A program made the position numbers and the translations under genes. From contig CT868007.1 in assembly GCA_000165425.1 (NCBI GenBank), forward strand, positions 62,001 through 126,000: a stretch of DNA of 64,000 nucleotides, read 5' to 3'. Below the pieces are notes generated by a model. The model searched no databases. It was given only the letters and a program-made list of their open reading frames with translations, and was not told the DNA's origin. Below are positions 1 to 64,000 of this stretch, piece after piece. Numbering within the stretch: position 1 is the stretch's first letter; each line of letters starts with the position of its first letter. This stretch comes from Paramecium tetraurelia. Taxonomy: Eukaryota.

Positions 1-348
1 ATTCAAGGAATTGTTAAAACATTACTTTTATACTGCGCGTATTTAACTAGTATAATTTTAATTAAAAATTTTGAACAATTTCTAGACCTATATAATTTTG
101 AAGGGATAAAATTATTCGAAAAATAAGGCAAATATATCATTGGGGGTATCATATGAGCTTTGCCGATTGAAGAATAACTTATCGTAGGGTTCGGAATTTT
201 AATAAAGCAATAATTGAGGATCTTGGATACCATTTAATTGAGTTTTTGAAAAGCAGTTAACTGAGATTTAAACAGGTTTCTTGGAGGCTTGAGATTTTAT
301 CAAAATATAATATATTTATAAACCCCTTTATAATAAATTATTTAATAA

Positions 349-1461
349 ATGTCTTCTGTTTAACACTACTTATTGAGAAAGTCTATAACTTTAAACAAAA
401 ACGCAAACATCTTTATGACTTAACAAGAGATTGACGAATAGCGATTATATAGAAATGGAAAGATAGTTCCGTATTATATAGTTGGTAAACCGGAAATCAT
501 GGATAAAAAATTAAACAATCCTTAACCTACAGAAGATTCATCGATGAATATAAAAATCAAGCCCATAAGTTACAAAGAATATAAATCCAAGGTTTCACAA
601 AAACAACAAAATAATCAAGTAGAAGAGGATTAATTCATTGAGTTTGATATGGAACTTGGCTAGGTTGAAAATGAAATTCGATAAGTGCATATCTAATAAA
701 AAATGAACCAATTTAAACTCCCTTTATCAAAATTAAGTCAAGCAGATCTGGCTGCTGCTGAGAAAGATGATAGAATCATGAAATCTTTTGAATAACAATA
801 AATAGATTGGCAACAAAGAGTGATAAAGTCAGCTTAAAGATGTAAAAGACACGTTTCCTAATCAATTTATAATAAAATTTAGGCAGAAAGAGAAAGGAAT
901 GAGGATAGAAAGCTTTTGGATTTAATATAAACTGATGCAGAAAGGCACGGAAATAAGTTATGGGTAATATTCTCTTGACTTTAAGGAAAGATAATTAAGA
1001 TCGAGTTCAGAAGTATTGGAAACCAACTAAAAAATAAGGGCAAAAGGTTTGGAAATCATAAAATAGATGAACAACTCAGGTGTTTATAAGAGACCCAAGA
1101 GTTTTGTCTAAAGATTTGAAGAAAGGTAGGACAGGGTGAATGAATTGACAGCTCAAGGAAATTCAATCCAAAATCTATAAGTAGACATCCTCATTATTTA
1201 TAGATAGAAGGATTGAGTCAATTGGCTCGAGAGACATCGAGTTTATGTAAAATAATCAATGATTAGAAGGAGTTCTAATTAATTAAAAATAGTACATCAA
1301 ATAACTAAATGCCTAATACGAAAAGAAAACACAAGGGACCCTTCAAGAAGCTAGTTCCTGTCGAAAACTTAAATCATTCCCAGGAAATCCTAGCAGTTAA
1401 CTATGATAAATAAATTTTGAGATAATAAGGAAAATTGGAAATTTATAAATAATTTTTCTGA
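349..1461 (+). CDS. Hypothetical protein (about 350 aa, 2 tiny introns)
   Basis: Code-6 translation MSSVQHYLLRKSITLNKNANIFMTQQEIDEQRLYRNGKIVPYYIVGKPE...; GT-AG introns at about 964-985 and 1181-1203; TGA at 1459-1461. Confidence 0.7.
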
Positions 1462-1482
1462 ATATAAAATTATATTTATAAA

Positions 1483-3179
1483 TCATTCCTTTGGTTGATA
1501 TTGATGGTAATAATAGGGATACATTAAATTAAAATTACCGTATTATTAATTGCTATGGTAACACTATAGGAATTAGTTGTAATCTTATTGGTAGGCATTA
1601 CAATATTAAAGATTGGAGAACTGATTGAAGATCTACATAAAGATTATATTACTTCAGGAGCTTAAAATTAGTTATTCGATAAATTAGGATTCATAGCAGC
1701 GCCCTGTTTCATTATTCTAAATAAAATAATAAATTTACTTATCTTTTTAAACTACCTATTTCTCTAACAAATTTTAAGCATGATTTTCTTATTCCTTCTC
1801 GTCTTTTACTTGTTCTGCTTGGTTTCCTTGATTCTCTTGACTATGTTGTTGGTGATTTAATTATATTTTTTTAGAGATTTAACGAATCTGGCCTGAAAGA
1901 GGCTGCATACGGTCAGCAGTCACTTAAATTAAATGTTATTTGGGGTCATCTTGGAACACAACTTAGTCAAGACCTTTCTGGGTTTGCTTTAACTTGGCAT
2001 TTTGAGGCTTGGAGCCATTGAAATTTTCATTTTATTTCTTGCCTTCTGCATGATCGATAAAATGTTGGTATTTCCTCTTGTATTCTCTAGTTAAAGAGTA
2101 GATGTCGGTTATTTCTACTGCGTCTGAGGGGATGTTGGCTCTTTGAGTGTATATTTCATAATAATTATTCTCCAACTATTTAATTATATCTAGAGCCTAT
2201 AATATATTAATAAAAATTTACTTTCTTTAATGTGTTTTAATTAGAATTTTCAACTTTTATTAATAGTTTCATCTCGTTTGACTGGCTCAATTGTTGTTTG
2301 ACTTAACTTAAATGGGACAACACTTGCATTAATACACTCTCCGACTTTTTTATAAAATTAGCACCAAAGAATAATTTGACACATTTAGGGAACTTCATAA
2401 CCATGAAGAGGGGATGCTTAATCTTGTTCCTAATGTTAGGAGATGTGTAGTAATTAATAAAACCTTGAAGTGATTTATCAATTTAACTAAATTTGGAGTT
2501 CTGTTTCGCATTTTCTCTTTTATAAAATATTTAATCAATAAACTAGGGAGGAAAAAGATCTAAAAACATTTCTTAGGATATGTCTCTACTGTTATGACCA
2601 GTTCTATTTCTTGAGTCTACAAACACATCTGAAGAGATTTACGAGTCTAATATCAGAACTTCTTCTTTTCTGGAATAAGATAACACAAATATAAAGTTAA
2701 ACTTGGAGTACTAAATCTATATTTCTGAATTACTTTATTGTTGTAAGATGTAGTTGCAAATTTCAATCCACTAAATGTTATAGAAGGTTCAAATAATGCT
2801 AATTTGGTATTTCCTCTTAATCCAAGACTAATGTATTGATTAGTAATCAGTCCTCTTTTGATAACAAAAATTTACACTTCCAAAATCCCTCCTCTAAAGT
2901 CTCTCATTGTAGTATCATCTTTTTTAAACTATATACTTGATTTATCAGTACATTTAATGTGTAATTTATGTCAGGTAAGTTCCATGATTTGTGCCAATTC
3001 CATCCAAGCTCAGGATCAGACATGAACTCCTTCGACTAAGAAATGGAGACTGTAAATAAATCTTTTGGCCACTATGAATCTTCAGATTTCAGCTCCCATA
3101 TAACTTTATTTGATTTTTGATCGACTAAAACCCCAGTCACAGGCATATATTTCCATTCTAAAGAGCCCTCTGCTGCCAT
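1483..3179 (-). CDS. Hypothetical protein
   Basis: ATG at 3179, MAAEGSLEWKYMPVTGVLVDQKSNKVIWELKSEDSQWPKD...; long TGA-free frame with an intron near 2197-2221; no family recognised. Confidence 0.65.
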
Positions 3180-3375
3180 TTATTGAACTTTTAAATATAT
3201 ATTTATTATCAATTAATGTGTAATGCATATAAACCACCAAGAAAGGCATCATTTCCTTCAAATAAATGAGGAAATTTAAAAATAATATTTAATAAATTAA
3301 TTTTAGAAGATATATTTTGGTATATTATAAGCTGTATGTATTAATTATAGTTTAAATTATAATAAGTATATTTGA

Positions 3376-3509
3376 TTTGTAATGATTGAGACTCCACACT
3401 CATCCAATTTGCCAAATTAAAGTGTTTGTCTATAGATAGTGCAGCAAATGCGTGCTCTGTGAGTACTCCTTACTTTGGGTACCCTGATAAGCGATTTCCA
3501 TCATTCAAT
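3376..3509. other. GC-richer intergenic element with nested inverted repeats (candidate structured RNA or regulatory element)
   Basis: Terminal AATGAT/ATCATT; internal AGAC..ACACT..AATTT/AAATT..AGTGT..GTCT hairpin; GAGTACTC/GGGTACCC stem. Confidence 0.3.
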
Positions 3510-3644
3510 GTTGATTAACAAATTCAACACTCTAAATTTTTTAAATTTATTCAATTCAAACCTCAATATTGCACTAATTTAATTATGATGAAATAATATA
3601 TATTAAGGGTAACTTTAAAATATTAAATTATTTTGAAAAATAAT

Positions 3645-4904
3645 ATGAATTACATTAACAATCAATATCAACTAATAAAGAAATTATCAGCCGGTAGTTA
3701 TGGGATAGTCTATGAGGGTGAGAACATTCCAACTAAAACTTCTGTTGCTATCAAGATTGAGAAAAAGGACAAACCTCAAACCCTGGAAAGAGAAGTCTCA
3801 TCCTTATCTCGATTGTCAAAAATTGCAGGAATCCCCTAAATCTATTGGAATGGAACTCACAATGGACAAAATGTCCTTGTCATGCAATTGTTATCCAAGG
3901 ATCTCGGGTGCTACTTAAAGGAGTACCGAAAATTCACTCTCAAAACAGTATTAATGATTGCAGATTAATTAATATAAATTCTGAGGAATGTTCATCAGAA
4001 ATCCATCTTGCACAGAGATTTGAAGCCTGAAAATCTTATGTATCATTAGAGATAAATTTACATTGTAGATTTCGGGATTAGTAAGATATACAGAGATAGC
4101 ACTTAAAAACATATGTAAAAATAGATCTTATGATATTTAGACCATTTAGAGAGGGGAGACCATTTGTAGGAACTACTCGATATGCTCCTATTGCTGCTCA
4201 TAAGGGTCATGAATTAAGCAGAAAAGACGACCTGGAAACATTAATCTACATCCTAGTTCTATTTTTGAAAGGGTATAAAGGATTTTTAATTTAGATTAAA
4301 GAGTTCTACCATGGCAACACTAGCTTTCTCAAAACAACAAAGAGAGATAAAAACTGATAGGCGAAAAAAAGATTAAATTAAGCTCTACTGAAATTTGTTA
4401 GGATTTACCAATTGAGTTCTAAAAAGCTTTAGAGTAAATTTCATCTGTCTAATTTGAGCCATATTAAGAGTCTCGGTTTCTCGGTTGAACCTGATTACGA
4501 CTATTTAATAAATCTCTTTAGGAAATTAGGATAAAGACATGGATTTGAGTATGACAATTTGTTTGATTGGTGCAAAGAAGAGGAGGTGATTGCATAGGCT
4601 AAAATCATGCAATAGAGTGAAAAAATGTAGCCTTTTTCAGTTAAATGGTAAATATACATTACAAAACATTAGTCAATCTTTACAAATACCTTCTACATTG
4701 GAATGCTTTGAAAAAAAGTAATCCTCGATTTCTAACATTTTATAAAATCCTATGCAGATTTCATAAAGTGCTGTTATAGTGGAAATCAACTCTGACACAA
4801 ATCTTTCGGATGATAGCACTAATTACCTCTATAATAATTATTAATAATTAGAAAACTTTTCAAATTTGTATAAAAACCATCTCTTGATTATGAAAGATAA
4901 ATGA
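3645..4904 (+). CDS. CK1: Casein kinase 1 family Ser/Thr kinase
   Basis: SAGSYG, VAIKIE, HRDLKPEN, DFG, GTTRYA, SRKDDLE and LPWQ motifs; introns at about 4115-4140, 4273, 4433 and 4648-4672; TGA at 4902-4904. Confidence 0.93.
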
Positions 4905-5171
4905 ACTTTTGCTAAGAAAAATGAATTCTTGATTTATAAATATTATTCTTATTTTGTTTTATGAAAATTGTACTTCAATAATAATTACAACTACATCAAC
5001 TAATTTCACTTTGTTTTTGAATCTTCATTATTATAATGCGAATCTAAAACTCTCAGAGTGCATGATCTTAGTAAGAACACCCAACCGAATAAAGTTCTTT
5101 GTGAATGGGATTATTTTTAGTTAGCTTTTGTTTCACCTAAAATATACTAATATTAATTTCAAAAATTACTA

Positions 5172-5894
5172 ATGTCAGAATAGATTACATCCTCTCAAGT
5201 TATAGAGTTTTTCTGGTTTTTCTTTCCCTTTTTATTATTCGTAAGTGCTGTTCTACTGAAATTTTACATTAAGACTAGCATTCATTTGGATTAATCAGAA
5301 AATAGAGCAAAGTCATATAGTTAATAAAGTCTTCAGGATCGTAAAAGCAATGAGCCTAAAAGACTGGATCATGATGGGATTTAAGGGCCAGGTATATGAG
5401 ATAATCATTAATCGTATTTTAGAGGTACAAATTGTTGGGAATGATATGCATCATCAACAGATGAATATGGTGGATGAAGGAGAGAAAAAGCAGATACAAT
5501 AGTCATAATAATAATTCTAGTAAATTCCTCAATTATCAACAATCTCACCAAATCTTACATAAAATGTATACTATAATATTCAAAATTAGACTAGGACTGC
5601 CAAAGTGTTTGATGGATTGAATGAATTGGTTTCGACATACTTTCCACTATTATCAGTCTCTATTATTTGTATAAATAATTTTGCCGCATGGAGTTGGGCA
5701 TTAGCTTGTGTAATTTTATTTCTAATTTTTGTAATTGCATTCAACATCCTTTAAGTGCAGCGTAATTTTTCAGATACAATCAAAAGTAATATCATATTAT
5801 GAGTAATTTAGAATTTTTGTTTGTTAGTCATCATGTGTGGTTGAGTGGTCTATTTATTAGTTATTTAGCCTGTAAATTGAAATTGTCAGATTGA
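5172..5894 (+). CDS. Small multi-pass membrane protein
   Basis: MSEQITSSQVIEFFWFFFPFLLFVSAVLLKFYIK..., with further hydrophobic segments (YFPLLSVSIICINNFAAWSWALACVILFLIFVIAF); 3 introns. The frame is open further upstream, so the start is uncertain. Confidence 0.65.
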
Positions 5895-6251
5895 AATCAT
5901 AATTAATTTATAATATCAGTTTGTTTAATATTAATTAGTTCGAATTATTTAATATCAATTTTTAATTTATTTTTTGATGAGAATTTTTAGAGATTGTGAT
6001 GAAGTTAGTGCTTATTTAAAATTCATTAATTATTTATTAATAATTTTTGTAATATATATTTAATATATATATGATTAGATCAAGAATGGAAGTATTTGTA
6101 ATTGAGAATTTCAAAAAAATTTATATTAAATATATTTCTTAGTAATTTACGTTTCTAAGGTTTTTTTTGTTTCTAAGTTTTGGCAATCCATCATTTTCTA
6201 ATTTTATGCGATCAAATAAATATTATCATCTTTTAGATTAAGCATTTATTG

Positions 6252-6757
6252 ATGGGTGCTCAAATATGCCCAAATGCTTAGAATAATTCCCAAAATGAAA
6301 TTACTCTACAAAATAAGCCTAAGATTCATATAACTAAGCCTCCCAAGAATCATAAGCTATAACCGATAATTAATTTGCATTTTCCTGATGAGATTATGGA
6401 TATTCAAAGGGAAAGATAATATTCGATTCCCTAACAGTCCTCTTAGGATTAAAGCACTTCGAAATAGGAGGTTAATGAAAATAAAATTGAACCTTTACAA
6501 TAATTGGAAAGAATCAACCTAAATCCCTAAGACAATCAAAATGAATAATAAAATGATTCAAGAGACGATTCAAATAGCGCACTGCTTGAAGGTATTATGT
6601 ACTGAATAGAGTAGTAAAATATAAACCGATACTTAAACATCCTCCAAGTCCAAGGAATTGTCAAAATGATGGAGAATCTCAAAAATCAGTTAAAAAAGTC
6701 ACATTTGATAAAAAGTAGAGAGTGATTTACAGTAACTTCAGAAAACCTAACTAATGA
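6252..6757 (+). CDS. Small putatively N-acylated protein with PP1-docking-like motifs
   Basis: Starts MGAQIC; C-terminus KPILKHPPSP...SVKKVTFDKKQRVIYSNFRKPNQ*; intron at about 6592-6614. Confidence 0.7.
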
Positions 6758-6888
6758 ACAAATAACAACTCAAAATCCCGTTTAAATCTTTTGACTATTT
6801 TATAATTTTCAGAATCTTTTTCAACGAAATAAATTCTAAATATGTTATTTTTGTTAATTATAATTTCCAATCATATAGATTATCCGTA

Positions 6889-7146
6889 ATGAAAGTTGAT
6901 CTAACTACGCTAACTAAATGTTCCAAATTGCAAACTTCAATTAAAGCATTTCAACAATAGATTATGCGATCATGAAAGGATGAGACTGAACATTTCAACA
7001 AAGAAATTGACACATTATTTTAGTGATAAAATAGCAATACTGGTGTGAAAAATTAATTAGAATTTCTAGAGAATAAACAGAAGGATCTCTTGATTCAGAT
7101 TAAAACAAGTCAGGATGGTCAAATGATAATTGACGGAGTCTTGTGA
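6889..7146 (+). pseudogene. Short coiled-coil-like ORF interrupted by two in-frame TGA
   Basis: MKVDLTTLTKCSKLQTSIKAFQQQIMRS*KDETEHFNKEIDTLFQ*QNSNTGVKNQLEFLENKQKDLLIQIKTSQDGQMIIDGVL*; internal TGA at 6973 and 7024. Confidence 0.4.
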
Positions 7147-7235
7147 TATTTTTTATAAAATCAATAGTGTGTACTATTTTGAATATTGAGTAATATAAGG
7201 AAATTAATATATATTATATTTAATTCAAAGTAAGA

Positions 7236-8219
7236 ATGATAAAAGAATACTAACCCAAAATATTTTCAAAGGATTAATTTAGAATCAGATACAAGGACTT
7301 GGAGGAAATATATAATGAAGAAATGTCTCCAACTTAAATTGAATTAGGTTATGATGATGAATTGCAACAAGTATCAGAATAGATAATAAGTAGACAGTCG
7401 TCGTTAAACACATTTTCAAGGAGCAATTGTTCAATGATATATAAAGAAGATAAGCTTTGATGGAATGTTAAGTACATTCTTAAATTAAAAATGATCATTT
7501 AGTGGAACTATATGATTGTTTTCAAAACGAAGAAGAATATACACTAATTTTAGAATACATGAACAATGCTAACTATTTTAGGGATAAAATTGAAACTGTA
7601 ATAACAATCACATAAATATGTAAAGGAACTTAAGATAATATCAACTGAGGCCAAAATGAAGTCCTACATGTCGGATGTATTGGAAGGACTAGACTACCTG
7701 CATAAGCAAGGTATTCTACCGATTCTTGGCTAGGATATATTCACTGTGACATCAAATTAGAGAATCTGTTCTGTGAAAAATTGGAGGATCAGGTGTTTAG
7801 AAATGTATTCGACTTTGTTAATTAGGTGAAATTAGGAGACTTAGGATTGGTGCATGTCTACGATCTAAACACAGGACAAGGTCTGATGCCAGTGAAGTGT
7901 GGAACAGCCAATTACATAGCCCCAGAAATAACAAACAATGCTGTTGTGACTCCTAAGATAGATATCTGGTCTCTTGGAATAATATTGTATACGATGAGTT
8001 GTGGTTATAAACCTACTCAAATTCAAGGGTCGTTCAATCTATTATTATTTTTCTAGATACAAGTATTCATAAGGTCCCATACCCTTTAGAAAGTTTGATT
8101 GGAAAAAGAGATCAAAAGAACTATAAAACCTAATAACTTAAATGCTTGAGATGGATCCAAATAAAAGACCATCCTGCCAAGAATTAATGCAGCATTCTTG
8201 GTTTGAAATTGATTCTTGA
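7236..8219 (+). CDS. Divergent CAMK-group-like protein kinase
   Basis: VVVKHI, LILEYM, IHCDIKLEN, DLG, CGTANYIAPE, DIWSLG and KRPS motifs; 5 tiny introns; TGA at 8217-8219. Confidence 0.88.
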
Positions 8220-8258
8220 TATTAAAAGTGTTTTTTTTATATATATTGTTTTGCATAT

Positions 8259-8674
8259 TCAGATTTGCTTGATTTGTCTTTGATCAGGTTCCCAGAATTC
8301 GCTGAAATTAAACCCGAAAACTTTATAAAAGAAGCCTCTGTCCTTTCTCTTGAAACTATCGAAAGAGGGCAATCCGGAAACCTAGTACTTAAGAGTGTGA
8401 ATTACCTTGGCGTCAATTAATTGCTTTTTGTCTCCCTCGTAGCGATGCTGTAGTAATTTAGTGTAATCGTTGAAGATATTCTCACAATTCTTTTTGCAAA
8501 TCTCACCCTCAACTAATTTTTAACATGGTTCCAAACACTTTTGATATTCTACCATTTTAAATCAATGTGATCGTTACTTTCTGATAAATCGAAATACACC
8601 TTCATTCTTTCTTATTACTCTGATGAATACACATGATAAACTTCACTTCTCAAAATCACTTTCTCCTTTATCAT
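8259..8674 (-). CDS. Small twin-CX3C protein (about 120 aa)
   Basis: MIKEKVILRSEVYHVYSSEQQERMKVYFDLSEKYQKCLEPCQKLVEGEICKKNCENIFNDY...GFFYKVFGFNFSEFWEPDQRQIKQI*; 2 introns. Confidence 0.75.
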
Positions 8675-8826
8675 CTATTTATTAATTTATTATATAAATA
8701 TTCTCAAATTCATTTATCTAGTTAATTTACAAAACTTGTTTTATTACTGTATTTTATCCTTTGTAAAATAACATATATCTCCAAGATAATGATTATAAAA
8801 TAATCTTAAAAATTAATAACTTAAAA

Positions 8827-10655
8827 ATGACATAAACCATCAATACTGATTTGCTATTGAGGATAAGCACTTTAAATTAAGAGTTTAAGTTGCTAGACAC
8901 AAAAACTAATTTCTTTATTGAGTAAATCCAAAATGCGTTGTCAATCTAAAAAGAAGAGAATGAAAGTAGTCGATATATCTGTGATCAGAATACGAAAGTA
9001 TGATTTCATCTTACATAGAGTGTTAGTGAATTGAAGGAGCATTTGGATCAATAGGTAGGGAATCTGTATAAGAAATATGAGGAATAAGTTAATGATAAAA
9101 TCATCGAATTTGAACGCATTTAAAAATAAAAAGAAATTTCAGAATAAAATAGAATAATAGAATTAGAACAAAGATTCAGCCAATATGATGAAATAATTAA
9201 AGAATTAGACAAAAAGTGGGAATCAAAATCTAATGATCGTTATATCGCAAGTATAATTCAAAAGAACTTGTTAACCAACCAGAATATAGGGTAGTTTATA
9301 GTTGACAAAGTATTGAAATCGACCGAGGAGACTGTTCAAAACAAAATGATTGAATATTCAAAGTTAATAGATGAAAGAATAACAAATCAATTTCATTCAA
9401 TTTAAAACTTTCAAACTCAAATCAGAAAATACGAATCAAAGTATGAAGAGTTTCAAAACCATCTCAACATCCAAAAAGAGTTTTAGGTGGAGTGCCAAAA
9501 GCAACAACAAAAAAAACTCTAAGCTTTATAAAATCAAAATACATTATTCAAGGAAGTGCTGTAACAATAGGTTCATAGGTAACTCAATCATCATTTAAAT
9601 TAGTATAAAGGATTAGTAAGAACTCCTCAAAACCACTATTAATGATTTACGAGAATAAATGGTCAATTAATTTCAAGATGTTTCGTACTAAAAGAACTGC
9701 AATAATGAATAAGTAATGCAAATTTTGGCATAAGATCAAAATACACTTAAGGAACTGGAAAGAAAATAAGAATAGATCATCAAAAATGAAAATTAAATTA
9801 AGTAAAAATTGGAATAGATGGAATTCGATTACTGTCAATAACATTAAGGAGCCTTAAATTAAATTGTTACAATCGACTGTGAAATGAAAAACATTAGATC
9901 AACAGTTAATGGGATACATAAAACTATAAATACTATGTCATTGAATCCTTAACAGATACAAGAAGCTAAACAAATTGAAAAGCCTCAAGAAAAGTTTAGA
10001 CCGTTGCTAATTAGTAAAAAGATTGAAAAGCAATTCTGTTTGAAAGATTAGATCGGATAAATAGAAACTCTATTTCGACACGTTTAATTACTCTTCGACC
10101 ACATTTGTAAAACTTATCGAAATGAACAAAAATTGGAATCTCAGAAATAGAAATAAAAAGCAGAATTAACAAGAAACAATTCGAATGAACAAAAAAACCT
10201 TTCTGATAACATAAACAATCAGTAATATGTGAAATAATATTTTTAATATGAAAAACAACAAGAATAAATAAAGCCTGACTAAAAAGTTGATAAACTTTAA
10301 TATACAATGCAAAATCCTTAAAATTAATTAAAAATTAATATTTAACCCTCATTACAGAATAATGAAGATGTTTTTGGAGACACTAGGATATATTTGAACT
10401 CTTCCCAGAGACCTCTTCATATTTAAGGAAAATGTATCACTATTTATTTAAATAGAACATGGAATGGAAGTTAGGCCTCAAGCTGAAATGCAATATTTAT
10501 CTGCCAAGGTGAAATAAATCTCAAGTTTGTTCTGCGATTCAGACTTCAGACAATCATTAGTTGAAAATAACCTAAGTTTTAGACCTGAATCAGGGAAAAA
10601 CAGATTACCAAGGATTACTTCAAAAAGCTTTCATTTTTCAAATGATGATGAATGA
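8827..10655 (+). CDS. Coiled-coil protein of unknown function
   Basis: MTQTINTDLLLRISTLNQEFKLLD...; Q/E/K-rich heptad-like sequence; ends SFHFSNDDE*. Confidence 0.65.
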
Positions 10656-10697
10656 AGGTGATTTTTGTTTTTGTTTATTGATACCAATATTATTTTA

Positions 10698-11497
10698 TCA
10701 TTTCTTTGCTCCCTATTTAGCAACAGCCTCCATCTTTCTTCTAATTTCCTCTTGATCTCCTAAATAATAGGATCCCAAAGATTTTAAATTGCTATCGAAT
10801 TCATAAACTAATGGAACACTTGTTGGAATATTTAGTTCAAGAATGTCTAATTGAATAAGTATTTCATACCTTTTTCTGAAACATTGTCTAAGTACTTTAC
10901 AATACTTCTCAATGAATTTCCATGAGCAACCACTAAAACATTCTTACCAGCTAGAATGTCCTTAGCAATATGATCATGCCAGTATGGAATAACTCTAACA
11001 ACGGTATCTTTGAGACATTCAGTGAGTGGTAAAGCATCTTTAGGTACATCAGCGTATCTTCTATCATTGGCTGGATTTCTGGCATCTGTTGGATCCAAAG
11101 GAGGAGGTGGGATATCATATGATCTTCTCCAAATTTTGACTTAATCCTCTCCATGCTTTTATGCTGTCTCACTCTTATTTAAGCCTTATAGGGCACCATA
11201 ATGTCTTTCATTAAGTCTCCAACTTTTGGTGACTGGCAAGTAATGACATCCCATTTCTTCGGCTGCGTAATTGTATGTTTAAATAGCTCTTGTCAAAACT
11301 GATGTGTAAACCTAATGGAATTAGAATCCTTCTTTCTTTAGTAATTATCCAGCAGCTTTAGCTTCTTCAACTCCTTTTTAAGAGAGTGTAACATCATGCC
11401 ATCCTGTAAATCTGTTTTCCTTATTCCATTAGGATTCACCATGTCTTAGAAAAACTACTCTATATTTGGCTAAAGCGTTCTTGAACACTGTTTGCAT
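10698..11497 (-). CDS. PGAM: 2,3-bisphosphoglycerate-dependent phosphoglycerate mutase
   Basis: [46 protein letters not shown] and NIPTSVP motifs; one intron near 10847-10870. Confidence 0.96.
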
Positions 11498-11553
11498 TTT
11501 AATAAATTAATTAATTTATTGTACACAATTGTATTATATTGATAATAAGATAT

Positions 11554-13755
<2,202 letters not shown>

Positions 13756-15034
13756 TTTAAATATGTTAATTATATATATAATTGTATAGTTCAAAAAAGG
13801 AATAAATTGTTTCTTCAAAATAATTTGAACACATTTATTTGACAATTATATTAATTAATTAAATAAAACTACCCTCACACTAATTATTCAGCACAACCTC
13901 TTGATACCAATGAATTCAAAGAATATTATTCTCTTTTTTTAAGATATTACAATGTTATCTGGTATAACGATTTTTAATAGTAAATTCTAAATTCTATTTT
14001 CAATTATAAAATTAAACTATTTAATATTATTCAATAAAACATAGGTCCTGAATTCCTTAATTCTTAATCGTATTATTAAAACATAAACATATATATGAGA
14101 ATAAAGACTTATTTTTTCTTAAGGTACAAATGGCAGTTAAACTTAAATATTTGGAAAAGACTTAGTATAGAGATCAAAATTAAAAATGTAGGAGACCTAA
14201 GTGTTTAAGCCTTGATTCCAATATCATACTTAATTATTCTACATAAGAATGTCAAAAGAGTCGTGTTATTCACTTATTAAACATTTCTTGATATCTTTAA
14301 TGATATTCATTATCAAAAACCTTTGGTGACTCTACATAGAATAATTAATAAAAAACCTTTTTTTGTAAATTGGATTTTTTGGATATTGTAAATGAATAGG
14401 ATGGATGACTAATGATTATTTTGTTTAATTTCTAGAAAATAATTTGAATTCACCGATTTTAATAAAGATGTCACGAAATAAAAAGACTTGGATTTAAACA
14501 AAGTTGATTACGCACATGAAAACGACTTAATATCTTACCACATGAAAGGAGGGGGCCTTTAGATACTCATAGGTAGATGTGATTAATATTCAAAGGAAAG
14601 GAATATTATAGAATTTAATTGAGGTGATCCAAGAGGCAATTAAAGAAGTTAAAATTATAGTTAATTCTGGTGTGTTTCGGCTTTCCAAGAAGAATCCTTG
14701 TATGTCCACTGAAGATATAATAAAGTAGAGTGGAGAGAGGGAATTACCAGAAAATTCATATATTGGAAGGGTTTGGTTTTTTAAGGATGGAAATTGAAAT
14801 TGTGAATTTGGATTGGGACATAGAGCAAATTATAATAAAGAGACCTTAACTACATTAATATCCATAGAAATTTTAGTCACTATAAAATGAAATCAAATTA
14901 AAAGTAAATCACTTATTATTTTTGATTAATGTATTTGAACTTATATAAATTATTCAATAAAGGATACAACAATGTGGGAATTTTGTTCCATTTAAAAAAT
15001 TGAAATAACATTAATAGAATCAAAGAGGGCATTT

Positions 15035-15623
15035 TCATGGGTGGATGACAGTTGGGATTTGCTTGTTGATCTATCTGCTTTTCTTTTTACCCTTTGCCAA
15101 GGGATTAAATTTTTAGTGATGAGATCTACATTGAGTAGCTGTTCTAGTCGGAATGAACTGGCTCATTAACTTGAATATTTTTTTTGACTTCTTATCGTAC
15201 TTCGACCTTAAAATAGACTCATGACTCTTGACGAATTCTAGATATGATAAATGTTCTTGTTTGGTCCAATGTCCTATACTTAATGAGAATAGGTACCATT
15301 TACTCTTGATTGAGACTCGTCATCACCCAAATTGCACTTTTCCTCCAGTCCATAGTCAACTTCAGTTAAATGATTGTTTTGGGCAGTATTCGTGATATTT
15401 GGCGATTCAATCTATTGCTGAGTTATTCCATTATTCAAAACGAATGGCGTTTCGTACTTATATGAGGGCAGCTACATGGTAGGGGTCAATTATTAACACA
15501 TCACTTTATAACTTATAATGGATCAATATTACTGTATTAGATCATTTATTGTTGGTGCAAGTAATAGAAGGGATTGTAATATTAGCTTTGTGAGTATAAA
15601 TTGCACATTAGATCAGGATTCAT
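15035..15623 (-). CDS. Myb/SANT DNA-binding protein (SHAQKYF-like)
   Basis: GHWTKQEHLSYLEFV...FKLMSQFIPTRTATQCRSHHQKF; 2 introns inferred. Confidence 0.85.
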
Positions 15624-17035
15624 CTGAATGAAATTTTGGTATTTCAAAAATAAATTATTAATTAATTTAATTTATTATAATCAGGCTATTAAGAATGATA
15701 CGACGATTTCGTTTACATGTGTTCTATCTTCATGTGAACAATTATTAATCATAAATAATATCTATTTAAATTCTAATTCAAATGTATTTCTAATAACAAT
15801 TCTCTCAAATACCCAATCTCTACCAGAAACTAAGTCTCAAATAGTTTAAATTTTCATCAAATTTATCAAAGGACTACAAGAACCCTCCTCACTTAAAAAA
15901 TATAATATCATTCAAAATGAGAAGAGATCCCTAAACCTCAAGTACAGACTCCAATATTCAATGGTCTGCTTCTAAGCATTTTCCGATAACTGAATTGATG
16001 TTTGCTAACAGAATTTAAAAATCTTTTTTTCTCTAATAATTATATCTACAAATAAAATGAATTAACCATTAATGAATCTGATGTCTAAAGTGAGCTTCTT
16101 TGAGTATAAAAATGAAATTAGGTTAGCCTGGTACATTTTTTATTTAAAAATTCATAACTAAATTTATAAATTGCTATTTTTATTTGTAAGGCACTTCATT
16201 AAATAATTACAGATGGTTGAGGGTTCTGAAACAAATGAAAAATCAAAAGTCAACAAAATTTTAACAAAATATTTGAATGTTCTGCAAAGTTATACAGTAA
16301 TATTCAAAATTTGATAAAATTATTAGAATCTAATTTTGACATGATAGAAGAAAGAATAATTGAAGCTTAAAAGTGTTGTTCCTTTGTTATGAAACTAAAA
16401 TAGATTTTGTTATTGATTACATAGAAAATGCAATTCAATTGCAATGTGAATTATTAATCCGAATATAAGCTAGTATAAAATATTATCTTAATTATTGTAG
16501 AAATATCTAGGAGTATACTACTCACCAAATTATCAAAACATTGTAAGATATTCCAATATTAGTCACATATTTGAAGTTTATTAAGTAAACCTTAAAGGAT
16601 AGTAATCAAATACTTGTATTTGTTTAAAGAATAAATAGTTCAGAAATGTTAATTAATTTTTTAAAACAATCTTAAGACTAATCATAAATAAACACAAACG
16701 ATTATTCTAGAATGTAAATATTTAACAGTTACCAATTAAAACCGAATTTCGCTTCAAGAATATTGAAACCTTAATCAGTATTATATCTACAATGTATAAA
16801 TAAGAATTTTACAATTTTGACATCTCAATTATTTTCACAATATTACTCTCAAGTACCAAATTATTTATAATATTTATATGAATATCTCCAACAGTTAGAA
16901 TAATTTAATTGGGATAATAATTTTGATTCTAATGGCAGAAAAAGTAATTGAAACACAGCAGCTATTATGTCAACATTAACTATACAAAAAGAGAATTGAT
17001 ATATATATTGTTATTCAATTGTAATTAATTATTTA

Positions 17036-18604
17036 ATGTCTCTATAACATTTATAAACAATAAAGGAAGAAAGGCATTCCTAAGAAAACATGGACTTAGC
17101 CCAAAACCTTTTGGATAAACCTAAAGATGTATAATTGCATTGAGTAAGTAGAGGGAACGTGAAGCTGACGAAGATGAGCAATTTCTTCCAGATGAATAGA
17201 AGGACGTGAGTGATGAAGATGTTCAAGATTAATAACAGAAATAAGAAAATTTCAAAAGCTTTGTTGTTGGCACTGGAATGGGTGGATTCTTGTTTGAAGA
17301 GACATTCGGTTTTGATGATAAGAAATAGAAGAATAATAATAAGTAAATCAAGAGATTGACTTTGAACACTCGAATTACATAGATAGTAGGACTGAATAAG
17401 TTAGCAGATGATGAAGAAGATGACCATTAACTTTATGAGAAAATTCCTTAGTATTTAGCTTGGGGTATCATTTTTTATGCATCTTTCAATAACGCTATGA
17501 TGCCTCCATGGATTATGACAATACCGGCTGAAAAGGTAACTAGTAATATAAATCAAGTACTTACGTATTGCTTGGAGATTTTTATTGTAAGGAATATTCC
17601 TTATCCCTTTTATCATGTATGAATACCGAACAGGAAATGAAAAAGTTAAGTCAGCTTATACCTCAGAATTTCTGCTGAGGTGGACCCACATGAGGAAAGT
17701 GTATATGGCAAGTTTGACAACAACCGTAACTTTTGCTGTATTCCTGTTTTGTTTTGATTATACTAATATTTCAAGTGTCTTTGTATTGGGGTCTCAGACT
17801 AATTTTTGGTTGTCTGTCTTTAGAAAAAAAGAAAATAACCACAACATCGAAGGGGGAGGTAAAATCATGTGTGTCGTTGGGTAGAATAATATGTTATTAA
17901 TAGATATCTGCTTATTTGTTTAGATTCATATATGTTAGATACTGATACCATTCCTGATTCAGCCAAAAGCTATATTAATCCTTTGTTGTACAAAAGACCA
18001 ATCTGGATGAGAATTATGATTGGAAATACCATACCAGTAATATTTCATTCTTATTCCTAGTTCTTAGCTTCTATCATCTTGGCTGAATTATCAAAGGCTA
18101 ATCAAGATCTCAGAACTGTATTTCCTCCTTTCCTCGCTAATTTTTGTGTAGCATTTTTTGTTTGTCTGAATATGTGTATGGTTTCATTCTTCATGGATGG
18201 CACATCAATTAATTTTGATTCCCGATGGGGTTGGTTTGGATTGTTTCAAAATGGAAAATTCATGGGCTTTTTGTACAAATGTTATTTCTTATTCTATTAG
18301 CTACATGTCTACCATGTTAAGCATTGGAGTTTTCATCTCTTCTATCTTAATCAGTAAGCTATTTGAACCTATTGTACCGGCTACTGCTGCCTTATTTGAA
18401 CCTGTCATCACAGCTATCTTGTGTGACATTGCTACTGTTCAATATTATCCCTCTGCTATTGCCTGTTTTGGCTATGTATTTCTATTGCCTGGCTAATTTA
18501 TTATTATTGTTGGATAGCATATATTGAAAAAGCAGCAAGAACAAGAACAAAAATAAAAAATAGAATAACAATAGCAAATTCATGCTTCTAGAGCTCAACA
18601 ATGA
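17036..18604 (+). CDS. Drug/metabolite transporter (EamA/DMT-like) membrane protein
   Basis: Acidic N-terminus, then about 10 hydrophobic segments including IAWRFLLQGIFLIPF and AALFEPVITAIL; several tiny introns. Confidence 0.78.
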
Positions 18605-18652
18605 TTTACAAATTCAAAAGTAAAATTTAAACTTGATTTTTTTTATTAATTA

Positions 18653-19223
18653 ATGAAGTTAAACAATAATATTTAACGATTAAATTATGTTCCTGTTCCA
18701 AAAAAGATTAATGAACCTATCACAAAGCTCTCAGTAACCTATTAGACTTAAACCTAAGTTCTATTCATAGCAGAAGGAAAATATGCCTGTCCAAAGAGAT
18801 CTACCTAAAGTGAATTTGATAAACAAATTGAATGAAGCCTCGAAAATTCCGAAGCCTCAACCTAAGCAATAAGTTCAAATTACCTAAAAGACGATTTCCA
18901 AGGATATTTGGCACAAAAAGTCAGTCTCCATGAAAATGAGAAATGCTAATTTAAAAGATGGCAAGAAGATAGTTTGTGGATAACTAATAAAATATAAAAA
19001 AGGCGATTAGATCTATGCTTTTAGATGTATCAAAGATACTATGAAATAATGCAAATTAAAAGATATTTAGTAAGATCATGATGTTGATACCGATGATGAA
19101 TAAATTTTCATTGCCACCAAAAACATGTTTACCAGCTTATGTTAAAGCATTAAAAGAGAGCTGTTTCACAATGAAGATAATTAAAACGAAAACAAAATTG
19201 TATTAGATGATGATCTTTTGTGA
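18653..19223 (+). CDS. Hypothetical protein
   Basis: MKLNNNIQRLNYVPVPKK..., intron at about 18734-18758, contains QDHDVDTDDEQIFIA, ends DDDLL*. Confidence 0.65.
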
Positions 19224-20010
19224 TTTATTAACAACTTTTACCATTAATTATGAACAACCTATATTAACAAATTTCTTTTTCAAAATTGACTATATTTCTA
19301 CTTTTAATTATTTATCAGCAGGCTTTTAAATGAGTTGAGAAGGTAGCTATGCATTTTTACTGCAATTGAAGGCAGTTAAACATTTATTTAAGAGATATAT
19401 CTCATATGAATTATTTTGAATAATTTAAATGTATTACTCTAGTTCACTTTAAGATTTAAAGCAATATTCCATGTAATAAAAATAATTTGTAATTAATGGT
19501 GACTATTATAGATAAATTCCTTATATATTCCTAATATTTTAAAAGTAATTTTAATTCCCTCTTTTCTAATAATATGGGTAGAACAAAATCACAATTATTG
19601 CATTAATACTCATTAATAAATTAATGATTATTATAATTGTAATTAATTCTATGATAGTCTCTGTTATTGATATTAATGTTTAAATTAAGTTTATTTCTAA
19701 AGAAATGTGACAATAGATTAGATTATTCATTTATAAATATTATTATTATCTCATAACTTGTTGTAACTATCATTGTTAATTATACTACTAATATATCTTA
19801 GAATAGTATTTTCAATTTAGAATTCCCTTCTTTAATTTATATATTTCTCAAATTTAGCCACAATCTTTTAAGAAATGAAAAGAATACAATATAGTCGTAA
19901 TAAAAGAATGTAAACAAAGATTATGGCAAAACCTAAATATTAAAGTTTAATAGTCTTAGTATTCTCAGGTTTAATTTTAATATATTTTATATATATTAAA
20001 AAAAGAGATA

Positions 20011-20434
20011 ATGTTCTTAATTTTATCTTAGGAAGACCATCCCCTTTACGAAAGAAGATTTCCCTTAAAAAAAACCACTCTAGTTAGTTAGTAAGTACTA
20101 AATGCATAATTCATTTTACATGCTGCCTTAGATGTATTCGATGAAAAATATAAATCATCCAAAGAATTGTATAAATTAACAATTAACAAGATTCCTCAAA
20201 GAGATTGATTAAAAACAAGACTATAGAGTATATGGCTATGTTACTCCATCGAATATCAGATTTTTAGTATTGACTGATCAAGATGAAGAACGTGTGAAAA
20301 TATTTTGTTAATTAGCACATGAATAATTGATAAAAATCTTAATGAATCCATTATATTAATTGGGAACATAAATTACCTCTCCAAGCTTTGAGTCTGTAAT
20401 TTAATAATTGTTGTAGAATAAATTAAACTAATGA
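20011..20434 (+). CDS. TRAPPC2: TRAPP complex subunit 2 (sedlin/Trs20 family)
   Basis: MFLILSQEDHPLYE...QFILHAALDVFDE...YGYVTPSNIRFLVL...ILMNPLY..ITSPSF matches sedlin-family motifs; one 22-nt intron. Confidence 0.85.
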
Positions 20435-20936
20435 ATAATAAATAAAAAAATACGAATAAATATTGTTTTATATAAAGTAATAAATCATTAAAAATTGTTG
20501 GTTATTATTAAATATTTGATTGACTAATAATATCAATTTAACTATTAGCAATGGCCTTGTTCTTATAAATCATCATTACAATTACATTACTATAAGCTGA
20601 AATTAATGATTAAAACATAATGCCATTATTATTGATCGATAATTAATTTTAACTAATTGAATTTAACATTAATTTATTTGAAATGGAAGAATAAATTTTA
20701 ATGAATATGAAATCCTTCTATTTTATTATTATAGTATGTCTATAATTTGTATTTAACAAATACTATCCTTAATTTCAACTTAACTAGAATTTGTGATAAA
20801 TTATCCTTATTCTATATATTTATTATTTATTAATTATTAAAAATGTGCAATTTTTAAAAAGGCTTTTTTCCAAATAATATAACCACATATTTGATATTTA
20901 GAAAATGCAATAAAAGGTTTGGAAGTAAAATTAAAA

Positions 20937-22493
20937 ATGAAAAAAAAATTAAGTTTATCATCAAAGCCTCTTTCCTATATACAATTGGATGACAAAGGAA
21001 GAAACTCTTATTGCAAAAGTCACTGTTTGAAGTATGAACAATTTGAGTATAGAAATGGGAACTGTTATATTTGTTGTGAGTAAAAGGAATGCAATTAGGA
21101 TAATGAACCATTAAGTAGGGCTGAAATAATTACTCTGTTAAATTAAATTTTATCATAAACAATTTCAGATGAGTATAAGTAGTAATAAAAGCAGAAGATA
21201 AACAGTTTTAGAGAAGATGTTAATAAATCAATTGAGCTTTATTGCGATAGAGTAATTCAAAATTTGGAAAAGAACTGCGAATTGCAAAATCAAATAAATT
21301 AAAAAGTCAAATTTATTTTAGAAAATGTTGAAAATCAAGATATTAATCAATTAGCATATGAGATATTATCTACTTAATAGTTGGATTGCGTTAGTGCAAA
21401 GATAGGAGTTGCAGCTCCATTGACTCAAGAATTTTATAGATTGCTAACCAAATGTGAAACTACTTTAAATTGTATTCACTCCCTGACGTAAGACGATCAC
21501 AAGAATGGAAATAATGAATACCATGTCCTGAAAAACTAGCTTGATCTTGTCAAAATGAAAAATATGCAATTTTTAAGACAACATGAAATAAGTATCAGAT
21601 CATCAAAATAGTGCATAAAGAGAATCTACTAAGATATTAAGAACTAATAAATCATCGCAGTGTCGCCAGGATAAGAATTAAACAATCAAATTACTATTAT
21701 TAAGCCAAGTTAATACAGTTTGTTTGGCTAATTTGAAACTTTGAAAAATGCCATTCCAGCAGAATTGTTTTGCATAAGTCCAAATGGTGAATTTTATGCA
21801 TGGGGAAGTAACACAAAGATTCAAATCTATTAGTTGTAGACCAAAATATACAAATAGATAAATTGCCATTCAACTCTAGATTCGATTGTATTCAATATTG
21901 TTAATGATTTTGTCATCAGTACACAAGATTAGAAGATCAATTTTTGGAGTTTAAATGATAAGAATTGGGAATTCAATTGTTCTTTTAATATGTTACCAGA
22001 GAGAGTTCACGATTTGACATTTATAGAAGATGGGAAAAAACTCATATGCAAATCAACATCTAAATTGACAATTTTGATTAAAGAAAATTAGAGTTGGATA
22101 ATTTATTAGTAAATTCATCAAAGTTTCACTACAATATTATGGAATCAAGTGTATTCAATGATCATAACATCAAATCAGAAGGATCAAATCTAAATTTGGT
22201 AAAGAAATAAAAAAGGGCTGTTTCAATTGATTTCTACTGAATGGGATCCAGAATATAAAAGAACTAATAATGAGGTTAACTCTTTATAGGCAAATGATGA
22301 TGGTTCATTGATATCTTAATGCTAGAATAACAAGTTGAAGGTTTGGCAAGTTTAAGAAGATGGTAGGTTGGAAGTAATTTTTGAATAAGAAGTGGATGAA
22401 AACAATATCTTCATAACGAACGATTTTATGAACTTATTAGCCTAAAATGAGAAGTCCTTAGTTTGGTACCAATTAATAAATGATGAATAATGA
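20937..22493 (+). CDS. Cys/His-rich N-terminus, coiled coil and degenerate WD40 beta-propeller protein
   Basis: Apparently intronless frame; CKSHC...CYICCEQKEC, then blades ending KINFW, QIQIW, KLKVW and SLVWY. Confidence 0.7.
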
Positions 22494-22987
22494 AAATTTT
22501 AAATTCATTATTTTTAAATTTGTAATATTGATAATCAATAATATTATTTATATATTGCAATTTCTAATATCATAATCATCGAAGATATTTAAGAATGAAT
22601 TTATTTTGTCAAATTATGAATTACTAGGTGGATCATCATTAATTCCAAAAATGAAAAAGCCAATTAATGAAAACTGTTGATATTGTATTAACCATTATCA
22701 AATAAAATTAATAAGTTAATTACTAACATTTGTTATGTGTAAAATTGATTTCAATTATCATATATATAAATATTTGATTATAGAGGGGATGCAGTGCTAC
22801 CTTATTAATTTAATTAAAATTTGCTATATTTGACGCAGCAACTTTCTTTATTCTAGAAATTTCGATTAATCATTGAAATTGATTTAGAATAAAAATTCTA
22901 GAAGATTTAATCATTTTGAGTTAAAATAAGGATATAATCTAATTTTTGACTTGGATAATGAAAATTTTAATTTGAAATATATAAATT

Positions 22988-24807
22988 ATGTTTTTAATTA
23001 TTTTTGTTTTTGTGTGCTAAGTTATAGGAGAAGAATTATTAAATTTGTCTACGAAAACATTTTTCATTGAAAGTGAGGTGAAGGGAGTGAAGGAGGTTAT
23101 TCAGGGATCACGATAATTTATTACAGATTTTGAAAATGCTGAATTTGCTATCAATATAGAATTGCAAGGTAATAATAGTTAGCCTTGGGATATATGCTTT
23201 TCATAGTAAGGTTCAATTGAATTTGCAGATTACGAGAATCATCATACATTAATTTATAATGCAACTCATAATCCAGATGAGGAACATGCAAATGACCCAT
23301 CATATTATTTAAGTACACCAATTTTGGTTAACATGGTGAAAACAAACTAAGGTTTGATGATTGCCACAAGCGACCATACTTTATTGAATTATAACATTAC
23401 ATAGGATCCATAAAGTATAGTTGGATTTAAAACGCAGCTTTTGCAAGAATATGACTACGATTACCTAAGAAGTGAGGCAACTGAAGCCGAAGTCCCTTAA
23501 ATTGTATATGCTCCTATTTTTGAATATGTATTTTTGATATACAGAGATTAAATATTGAAGGGTAAAATTTAACCAAATATGACTCTATAAAATTGTTCTA
23601 TTGGCAGTGGATTGGAAAACGACAATAATTTTATTGGATAAATCAAGATTCTAAATAATTATATGTTTGTTCCTTTGGGCAGAGATGGGTTGGACATTTA
23701 TTAGATTAATAAAGATGGTGATATAAGTCTTAAGTTGTCTATGAATTCCTTCGATTTTTATAACAAGGATTTAACAATTAGTTTAGTTGATGTTGTATTT
23801 AGTCAATCTAGCACATCAAGTGATACTTATGCTTTCATTTTAGATAGCATTCATGGTGTTACGAAGTTTCTTGTCAAAACTAATGAACAGTAAATAACTA
23901 TGGATAGAGATGAGAAGTTTGGACTTGTGAATGTCAGATCTGGTTTAGCTATTGCAGTTTAACCTGATGATTTTCTATTGATATTAAAAGAAGTGTAATA
24001 ATATATTTCATTATTTTTAGTGGAATCAATCAATAATTGGTTGAAATTGGATTCAAGGATGAAGGTTGGTTCGAAGTCAAGACACATTTCTTAACTGGAC
24101 AATACTTTGATATTACAATTTCCAAATAGTTTGTACTTCTAAGAGGCAAATCTGAACACAGGATTGTGAGAACTGGGGTTTATGAAGAATTTGAACCAGA
24201 GTTTAAGTTCTACACTCAAGATGACTATTTCACTGAAAAGGCCAATTCCTTCTATGAAGATTACGTATTCGTTCCAAAACTATAGAATGTATAATTCTAT
24301 GATTCAGATTTCGTAACTGAAGGAACTCCTAATTCATGGTCATTCTAAAAAAGTTATCCATATTTACTCGGTTTAACCTAACATTATATTGTGGAATTAC
24401 CATATATAATAAGGAATCCTTAGATTTATTGCAATCCTCGATCTGAGTTAGATGTTGGAAACATTTATAAATATGATATTCTGATGAATGCCACTTCTTG
24501 CCCTGAAAAAGATAAGTATTTGGAAGAAAATCCAACTGTGCCATATCAAACCATTCAGTGTTCATATAAGAATACTTTTTAAGTCAAGGTAGTATTAGCA
24601 TAGGCAAAGATATATAACACTCAAGAGTTGATTGCAGTTATTATTGGACTCATAATTCTACTGATTTTATTGGCATTCCTATTAGCTTATTTGTATCGAA
24701 AATACAAAGTCAAAGAAGAAGGCCTTACTAGTCAAGTGTCGGGATTTGATAACCAAAAGGGATATGATTTGGAACCAAATGATGCTCCTGCTACTCAGGG
24801 ATTATGA
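22988..24807 (+). CDS. Type I membrane protein (signal peptide, beta-rich ectodomain, single TM, short tail)
   Basis: MFLIIFVFVCQVIG signal; TM LIAVIIGLIILLILLAFLLAYLY followed by RKYK; tail ends GYDLEPNDAPATQGL*; intron at about 23995-24020. Confidence 0.8.
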
Positions 24808-25269
24808 ATTGTAATGTTTTATTATTATTGTAATTATTATATACGAGGTTAATGGGCATAGCAATTACATTTCTAGTTTCGAGTGATCAACTCATAACTA
24901 CCACTTTCTTTTATTAATAAAATAGGAGAGAGAGACCTATACTTTTTTATAGTATAAATATATTTAAATTATGATTTACTGTGAAAAATAGGGTGTTTGG
25001 TGTGAGTATCAAAATGGGATGAGCTTACAATTGCAATTGGGTTATCGTATTTATTTGTTAAATTCACAGGAACTTTCACTTATTTTGATTATGCAAAATA
25101 TACGTCATGAAAATTCAATTATTTTTACATGCTTTGATTATAACTAAATTCTAATTAATTTATTAAAATAGTCCGTCATTCATTTAGTCATTTTTGCTAC
25201 TCTGAACGTATTGATATACGTTTACTTTAAATCTTGAAAGCATTTAATTAAATAATTTTGAAAAAGAAC

Positions 25270-27038
25270 ATGCAAAACATACAAATTAACTATGGTGAGG
25301 TAGTTTACCATATAGTTTGTCAGAGAGAACATCTAGTTCAAGACATCTACTACCATTTGTACGTCTTTACGAATGCTATTACATTGTCAACTGTAATTCT
25401 ATAGAGTTATGATTTAATAATAGGAAATCGAATGTCCTACTCCAAAGTACATGGTGCCAATAAATTTAGAGAATAACATCCATTGGGTCAGAAATAATCA
25501 GAGAGTCTTGACTCAATTCGGCGTTGAGTATAAAGGAACAGTCAAATATTTCACAGCTCCAGAATAAGAACTAAAAATGTTCAAGAGAATAATCAAAAAC
25601 AGAATTATGTACAGAGAAGTCAGCGACTTCTATCAACCATTAAAACTCTTGGGCAAGGGAGGCTCATCCAAAGTATGTTATTTAACTCAAATTTTAGGTT
25701 TATTTGGTATAGGAAAAGGACAATTCAGCAGAGTTTGCATCCAAATGTATTGAGAAAAGGTATCTCAGAGAAGATGGTGGTTATGTAAGAATTACTCTCC
25801 TATTTTAAGACTGCCTTATTCAATGAAATCACAATCATGTCCAACCTAGACAACGAGTAAATCGTCAAACTTGAAGAAGTCTATGAAGGAGACAACACAT
25901 TTTATCTCATACTTGAGTATTTGAAGGGACCAAGTCTACATGACTTATGTAATAGTAGAAGTACAACATAGCCTTTGTCTTGGGAGTAGATTAAACAAAT
26001 TATGTGGGTACTTTAATATGTTTAAATATTTATAGCAATTACTCAAAGGGGTAACTCATATGCATAGTTTAAACATCATGCATCGAGATCTCAAACCAGA
26101 GAATATCATGTTTAAGGAACACGGATCCGTCTAAGGTCTTAGAATAGTTGATTTTGGCTTGGCAACAAATACAAATGTAGAAAAATACCCATTCCCAAAA
26201 TGTGGAACTCCTGGATATGTTGCTCCAGAAATTGCTAATCTCAAAGATCTCACTCTAAAATACGATAAGATCTGTGATATGTTTAGTGTTGGTTGCATCT
26301 TCTATAAATTGTAAGCAATTGTTTTTATCATTCAGGATTACCCAGAAAGATTTATTCCCAGGAATTGACTATCACGAAATTCTTAAACTGAACAAAAAGT
26401 GCTACGTCAATCTTGATAACCTTCAGATGTTCAAGGCTCCCTCTTCAGCTGTCGAACTCATCTCTTAAATGCTTAATTCCAATCCTAGTCTAAGAATCTC
26501 TGCTTAAAAAGCCTTAGAACACTTATTCTTTGTTCAAAGTCCCTAAGCTGATATTAGAATTAGCTTTTAGACAAAAAAGCGATTAGACCCTTAGAACAAA
26601 TTATGGTAGACTTAACTTTTCAAAAACATCAAATCAGATAAAATTCAGCTTCCTGAGATTCCTGTCAAGCATAGGTAATAAGCAAAAGAGGATGAGGTGG
26701 TTGAAGATGAGAAAGTGTGCATAAATGTTCCTGTTATGAAAAGCCCAAGATTCCAACAATAAATTAAATAGAAAAATATTAATCTCATTGATAGTTAACC
26801 TTCAACTCCCAGAACCAAATAAATTAAGAAATACTCAACTCAGGACTATGATTTATCATCTGATGCTTCATCTCCTGATTCAGCTAGAATGAGACCAACT
26901 ATTGTCCTTAAAAATGTACCTCAAAGCTCTGCTAAGGCTCAAACTCCAAGAGCTCGACCAAGCAAATAAATCATTTTACAAAGACAATTGTCAAATCAAC
27001 CTATTGAGGAAGTAAATGAAGAAGAAGCCAAAGCTTGA
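25270..27038 (+). CDS. CAMK-group Ser/Thr kinase with PH-like N-terminal region
   Basis: LGKGGSSKV, FASKC, HRDLKPEN, VDFGLA, CGTPGYVAPE and DMFSVG motifs; multiple tiny introns; low-complexity C-terminal tail. Confidence 0.92.
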
Positions 27039-27224
27039 ACATAGTTGAAACTAACTTGAATTATATATTGAAATTAATTGTGTATAATTTTATTATAAAT
27101 ATCATAATTATAATTTAATAGTTGAATTTGTAATTCATTTATGATTCATAATTTATGTAATTAGTAATTCACAAAATAACAGAAAAAATGAAAAGAACAT
27201 TGTTTTATTTTATTAGAATACTCA

Positions 27225-27819
27225 TCAGTTCCCTGCATCTTTCTGCTTTTTCTTTTCTATCCCATTTTTAGAAAGTTAAATTAATACGTTATTTACGTGA
27301 TCAGCTGTCTTAGCACTACATTCAGCAAACTGTAAATTATGTGACTGGCAATACTCTTATGCTTTAGCAGTCTCAACTCTTTTATATAGATATAACTCTA
27401 ATTTACTATTTCTATTCTTCCAAATCATTTTTATTTCCAATCACCAACAATTAAACGTTCTTCTCTCCGTATTTTTTAGTTTCAGGCAACCAATACTTGT
27501 CTATTTCCTCAAAAGTATCTGCTTAGGTAACATCATAAACCATTATTATGGCTTCTGCCCCCTTAATATAAGTATAGATCAATCTAACCTTGTAATATGC
27601 ACTTGTAATTGTTCTGAATCTCTCCTATCCTGCAGTATCCCAAATCTGTAACTTTACATTGTTGTCCTCCAGATGCAGAGTTCTCTATCTGAAATCCACA
27701 CTAAGAGATTAGGATTCACTAAATTAGTCACCAGCGAATCTCTATATTAAAGAACTCTTTCCAACCCCAAGATTACCTGTCAGGACAAACTTGAACTAAT
27801 GATCCTTTTATTTGATCAT
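27225..27819 (-). CDS. Divergent Rab1-like small GTPase
   Basis: GNLGVGKS, WDTAGQERFRTITSAYYK, IGNKND and ECSAK motifs; ends GIEKKKQKDAGN* with no Cys; 2 introns. Confidence 0.9.
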
Positions 27820-28031
27820 TTATGATTTCTTTCCAAATATTAATATTTAAATATCCTTCTAAGGATCATATATAGTGCAAATGCGCGATAACAAACTGAC
27901 GCAATAACTTAGTGTAAAAAAGGAAAGAATAATATTATATATATATCGAGGTTAAATTTTATTTAAGTTTCTCTTTTAATTCACTCAAAATTTAATTAAA
28001 ATAATTATTGAAGTGATTTTTACTTGAAAAT

Positions 28032-29993
28032 ATGAAACAAATTGAAATCGACAAAGAATCAGACCAACCAACAATTCAAGAAGAAACCTTGTTAAAGACT
28101 GAATAATATTTGTGTCCAGCCAATAGAAATCATAAATTGTAAAGTCTTGACAAATTATTATCTCATCTACATACATGCAAAGAAGTTAAATTGGCTGACA
28201 AACCTCGATTCGTATACTATTGTTAAGTATAACCCCTATCTATACAAGTATTATCAAGGCCATTGTTTTTTGACAACAGAGGACCGAGAGAAACATGAAA
28301 GGACTTGCCAATGGAGAATAGGGTTAAAAAAGTAACCTGATCCCACAGCCAACAAGTATTCAATCATCTAGCCTCTGGGCAAACCGATTAATCCTCAGCA
28401 ACAGCAAAAACCTGTTGCTTACACAGATTAGCAACAAAGAAATTATGAGTATGCCATCAAGAAAGGTTTAATCAAGAAGAAGGCATATGATGAATACATA
28501 CCCGAGGATGGGTTCGAATTCAACAAGGATTTTAAGAAAGTGGATGAGTTGATGAAATTGTAAATCTAGAAAAACATTTCAGGTTTATAATTTTATAATT
28601 TTATAATAGATTAAAATTAGAATAATATACAGTTTACATTTAAAACCCATTTTTTTATGGTCCAGCCTCAAAACAAGTAATTGATCGAATTTCTGATAAA
28701 GAGAATCCCTTATAATCTGTACTTTAGGAAACATAAGGTAAATGTACAATAATTCAGTTTAGTTTTATAGAGAAGAGGAGAAGAATTAAATTGTCTAGAA
28801 GTTTCTAATGAAGGAGAAGAAGAGGGAGTAGAGAAGACAAAAGGGCAAGCCTGATATTAAATATAATATGGTTAATCAGATACCCAATGATATCCTATTG
28901 AGTTTGTTGAATTTCAATACATATGAAGATTATTTAGACAAATAGATGGATGTAAAAATATATTCTAAAATAGGAATTCGTAAATTGTAAGAAGATGGAA
29001 GAGGAAAATGTTCTTACGTCTACGTATTTGATGACCACAGGCAAAAAGGCGATTTTCATTCTTTAGATTGGCAGGGACTTCAAGGATATCTTCGGTAGGA
29101 ATATCAACCTATTGGATTTTAAGGCTATATTTGCAGATTTCCTAGCATTTTCGTTTAAAAGGGATGAGAATATGAATAAGCAGATTGAGCCATATCTAAC
29201 TTAAACATCAGAACATGTAGAGAGTGGTAAAAATTAAAAACAAAATTAAAACATTTTTGAGGAAGAGATAGACATTTAATAGTAGAGATTGATAGGAGAA
29301 TTGAAGGCTAAACTTGAGATATAGAAATAAAAGAACCAGGAGGATAAAAGTCAGTTGGAAAGAAATCAAAGGGAATTGCAGGAGTTGATTGAGAAGAAAA
29401 AGTGTTTGATTTAGAAGGAATCAGATATTGAACAATAAATAAAGAGAGTCAATGCTTAAATCAATTCATATCATTCAAAGATAAAATCATATAAATAGGA
29501 GTTGGAATTGAAGAATCAGGAAAAAATAAAAATCTTATATGATTAGAAGGAGAAAGAATTGAACGAGTTTATTGATGCATTGAATCAGTAGGTGAATCAA
29601 TATGAGAGCAGTCAATAGGAGATTAAGGATGAGATCTAGAGTTTGAAGGAGGAAAAGCAGAAGTTGAAAAGTACAATTAATAGATTACAACCGTTTAAAT
29701 TATAATTGGAGAGATAATTGGAGGATCTTCAAAAGCAGGAAAGCAGTGTCCCTTAGTAGATGACTTAGTCAGAATATTATACTGGGAATGAATTTGTGTT
29801 TGACATTTCTGATAAAATAAAATGTAAGGCGTGTAAGATAAGAAAAATAAATGTTGTTTATATTCCTTGTGGAGATGCAGCATTGTGTAAGATTTGCCAC
29901 GAAAAGTTTGAATAGTTGTTACCTCATGTCTGTCCGATATGTGAGCAGTTTGTAAAAAGAGTTTATCATTTTATGTGGGAAAATGAAGGATGA
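28032..29993 (+). CDS. Tandem CHHC (U11-48K/GTSF1-type) zinc finger, coiled coil and C-terminal RING protein
   Basis: CPANRNHKLQSLDKLLSHLHTC and CQYYQGHCFLTTEDREKHERTC near the N-terminus; long heptad region at about 29250-29750; CKAC-x11-CGD-x3-CKIC-x11-CPIC at the C-terminus; 4 tiny introns keep one frame. Confidence 0.8.
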
Positions 29994-30174
29994 TACATTA
30001 TATATTATATATGTTCTATAAAATCAGATGTAAACCTTGAATGGTTCAAACTTAAACAGGTTTTACTATTTTTAATTGATATTTTAATTATCAAATAAAC
30101 ATAACAGTCTTACAGCTTAATTTACAATATAATTTTGTTTATAATAAACTTAATATTAATTATTTTTGGATTCT

Positions 30175-31659
30175 ATGACATCAAATGTGTGTGGATCAAG
30201 TTAATACTCACTATTCCAAGGTGCCAATACCCTTAAATGTCTAAACATTAAAGATTTTTGTGGATCGTATTCCTAATGTCTTTAAGTAAATGATTAAATT
30301 GGGGCAATGGGTTATGGATGTTGCAGAGAAGATTATCTTTACCCAAGAGCGGCCAACATCATCGTTTATATTCTAATCATTCCAATAATTGGGATAGGCA
30401 GTTTAGGAGCTTTGGGAGGTAGAATCGTTAATTAAGCATTAGGTGGTGTGGTGAAGAGGCCATTTTTGGAGGCTGTTCTAAATTTCAATTCAGGTCTTTC
30501 AGGAAACATTACTGCGTGTCTTATGTTTGGAGCCCAATTAGTTAATCAGATAATTATCACATTCTAGAAGTAATAAAATTATAGAATGAAAGACATCCCT
30601 ACCACCCTTAGCGTCCAGCTGTCAACTATGAGGTCGGGATGATTTATGCCTTGGCCATTCCACTTTCTATGCAATTTGGATAGGAATTAGCAAGCTACAT
30701 GCCGCTATTACCAGTTTTAACTATATAGATGATGTTTTTCATTGTCATTCTTCCAATTTGCCTATTGTACGCAAAAAGACAAGAAGTAGTTGAATAAGAA
30801 TTAGAGGAAGATTACACTGATTCTCATATTTCTATGACAACTGCTTTTAAAGGCTCAATTCAAGATGAAGCTTAGGCTGCCTTAGTGTATAAATAGTTTC
30901 TAGATGAATCTCATTAAATCCTACCTCTCTTACCCATCCTTATTGCCATTGGAAGTTTCGCAGCTAACGAAGCAGTGATTCTTTCTAGAACAACGCTTTA
31001 TTAGACATCGCCTTATTACCCAAAGAGATCTTCAAATTAAAAACTAGATCCATGCGATCCTTGGAATTTCTATATGATGATTGTATTATTTGCAGTGAAC
31101 ATTTTCATTACTGGATTAACCTTATTGTATTTCAGATACAAAGAACAAATTAAGGACAATGTGAGGTACAAATTAAAGGAAAGATACTTTACTCCAACCA
31201 GAAGGTTCTTTAAAATATACGGAGCTGGATGTGCTACTGGTTTTATAGCAGGATTTTTAGGCATGGCAGCAGGTTTAACGATGTTTGTTACAATGGTATA
31301 ATTTGGTTTGGTTGCTGCTTCTGCAGGGGCAACAGCAAATTACGGTTATTTTATTGTGTGTCTACAAGTATTTGTATCATTCATGGTCAGCGACTCTGGA
31401 ATGCCAATTGGTGATCAGTTTTTCTTTTACGGAATAGGGGTAAGTGTAATTGATAATGCCTTAGATTTTAGGTGTCTTGATATTCACCAACCTAGGCTAT
31501 TACTACATTAATAAATATAAAATAGGGCATATATTATTTTATATTGATTTTGCCATTGTAGTCTTAAACATAGCTGGTAACATTGCATGGGGAGTAGAAT
31601 AAAATCATAGATAAGGTTTTAATTCTATAGTCGATATCAATCAATCCTGTAGAACATGA
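30175..31659 (+). CDS. Sulfite exporter TauE/SafE family membrane protein (paralog A)
   Basis: GSLGALGGGVVKRPFL, RHPYHPQRPAVNYE and GFIAGFLGMAAG motifs; 3 introns. Confidence 0.85.
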
Positions 31660-31722
31660 TTTTATTTATTTATTAAAATAGTTTATTATTAATAATATTT
31701 ACTATCATTTTTTAGAATTTCA

Positions 31723-32545
31723 ATGAACTAATGCTTAATATGTTTCGAAGACACTGAGTTTAGTCTCAATTGTTAACATTACTATTGTTTGAAATGTCTA
31801 GTTAACATGATTTAAGTGAAACTTAAGGCATTATAACTAACATCAGATGATTATAAATGTCCAGAATGCAAATTCAAGTTTTCTGTTGAAGTCTTCAAAA
31901 ACACAGAAATCTATAATGATTTAATAGAATATTCTTTAAAACATAATTGCATCGAAAACTTAAATGATGATGAAATGATTGTCGACTGTGGTCATGATGA
32001 TTGCAATAATAAGTTTATTGTTAGCAAAAATGCTAGTAAATATTGTTTTCATTTAGAATATTCCAGATGTCCTGTTTGTAAATAAATTTATTGCTTGAAT
32101 TGTCGTAAACCATATGAATCTAAGTGTTGCCAATAAGCTATCACTGGAAAGTGTCCTAGATGCAAGATAAAGGTTTTTAAAGAGGAAGGGTGTAATTTTT
32201 TGAAATGCCAGTCCCAATATTGCAAAGGATAGGTCTACTTCTGCGGAATATGTTTTCTCATTTTAAAAAAGGAAGATCATTACTCACATTTTATTGATAA
32301 TAATCCCTATAATGCTTGTAGAATAGGCAAAATCAAACCGAATAAGTAGAAATGTCCTGGATGCTTAACATTAAATCCATTGCAATGCTAAATTATTGAA
32401 AATTTAAAGTATTCAAACTTAAACTTATGAAAGTTAATGCTATTGTAAGAGTAATGTTTGTAAAGAGAGTCTGTACTGCTTAAGTTGTTCAAAGAAGATC
32501 TAGAAGAATGAAGCTCATGAGTGCAAGCAATGTTCTATTATGTGA
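31723..32545 (+). CDS. RBR (RING-IBR-RING) E3 ubiquitin ligase with extra Cys-rich domain and C-terminal CaaX
   Basis: RING1 CLICFE..CQHYYCLKC..CPEC; IBR CGHDDC..CPVC..YCLNC; RING2 KCPRCKIKVFKEEGCNFLKC..C..FCGIC; ends HECKQCSIM*. Confidence 0.87.
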
Positions 32546-32743
32546 AATACTTTATAATTTATTATTAATGAATGTTAATATTTAGTAGTATATTAAGTAG
32601 TTTTTAATATACTTGTAAATTGGATGAGATATCTGTTTATATTATTTATTTTTCTTAATAATTTTAAGATACAATAATGATTAGAAAATGATGATTGCTT
32701 ATTATTTATTAAAAATAATAATAATAATTTATGATTGTTTATA

Positions 32744-35700
32744 TCATTCTTCATTTTCTTAGATTAAATTGACAGATCCTTCGACTTACAAGAATGTTCC
32801 ACCACCTTTGATGATTCTGCCTGAGTTAAATCCTTGGTTGGCGAGTAGAGCTGACAAGATTCTATCAGGAGGAGGTGCAGGATCAACTGGCCACTCTCTT
32901 GGTTCTGGACTTGTAGTAAATGCACCATCACCGATACCCAAATACCCAATCAAAGGCTTCACCCTAAAGAAATGAGAATGATCAATACATCAAATTGTTT
33001 GCCATAGCCATCCTCAGAGAAGAACACACTCAAATAATTTGGAACAAAGTGATAGATCTCCTCAAACAGGTAAGAGTTGGCTGTTTAATCGATTTAACGA
33101 ATGTATGCATAGGCTTATTTAAGATGGAAGGAATATCCAAAGTAGAAGTATGTCCATTTACCCCAATATTTACCAATTTCAAATTTCTTGTCGACTAAAG
33201 ATATAAATATAAATAATTACTTGAACCAACATCATCATCTATAGTTTCAATGTCTCCATAATCATAAGTACTGAAATACCAGACACCTTTATCAATGAAG
33301 ATGGACAGAGTTCTATCTCCTGCATTGTCATTATCAGCTTGGATATCTGGAGTATTTTATGTGACTCTGACAAGTGAAGTCCAATCAGTAACATTCTTTA
33401 ATTTATTACCCTTAGCAAATCCATAAACACTGTATTCAAAGACACCACTGTACTTCTCTTCATATGATTTGAACACTCTTTAAGTCATCTTGGCTTTTTC
33501 TACTTATACTGGTTCATTATCTTATTTATCTTTGTATGGTGGATAAGGTCTGAATTTGGGAACAATAACGTTGAGTAAGTCTTCACTTGAATCAATATAA
33601 CTGTTCTTGCCCAAAAATGCTCTTGGATCAAACAATTTACCTTAGAAGGCTGAATGTCCGAATTCTTTCTTTCCAATAACGAGTCTGGCATAATCTCTCA
33701 ACAACCAATGTTTAGCACTATCAATTTCAACTCTCTTAACAACATTTTGATGTGTAAGATAGACATATCCAATACCCTTTGGTCCAGTTGGAATTCTCTT
33801 GTAGCAGAAATAGACGAAATTCCAATATCCTTCTAATTCTTTATCAAATTTGGTTCCTGTTGTGATCTCATTCTTATCAAGAACTGCATCATAAGTGCTG
33901 AATTTGTATTCTCCTCTTCCTACAAATGCTGATACTGTTCTGTCTCCATTCTTTTAAGCATCTTCGTATTAAGCATTTGTTGTGAATCTAAATATGGAGT
34001 GGGATTCAGCTTTTTCTAATAAAATGAATGGATAGTTCATCAACCATCTAGTCCATAAACCAATACCATATTCATATATGGCTTCAATGTCAGATCCTGG
34101 GAAATTAGTCTATGTAAATTCAACATCCAATGCTGGTTTGTCATCTTTAGCATAAATCAAAGCATCGGCATCATTTTAAACATAGAATTCAAAGTAATTA
34201 TTAAGTTTGTATGGGATCCAAGCTGGAAGATCAACTTCTACTTCGACCTTATCAACATAGTGCCAGCATTAGGTGCTACCATAACAAGCATGAACATGTC
34301 TAGATTTACCAATGAAATTCTTATTAATTCCATCCTTTCCGAAATATACAGCAAGGTATTTTGGAGAGAAGTGCAATACTTTCTTTAATAAACCACCTTT
34401 GCTGACATCTGGGAATCCAAAGAACCAACCAGCGTATTCATCTTGTCTGGAATATCCAACCCAAATGTACATCCAAATTCCTCTATATTCTCCTAAAGCA
34501 ACGTTTGTATTTCTATTAAGATTGAAATCAGTATCAATAAATCCAATGTCATAGGTTCCAATTTCCATATCTCCACCTTTTTGAATAACTGACAATGTTC
34601 TATCTCCTAGCAAATTAGCATCCTTACAAGAATCCTGGCTCATTATTGGTTAATCTGATAACAGTTTATGCCTCAGTATCATCTAAACTTCCATAATATT
34701 TGAACCATCCATAGACTGAATATTATTCTGTTTCAATTGCTCCATCTTCATATAAAAAGGTATTATATGTTTCAGTATCTTTGTTATCAGCACCTTAGAT
34801 TTCATAATCCTTTGTTCCTAATTCTTCGTCAACTGGGACCTTGTATTATTCAATCCATGTTTCATATTCAGCGATTTCATTAATAAATGATCCTCTTCCA
34901 AATCTGACAACTGCATGAGCTATTCTACCATTAAATCCATAAACAGTAGATTTCCATTATCCAACATAGAATCTAACATAATTGTTAGCAGGATCAGCAT
35001 CAAATGGATCGAAAACTGTTCTTTGCACTTACTTCAATTTGTTGAAATTAACATATCCAACAGCAATTTACTTCAATTTTGAATAACTGAAATAGATGTA
35101 ATTCCAATATCCATCTAAATTCTTTCCATAATTAACAGGTCTTCCTGAACCAGCCCAGAATTCATAATTTCCTCTTCCAATGTATACTGCAAATTCAGCT
35201 TCATCTTAATCTGTAAATCCTAATCTACCAACCAAAATACGCTCAGGTTTCTCATAGATTCTTTATGGATTTGTGATGAAGAATTTAGTCCACATTCCGA
35301 ATCCATATTCATAAACACCATCTGTTACCCAATCTGGTTCATCATGAAGTAAAGTATCATATTCAGATTCTGTTTTGTGATTCAACCATTTAGGATCATA
35401 TGTTTTCAATTATACTCCAGGCCATAACTTAATCTTGCCAGTCTTATAGTCATCGAAATCTATAGCAGATCCCCATGCACCCTTTCCAAATCTGATTGTT
35501 GTGTAGGCTGTCTTTCCATGGAAGAAAAATTAATGTCCTTGTCCCAAATAGAGTGCCCAATATTTGGCTACAACATGCCAACCTTTGAATTGTTTTTCAA
35601 CTTTGTCATCTGGCCATTCCATGTAGTATGTGAAATCACCATGATTATATCCAAAGTATGCATATGTCCATAATTATTGTGATTCTTAAGCAATAACAAC

Positions 35701-38300
35701 TTTTTCATCGATGTCACTGAACTTGTCCTTCTCTTCGACTGTATATGTAGAGAATTAATATTCATTTTATTCAGTTTACCATAATGAAAGTGCTTTCAAT
35801 CCATGAGGAATTATTCCTACTTCTGGTTCGTTGGATGTAAATCTAAATATAACTTAATGAGCTCTTTCAGATCTTCTTACATATCTAAACCAAGTGGATA
35901 CTGAATATTCTCTGTATCCATCTAAATCCCATTTGAACTTGGGATCATCGATCAAACCATCATATTCAACTTTGTCATAGTATTATTTCTCCTAATATTC
36001 TAATTCAGGGTCTGTTGGAACAGTGTATTTGGTTTCAATCAAATTTTTCATCTCTTCCTCTGTCTCAACAAATGAATTCTTATTCAAGACAACTCTAACA
36101 TTGGTGATGACTCCGTTGAATCCTTTGAATCCCTTCCAAAGTCCAGATTGGAATTTAATAGTTTTAACAATAGCTGGTTGAGTAACTTTGAATGTGACAC
36201 TCTTGATTACTTAAGTTCTACCCCAGTAAATATAACCATTGGCTTTTCCTTCTTTATATCCGAAATAGACATAAATCCATTCAGCATCCAAATACTTGCC
36301 ATAATCCAATTATAATTCAGTCACAACTTCTCCTTCAAATACTTAGAAATTATAGAATCCTTCTCCAATAGTTGTTACTAATCTATTTGTGTCATCTCCA
36401 CTCAAACCTCCAACAGCCAAGACTTCCTTCTTTTCTGCAATCTTAACCTTTCCATTGTATCTGAAATATGTCCATAATCCATAACTGTATTCAACTGATG
36501 TCTTGATTCTGCTATCAGGTCCATCTTCAACATCTTTTTCCCAAGGTGATGTTTCTTATGTAACAACACTGTCAGTTCTCTTGTCTAAAGTATAAACAAG
36601 TTATTCTAATTCTGGTTCTGGTTCATCTGGGAATTCTAATCTACCGAAATCGTCATCTTCTTCCTCTTCAACTAATTCCTCAACAATCTCCTCAACTATT
36701 TCTTCAACTATTTCCTCAACTATTTCCTCAACAATCTCTTCAACAATTTCCTCAACAATTTCTTCTACTGTTTCTTCTTATTCTTCAACTTTTTCATCAT
36801 CTGGTGTTGGTTCTACAACAACTTCCTCTTCTGGTTCTTCTCTAACAATAACTTCTTCTTCTGGCTCAGGTTAAGGTTCTGGTTTAGGTTCTGGTTATGG
36901 TTGTGGTTTAGGTTCATCTTCATCATCTTCAACAATAATAATGATTGGTTGTTCTTAACATCCTGGATATCCACAACTTGGTTAATAAGCACTTGGACCT
37001 GTTGCTGCATCAATCAATGTATCAATCAAATCTTCCAAGACATCATCTCCACAACCATCTTCCTCTTCTGATTCCCATTCAAATTCCTCTTCTTCCTCAA
37101 CCTCTTCTTCTTCTTCTGATTCTGGTTCAGGAACTGGTTCACATTCTTTAGCCTTTTTGGCTTCTTCAGCTAATCTCTCAGCTTCTTCTGCTCTTTTTCT
37201 TGCCTCTTCAGCTGCCTCCTAAGCCTCTTTCAATCTTCTTTATGCTTCCTCGGCATCTAAGCACGCTTCTTCTTCCTTATTTTAGGCATTTTCCAAAATC
37301 TATTATGATTCTGCTGCTTTCTCAGCTGCTTCTTATGCCTCTCTAGCATCTTTTTCAGCCTATGTTTCAGCTTCTTATTCAGCCGACTTAGCAGCATCTA
37401 ACTCTTGTTCTGCTTCATGTTCCAATTCCTCTGCTAATTCCAATTCCTTCTCAGCTTATTATTCTAATAATTCAGCTTCTTCTGGCGTGATATCTACTCT
37501 GTTCTTCAATTCTTCTAATTCTCTAGCTTCTTCTTCCTTTCTTCTTTCTTCCTCTGCTGCTGCTTCAGCTGCTGCTTTTGCTTCTTCTTCTGCTCTTAAT
37601 CTGGCATCTTCTTGTTCTTATTCTTTTCTTCTTTCTTCTTCTTCAGCTTTGGCATCAGCCTCTAATTATGATGCCCATTAATCCTTGCATTAAGATGTTT
37701 TTTCGTTGACTCTTGTGGCAAGATCATAGAGTTAATCAATTTCAATGGGGATGGTATTTAATTACAATTAGATTTCAGTTATTTGTTGGATCAACTCTGA
37801 GATCTTGGTAGCTATGGTTTAAGCCAATTATAATTTGTCTTCATCACCTAACATATAGATTTATGATTAATACTCTTTGCTTTATTAAGTACTTCCAAGT
37901 ATCCCAAAATATCGTTAATATCATACCAGGATGAAGTAGATTCGATTTGAGAAAGTGATTTGAAATGCTTTGAGATCTGATGATGCAACTATTTGACTTG
38001 AATAAACGATCCTCCTTGAATGTGTTAGACTGTTAGCAAAACTCTATCAACTAAAGCCTTGACCATAGCCAAAACCTACAAATCTCCATCAAATCCTTCT
38101 TTGTGTTTGACAATGTCGATCCATTAATCAATATCATGCTATGCTCCCAACTATTCCTTATAGCTTGGACTCTCGCAAGTCCATCCAGAGGGATCAATTG
38201 ATAAAATTGACTCCAAAGGGGTTATCTACGTCCTAGCAGACGTCTTGAACTGTAAAGACACGCTGACTAGCAGCCATGCCACTAGCAATTACTTTAACAT
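32744..38300 (-). CDS. Giant secreted protein (about 1830 aa): signal peptide, charged helical stalk, PE/EEIV repeats, six roughly 200-aa beta-rich (ConA/LamG-like) domains
   Basis: MLKQLLVAWLLVSVSLQ signal; recurring [EQ]Y[SG]xxx[WF], DRT[LV]S and WxY[IV]YFGY motifs about every 600 nt; introns near 37848-37873 and 33195-33220; no TM seen. Confidence 0.85.
36664..36770 (-). repeat. 12-nt coding tandem repeat (VEE[IL]) of about 8-9 copies
   Basis: The + strand shows repeated ttcctcaac(t/a)a(t)-type units; the minus strand translates as VEEIVEEIVEEI... Confidence 0.85.
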
Positions 38301-39961
38301 AAATATATTTATAATCCGTTTTTATATATTGATTAGAATATAAACAATCAGAATACCTGAGCTGACTTTAATTATAGGATCTGAACTTGATCAAAGTATT
38401 CTAAGCAAAGCTTCAACAACCTTGATATTGTTAGATTATTCTCCGAGGGGTAAATTGAAATTATTAGCAAAGGATGATAATTCTCTTCAAAGGGAATAAC
38501 TATTTAAAACTCCATAAAGTTTCCACTAATTCTACTTTTTTTTTGTATAAATTAAAGATTAGTTCCAACCCTTTCAAATATGATTAATGATATGGGCAAT
38601 AGCAAATCAATTGAATGATAAATATGATTTTTCAGTTCTATTATTGTTTAAGAATTGATAATTGGTAATCTATTATGATGTGTTTACTTAAGCTATAAGT
38701 TTCATAAAGAACCTTTATTAATTAATATCTACATATATTCAGGAAACTTGTATCCTTCTCATTTACTTTATTTATCAATTGTTCCTAAGTTTCTTTAAAT
38801 ATTTTATCGCTTATGAATAAGATATATTAAATGAGAGAGCAAATATTATCTTCGAATCAAACCAAGATCTAGTGTATTTATTGGATTTCTCTTTTTTTTA
38901 AGACTTAAGCGATTAGCATAATAAAAATTGATTATTTTTGTTCTTGATCGTATTTGTAAAAACAAAGTTTAAGTTGATTGCTGCAATCATCTTTACTCTC
39001 CTTATGCTTAAGGATTGCGAGTATTAGAATTAAACACAAGACAACTTTTCATCTTCTTCAAATTATTAATTGTAAATCTATTCAAATTTATTTCTCTTTT
39101 ATATCAATTTCACTTTGAGCTCTTTTAAAATCAAGTATTATGCTAAAGTAATATGCTCACGTGATTATGAACAATTGAAAATCATTATTACTCTTGAATT
39201 GATATTAAGTTTCTTAAATATTATTAATAAAATCAATATATATATATATTTTTCTATTTGTTAATATAACTCTCTCTAATGTGTAATGAATTTGTTTTCA
39301 GTATTTGCTAAACACATTCTCACTCTAGAATTTAGCAATTTTTTTATGTATTTCTTGAAATAACAGTGATCATTAATATTAATATTCTTATTCTCAATAA
39401 AAAAACTGAAGACTATATTTTAAATTCATTACATCTTAAATTATGTAACTTATTGTAAAATAATTCTAATTCTTTTGTTTAGATAAACGTATTTCAGACA
39501 TAAATATTCTATAAAATTGGATTCATCAAATCTCTAGCATATTCTTTAGCATCATACCAAATTGACTTTCCTATACCTCTAATAAAGTTGATAAAATTAA
39601 AATTCTCTTTATCAATAAATATATACTCACTAATTTTAGAATTTATGCATATTAAATGATCGCTAATTTAATAACCTTTTACAAACCAAACAGTATAATA
39701 TTGGATTGCTATTTATACAATTAATTCTATTTAAATTATTATAATAATTTGAAATAATATTATTGTAAATTATTTAAAAATTGGAAAAATAATTATTAGA
39801 GCTAAAACACGATATTAGTCACCAAATGTGAAAGAGTATAAATATAGTTTGTCACCATATTTCTTGAATTTTGATTTCATTGCTTATTTTTAAATCTAAG
39901 ATCTTTATTTTGTGTTTTAAATCTTAACCTATGGTTATTAGAGACATTTTTAATTAATTGA

Positions 39962-41511
39962 ATGAAATAGCCCACCTGTACAGACCCACTCTATTCACTT
40001 TTTAATGGTGGTCTTGCTTGTAGTCCAAATTCGTGTGGATAATTGAGCAAATGTTTGCCTTTGAACATTTAGAGTGATTCTGGTTTTGGAATTAATATAA
40101 AAGGGTGTTGCAGGAAATCAATGCTAGACCCAAATGCATTAAATATTATTATATATATACTGATCATACCAGTTATAGGAATAGGAAGTTTGGGGGCATT
40201 GGGAGGTATTAATAGGTTCAATCAATTTTAGGAGGTACAGTAAAAAGGCCTTTTCTCTAGGCAATATTAAATTACGATGCGTCAATAGCAGGGGATATCA
40301 CGTCATGCTTAATGTTTAGTGCCCAATTGGTGAACATGATATTCATCTTCTTCTAGAAGTATATTATGAATTAATTTAGCCATCCCGATGTCGATGAAAG
40401 ACCAATTATCAATTATGAGATTGGCCTGATATACACTTTGGGTATTCCTATCAGCATGTGTATGGGTAGTGAATTAGCAAATTTTCTGCCTTTGTTGCCA
40501 TTATTGTCTTTTCAGGTGTTATTTTTTGTCGTTATTTCTCCAGTTTTATTATATTATGCGAAGAAATAGGATATAATAGAGAGGAGCAAAGAGACAAATA
40601 ATGATTTACGAAATCAATCGGCTCTCTTAAGTCTAACAGAGATGAAAGATCAAAACTAATACAGTGAAAATTAGGCCAAATTATATAAGATATTTTATGA
40701 CGAGCAATGTTAAAGATTCCCATTAACTCCTATTCTTATAACTTTATTCAATTTTGCTATTAACGAAGTATTTATGAAAGATCAAATTAGTTAATCTTAT
40801 TGATGAGATCATCACCATAACAATTGTCACCATATTTCTTTCCAAGTGGCAATACTAATGACACTGATAATAGAGACAAGGAACCTTGTTAGCCTTGGAA
40901 CTTCTATGTAGTTCTACTTTTGATTGCTGTTAACATGATAATTACTAGTTTGGTTTATTTTTTTTAGAGGAAAAAAGAATTGTTGAAAGACACTATAAAC
41001 TTTTACAATCACGAAAGGTATTATAATCAATTTGAGAAATTCTTTCTAATTTATACAGCAGGATGGGCAACTGGTTTTGTCGCAGGATTTATTGGTATGG
41101 CAGCAGGTTTAATGATGGTTATCACTATGGTTCAGTTTAAATTGATAGCCGCTGTTGCAGGAGCTACAGCTAATTATTGTTACTTTTTAATTTGCTTACA
41201 GGTTTTTACCGATCTTATTGTTGGAAATATCCAAAACTCAATAATCTCCGTTGGCGATCAATTCTTCTTTTATGGATTAGGAGTATTTATACACTTAATT
41301 ATATTAGATAATTGCAGTGCTCACATTTACTAATTTAGGATATTACTATTTAAAGAAGTACAAGTTCGGTCATATCATATTTTATATTGACTTTGGAATT
41401 GTTATATTGAACATCTGTGGAAATATAGCTTGGGGAATTGAAAATAGTAGTAGGTATGGATTTGTTGCTTTGGAGCAGTAACCTTTTACATGTACTTCTT
41501 ATAGCAATTGA
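39962..41511 (+). CDS. Sulfite exporter TauE/SafE family membrane protein (paralog B)
   Basis: GSLGALGGGTVKRPFL, HPDVDERPIINYE and GFVAGFIGMAAG motifs; clearly homologous to 30175-31659; 4 introns. Confidence 0.85.
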
Positions 41512-41528
41512 TATCAATTAATATATTT

Positions 41529-44500
41529 ATGTAATTTAATAAATCATAAAGTGCAGCATAATTTCGTTTATAACTAGCAACAACTACAAGTAGATCTAAT
41601 TTTAATACAAAAATACTTAGTCCGAGTCCTAGTCCTAAAACTTCCCAGACTTTCAGAGCCAAATAAACCATAGAACTCATACAAAGTATATATTAGTGAA
41701 ATTCTTAGTATAAAATAATTTCCCATAAAGAGAGTTGTTTTTTGAGATTTAGAGGCTCTGGAATGAAAACAAGATTCCTGAAATTCATCAGAAGTATTAC
41801 TACTTCATTCTGACTTCAAATCTTGCATGTCAGGAATATCTGATGAAATAAGAGATTGAAAGTTATAAACTACATGGAAGTATTATTAAGACTTTGAATC
41901 AATTAACTATCAGTCGAGAAATTTGTTTAAGTGAAGCATTGGCAATCTAATAAAGTGAGAATATCATAGAATTTGTCTGCCTTATTTCAAATTACATCTA
42001 TGATCTTAGAAAAATAACTTTGAATCTTATTGAGTACTAAAGGAAATGGGTGAATAAATTGTATATTCAATATGCCTACAATTACCAATGGATTTATCAA
42101 GGAGAGAATTACATATTGAAAATTAAGCAAGATCATAAGTCACTGTTTTAGAAGAATCCTGTCCTAAGGAAATTCTTTCATATAAGTGAAACCGCTGATG
42201 ATATTTTTTATATGGAAATTATTAATCAGGCTTATGAAAGAGATTTAGAATATTTTGATTATTTAACTAAACATAAGCTTGATCAAAAATACTTAAAAAA
42301 AATCAAGGAACTCTAGACTTATATAGCAGTGTCATTTGCATCCAAATAATCGGAATTTAAGAATAGAACCCTAATAAAAACTAAAACTAATTTCTTTAGA
42401 ACAAAGGATATGTAAAGTGGTTAGGTTACATCAAGAAAGGGAAGTATAAATAAATTGTAGATCGAATTGCCACCCCTTCCAGAGTATCGAAGTCAAGAGA
42501 TCTATAACTCAGAAGATATTTCATTTATTATTAAAGAGTGGCCAATAAAGGATATTCCTTAGATTTTAAGCTTTTGGCTTTCCTCTAATTGTGAAGATTT
42601 TCATAAGAGTTTCTTATAGCCTTCAACTTATATATAAGAAACCTTGAGTTATGGTTTAGAGGCGATAATGTTATAAATATCCGATCTAGGAATAATGTTG
42701 GCCAGTGTAGAATAGGATTGCAATATTAGAAAATGGGTGATTCATTTAATTGTATGCAAGGAGCAGATATTTGATAAAATTATACAACATTTTATTAGAA
42801 TGTTGATAAACTACGGAGACTCTTTTGAGTAATTAGGTATAAATTTCACTTTATTGGAATGTTTTGAGCAGAATCTTAAAATTCTAAATTTTTATTTTTC
42901 TAAGATAATAACCATTGAAAATCTGAAGGTTAATTATACTTAATATGTGCTAGATATTAAAAGGACGGAATAAGAATAGTAAAGTATGTCAATCATTTAT
43001 GATCCTATATGTTTTATTTATGCAAGAACCTTATCTAGAATAAAGAAATTAAAATTAAATAGTGATGAAGAAATAATGGAGTGCCAATTCTGTGCTAATT
43101 TGGGTAAGTCTAACCTGATTCTGTTTGAGGAGAAGACCTAAGAAAGTGCAAAATATTTAGTGGTAAATAATAATAATAATACTATCAATTTAGAAATAGA
43201 AAATTTATGGATCTTAGTTTCAACATCTGTAGAACGTAAAAGATGTTTAGAAAGTTTGTCAAAGATTTAAATCTCCAGTACAAGGACCTGTTTATTTGCA
43301 ATATTTCAATATGAACTTGCAATTTCTATCATTTTCATCTGAAATTCAAAAATAAACTTTTTAACCTTATATACGATTTCCACAAGTATAGTTTACTTCT
43401 TAATAAGAGATCAAAAGCTGGTTTAGAGGAAGCATCACTGTGGCAATTGTCAAGCAATGATTAAAATAGCCTCCGAAGACTGTATTTAATATCGACTACA
43501 GATCCCTTTATTAAAATGTATAATATCAATTTTGAAACTAGATATATTTTTGAATTAAAAAATGACGAGATTACTTAGGACATACAAATTTTAGTGAATG
43601 AGATTTTTGAGAAATATGATAGAAAGGGTTTATCATAATATAATATATGGCTTCCTTTTTTCAGTTGTGTTGGTAATAGATAAAATTTAACTAATTGCAA
43701 ATTGCAATCTTATTTTACAAGTGAAACATTTTTAGAAATTAATTTTCCTAGAATTGGAATGAATAGTGTTAATTATAGTTTTGAAGGAGAGAAATTAATC
43801 AATTTTCCATTTATAATAGGAATTGTTCAATCGGATTTGGATTATATTAATAAGCCAATCTTTTCATTATTAGTATAGTAGGAAGACATAATCAAAAAAT
43901 GTCAGCCAATTTAGGCAGCTAAGAAAGTGGAATAGGATTTTGAAGTGTTAGTGATGCCGATTAACCCTAAGGATATTGAATTGAGAGTCAAAGAAATAGT
44001 GAGATTTTCTTGTTAATTGACTCATGATTCCTTTGAGAATGATTCGCAGAGACTAATTGATATTATGTATTATGAGCAAGAGTCTTGTGTATTACAGTTT
44101 TTGGTCGATAACTTGGTTCAAGGATATTGTATCTTATATGTGGATAAAAATAAGATAAATGAAAGACTTTGGATCATCGAAATGATTTCATGCAAATCTG
44201 AATGTTTCTTTGATATCTTTTTAACTCAAATAGTAGATTTGGTGTTTGGACATGACAAATCTGCTTCAGAAATATTAATAGCATAGGTTAGATATTAATA
44301 TTTGATTATGATAGAACCATTACCCACAGCATAATGGATAGAGTATGGCTAATAAGTACATTTCAGAAGCGATAAAGAAAGTTGGATTCAAGTGGAGGAT
44401 AATTGAGAATGATTATAAAACTTAATTGAGAAGGACAATCTTTACATTGAAACGATCTAATTCTTAGTATACTATTATTTAAATCACACCATTAGTTAAC

Positions 44501-45363
44501 CTAGAGTAGAACACAATATCTCTATTAAATTTAACTCATATTACTCACTCTAATAAAGTGAAGCAAGGAATGAAGAAACCAATACATTAAGTTATCTCAA
44601 GACTAAAGCTATATTCTAGTTTGCTGAAGATTGTTTTCATTACAATTTGCATAAACCATATGAACGAAATCAATACATTATTGATAAGATAAAGAATAAT
44701 TTAGCTTAATTACCAATGACAAAATTTACTGAGTTTAAAAACGAAAAAGAAGTGGTCAAATATTTAGATAACTTAACATCTCACCCTTCTATTGATCCAA
44801 AACATACGTAAGTGATGACCTAATATACAAATCTCCAGTTAAAATGGTTGAGATCAAGGGAGATCATATTGGAAGGTTCAAAATACATAGAAGTACCAAA
44901 CGAATAGAATTTTATCTATGTTTCTACATTCCCCCAAATTAATTGTAAGATCTATTATGTAAAATTATTCAATCCAGGATTCTATTTTTTTGGAATGGAA
45001 GTGGCTCACAATCAAATCGAATCCATCCGAGATGATTATGTCAGATTCACAGAAGTTATTTATTAAGTAATTTATATCCTGTTCATTTAGGAATTCCATA
45101 ACAAATAGCCGTAAACCTCATGTGATCTCTATATACCCTAATTCTAGACATGTATGACTATAAGTTAACCTCTCCCAAACTGGTCTTTTATTAATTTTTC
45201 ATTGACCTACAATCACACCATACTTTAAACCATCATAAAAGACTTAGGGAATAGAACAATAAGAATTCAAATGCCTTTTTTGGCAGGAATAATCTAAGAA
45301 GATTTAGGGTTAAGATACGAAAAACCAGTGGTGGCATTTGTTGCATCGGATTATATCGATTGA
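41529..45363 (+). CDS. Large uncharacterised protein (about 1200 aa) with an internal two-fold repeat
   Basis: Long code-6 frame with several tiny introns; repeated segments FPFIIGIVQSDLDYINKP and MPFLAGIIQEDLGLRYEKP. Confidence 0.65.
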
Positions 45364-45475
45364 CATATATAAATTTTAAATTCCTTTTTTTATTGTCTTC
45401 AATCAGCTAATTTTAAATAGTATTATAATGTACGTTGCATACAAATTATAAATTCAAATTAAAATTAAAATTATT

Positions 45476-46884
45476 ATGAACTACAGATCAAAGAATCACT
45501 TTTCATCTCTCAATAACCTTATCTTTGATATCAATTCAATTAAAAAGTAAAAAGAAAACACATCATTGCAAAAAGAACATCAATTTGATGTATCTCCTAC
45601 ATAAAAGAAATAAATTAGACTCAAAAAATAAGAAATCAATTATCATAGCTTGGTTGATCTAAAATAACTTACCAGAAGTAGAAATGTAGTTCTACCTAAT
45701 TATGAACCAACTAGATGTTCTCAAAATAACAATGGTCTAATAAAAGCATATGCAGCAAATACAAATTAAGGAATCATTAGGAATTACAATGAGGATAGAG
45801 TATCCATTATCTTGAACATCATCAAACCACAACACAGATCTTAAGAAACTTGGCCTAAATGTGCCTTCTTTGGTGTTTATGATGGACATGGAGGATCAAC
45901 CTGTGCTGATTTCCTAAGGGATAACTTGCACTAATATGTGACTAAGTAGAGCGAATTCCCCTGGAATCCAGTGGCAGCAATTAAAAAAGGATTTCAAATG
46001 GCTGAAAAGGATTTTCTTGCTTAAGCCTTGGAATAGTATGGAAAGGGAAAGCAAGAGAGAAGTGGTTCTTGCGCGTTAATTAGTTTAGTGGTAGGAGATT
46101 ATTGTTATGTGGCAAATGTCGGAGATTGTAGAGCAATATTAAGTCAAGAAAAAGGGAAAAAATCGATGGAATTATCAGTTGATCATAAACCGGAAATAGA
46201 ATATGAAAGAATTTAAAAAAATGGAGGTAAAATATACTAAACACATCTAATAAATGAAAACGGCATATAAATAGTAGGACCCTATAGAGTGTTCCCTGGG
46301 AGATTATCTGTTTCCAGGACATTTGGGGATATAGAGGCAAAACTGGGACAATTTGGTGGCAATGAAAATGTGGTCATTGCAGAGCCAGACATTCAAATTT
46401 TTCGTATTACTCAAGAGAATGATTTTATTGTGATGGGATGTAATATGTAATTTTAAATTTAGGTGATGGAATTTTTGATAAGATGAAATCTGAAGAAGTG
46501 ATCAAGAAGATATGGTCAGAACTTGAATCGCAGAAGAATACTCATAATCTACATGGGTAGATTTCAGCAGCAGTTGATTCTGTTCTCAAAGAGGTTGTAC
46601 TTCGGAAAAGCAGCGATAATATCACATTGCTTATCATTGCTTTTAATGAATTGGTTGTTTAATAATAGACTCCATAATCAAAGATCAATTCTATTTCTAA
46701 TTAGATCGAACTCTTATAAATCTTTCTAAAGAATAAAATTAATGATGAAAATTAACCAGAATTTAATCAAAAAAAATAAAGTCCAGTCAGCCAATTATTT
46801 CATAAAGCTGAAAGAAAACATCTCCATTTAAAGGAGAATTAAGAAACAACTGTTAATAGAGTAAGATCAAGCTTTAACTTTTGA
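45476..46884 (+). CDS. PP2C: Protein phosphatase 2C (PPM family)
   Basis: RNYNEDR, FFGVYDGHGG, SGSCA, ANVGDCR, DHKP, LSVSRTFGD, CDGIFD and SSDNIT motifs; one intron at about 46440-46462. Confidence 0.95.
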
Positions 46885-46914
46885 TTTATTGTCTTCATTT
46901 TTAATTTATTAATT

Positions 46915-48241
46915 TCATTTAGTAATTGCTTAGGCATCTTTGGGGAATAAATTTAAGAAGTTTTTCCTTACTTATTAACCAAACAGAAAATTCGATCTGT
47001 AATCATTAAACTTTTAGCTTGACTTTAATTATTAATAGCATAATTACATTCTACTGATATTTTTTTAATTTTCTATAACTCTCTTTGCTTTTGGAATTTA
47101 AATTTTGAATCTAATTATTCAGAATCTCTTTTTGTTTCTTCCATTTCATAGAATTTTCAGCCTATTTGCTATTTGATAATAAAAATGCCTAATCCACAGC
47201 TTTTTGACTAAGTATTCCAAACAAATGGGCTGGATCTTACTTCTATTATCCACATTTTTATTGTACTACCTATACATTAATACTATTAAACATATATACC
47301 TATAGATCTTAAGCCCAAACAGGTATTTTTTTGTTATTACAATACAATCTTTTTTTCTTTGGAGTGTTATGATCAATTTTGATTTAACTTTCTGATGTTT
47401 TAATTAGAAATGGCAGACTATTCTCATTCTGTTGTTCAATAATTTCAGGTTGAATATCAATCATTTGTTTTTAAAAATCCATAATTGAAAACTCTTCACT
47501 ATCATCATCATCCTCTTATTCGTCATCCCAATAAAAGTTATGGGAATTCTCAACAGAAAAATCATCACTATGAGAAGTTATTTAATAGGAGATATCTGCA
47601 TCCTCATACCAATTAGATTTAGCCTAAGAAAATTGATTGTTTTTTTCAAACTTCCTGTACTTTTGGAATTATTTCTTTTTCTACTCTTATTGCACTTCAG
47701 AATAGTCTCTCAAATAGTGTTCGTCTTTGATTTATGATAATTCAATTGACGGATCCACATTGTCAAGTTCTCTGTCGATCTTTTCACTCATCAAAATATC
47801 TTATTGTTTATCAATCTTTATTTGGGATAGTTGTTATGACAGAGTCTCAACACTCTTGGTGCTTTGATGAACACTGAAATATTAGGGTGGATGATATTTG
47901 TTTTTTTAAACAGCAGTAACAGGTTATACATAAATATCCAACGAAGGTTCTAAGCTTTTAAATTGTCTATTCTTTAAAAGTGGTGAATACAAGGATGACT
48001 TTCTGTTATTATATTCTTCTTAACTCTCCAACACTGGCTATAAACCGGGATTGTAGAGCTAATTACGAAGAAAATTTAAATGAATCAAACACAATTATTT
48101 AAAATCATCAGTTGCATCTATAACTGTGCTTGTAAAAAGATGTTATCTCTCCATCTACAATTTCGTGTACAAACTAGCTTGAGCAGCAACTTATAATGAT
48201 AGCATAAGGGCTGACTTTCCAAAATCTATTTAAGGGTTCAT
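46915..48241 (-). CDS. Protein with a C-terminal INCENP IN-box-like motif
   Basis: Acidic patch (WDDEQEDDDSEE), then KKIPVWAQDLQVVQQKCGQQKQDPAHLFG...ENSMKW; 2 introns inferred. Confidence 0.65.
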
Positions 48242-48325
48242 TTAATTTATTATTAAACCCAAACACACCATTAATTTTATAAATTTGCTAAATCAATTCA
48301 TATAATTATATGTATTATTAAAATT

Positions 48326-50537
48326 TCATAATTCTGAAATTCTTTAGAGTATTTACATTTATCCATTCGATCCTGGAACGGATTCAGATGAAAACAGCGT
48401 AACACATTACGAGAATGTAATCTATTGATGACTATAAGGATCAACGATATTCAAGTATCTTTGAATGTCTAAGTCTTCAGCATCAAAATTCAAAACATCT
48501 ATCAAATTTCTGAATTCATTCTATCATAATCGAATAAATCTTACTTCATCAATTATTCCATTAAGATCCGTATCCATTTCTTTGAAAATTACAATGAACT
48601 TTTTTAAATACTTTTCATGAGATTTGAGTTAGAAATCCAAAATTATTTTCTGGAAAACCTAATATTCCAACTTGTATCTATCCTTCTCTTGTAATAACAT
48701 TAATTGTTCCTCTCTAGTGAGTCTTCTATCATTTGGTTTTTGTGGTACAATATAATATTGCTTCAATTTGTCCAACAATAATTCTGAGTCCTCCTAATTG
48801 TACATGTATTTAATAATGTCAACTGCTTCTTCTTCATATAGTTATCCATTGATTCTTTAATTAAGCATCTCTTTAATTTCAGCCTGATGTTTCAACGGGT
48901 GCTTGCCTCTTAAATACATCTAAAATTAACTTCAAATTACAAACTACCTTCAACAATTCCTGCATAGTGTTCTTCACTTGAGTTTAGACAAATCGAAATT
49001 CTTCATCACACTCATTCCTTAAAATCTTACCAAACACAGCTATGTCATTGTCATCAGCAGAATATTTCTTAAGAGAATTTATGATAGAAGTTGCCCATTC
49101 TATAATGAGATTCTTGAGTCCGTATTTCTGATTTAAAAATGTATACATATGCTATTCCATCGTCTCTCTGGGTAGTTTAGAATCAGAACACTTTTAATCA
49201 AATTTTTGTTTACTTTCATAAATTTCATTTATGACATCCTTCAATTATTTAAGAGTCAAATTTCTAACATTTACTTATTGTGGTATAGAGTTCACTTACT
49301 AAGACTGTTTTGATGAAAATATTTGATTATTGTACTACTAGGTATTTTGTTATTGTAAACTCTTTGTGAAATGTTATGTTTGATAAGCATCACTTTATTT
49401 TTAAGTATTTTCGCTATTTGGCAATGAAACCTTTTCACCCTTTGAATGCTTTATCAATAAATCTAAATATTTTTTATTTTCATTCTCCAATTCATTATTT
49501 ATTTGCTACAATTCTTTCAATTCTTATCGAAGTCTATTTTCAACACTTTTGTCTGGTTACTGTTATTAGGATAAATCCAGTTGTTTTTAGTTAATCTGCA
49601 ATTGTGAAGTGTTTTTGGAAGATGATTTTACACTCTATATTACATTGCTCATATCATTGAAAATTGACAAATGCATATCGTGAATTTTAGTAAATATCAA
49701 ATCTAACTTCTTTTCATTGGATTTGAAATACTTAAGAATCGATTTAAAACAAATTTCATATAAATTATATTTAGCCTATATTAAAATGCATAGATACTGT
49801 TAAGATATATAAGTTCGTTAAATGATCTGGGTTATTTTACTTCACTTTAGATTATAAATCTAACATAATAGTTCTAATCTATTAATCGAAAAGCTTATCA
49901 TCTTGTTCATCTTTTTTATACTCTCTAATGTTATCATATAATATCTAGGATAGGGATATATTAGTATTAGTACTGCCATTTATTCAAGATCGTATTATTA
50001 AAGGGTAATTTCCTACTGAGCACTCATGGATCTCTCTGATGGTTGTTGACTTTACTATTCTGAAGTTTCATCAACAGGTTCTTAGTCCTGATTGATTTTC
50101 TAGGAATTCAAAATCTATAGATTTGGAAGGGATTCAATAATGAATTGCTCCTCTTCTTTGGAAGATAGACTTATTTCAAGTTGAATTAGATTGGGCATGG
50201 TTTATAAAGCTTCCACTACTTGTCCTAGCTAAATATGATTTAAGATTAAATAAAGCTACATCGGTAAAGATGTTGTTTGTCAGACACAAGAATTCGACGG
50301 TATCAAGCAATCCCAAATCATCAGGCAAATTAGAGAGACGATTTCCATTTAGATTGAGCTTAATTCTTAAAGGGATTAAGTACTTCTTTTAAATTACTAA
50401 AGTTGGCTAATTGAGGCATGAGTTCTTCCAAATTCTAGATTTATCTGGATAGATTAAGGATGAAAATACTTGAACTCCAAATCAATGGCAGTTACATTGG
50501 TTCCCTGGGTTTTGAGTATTTTTTATAGGACTTCCAT
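48326..50537 (-). CDS. LRR, low-complexity linker, helical domain and EF-hand-like protein
   Basis: N-terminal LNLNGNRLSNLP and LCLTNN LRRs; RETMEQHMYTFLNQKYGLKNLIIEWA block; DTDLNGIIDEV and VDPYSHQQITF EF-hand-like loops. Confidence 0.78.
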
Positions 50538-50742
50538 GTGGAAGAATTAATTTGAAAATAAATTAATAATAAAATAGAGAGTTAGTAGTTAGATGTTTGA
50601 TGTGAATATAAGTGAGAAAATAAGTCAAGGTTATTGAGATAATTTTGATAAATATCATTTGATTAGTGCGTAATAAGTTGTATATAAATATTATTGAAGA
50701 CATCGCGTTTTTCATATATTAAATTTATTGAGGTAAATAAAA

Positions 50743-52401
50743 ATGATACCTTCATGCTAAAAGTTCGTGAGCTCTAGCAGAGTAATCTATAATTTCGCAG
50801 TGGCCAATTAAACAAGATATGTAAGTGCTCGATATTATAATTAGAGTTCTTCTTAACTCCAATATTATTAGAGTTTAAGAATTCACAAAGATAAATCTGT
50901 ACCTTCAATTTTAAATAATTTATTGATTAATCACATGTTGAAATATGATTGGGTTGTAGATCAAGGGCCAAAACTCTTTGATTTGCTTTATGCTATTTGT
51001 GGAACAAGATTGGCTAATTTTCTAGTCAATCACACAATCGGGAAAGTGTTCACAGCAGGGGAAAACCTTGAAAGTGTGGAAAGATATCTGTCCTCATCCA
51101 ATAATAGTAAAAATATATTCAACTCTATTAAGAAATTTCCTACATTATTGATTACTGCTCAGAAGCAGTTGAGGGAATAGATGATTGCGAGAAATTTTAC
51201 GATGAGAACAGTTCTATATTTAGACAAACCGTATTGGAGTGTGCAAAGAAACCAGAAAAGAAAAACATGATTGCAATCAAGGTTTCTAGTTTAATTGACA
51301 TGAATTTACTGAAGTAAATCAACAAAGCAAGATTGAACATTTTTGAAATGTTCTCTAAAATTGGTTAGGGCAAATCAATCATAACACTTGAATAGGTTCA
51401 CTATTATTTTATAATATTAGGTATTCTCTCATCTTAAGGAGTAAGGAATTAATATGAATGAAAACGAATAAAAATAATTTATAAAGGGAGTCCTCAAATT
51501 TAATAAGGGAGAAACAGAAATAGATGAAATAACATGGAGATACAGAGTTCAACCCATATTCATGTTTGAAACAGAACTCAACAACAACCCAGCCATTAAA
51601 TACATGAATAATTTAAATGAAAAGCATCTCTTTTTATTTGAATAATTCATAGAGAGAGTCAAATATTTCATGGATCCAGCTTTATAAAATAAAGTGTGTG
51701 TGATGGTCGATGCTGAATAAACCTATTTGTAATGGGCAATCGATAGTTTTTCAGAATAAATGGAAGCCTATTATAACCAAAACTAAACTTTAGTGTATAA
51801 CACATTTTAGAATTATCTCAAATAAACTAAAGACAGAGTAGACTTTGAATTAGCCAAAGCCAACAAATTCAAGTTGAACATCGGTATTAAAATGGTCAGA
51901 GGGGCATACATGGTTGAGGAATCCAAATTAGCTAGTGATTAGGCTAAAGAAAATCCCATCAATGATGGATATGAGGCTACTACTGCTATGATTGAAAGAA
52001 ACTTAGAACAATTGATCCTAAACATTCGTAAATCACCTACTAAAGTCTTTGTGGCCAGTCACAATGAAAAAACAGTTGAATTTGTCAAAGAATTAATGCA
52101 TCGACATTCTATTCCAAATCAAGGAGGTATTTGTATTATTAAACAATTCCATAGATGTATTATTCGCCTAATTGTATGGATTGTCTGATCATGTCACCTA
52201 TCAGTTAGCTAGTGAAGTATTATTAATTCTAAATTTACTTAGGGATATAGAATATATAAATATGTTCCTTTCGGGAAAACTGAGATTATGATCCCTTATT
52301 TAATGAGAAGAGCATAAGAGACTAAGAAAGTACTATAATCAAGCACTTTGTAAACACTCTTGTTGATTGATGAATTAAAATACAGATTTTATTTGAAATG
52401 A
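50743..52401 (+). CDS. PRODH: Proline dehydrogenase (mitochondrial)
   Basis: VMVDAEQTY, YNTFQNYLK, GIKMVRGAYM, VASHNE, FAQLYGLSD, YKYVPFG and PYLMRRAQE motifs; basic, non-acidic N-terminus. Confidence 0.94.
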
Positions 52402-52458
52402 TTATGTTAATATATTGTAAATAATGATTCTTTTTGGATGTATATATATGCAAATGTA

Positions 52459-52739
52459 TCAGATAATATCATCATGATAATTTCGATATCTAGTTAATCT
52501 GACTGAGTTTTCAGCATAAGCAAATTGATGTGTGTTGTATGTTGCTATTATATTATACAATTGAATTTACTTAAAAATGGAATAAGACTTGATGCTGCAA
52601 ATATAGTCCTGGCAGTAAAGTTGTAAATATGTTGCACTGTCTAGAAACTTTGCAATCCAAATACAAAATTCCATGGCCAAGTGACAAGTTTTCTAACTTG
52701 GTTTCTTTGATCCACAAAATCTAATGTTCTTTCAGACAT
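52459..52739 (-). CDS. Small (about 84 aa) protein, possible organellar membrane subunit
   Basis: MSERTLDFVDQRNQVRKLVTWPWNFVFGLQSFQTVQHIYNFTARTIFAASSLIPFLTTYNTHQFAYAENSVRLTRYRNYHDDII*; one 26-nt intron. Confidence 0.65.
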
Positions 52740-52807
52740 TATTAATAAATATTTATATTATTAGATATATTTTAATAAATTATCTACAATTTTCTTTACT
52801 TATAACT

Positions 52808-53861
52808 ATGGGCATTTGTGCTTTAGAAACTAAATCTGATGTAAACTACTAATTAGAAATTCAAGAAATTAATTATCAATCAACTTCAAATGGTAAGGTA
52901 CATGAAGTTCAAAATCAGTTAACATTGGATGAAAATTAGGCAGCACTAAAAATATAAAATAGTTTTAGAGTCAAGTAAGCCAAGTAAGAGGCTGAAGAGA
53001 AAAGAAATGAATTACTATTAGATTCGCCAAAAGATTGGGTTGAGTATAATTAAAAATTTATAACTCCTGAGTTGCCAAAATAATTCAAGGAACAAGTGAA
53101 GAAATCCTTAACTAAGGAAGATAGACTACTTAATCCAATGTAAGCATCGGATGGTAGTATTTATTCGGGTCAATGGAGTAGGGGCATGTAAAATGGTTAT
53201 GGATAGATGATGAAATCAGATAGAACTTACTTTGAAGGCACTTGGGCTTAAGGTTAATTTTTAATGGGAGGTATTCTATTTTCAAATGGAGACTTTTTTG
53301 TAAGTAAACAAATTGATTTCTAATATTAGATTGGCACTGCAACCAATGGAGAGAAGGTATTCAAAAATGGTATAACATATGATGGGGAAGTCTAATATGG
53401 AATACCCCATGGTAAAGGATAAGAAAAACACGAAAATGAAATTATTTATGTTGGAAATTATCTCGATGGTAAGAAACATGGATAAGGATCATTGCATTAT
53501 CAAGATGGATCGAGTTATGAAGGAGAACATCAACATGGATTGGTTACAGGAAAAGGTACATTCAGATATTCTGATGGTACCTACTATTCAGGATAGTTAC
53601 TAAATGGTGTAATGCATGGCAAAGGAATTCTCATTGAAACTGATGGAACTATCTATGAAGGTATGTTGATATCAGACATATTAAGGCGGTTTTGAAGATG
53701 GAAAAAAAGAAGGAAGAGGCATTTTGAAATTTCCTGATAATTCTCAATTTGAAGGGTAATTTAGAATGGGCAAAAGACATGGAAAAGGTAAAATAATAAA
53801 AAAAGGTGGTTATGTTTAAGATTATGAATTTAAAAATGGAGAATAAATATATCCAAAATGA
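52808..53861 (+). CDS. IQ motif and MORN repeat protein
   Basis: MGIC start; AALKIQNSFRVKQAK IQ motif; repeated YxGx(W/F/Y)xxGxxHGxG units. Confidence 0.9.
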
Positions 53862-53889
53862 TTAGGATATAATAATTATAAAATGAATC

Positions 53890-55410
53890 TCATTAATTCT
53901 TCCATATTTAAATATCCTTTGTTTTGTCGTTCCAAACAATTAAGTAGTCAGCATTAACAGAAATTGCTCCAAATAAAGTACTACTTGGAAATTCAATTGT
54001 TTAAAGTAAACTAAATCTATTGTTTTAAAGCTTTCTTAATATGTAAAAATTCTTTGAGTGCTTGCTTATAATTAAATGTTATTTCTTGTGGAATATCGAT
54101 GGACATAAGTAATATCCGTCTGTTAATTGTTCCTTCATGTTAATTCTTTTTAGTATCTTATAGTTCAACAATTATTTATCGAATAGATATATCTGTGCCA
54201 CTCCATTACCATATCTTTGCCAAAAGAATGCTACATTAGATATAAAGGCTATTCTATAACCATAATCGTCATTTTAAATTATTTATAATTTCTTCCATAA
54301 CTTATCTTCTCCAATCTCCCAAACTATTATTGATTTATCTCTACTTGAAGATATCAACTGTGTCTCTTTCAAATTTAGTGAGATACTATAAACAGACCCA
54401 GTATGTCCCAGCAAGGATTGATACTATTCAAATTGATTATCTAGATTTTTCACCCAAACTTTAATTGAATTATCCAAACTGCAAGAGTATATAAAATCAT
54501 CATTTTAACTAATTATTAAACTGCAAATGCTATTAGCATGTTCATTTATAGTTTGATCACATTTCCAATTGTTTTTTGCTTACTCTCTCCAAATCATTAT
54601 CTGTGAATCACAGGCACCTGAAACAAAAAATAGTTAATTTTAACTAAAAGTCAGACAATTTACATTATAATTATGACCACTAAGTGTTTATAGTTGAGTC
54701 AATTTATCTTATTCAAATTTCCAAACTATGATATCCTTACCGCTTCCAGAAACTACTACATTTCCTGCTTTGTTGAATGCCAATGCATAACAATCGTATT
54801 ATTATTTAATACTGTTGATTTGTTGAAAATTGACCGGTCTTATTTTGACTTCTTATTGATTTTGTTATATGAGCTTCTTGATTTCTAGATGTATCATTAA
54901 ACTATTTTTTTTCAATTCCGAGAATAATTCCTTCTCTTTAATTAAAACTCGCTCTAAATTCAAATTACCAACGTGATTGTTTTCATTTTCTTCTTCAGTT
55001 AATTTCTCACTCAATATTTCCGAGATTTCTTTTAATTTTTTAATATCCATATCTTCTTTCAATGCCTTAATTTAATTAATCTCTCTATCTATAGCCTTTT
55101 AAAACTGAAATCGATAATCATCTGTAGTTTCAATCAGAGAGTTGATAAATTTCAATGCTTATTCTCGATATTGTTGAAACTTGCTTAGTAATTGATCTAA
55201 TTGAGGAACTTTGGTATTTTTAAAGTTCAAGAATTTTTAGACAGCTTTGCCTTCGAGATTTTACCATAATTTCATGGCTTCTTCAAAACTAATGAGAGTT
55301 TAGTTTTCAGTATCACAATCTGTGCAAAAGATTCTTTTTTCTTATCCTTTTGTGATATTCAACTAAGTTATTGGTTTTTGATGTTGAGGACATAGTAGTG
55401 TAGAACCCAT
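53890..55410 (-). CDS. B-box-like, coiled coil and WD40 repeat protein
   Basis: CPQHQKP..FCTDC; WD repeats GHNYNVNCL..SGACDSQIMIW, SCSLDNSIKVW and GHTGSVYS..SSSRDKSIIVW. Confidence 0.88.
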
Positions 55411-55679
55411 TTAGACTAGGACAAAGGATGTGTTGATATAATAATATAAATATAATAAATTTTTTATTTATTTAGGAAATCAAGTAATGTAAAATTATAT
55501 TATACTGAATTGAGATCCCATATAGTTGTTTGTGATTAAATTGTAAAGGAGAATGTGAGAAAATTAAAATATTTGAATGAAATGTTTATTTAAAGTGTTT
55601 AGTACACCATATATAATTTAGATTAAAAGTGACAATAATAAAATGATGATGATAAATTACATATGAATCAGAAAAGTCT

Positions 55680-56276
55680 TCATGTTAATTTATCTATCTT
55701 TTTCTCTTAAAACATTCTATGAGGCGAAGAGTTCTTAAGACCACTTGGAGCTGTGTGTTTTCTCACTTGTAAATTAGGATTGATAGAAATTTTAATTTAG
55801 TCTGGTTTCTAATTAAAGAATGGCGATGTAAAATTACATCTTTAAGATCCAATCTATTTTTTAGATTTTGTCATCTATTCTTTTGTTTAGATAATAGATT
55901 TCAATCTGTCTTACAGCACTTGATTTTGTCGCTTTAATTATATTTGCTCTAACTAGTAGTCATTCATTTAATCTTTCCATTTGCATTCCTTTTTTTCATA
56001 AAATTTTAAGGTTTCTTTTAGTTTCTTATTTTCATCCTCCAACTCTTAGAGTTTATCAATTATGGACTGATTTTCAGAATTTTGGAATCCACTTGAAATT
56101 GAGGTTTCTTGAAATTCATCAATGTCAACAAAAGAGACAATTTTGGGTATATGTTTTCTCAAATGAGTTTGACTTTTTTGGGAGAGTGAATTTAAACTAT
56201 TCCTATTCGAAGTTTGTTCACTACTTGAAAGTAGATTAGTAAGTTATTCAATAGTGAGAGCTATGTGTTCTTACAT
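55680..56276 (-). CDS. Hypothetical coiled-coil protein
   Basis: MQEHIALTIEQLTNLLSSSEQ..., ends KKIDKLT*. Confidence 0.6.
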
Positions 56277-56834
56277 ATTATAATTATTGATATCAATCAT
56301 AAATTAATACATTATGAACCCAGTAATTAACTATTAATGAATAATGGAAAATGCTGAGGAGAACTAATTTAATAATAGAGATATTCCATTCTTATTTAAC
56401 AACTAAATAAACTGTTAATCTTAACAGAAAAAAAATGATAAAGAATTAAAATTAATATTAGAGAATTTTGTAGAATAATGTTTGTCATAATAATTTGAAA
56501 GATAAGGATAAGTATTCTAATTTATAATCTAATCAATAGAATTTAAATCATATATTATATTTGCGAAATTCTTATATAATTATGTTGAATAATAAAATTA
56601 TCAAAGATACCCATACCAATTATGAAAAAGAAGATTTACAATTAAAAAATATGATAATTATGAGTTACATTTTAAATGAGTTAATTTTATAAATTGTTGA
56701 TTTTTTAAAGTGAAATTTAAATACTATAATAATCACACTTAAATCAAAAATAATTAATAATCTTAACTTAATCAGCTCAAAGATTATTTTATTAATAATA
56801 GAAATAATTTTATTTTAAAGTTAAATATATATAT

Positions 56835-58060
56835 TCATATTTTTATTTTTATCTATGATTTTCTTGAACCATAGATAAATCTATCCATTTTCTCATTTTT
56901 TTCTAATTGTTAATTCAACTGTTTAGTTAAACCCAATTTCTCTTTTTGAAATAGTTCATTTTCCTTTTGATATATCATTATCTCTGATTACAGATTTCTA
57001 ACATCTTTCAATAGTATTTCGCACTCTTCTCCTTATTAATTGTACTTTTATCTATAATTAGAAACAACTATTACCTTAATTCATCATATTATTATTATTC
57101 AAATTGTAGTTTCTTCTACCAGACTCCTTCGATATCTTTTAAAGTACCTTATAATTGTTAAATTTAAGATTATAGAGATACAACTTGCTCTTGTTTACCT
57201 GTTAATTTTTATTTATATTCTTCAACTTAGGTTGAGCAATCATTTTTGAGAAGAGATATACTTTTTTCTATTTCTTATTGAGATTCTTTCTTAATTTGGA
57301 TCACCTAATTCTCTGCCTCTATTCTTATTTGTTCTTCCTAAAACTTTCTCCTTTCTATTTCAGCTCTCAATTAGGCAATAATTTGTTAAGATTCCTATTG
57401 TTTTATTTAGTGAGTGTTTCTAGGGTATGATGTATATAATTACCTTAATTCATCTAATTTTGTTTATAGAGAATTATTAAACTAGGTCTCGCTTTCAATT
57501 TATGATACGTATTATGCAATTTTATCCTCATATTATTTCTTTACTTTAATCAATTCGTTGGCTGTTTCTTCTTATTTTTTTAATGCTTCATCTTATGCTT
57601 TAATTAATTGATCTCTCATTTTTGACAAATTCTCTTTGTGTTTGCTCTCTATATTTTCAATATGCTATTTCAATAAATTAATTGTGTTTTCCTGCTCCTG
57701 AAACTTGATTCTAAATTTTAACTCTACTGATTTAAGTTGGTTCTTATTTAAAATTTCTTCATTATTTGTAAAATTAGTATTCTCCTCGTTTTTTCTGATT
57801 CTGGACCTCAAGATTGAACTTAAATGAGGTGTGACATCCTATTACTTCTCTGGAGTAATAGAATGAGTTCTCTCTTCATTTGATACCATTTAATCATAAG
57901 GTATAATCTGTTTTTGATGGTCTTGATCTGGATGTAAAGTAGAATCGCAGTGATAACATAATTTAGTAGGCTCATTTTCATTGCAATCAAAGCATTTTAT
58001 AGTAGCAGGCTTTATTTGACAATTGAAACATCTAACGAATTTCCTTTAATTTTGATTCAT
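56835..58060 (-). CDS. B-box zinc finger and coiled-coil protein
   Basis: CFNCQIKPATIKCFDC..LCYHCDSTLH..H B-box pattern followed by a long Q/E/K heptad region; several introns. Confidence 0.82.
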
Positions 58061-58854
58061 ATTTTATAATATAAAATATTCAAAAAATAAACTCTTATAT
58101 GTTTAAGATGATACTTATCATTTTCTTCTTATTTTATTACTAATATTTTAATTTCGTTGTCAAATTCATTATTTCAACATGTAGAGTAACTAATTATAAA
58201 CTGAAACCTATGTAGGGATTATTTGATATAGATGGTTTTCTAATAGAATATCTACATATTCACTTTCTTTGAGAATTTAGATGTTATTAAAATTACAAAT
58301 AAAAATGAATATCTTCATTTTTTATTTATTTAAGTAATTGTTTTTCAAAAGATTCCCATAAGTTTTTATAATATTTAAGTTTAAATTTCATATAAAATCC
58401 CTTAGGAGTTCATTTCTTTATCAACTCTTTAACGTTATTAATTTATATCTTTTGATGAATAAAAATTTGTTTTTTACTTCTTAATTTTTTTGGGTGATAC
58501 ATGTTGCCTAAATGATATTTGACAACCTCTTTACCTCTAATTTTAAAGGAATATCATAGATTTTTTTATCATCTACTTGTTTAACAATTGATCTATAAAT
58601 TCCTCATCCGTTTCGTAGAGTTTCAATTATGACTAGAAAATTTAGAAGGGTTTAAAAAAAAGTATATGATATAACAATAAATCTTCATTTTCTAGAATAA
58701 GTTCGATTAACTCTATAGGTCAATGATATTTTAGGTTTCTTAAAATTTTAAAAGAAATAAATATACTAACAACATAATAATAGCATTGAATATATACTTA
58801 TTAACAGCAATTTTTAATTTAACAGATTAATAAAAGTTATATTCAAAAAGAATA

Positions 58855-61522
58855 ATGGAGGAAAGAGGATTAAGATCTAATGAGAAAGTCACTAAATAAC
58901 TAGATTATTAAACCAGGAAAATGATATCACCTCAAACTGATATAAATTTGAAGAAAGAAAATTCAAATCCTTTGGATTAAAACAATAGCACTTATTCACT
59001 CAAGGGTTATGAAAGACAAGCTCCTTATTCATCAAACTAGTTTGAATAGAATCGTCAAACAGGAGAGCAATAAAAAATGACATCCAACAATAACCCATAC
59101 CTAAAGCAATCATTATACAATAATCCTGAGCAAGGCAAACCATTCATTCGCTCATATTAAGAAGGAGATCTAAGAAAGCCTTTAGATTAGGCAAATTTTA
59201 AATAGGAATTACGATAAGTTAACGAAAGAGAGATAGCTAGTCCATATGTGAATCTTGAAAACCAAAAAAGAGATCCTGTTGGGGCCAGAACTCCTCTTGA
59301 TCCAAGAGCAAATATGAGTGCTTATACTCCACAATCAAGGTAAGATTTATATCGTCGAGATGTTTAATAATCTGATTACAAACGGGAATTTCAATTACCT
59401 GAATATAAAAGAATGTACCCGGTTTAAGATTCTCGTATTCCACCCAGACAGATCAATTCATTTGAAATGCAATAGAAACCAGTAGATCAACAAGGAGATA
59501 GGATGAGATATGATTAGGAGAGGATTAGGACATTGGGAGGATAATAAGAATAACCTGAAAGAATGGACAGAATGATTAGAGCATCTGATTATGTGAGAAA
59601 ATCTGATAATCAAGACTTTTTAGAATAAGATAAGAGACCATTAGAAAGAAGAGAATATATGGAAAGAGGTGGAGTTGAAATGGCCTAGCATGAATAAAGA
59701 AATAATACTTCAAAATCCCAAGAATATTCTTAAAGATCATAAAATTAGGTTAGAAAATATTAAGAAGGATCCAAAACTCCAATTGAAGGAAGAATGATTG
59801 AAAGGAGAGGGTTTGATGATTAAATGCAATTGCAAGGAAGATCTTATTAATAACCAAATCTTTAAAATCATTATGTTGAAGGTGGAAAATAATAATTTTA
59901 TGAAGCCAGACCTCCTTTGGATGAACAAAGAAGAATGGCTAATCCTTATGATGAGAGGAGAAATCTAAATCCATATGAAACTAGACCCTAATTCTTGGAT
60001 TAGAGGCCACCTATTGAAAGAAGACCAGATCGTGTGGAAATAGAAAAAAGACCGGATCATCCTGATTTTGAAAGAAGACCTGTCCAAAATGATTTTGAAA
60101 GAAGATCAGATTTCGAGAGAAGACCAGATCGACCTGATTTTGAAAAAAGACTAGATCGCCCTGAATTTGAAAGAAGACCTGATAGACCTGAATTTGATAG
60201 AAGACCCGATAGACCTGAATTTGAAAGAAGACCTGAAAGACCAGAATTTGATAGAAGACCTGATATTGAAGGAAAATCTCCTTATTAAGCAAGATTTGGA
60301 CCAGAAGGGAGATTCGATGCTGATTAAAGATTGCCTCCTGATTTTAGATATCGTTAATAAGGATATAATAATGAAAGATTTTAATAATAAGGAATAAGGT
60401 AAGGAGTAGAAGGTGTACAGGCATAAAGAGTGTAATTTGAAGATAGACCTGCCTACGGTCCAGGTGGAGTATAAGATGAGAAACAAGGGATGAATTATCG
60501 AAAATACTCAGATGGTAGAGCTATGTTGGATGGACGAGCCGAAAATAGAGATGCTGTTGAAGGAAGACCAGGATTATTGGAAGGAAAGCAATATTAAATG
60601 GATGGCAGAGCAGGATTTAATAGAACATATGGAGAGGATAGATATTAAGGAACAACGATTTTTGAAGGAAGACCTGGATTAGAAGGAAGAAGAGAATAGT
60701 TTTGTACAAGACCTCCAATATAAGGTAGACCTTTTGAGGAAAGAGGAAATATTGAATAACGAGTTCCAATTGAGAGTAGAAATTAATTTTAGAGAGGATA
60801 TGATGATAAGTTTGGTGATAAGTACTTTGAATAAAAGTATCCATAATAATAAGACACAATTGGTAGAAAGGATTTAGGTAGGCCTGAGACTGGAAAACAG
60901 AGAGAAGAATTTGACAGAAGAACCACTTATGGTAGATCAGATATAGATGATAAAATGGCAGAATTTGGAAAGAGGAAAGAGTTTGATGGAAGAGTGAGAC
61001 CAGAAACTAGTTTTGGAAGGCCTAATGGAGTAGGATAGTAACCAGGAGAAAGGTATTACAGAAGGGATTATAATGATTAAGAGTAGAGATTGAGTTATCA
61101 TTAAGACACATCAGTAATTGATAGATTGGGGTTAGAGAGAGGAACTAATAGAAATATTATCGGTAATTAAGCTGCAGAAAATATGTTAAGAGGAGGACAA
61201 CCAATGAACAGATAATATGATAGGGAGAGAAGTTTCAATAGGTTAGGAATGGGAGAAAGAGTGGCTAGTTTTACAAACAGTAAGATGGGTTATCAAAGAA
61301 CTGCTGTTTAAGATAAGGAGGAATATTAAGGTTACGTTAGATCCAAACTTATGCCTAAGTCATTAGGAAATGGTGCAACAGAATTTTAGAGGAAACAATC
61401 TCAAGATTAAGGATTCTAAAAATGTATTTATATTCACTTATAATTTAGTGTAAAGTCCTAAGAGTTAGATTGAAACTAGAGTTGGAATATATGATATTTA
61501 GAGAAGAGATGGAAGGATTTGA
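58855..61522 (+). CDS. Low-complexity R/D/E/G/P/Q-rich repeat protein, likely disordered
   Basis: MEERGLRSNEKVTKQ...; long TGA-free frame; ERRPDRPEF repeats; one intron at about 61424-61448. Confidence 0.8.
60016..60264 (+). repeat. 27-nt coding tandem repeat (ERRPDRPEF-like) of about 9 copies
   Basis: gaaagaagacc(a/t)gat(a/c)gacctga(a/t)ttt units are directly visible. Confidence 0.9.
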
Positions 61523-62100
61523 TAGTTAAACACTTTTATTTTATAGACAAATTTTATCATTAACCATTTAATTTTTCTTTTAATATTTGTATCTTGGAAT
61601 TGCAATTTCAACTAATTCTTCTTTGTAACTCTACCTGATAGAATTAATGCAATTTGAATGGACATATTCTTATTCTTTAATAATTGCAAATGACACAACA
61701 TATTGTAATATTTTTGTTTTATTTTAAGTTCTTGCCATTAGATACCTCAATTTCAGGATCTATTTTATGTCCACCATTTTTCATCATATGATTTGCCTTA
61801 TTTGTTTAGATATGAAGTTATATTAATAAGAGAAAACATCAAATTAGATTTCTTTTAATTCAAGGAATTCAAGATGGTTTTCATGATATGAACTATTATG
61901 AAATTGTAGTAGTTGAGATATTTGAAGGATATTTACAATTTCTTGTGTTTTCCCTCCTTCATACTTTGTTTAAGAACATAAACATATTGGAACCTATACA
62001 TAAAGTCAAATTAATTCCAGTGTTATTGAAATAAAAATAAATAATTTAATGAAATTACATTATAAATCACACACAAAGCAAATTTTAGGTAGTTATAACA

Positions 62101-63082
62101 TCAGTTATATGATAAGAGTTTCTTTAGACACCAGAGTCTACAAGAACAGTCTTCATTTTCATCATAGAGATTTAGCAACAAATGTATTTTAATTTATTTG
62201 ATTTGTTCTGAGGTGTATGATGAATTTAAAATGTTCAAGGTTGAATCAAATGTTTCAAAAGTACAATTTAAATTAGTGAATTCTCCATTGAATTTAAGTT
62301 GAAATGTCAATTCTAGGATAATTACATAGATAAATACTTGAATCTTCTTTAACTTATGAAATTTGAGATAAATCTGCATGATTAACTTCATACAAATTAT
62401 CTGTTTCTATTTCTGTGATAGTTTAATCATTAGATGGTTGCTTCATAAATTCTGTGAAATCGTTTTCAATAGATTCCACTTCTGTGTTATCTGATTATTC
62501 AACCTTTTCAATTTGGGGTTCTTGAGATGACTGTATTTGTTTTTGTTGTACTTTTTCTTTCTTTTTATGAGAGATTTGCTTTTTCTAGGTTTACTTTTTG
62601 ATTATTTTTAATTCTTTAATGCTTTCTTAACATTGAAATGAGGAATGAGGTTGAGGTATTTTATCGAATTGCAATTTTTCATAATATGATGAAAACAACC
62701 TAAAGAGTTAGTATGTTAGGACTATCAATTGCAAGTAGATAGATATCATATTGAAAGTTTTGGGTAAAAAGAGACTAAGGAATAGATAAGTGAAAATACT
62801 TTAAATTTTAGATGATAACGGATGTGGAAACTGCAATTGAATTAGTAAGTTGAAGCTTATTTGAAGTATCAATAAATGTGAGTGTAAAAAAGGCAGCAAG
62901 CAAATTCAAATACTGGAATTAGATGATATATTTACTTGGTTTGATTAGAAAATGGGAGTTAATTTTGGATGTGATATCATTTAGTTGGAATCCCAAAATT
63001 CCATAGGTTGATTCTCATATATTTGGAGTAGGGAGTTTAATGTTAAGAATGAAACTGTTGCTCTTAAAGCTGAAAGAGACAT
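62101..63082 (-). CDS. Hypothetical protein with hydrophobic N-terminal half
   Basis: MSLSALRATVSFLTLNSLLQIYENQPMEFW...; about 3 introns inferred; ends CRLWCLKKLLSYN*. Confidence 0.55.
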
Positions 63083-63163
63083 AAATTAATTAAAACAAAA
63101 AGTATTTGAAAATCCAATTAAAAATATCTTGCATTTATATTGATGAATATAATAACTTCTTAT

Positions 63164-64000
63164 TCAGGCATTCGAACAAGCTTAGTTACTAGGCCAATCT
63201 ACTGAATCTATATGATTATCTAGATTTCCAACATTGAATTGTACTAACCACTATCTCAGACTCTTTTGAATAGTAAACCCGGATTTTGCTGGGACTTACC
63301 ATGAACTTGATTGATAATATGATGTTTATAAGAAACTAATGTAGATTCTAATGACATACCAATGTTCTAGACAGGCTGGTGCAAAAGAACCTGAGTCTCT
63401 GAAGATCGACTTTCTTCCTGACACTACAGTCTGTATGTTCGTATGCAATTCTTCAATATACTTCCTTTCTTTCTAAGAACAATCTGATAGAGAATTCCCA
63501 GAAGCACAGGATATTTTTAAAAGACCTTCGATACTGGCAGAATCATATAAGGAATTGACAATGAAGATGGGGACATTTACATATCTTGAAATTTGAATTG
63601 ACAACGTTCATACCTAAGTAAATATTGAGCATAGAAGCATTTCCAAAGTTCATTTGGATTGCTCTACACACATTCAGTATTTGGATTGCTGACTTCTTGG
63701 TTAACCAATTTCAACAATTCAAACAATGACAATTTGAACCCTTCAGTTCCATCAAAGGACTTCATATCAATAAAGATTCCAGAATCAGGGACTCCCAATA
63801 CTTTCACATTCAAAGGCAAAACACCTCTAAAATAATCTACCCAGTAATATGCCGCCAATCCTCCTGCTGAACACCCTGAGACAATCACTGTGGAACCTCT
63901 AACCATTCTTTCATAGAATTCGTTAATAATGGATCTCACTATTCTATCTCCTCTGAAATACAATTTCTTGCCATTGTAGACTGAAGCATCCTTCCTGTAA
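63164..64000 (-). CDS. Pectin acetylesterase/Notum family hydrolase (5' end outside the window)
   Basis: YFRGDRI, SGCSAGG nucleophile motif, VPDSGIFID, IVNSLYD and FAPACLEH; ends WPSNQACSNA*. Confidence 0.9.

Follow-up and report, generated by a model that had tools for sequence, protein, structure and literature searches.

GSPATT00030820001 of Paramecium tetraurelia encodes predicted GTSF1-type CHHC fingers, a coiled coil and a RING domain on one chain: a candidate RNP-directed ubiquitin ligase

The CHHC zinc finger has the consensus C-P-x4-H-x9-H-x3-C (Andreeva & Tidow 2008; PMC2562017). The available text of that source presents the fold as a module for RNA binding that is known from three unrelated settings, U11-48K, TRM13 and GTSF, all with simple or RNA-enzyme architectures. 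U11-48K (2VY4) and TRM13 have one x9-spaced finger each, belong to a spliceosomal or tRNA-methylase context and lack a RING. GTSF1/Asterix (mouse, 6X46; silkworm, 9NHB and 9NHC, in the SIWI-piRNA-target-Maelstrom complex) has tandem CHHC fingers at the N-terminus, joined by a short linker. It is small (solved chains of 121-149 aa), has x9 spacing and a proline in both fingers, and ends in a disordered tail with no other domain. In the accounts available, all studied GTSF-family proteins work with small-RNA machinery, either PIWI/Argonaute or an RdRP (PMC11602119, PMC11724296, PMC13650160). The nematode fingers are reported to bind the RdRP RRF-3; in animals, a central aromatic region, and not the fingers, is credited with the GTSF1-PIWI contact (PMC13650160).

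In Paramecium, Ptiwi09 is reported to be ubiquitylated in a Gtsf1- and Ema1-dependent manner, alongside the loss of MAC-matching scnRNAs; the E3 responsible is stated as unknown in the available text of the two reports (PMC11724296, PMC12529928). PtGtsf1 is required for both Ptiwi09 ubiquitylation and MAC-scnRNA degradation (PMC11724296, PMC11602119). One of these studies lists three PSI-BLAST 'GTSF homologs' (G0170076, G0860105 and G0160267) and, in its available part, reports that other Paramecium CHHC proteins are missing from Ptiwi09 IPs (PMC11602119). The Paramecium authors cite ZSWIM8, the E3 that recognises target-engaged Argonaute in target-directed microRNA degradation, as a model for Ptiwi09/scnRNA decay (PMC11724296, PMC12529928).

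The gene GSPATT00030820001 combines elements of these systems. It occupies positions 28032-29993 on the + strand of the window (the whole 64-kb stretch of P. tetraurelia DNA that was analysed) and has five exons and four introns of 22-27 nt, giving a product of 621 aa. The spliced product is identical at 621/621 residues to the deposited protein P0004 (GSPATT00030820001 / A0BNR4). The features of the locus are as follows.

28032-29993, + strand: coding region of GSPATT00030820001, from the ATG at 28032 to the TGA at 29991-29993, in the ciliate code (code 6)
28032-28226, 28249-28582, 28610-28737, 28763-28951 and 28974-29993, + strand: exons, from RNA contigs and ortholog gene models
28227-28248, + strand: intron 1, 22 nt (GTA...AAG), absent from RNA contigs X4 and X7; reads ending at 28226 continue into exon 2
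28583-28609, + strand: intron 2, 27 nt (GTT...TAG), absent from both RNA contigs (placed at 28581, which is equivalent); ortholog gene models concur
28738-28762, + strand: intron 3, 25 nt, absent from both RNA contigs (placed at 28736)
28952-28973, + strand: intron 4, 22 nt, absent from both RNA contigs at 28952
28113-28178, + strand: putative CHHC finger 1, C28-P-x4-H34-x10-H45-x3-C49, motif at 28113; aligns with ZnF1 of GTSF1
28221-28308, + strand: putative CHHC finger 2, C64-x5-H70-x10-H81-x3-C85, motif at residue 64, split by intron 1; aligns with ZnF2 of GTSF1
28309-29243, + strand: middle region, residues 86-372, including introns 2-4; poorly predicted
29244-29741, + strand: predicted long helix or coiled coil, residues 373-538; a single helix by DSSP in the AlphaFold2 model, pLDDT 72-88
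29817-29963, + strand: C-terminal RING of the zf-C3HC4_3 / IAP type (PF13920), residues 564-612; putative ligands C566, C569, C581, D583 (codon 29874-29876), C587, C590, C602 and C605
29994-30034, + strand: 3' untranslated region; contigs end at 30016 and 30034, and read depth is about 0 past 30048

Fingers through RING are carried by one mRNA. Two independent RNA contigs, X4 (1931 nt, covering 28032-30034) and X7 (1888 nt, covering 28033-30016), omit exactly four stretches of 22, 27, 25 and 22 nt and keep one open frame throughout. Stranded oligo-dT reads (922 in X20, 576 in X21) fall over every exon, with a strand consistent with + strand RNA. A single spliced frame joining fingers, coiled coil and RING had been proposed in the initial annotation; the RNA bears this out, and a check of the reads for separate finger and RING transcripts found one continuous transcript. 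It is exceedingly improbable that two neighbouring genes, one for a small finger protein and one for a separate coiled-coil RING protein, have been mistakenly merged. The AT-rich segment 28583-28660 does resemble intergenic DNA, there is an in-frame ATG at 28869, and read depth drops to 2.7 and 1.4 in the bin 28570-28656. However, such a dip is expected from 58-nt reads at a 128-nt exon between two introns, the intron-free contigs cross the whole gene, and the fused form is kept in 16 full-length relatives. Introns at 28560-28609 and 28738-28757 were also considered; these put exon 3 out of frame and are excluded by the ortholog models and the RNA contigs. In the database the protein is named merely 'RING-type domain-containing protein'.

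The two finger motifs lie within 28113-28308, as annotated initially, with the spacing C-x5-H-x10-H-x3-C and a 14-aa linker (between residues 28-49 and 64-85). The spliced protein has two copies of the pattern C-x5-H-x9/10-H-x3-C; the 64-kb window, translated in six frames, has one, against 0.035 expected from 200 residue shuffles. Both fingers depart from the CHHC consensus in having x10 spacing, and finger 2 begins with C-Q where finger 1 has C-P. The x10 spacing is general in this group of finger proteins, and x9 is found only in finger 1 of P0024 and P0028. Eight residues, C28, P29, H34, H45, C49, C64, H70 and H81, do not vary among 21 homologues, at least 90% of which also have C85. Six of 25 representative matches were omitted from the finger alignment (A1): the one-finger fragments P0008, P0013 and P0019, the three-finger proteins P0020 and P0031, and P0016, a repeat protein without the CHHC motif that is probably a false match.

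The Pfam model proposed initially for checking the fingers, PF05253 (cut-off 21.1 bits), does not recognise them. It gives no match to exon 1, which holds the complete finger 1 (E <= 1), and none to the four full-length aurelia proteins (this one and its orthologs), even at E <= 10. The CHHC assignment therefore rests on family profiles. Two relatives, P0024 (25.5 bits) and P0028 (31.7 bits), pass the PF05253 threshold. A profile of 21 sequences searched against 177,635 PDB sequences ranks mouse GTSF1 first (6x46_A, 1.9e-7), then U11-48K (2vy4, 5.5e-5) and silkworm GTSF1 (9nhb_E, 1.1e-4). A control profile was built from nine long proteins alone; eight have a detectable RING and P0021 ends without one. 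Its best matches among solved structures are again GTSF1 (9nhb_E, 1.3e-5; 6x46_A, 1.6e-5), each aligned in one stretch spanning both fingers, with the U11-48K finger at 0.033, so GTSF1 is matched about 2000-fold better. P0028, a small PF05253-positive protein with tandem fingers, matches GTSF1 at 1.4e-6 and aligns to the nine-protein profile with an hhalign probability of 95.6% (E 1.1e-8).

The AlphaFold2 model of residues 1-110 has a pLDDT of 78.5. Its best match among 48,161 representative chains is 9nhc_E, GTSF1 in the SIWI-piRNA-target complex, over 68 residues (rmsd 3.5 A); its Z of 4.1 is small by absolute standards, and the runner-up has Z 2.7. Foldseek of the finger model against the PDB places a CTCF C2H2 finger array first (E 0.096) and GTSF1 entries second and third, with none of 272 matches at E <= 0.001. 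A single-sequence phmmer search of the N-terminal 110 aa against the PDB returned just two irrelevant phage baseplate chains (E 0.43). Look-alikes in the ESM Atlas all score below 0.9 and serve as leads only: CEP104_ZnF is first (0.88), followed by a cluster that is 58% PF05253 (0.87) and by TRAF/XAF1 types.

Judged by these profiles, the finger pair is a homologue of GTSF1's tandem CHHC module, and the GTSF1-like identity proposed in the initial annotation holds. Like GTSF1, the protein has two N-terminal tandem CHHC fingers (residues 28-49 and 64-85), with conserved ligands and profile homology to solved fingers. It is very improbable that the motifs are chance Cys/His patterns or another class of zinc finger (TRAF/XAF1/CEP104-like or C2H2-like). 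The lack of a PF05253 match, the C2H2 array at the top of the Foldseek ranking and the CEP104_ZnF and TRAF-type look-alikes would fit that explanation. Against it stand the low number of chance motifs expected per window, the near-complete conservation of eight ligands, the hhalign match to a PF05253-positive protein, and the fact that GTSF1 and U11-48K are the only significant PDB matches of both finger profiles.

The region between fingers and helix is poorly predicted, with pLDDT mostly below 50 over residues 107-375 (AlphaFold2). It contains an acidic/aromatic stretch conserved in Paramecium, NYEYAIKKGL...IPEDGFEFNKDF, which is common to P. bursaria (alignment A3) and also found in the fragment P0019. 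The following 166-residue helix includes only 2 Pro+Gly. Its heptad a/d positions have a hydrophobic occupancy of 0.671, against 0.48 +/- 0.031 in shuffles; none of 500 shuffles reaches 0.671. This predicted helix with heptad periodicity agrees with the long coiled coil first annotated after the fingers.

IAP-type RING E3s (cIAP1, cIAP2, XIAP; CGRRF1, MYLIP) have a C-terminal RING of the same subfamily, with a short tail past the last Cys. The RING of GSPATT00030820001 scores 34.7 bits with PF13920, above the cut-off of 27 (E 1.6e-8; range 34.3-34.7 bits, E to 2e-8). The closest solved RINGs are those of cIAP2 (8.5e-6), then cIAP1, XIAP, CGRRF1 and MYLIP. 'PCGD' aligns with 'PCGH' of cIAP2, which places Asp 583 at the His ligand position; both the RING type and the His-to-Asp replacement are thus as read initially. 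Seven of the eight C3HC4 ligands are canonical, and the exception is ligand 4. Asp is found at this position only in four P. aurelia species; 11 relatives with a complete RING have His (10 of them in alignment A3) and one relative has Cys. Six RING Cys are invariant across 16 sequences. 

Asp at ligand 4 in the aurelia lineage means that activity is not assured. The replacement might disable zinc site 2 and leave an inactive or degenerate RING; the protein would then be a scaffold or adaptor acting through its fingers and coiled coil only, such as a cofactor resembling GTSF1 that is anchored to some structure. The restriction of Asp to four aurelia species, with His or Cys in the relatives, is what this explanation would expect. 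It is nevertheless unlikely: the last 83 residues are 100% identical in the four species, the domain still exceeds the PF13920 threshold, and the remaining seven ligands are intact. In addition, some RING variants use Asp as a zinc ligand.

The fusion is conserved beyond P. tetraurelia. Fingers, coiled coil and RING are also found together in P. bursaria and in 12 environmental proteins. The finger profile finds nine proteins longer than 194 aa, all of 535-642 aa. PF13920 is present in 6/7 representative matches of at least 478 aa (E <= 0.0033) and in 6/6 additional long relatives. Among the four aurelia species, identity is 100% in the RING tail, 97-100% in the coiled coil, 94-99% in the fingers and 80-96% in the middle region. 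In word-index protein searches, neither the C-terminal ORF nor residues 1-330 matched anything outside the protein's own 90% cluster; no ohnolog was seen among these matches. A metagenome locus scan with the relative P0034 confirmed 0/140 pattern matches. The architecture is apparently undescribed, as first supposed: no account of it turned up in literature searches for such a protein or for the ligase. GSPATT00030820001, or any GSPATT000308 identifier, was not found in a literature search, and the former does not occur in the readable supplements of PMC3091696 and PMC11602119. We regard the gene as a real, new domain fusion and its product as a good candidate for an RNP-directed E3.

The differences from the described systems are in the accompanying domains as well as in the fingers. 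Unlike the small GTSF1, GSPATT00030820001 is a protein of 621 aa; both its fingers are x10-spaced, finger 2 lacks the Pro, and a 166-residue coiled-coil helix and a RING are added. Its likeness to GTSF1/Asterix lies in the best sequence-profile match, the top structural match and a basic ZnF1. Paramecium Gtsf1 (PTET.51.1.G0490019), compared by description only, comes from the same organism and has a tandem CHHC module, but is small and has no ligase domain. U11-48K and TRM13 have the same finger type (C-P-x4-H...H-x3-C) and significant profile matches; they differ in their single finger and context. Compared with IAP-type E3s, ligand 4 is Asp rather than His, and the RING is preceded by CHHC fingers and a coiled coil in place of BIR, FERM or other domains. 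ZSWIM8 is a functional analogy only, with no claim of sequence or domain similarity; it is the substrate receptor of a multi-subunit cullin-RING ligase (CRL), in contrast to a single-chain RING E3 here.

We tentatively favour the reading that the product is a ubiquitin ligase of the RING class, probably a dimer, that recognises its substrate through the GTSF1-type tandem CHHC module. The fingers would bind an RNA-protein complex, most likely a small-RNA effector: a PIWI/Argonaute engaged with its target, or an RdRP complex. The preference follows from the GTSF-family proteins studied so far, each of which acts with one or the other. Two chains would pair through the coiled coil, allowing the C-terminal RINGs to dimerise in the usual manner of the IAP type. 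The RING, with Asp 583 replacing His as zinc ligand and function kept, would recruit E2~ubiquitin, and the bound complex, or one of its neighbours, would be tagged for turnover. ZnF1 is basic (net charge +3 to +5) in six of the seven distinct rows read from alignment A2, which is compatible with RNA binding as reported for mouse GTSF1 (PMC13650160).

The main competitor is a general RNA-binding E3 ligase with no PIWI or small-RNA link, which we consider doubtful. Here the CHHC fingers would bind some RNA or RNP, like the single fingers of U11-48K and TRM13, and the RING would regulate mRNA, tRNA or snRNP factors. Other E3s combine RNA-binding domains with a RING. Both finger profiles also match the U11-48K finger (5.5e-5 with 21 sequences, 0.033 with nine proteins), and the fold is reported to bind RNA in three unrelated contexts (PMC2562017). 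The gene has moderate depth in two oligo-dT runs of unstated physiological state, with spliced contigs from several studies; this fits constitutive expression. The reported lack of other Paramecium CHHC proteins in Ptiwi09 IPs (PMC11602119) points the same way. On the other hand, tandem fingers with a short linker typify the GTSF family, the nine-protein profile prefers GTSF1 to U11-48K by the margin given above, and the GTSF-family proteins studied, as far as the available accounts go, act with small-RNA machinery.

A narrower form of the favoured ligase reading is that the E3 missing from ciliate scnRNA selection is this product, with a role in scnRNA/Ptiwi09 turnover. Acting alone or together with PtGtsf1 and Ema1, the fingers would detect Ptiwi09 once it is locked onto a transcript of the maternal MAC; the RING would then ubiquitylate the target-locked Ptiwi09, and MAC-matching scnRNAs would be destroyed. 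We consider this specific role improbable. Since PIWI contact is attributed to the central aromatic region in animals and RdRP contact is reported for the fingers in nematodes, the fingers alone do not predict a PIWI partner, and the link of GSPATT00030820001 to the PIWI pathway is one that we only infer. For the same reason, namely that GTSF1-type fingers also bind non-PIWI partners and the animal PIWI contact is reported to lie elsewhere, the self-contained RNA-guided degradation factor suggested in the initial annotation is kept here as a hypothesis, not a finding.

A GTSF1-type module and a RING on one chain make this protein an obvious candidate for the missing Ptiwi09 ligase. If the role in scnRNA turnover were true, the protein would unite sensor and ligase in one chain, as a counterpart to target-directed microRNA decay through ZSWIM8, and the protist family would mark a wider, undescribed class of 'GTSF-RING' ligases policing Argonaute/PIWI complexes. 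Even if its role lies elsewhere, the gene would provide a fourth context for the CHHC finger. It also indicates that Pfam PF05253 misses a whole x10-spaced subgroup of CHHC fingers.

The gene GSPATT00030820001 lies at 28032-29993 on the plus strand of macronuclear Paramecium tetraurelia DNA. Translated with the ciliate code and spliced at four short GT..AG introns, it encodes a 621 aa protein identical at 621/621 residues to the deposited GSPATT00030820001 / XP_001427579.1 / A0BNR4; the sole database name of A0BNR4 is 'RING-type domain-containing protein'. Orthologs of 621-622 aa are found in P. octaurelia (98% identity), P. pentaurelia (92%) and P. primaurelia (91%). The introns are:

28227-28248, plus strand: intron 1, 22 nt; absent from RNA contigs
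28583-28609, plus strand: intron 2, 27 nt; ortholog models and RNA data
28738-28762, plus strand: intron 3, 25 nt; ortholog models and RNA data
28952-28973, plus strand: intron 4, 22 nt; absent from RNA contigs

Four public runs were mapped onto 27700-30300. Two RNA contigs, X4 (1931 nt, covering 28032-30034) and X7 (1888 nt, covering 28033-30016), match with zero mismatches and omit exactly 96 letters, in pieces of 22, 27, 25 and 22 nt; they are spliced RNA, because DNA would still contain the introns. Every exon is covered by stranded oligo-dT RNA-seq (922 reads in run X20, 576 in run X21), and all of these reads are oriented as fits plus-strand RNA. Reads that end at exon borders carry on into the beginning of the following exon (e.g. 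five reads at 28226 continue at the exon 2 start), and depth is close to zero upstream of ~27960 and downstream of 30048. Depth dips to 2.7 and 1.4 in the bin 28570-28656, versus 8-17 in adjacent bins; this is expected with 58-nt reads around a 128-nt exon between two introns. From the spliced contigs and the stranded coverage, the fingers and the RING therefore lie on one transcript, as the initial annotation had them, and not on separate ones. It is exceedingly improbable that two genes have been wrongly joined.

After 24 adapter-like letters, the first aligned letter of X4 is the A of the ATG itself (28032), X7 starts at 28033, and raw-read depth is merely 2.2-2.8 in the bin 27961-28047; the mRNA leader may be extremely short or missing. 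The true 5' end matters because the following in-frame Met lies a long way past the fingers.

The closely spaced pair of fingers claimed in the initial annotation is present at matching coordinates, with 14 residues between the two. Finger 1 (residues 28-49) reads C-P-x4-H-x10-H-x3-C and finger 2 (residues 64-85) C-x5-H-x10-H-x3-C. In contrast to the published CHHC consensus, C-P-x4-H-x9-H-x3-C (PMC2562017), both are one residue longer. Six-frame translation of the entire window contains the pattern a single time, versus 0.035 expected from shuffles; its second copy is visible only after splicing. PF05253, the Pfam CHHC model with which the initial annotation proposed to check the fingers, fails to match exon 1 or any of the four full-length proteins from aurelia species at a threshold as loose as E <= 10. 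A PDB search with the N-terminus as a single sequence gave nothing relevant.

A phmmer search of 1.84 billion representatives with the N-terminal 110 aa gave 25 matches at E <= 1e-3; 24 have at least one finger motif and 20 have two or more. Spacing of x10 is the norm among them. Two short homologs, P0024 (75 aa) and P0028 (97 aa), have a finger 1 with x9 spacing and exceed the PF05253 cut-off of 21.1 bits (25.5 and 31.7, respectively). Across a 21-sequence alignment C28, P29, H34, H45, C49, C64, H70 and H81 are invariant, and C85 is absent solely from one truncated row. The profile of this alignment, compared with all PDB sequences, finds GTSF1 (6x46_A, 1.9e-7; 9nhb_E, 1.1e-4) and U11-48K (2vy4, 5.5e-5; 8r7n_F, 4.8e-4), and nothing else below E 0.68. 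To check whether this result came from the two PF05253-positive rows, a control profile was rebuilt from nine long proteins only (RING detectable in eight; P0021 ends without it). Its best PDB matches are again GTSF1 (9nhb_E, 1.3e-5; 6x46_A, 1.6e-5), each as a single alignment stretch across both fingers; U11-48K scores 0.033. P0028 alone matches GTSF1 at 1.4e-6, and hhalign pairs it with the long-protein profile at 95.6% probability (E 1.1e-8, 66 columns). Judged by these comparisons, both fingers are NEVERTHELESS CHHC/GTSF1-type; that they belong to another class or are chance motifs is very improbable. Two small relatives, P0020 (130 aa) and P0031 (155 aa), have three x10-spaced CHHC fingers each, so the x10 subgroup includes stand-alone multi-finger proteins as well.

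For residues 1-110, AF2 gives a confident model (pLDDT 78.5, core 85-92). A Foldseek search with this model has no match at E <= 0.001; of the 272 matches returned, the second and third are GTSF1 entries. In a Foldseek-independent search of 48,161 representative chains, rank 1 is GTSF1 of the SIWI-piRNA-target-GTSF1-Maelstrom complex (Z 4.1, rmsd 3.5 A, 68 residues across both fingers; runner-up Z 2.7). The modelled structure thus agrees weakly with the GTSF1 assignment. The finger-finger orientation in the model (m9bf5b1ff1a75) is nearer to PIWI-bound GTSF1 (9nhc_E, Z 4.1) than to 6x46, the NMR model of the free protein, which does not appear in the list at Z >= 2; linker flexibility could make this difference an artefact.

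Sixteen full-length relatives, from four aurelia species, P. bursaria (P0009) and environmental or run assemblies (eleven proteins), align end to end with their parts in the same order. A twelfth long protein of the latter kind, P0032, belongs to the cluster of P0023, lies outside this alignment, and has fingers and a full RING. All nine finger-profile matches longer than 194 aa are 535-642 aa long. PF13920, the IAP-type RING model, is detected in six of seven long first-round matches (above threshold only in P0027; P0021, of 478 aa, ends without it) and in all six further relatives (above threshold only in P0036). What emerges is a conserved single-chain protein with a GTSF1-type tandem CHHC module at one end, an IAP-type RING at the other and a long coiled coil between them.

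In the full-length AF2 model (mean pLDDT 57.4), the fingers, helix 373-538 and RING 563-615 are confident; pLDDT is mostly below 50 over residues 107-375. The helix is uninterrupted (pLDDT 72-88), with only two Pro or Gly among 166 residues. It has heptad periodicity, with hydrophobic a/d occupancy of 0.671 versus 0.48 +/- 0.031 in shuffles (0/500 reach 0.671). A conserved, acidic and aromatic-rich stretch at about residues 125-160 (28412-28520; NYEYAIKKGLIKKK...IPEDGFEFNKDF) is common to the aurelia species, P. bursaria and fragment P0019. It shares the position of the aromatic PIWI-binding region of animal GTSF1, a positional resemblance only.

The RING scores 34.7 bits with PF13920 (cut-off 27). 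Its closest relatives are cIAP2, cIAP1 and XIAP (E 8.5e-6 to 1e-4), then CGRRF1 and MYLIP. IAP-type RINGs work as dimers activating E2~ubiquitin. The reported replacement of His by Asp is borne out: 'IPCGD' aligns to 'IPCGH'. Only the four aurelia species have Asp as ligand 4; 11 relatives whose RING is complete have His there, and one has Cys. Between those four species the last 83 residues are 100% identical, versus 97-100% in the coiled coil, 94-99% in the fingers and 80-96% in the middle region, which argues that the Asp variant is under strong constraint and not decaying. A scaffold with an impaired RING is accordingly unlikely.

CHHC fingers are RNA/RNP-binding modules (PMC2562017), and ZnF1 of mouse GTSF1 binds RNA via a basic ridge (PMC13650160). 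ZnF1 here is also basic (net charge +3; +5 in five of six other rows). Partners of the GTSF family are PIWI proteins or, in nematodes, the RdRP RRF-3, which is bound via the finger region alone (PMC13650160); according to a 2026 review, Gtsf1 and Maelstrom join Piwi after its engagement with a nascent target (PMC13269885). The favoured reading, though a tentative one, is that GSPATT00030820001 could be a dimeric RING E3. The fingers at one end would dock onto an RNP, likeliest a small-RNA effector complex, and the RING, as a dimer, would ubiquitylate the bound RNP or a neighbour. An RNA-binding E3 of a general kind that has nothing to do with small RNAs, with which the binding properties of CHHC fingers are also compatible, is a somewhat less likely reading.

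The PIWI pathway proposed in the initial annotation meets a real gap: no ligase is named for ubiquitylation of Ptiwi09, the scnRNA-binding PIWI. This modification depends on Gtsf1 and Ema1, and MG132 raises the Ptiwi09 level; the authors write that E3 ubiquitin ligase recruitment 'could' follow, and the passages concerned name none (PMC11724296, PMC12529928). Other Paramecium CHHC proteins are distinct from PtGtsf1 (PMC11602119, PMC11724296). Three, which may or may not include GSPATT00030820001, are described as absent from Ptiwi09 IPs (PMC11602119). As a candidate for the scnRNA/Ptiwi09 step, the protein would be a long shot.

Literature on scnRNAs, ubiquitin ligases and Ptiwi09 returned, among the matches listed, only known Gtsf1/PRC2 work; that on Paramecium E3 ubiquitin ligases or RINGs and scnRNAs returned only a Tetrahymena Polycomb study. 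No CHHC/GTSF1-type module fused to a RING was found in the literature searched, partly judged by title and abstract start, in line with the initial annotation. In the U11-48K and GTSF families, according to the paper that first described CHHC fingers, one or two fingers are the only globular domains (PMC2562017). GSPATT00030820001 is annotated yet uncharacterised, and Pfam does not recognise its finger module; what is new is the fusion of two known modules and an x10-spaced CHHC subgroup missed by the Pfam model.

The surrounding features are:

27373-27822, minus strand: Rab/Ras-family GTPase (PF00071, E 1.8e-35); divergent, ~210 bp between the two ATGs
30294-31544, plus strand: weak TauE/SafE-like membrane protein, downstream flank
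31660-32427, plus strand: Cys-rich ORF, two genes downstream; weak RING (PF00097, E 6.4e-4; PF13445, E 7.2e-4), then more CxxC clusters
33030-35030 and 34549-37917, minus strand: two very long frames; no Pfam match; recurring modules in common

Neither flanking gene suggests a small-RNA context. The Cys-rich ORF looks like a RING-between-RING type ligase; no connection with GSPATT00030820001 is apparent. The modules common to both minus-strand frames include '...GDRT(L/V)S...G.Y.FSTYD...' and 'YEYG.G.WT..', and one of these frames contains an acidic EEIVEEIV repeat tract.
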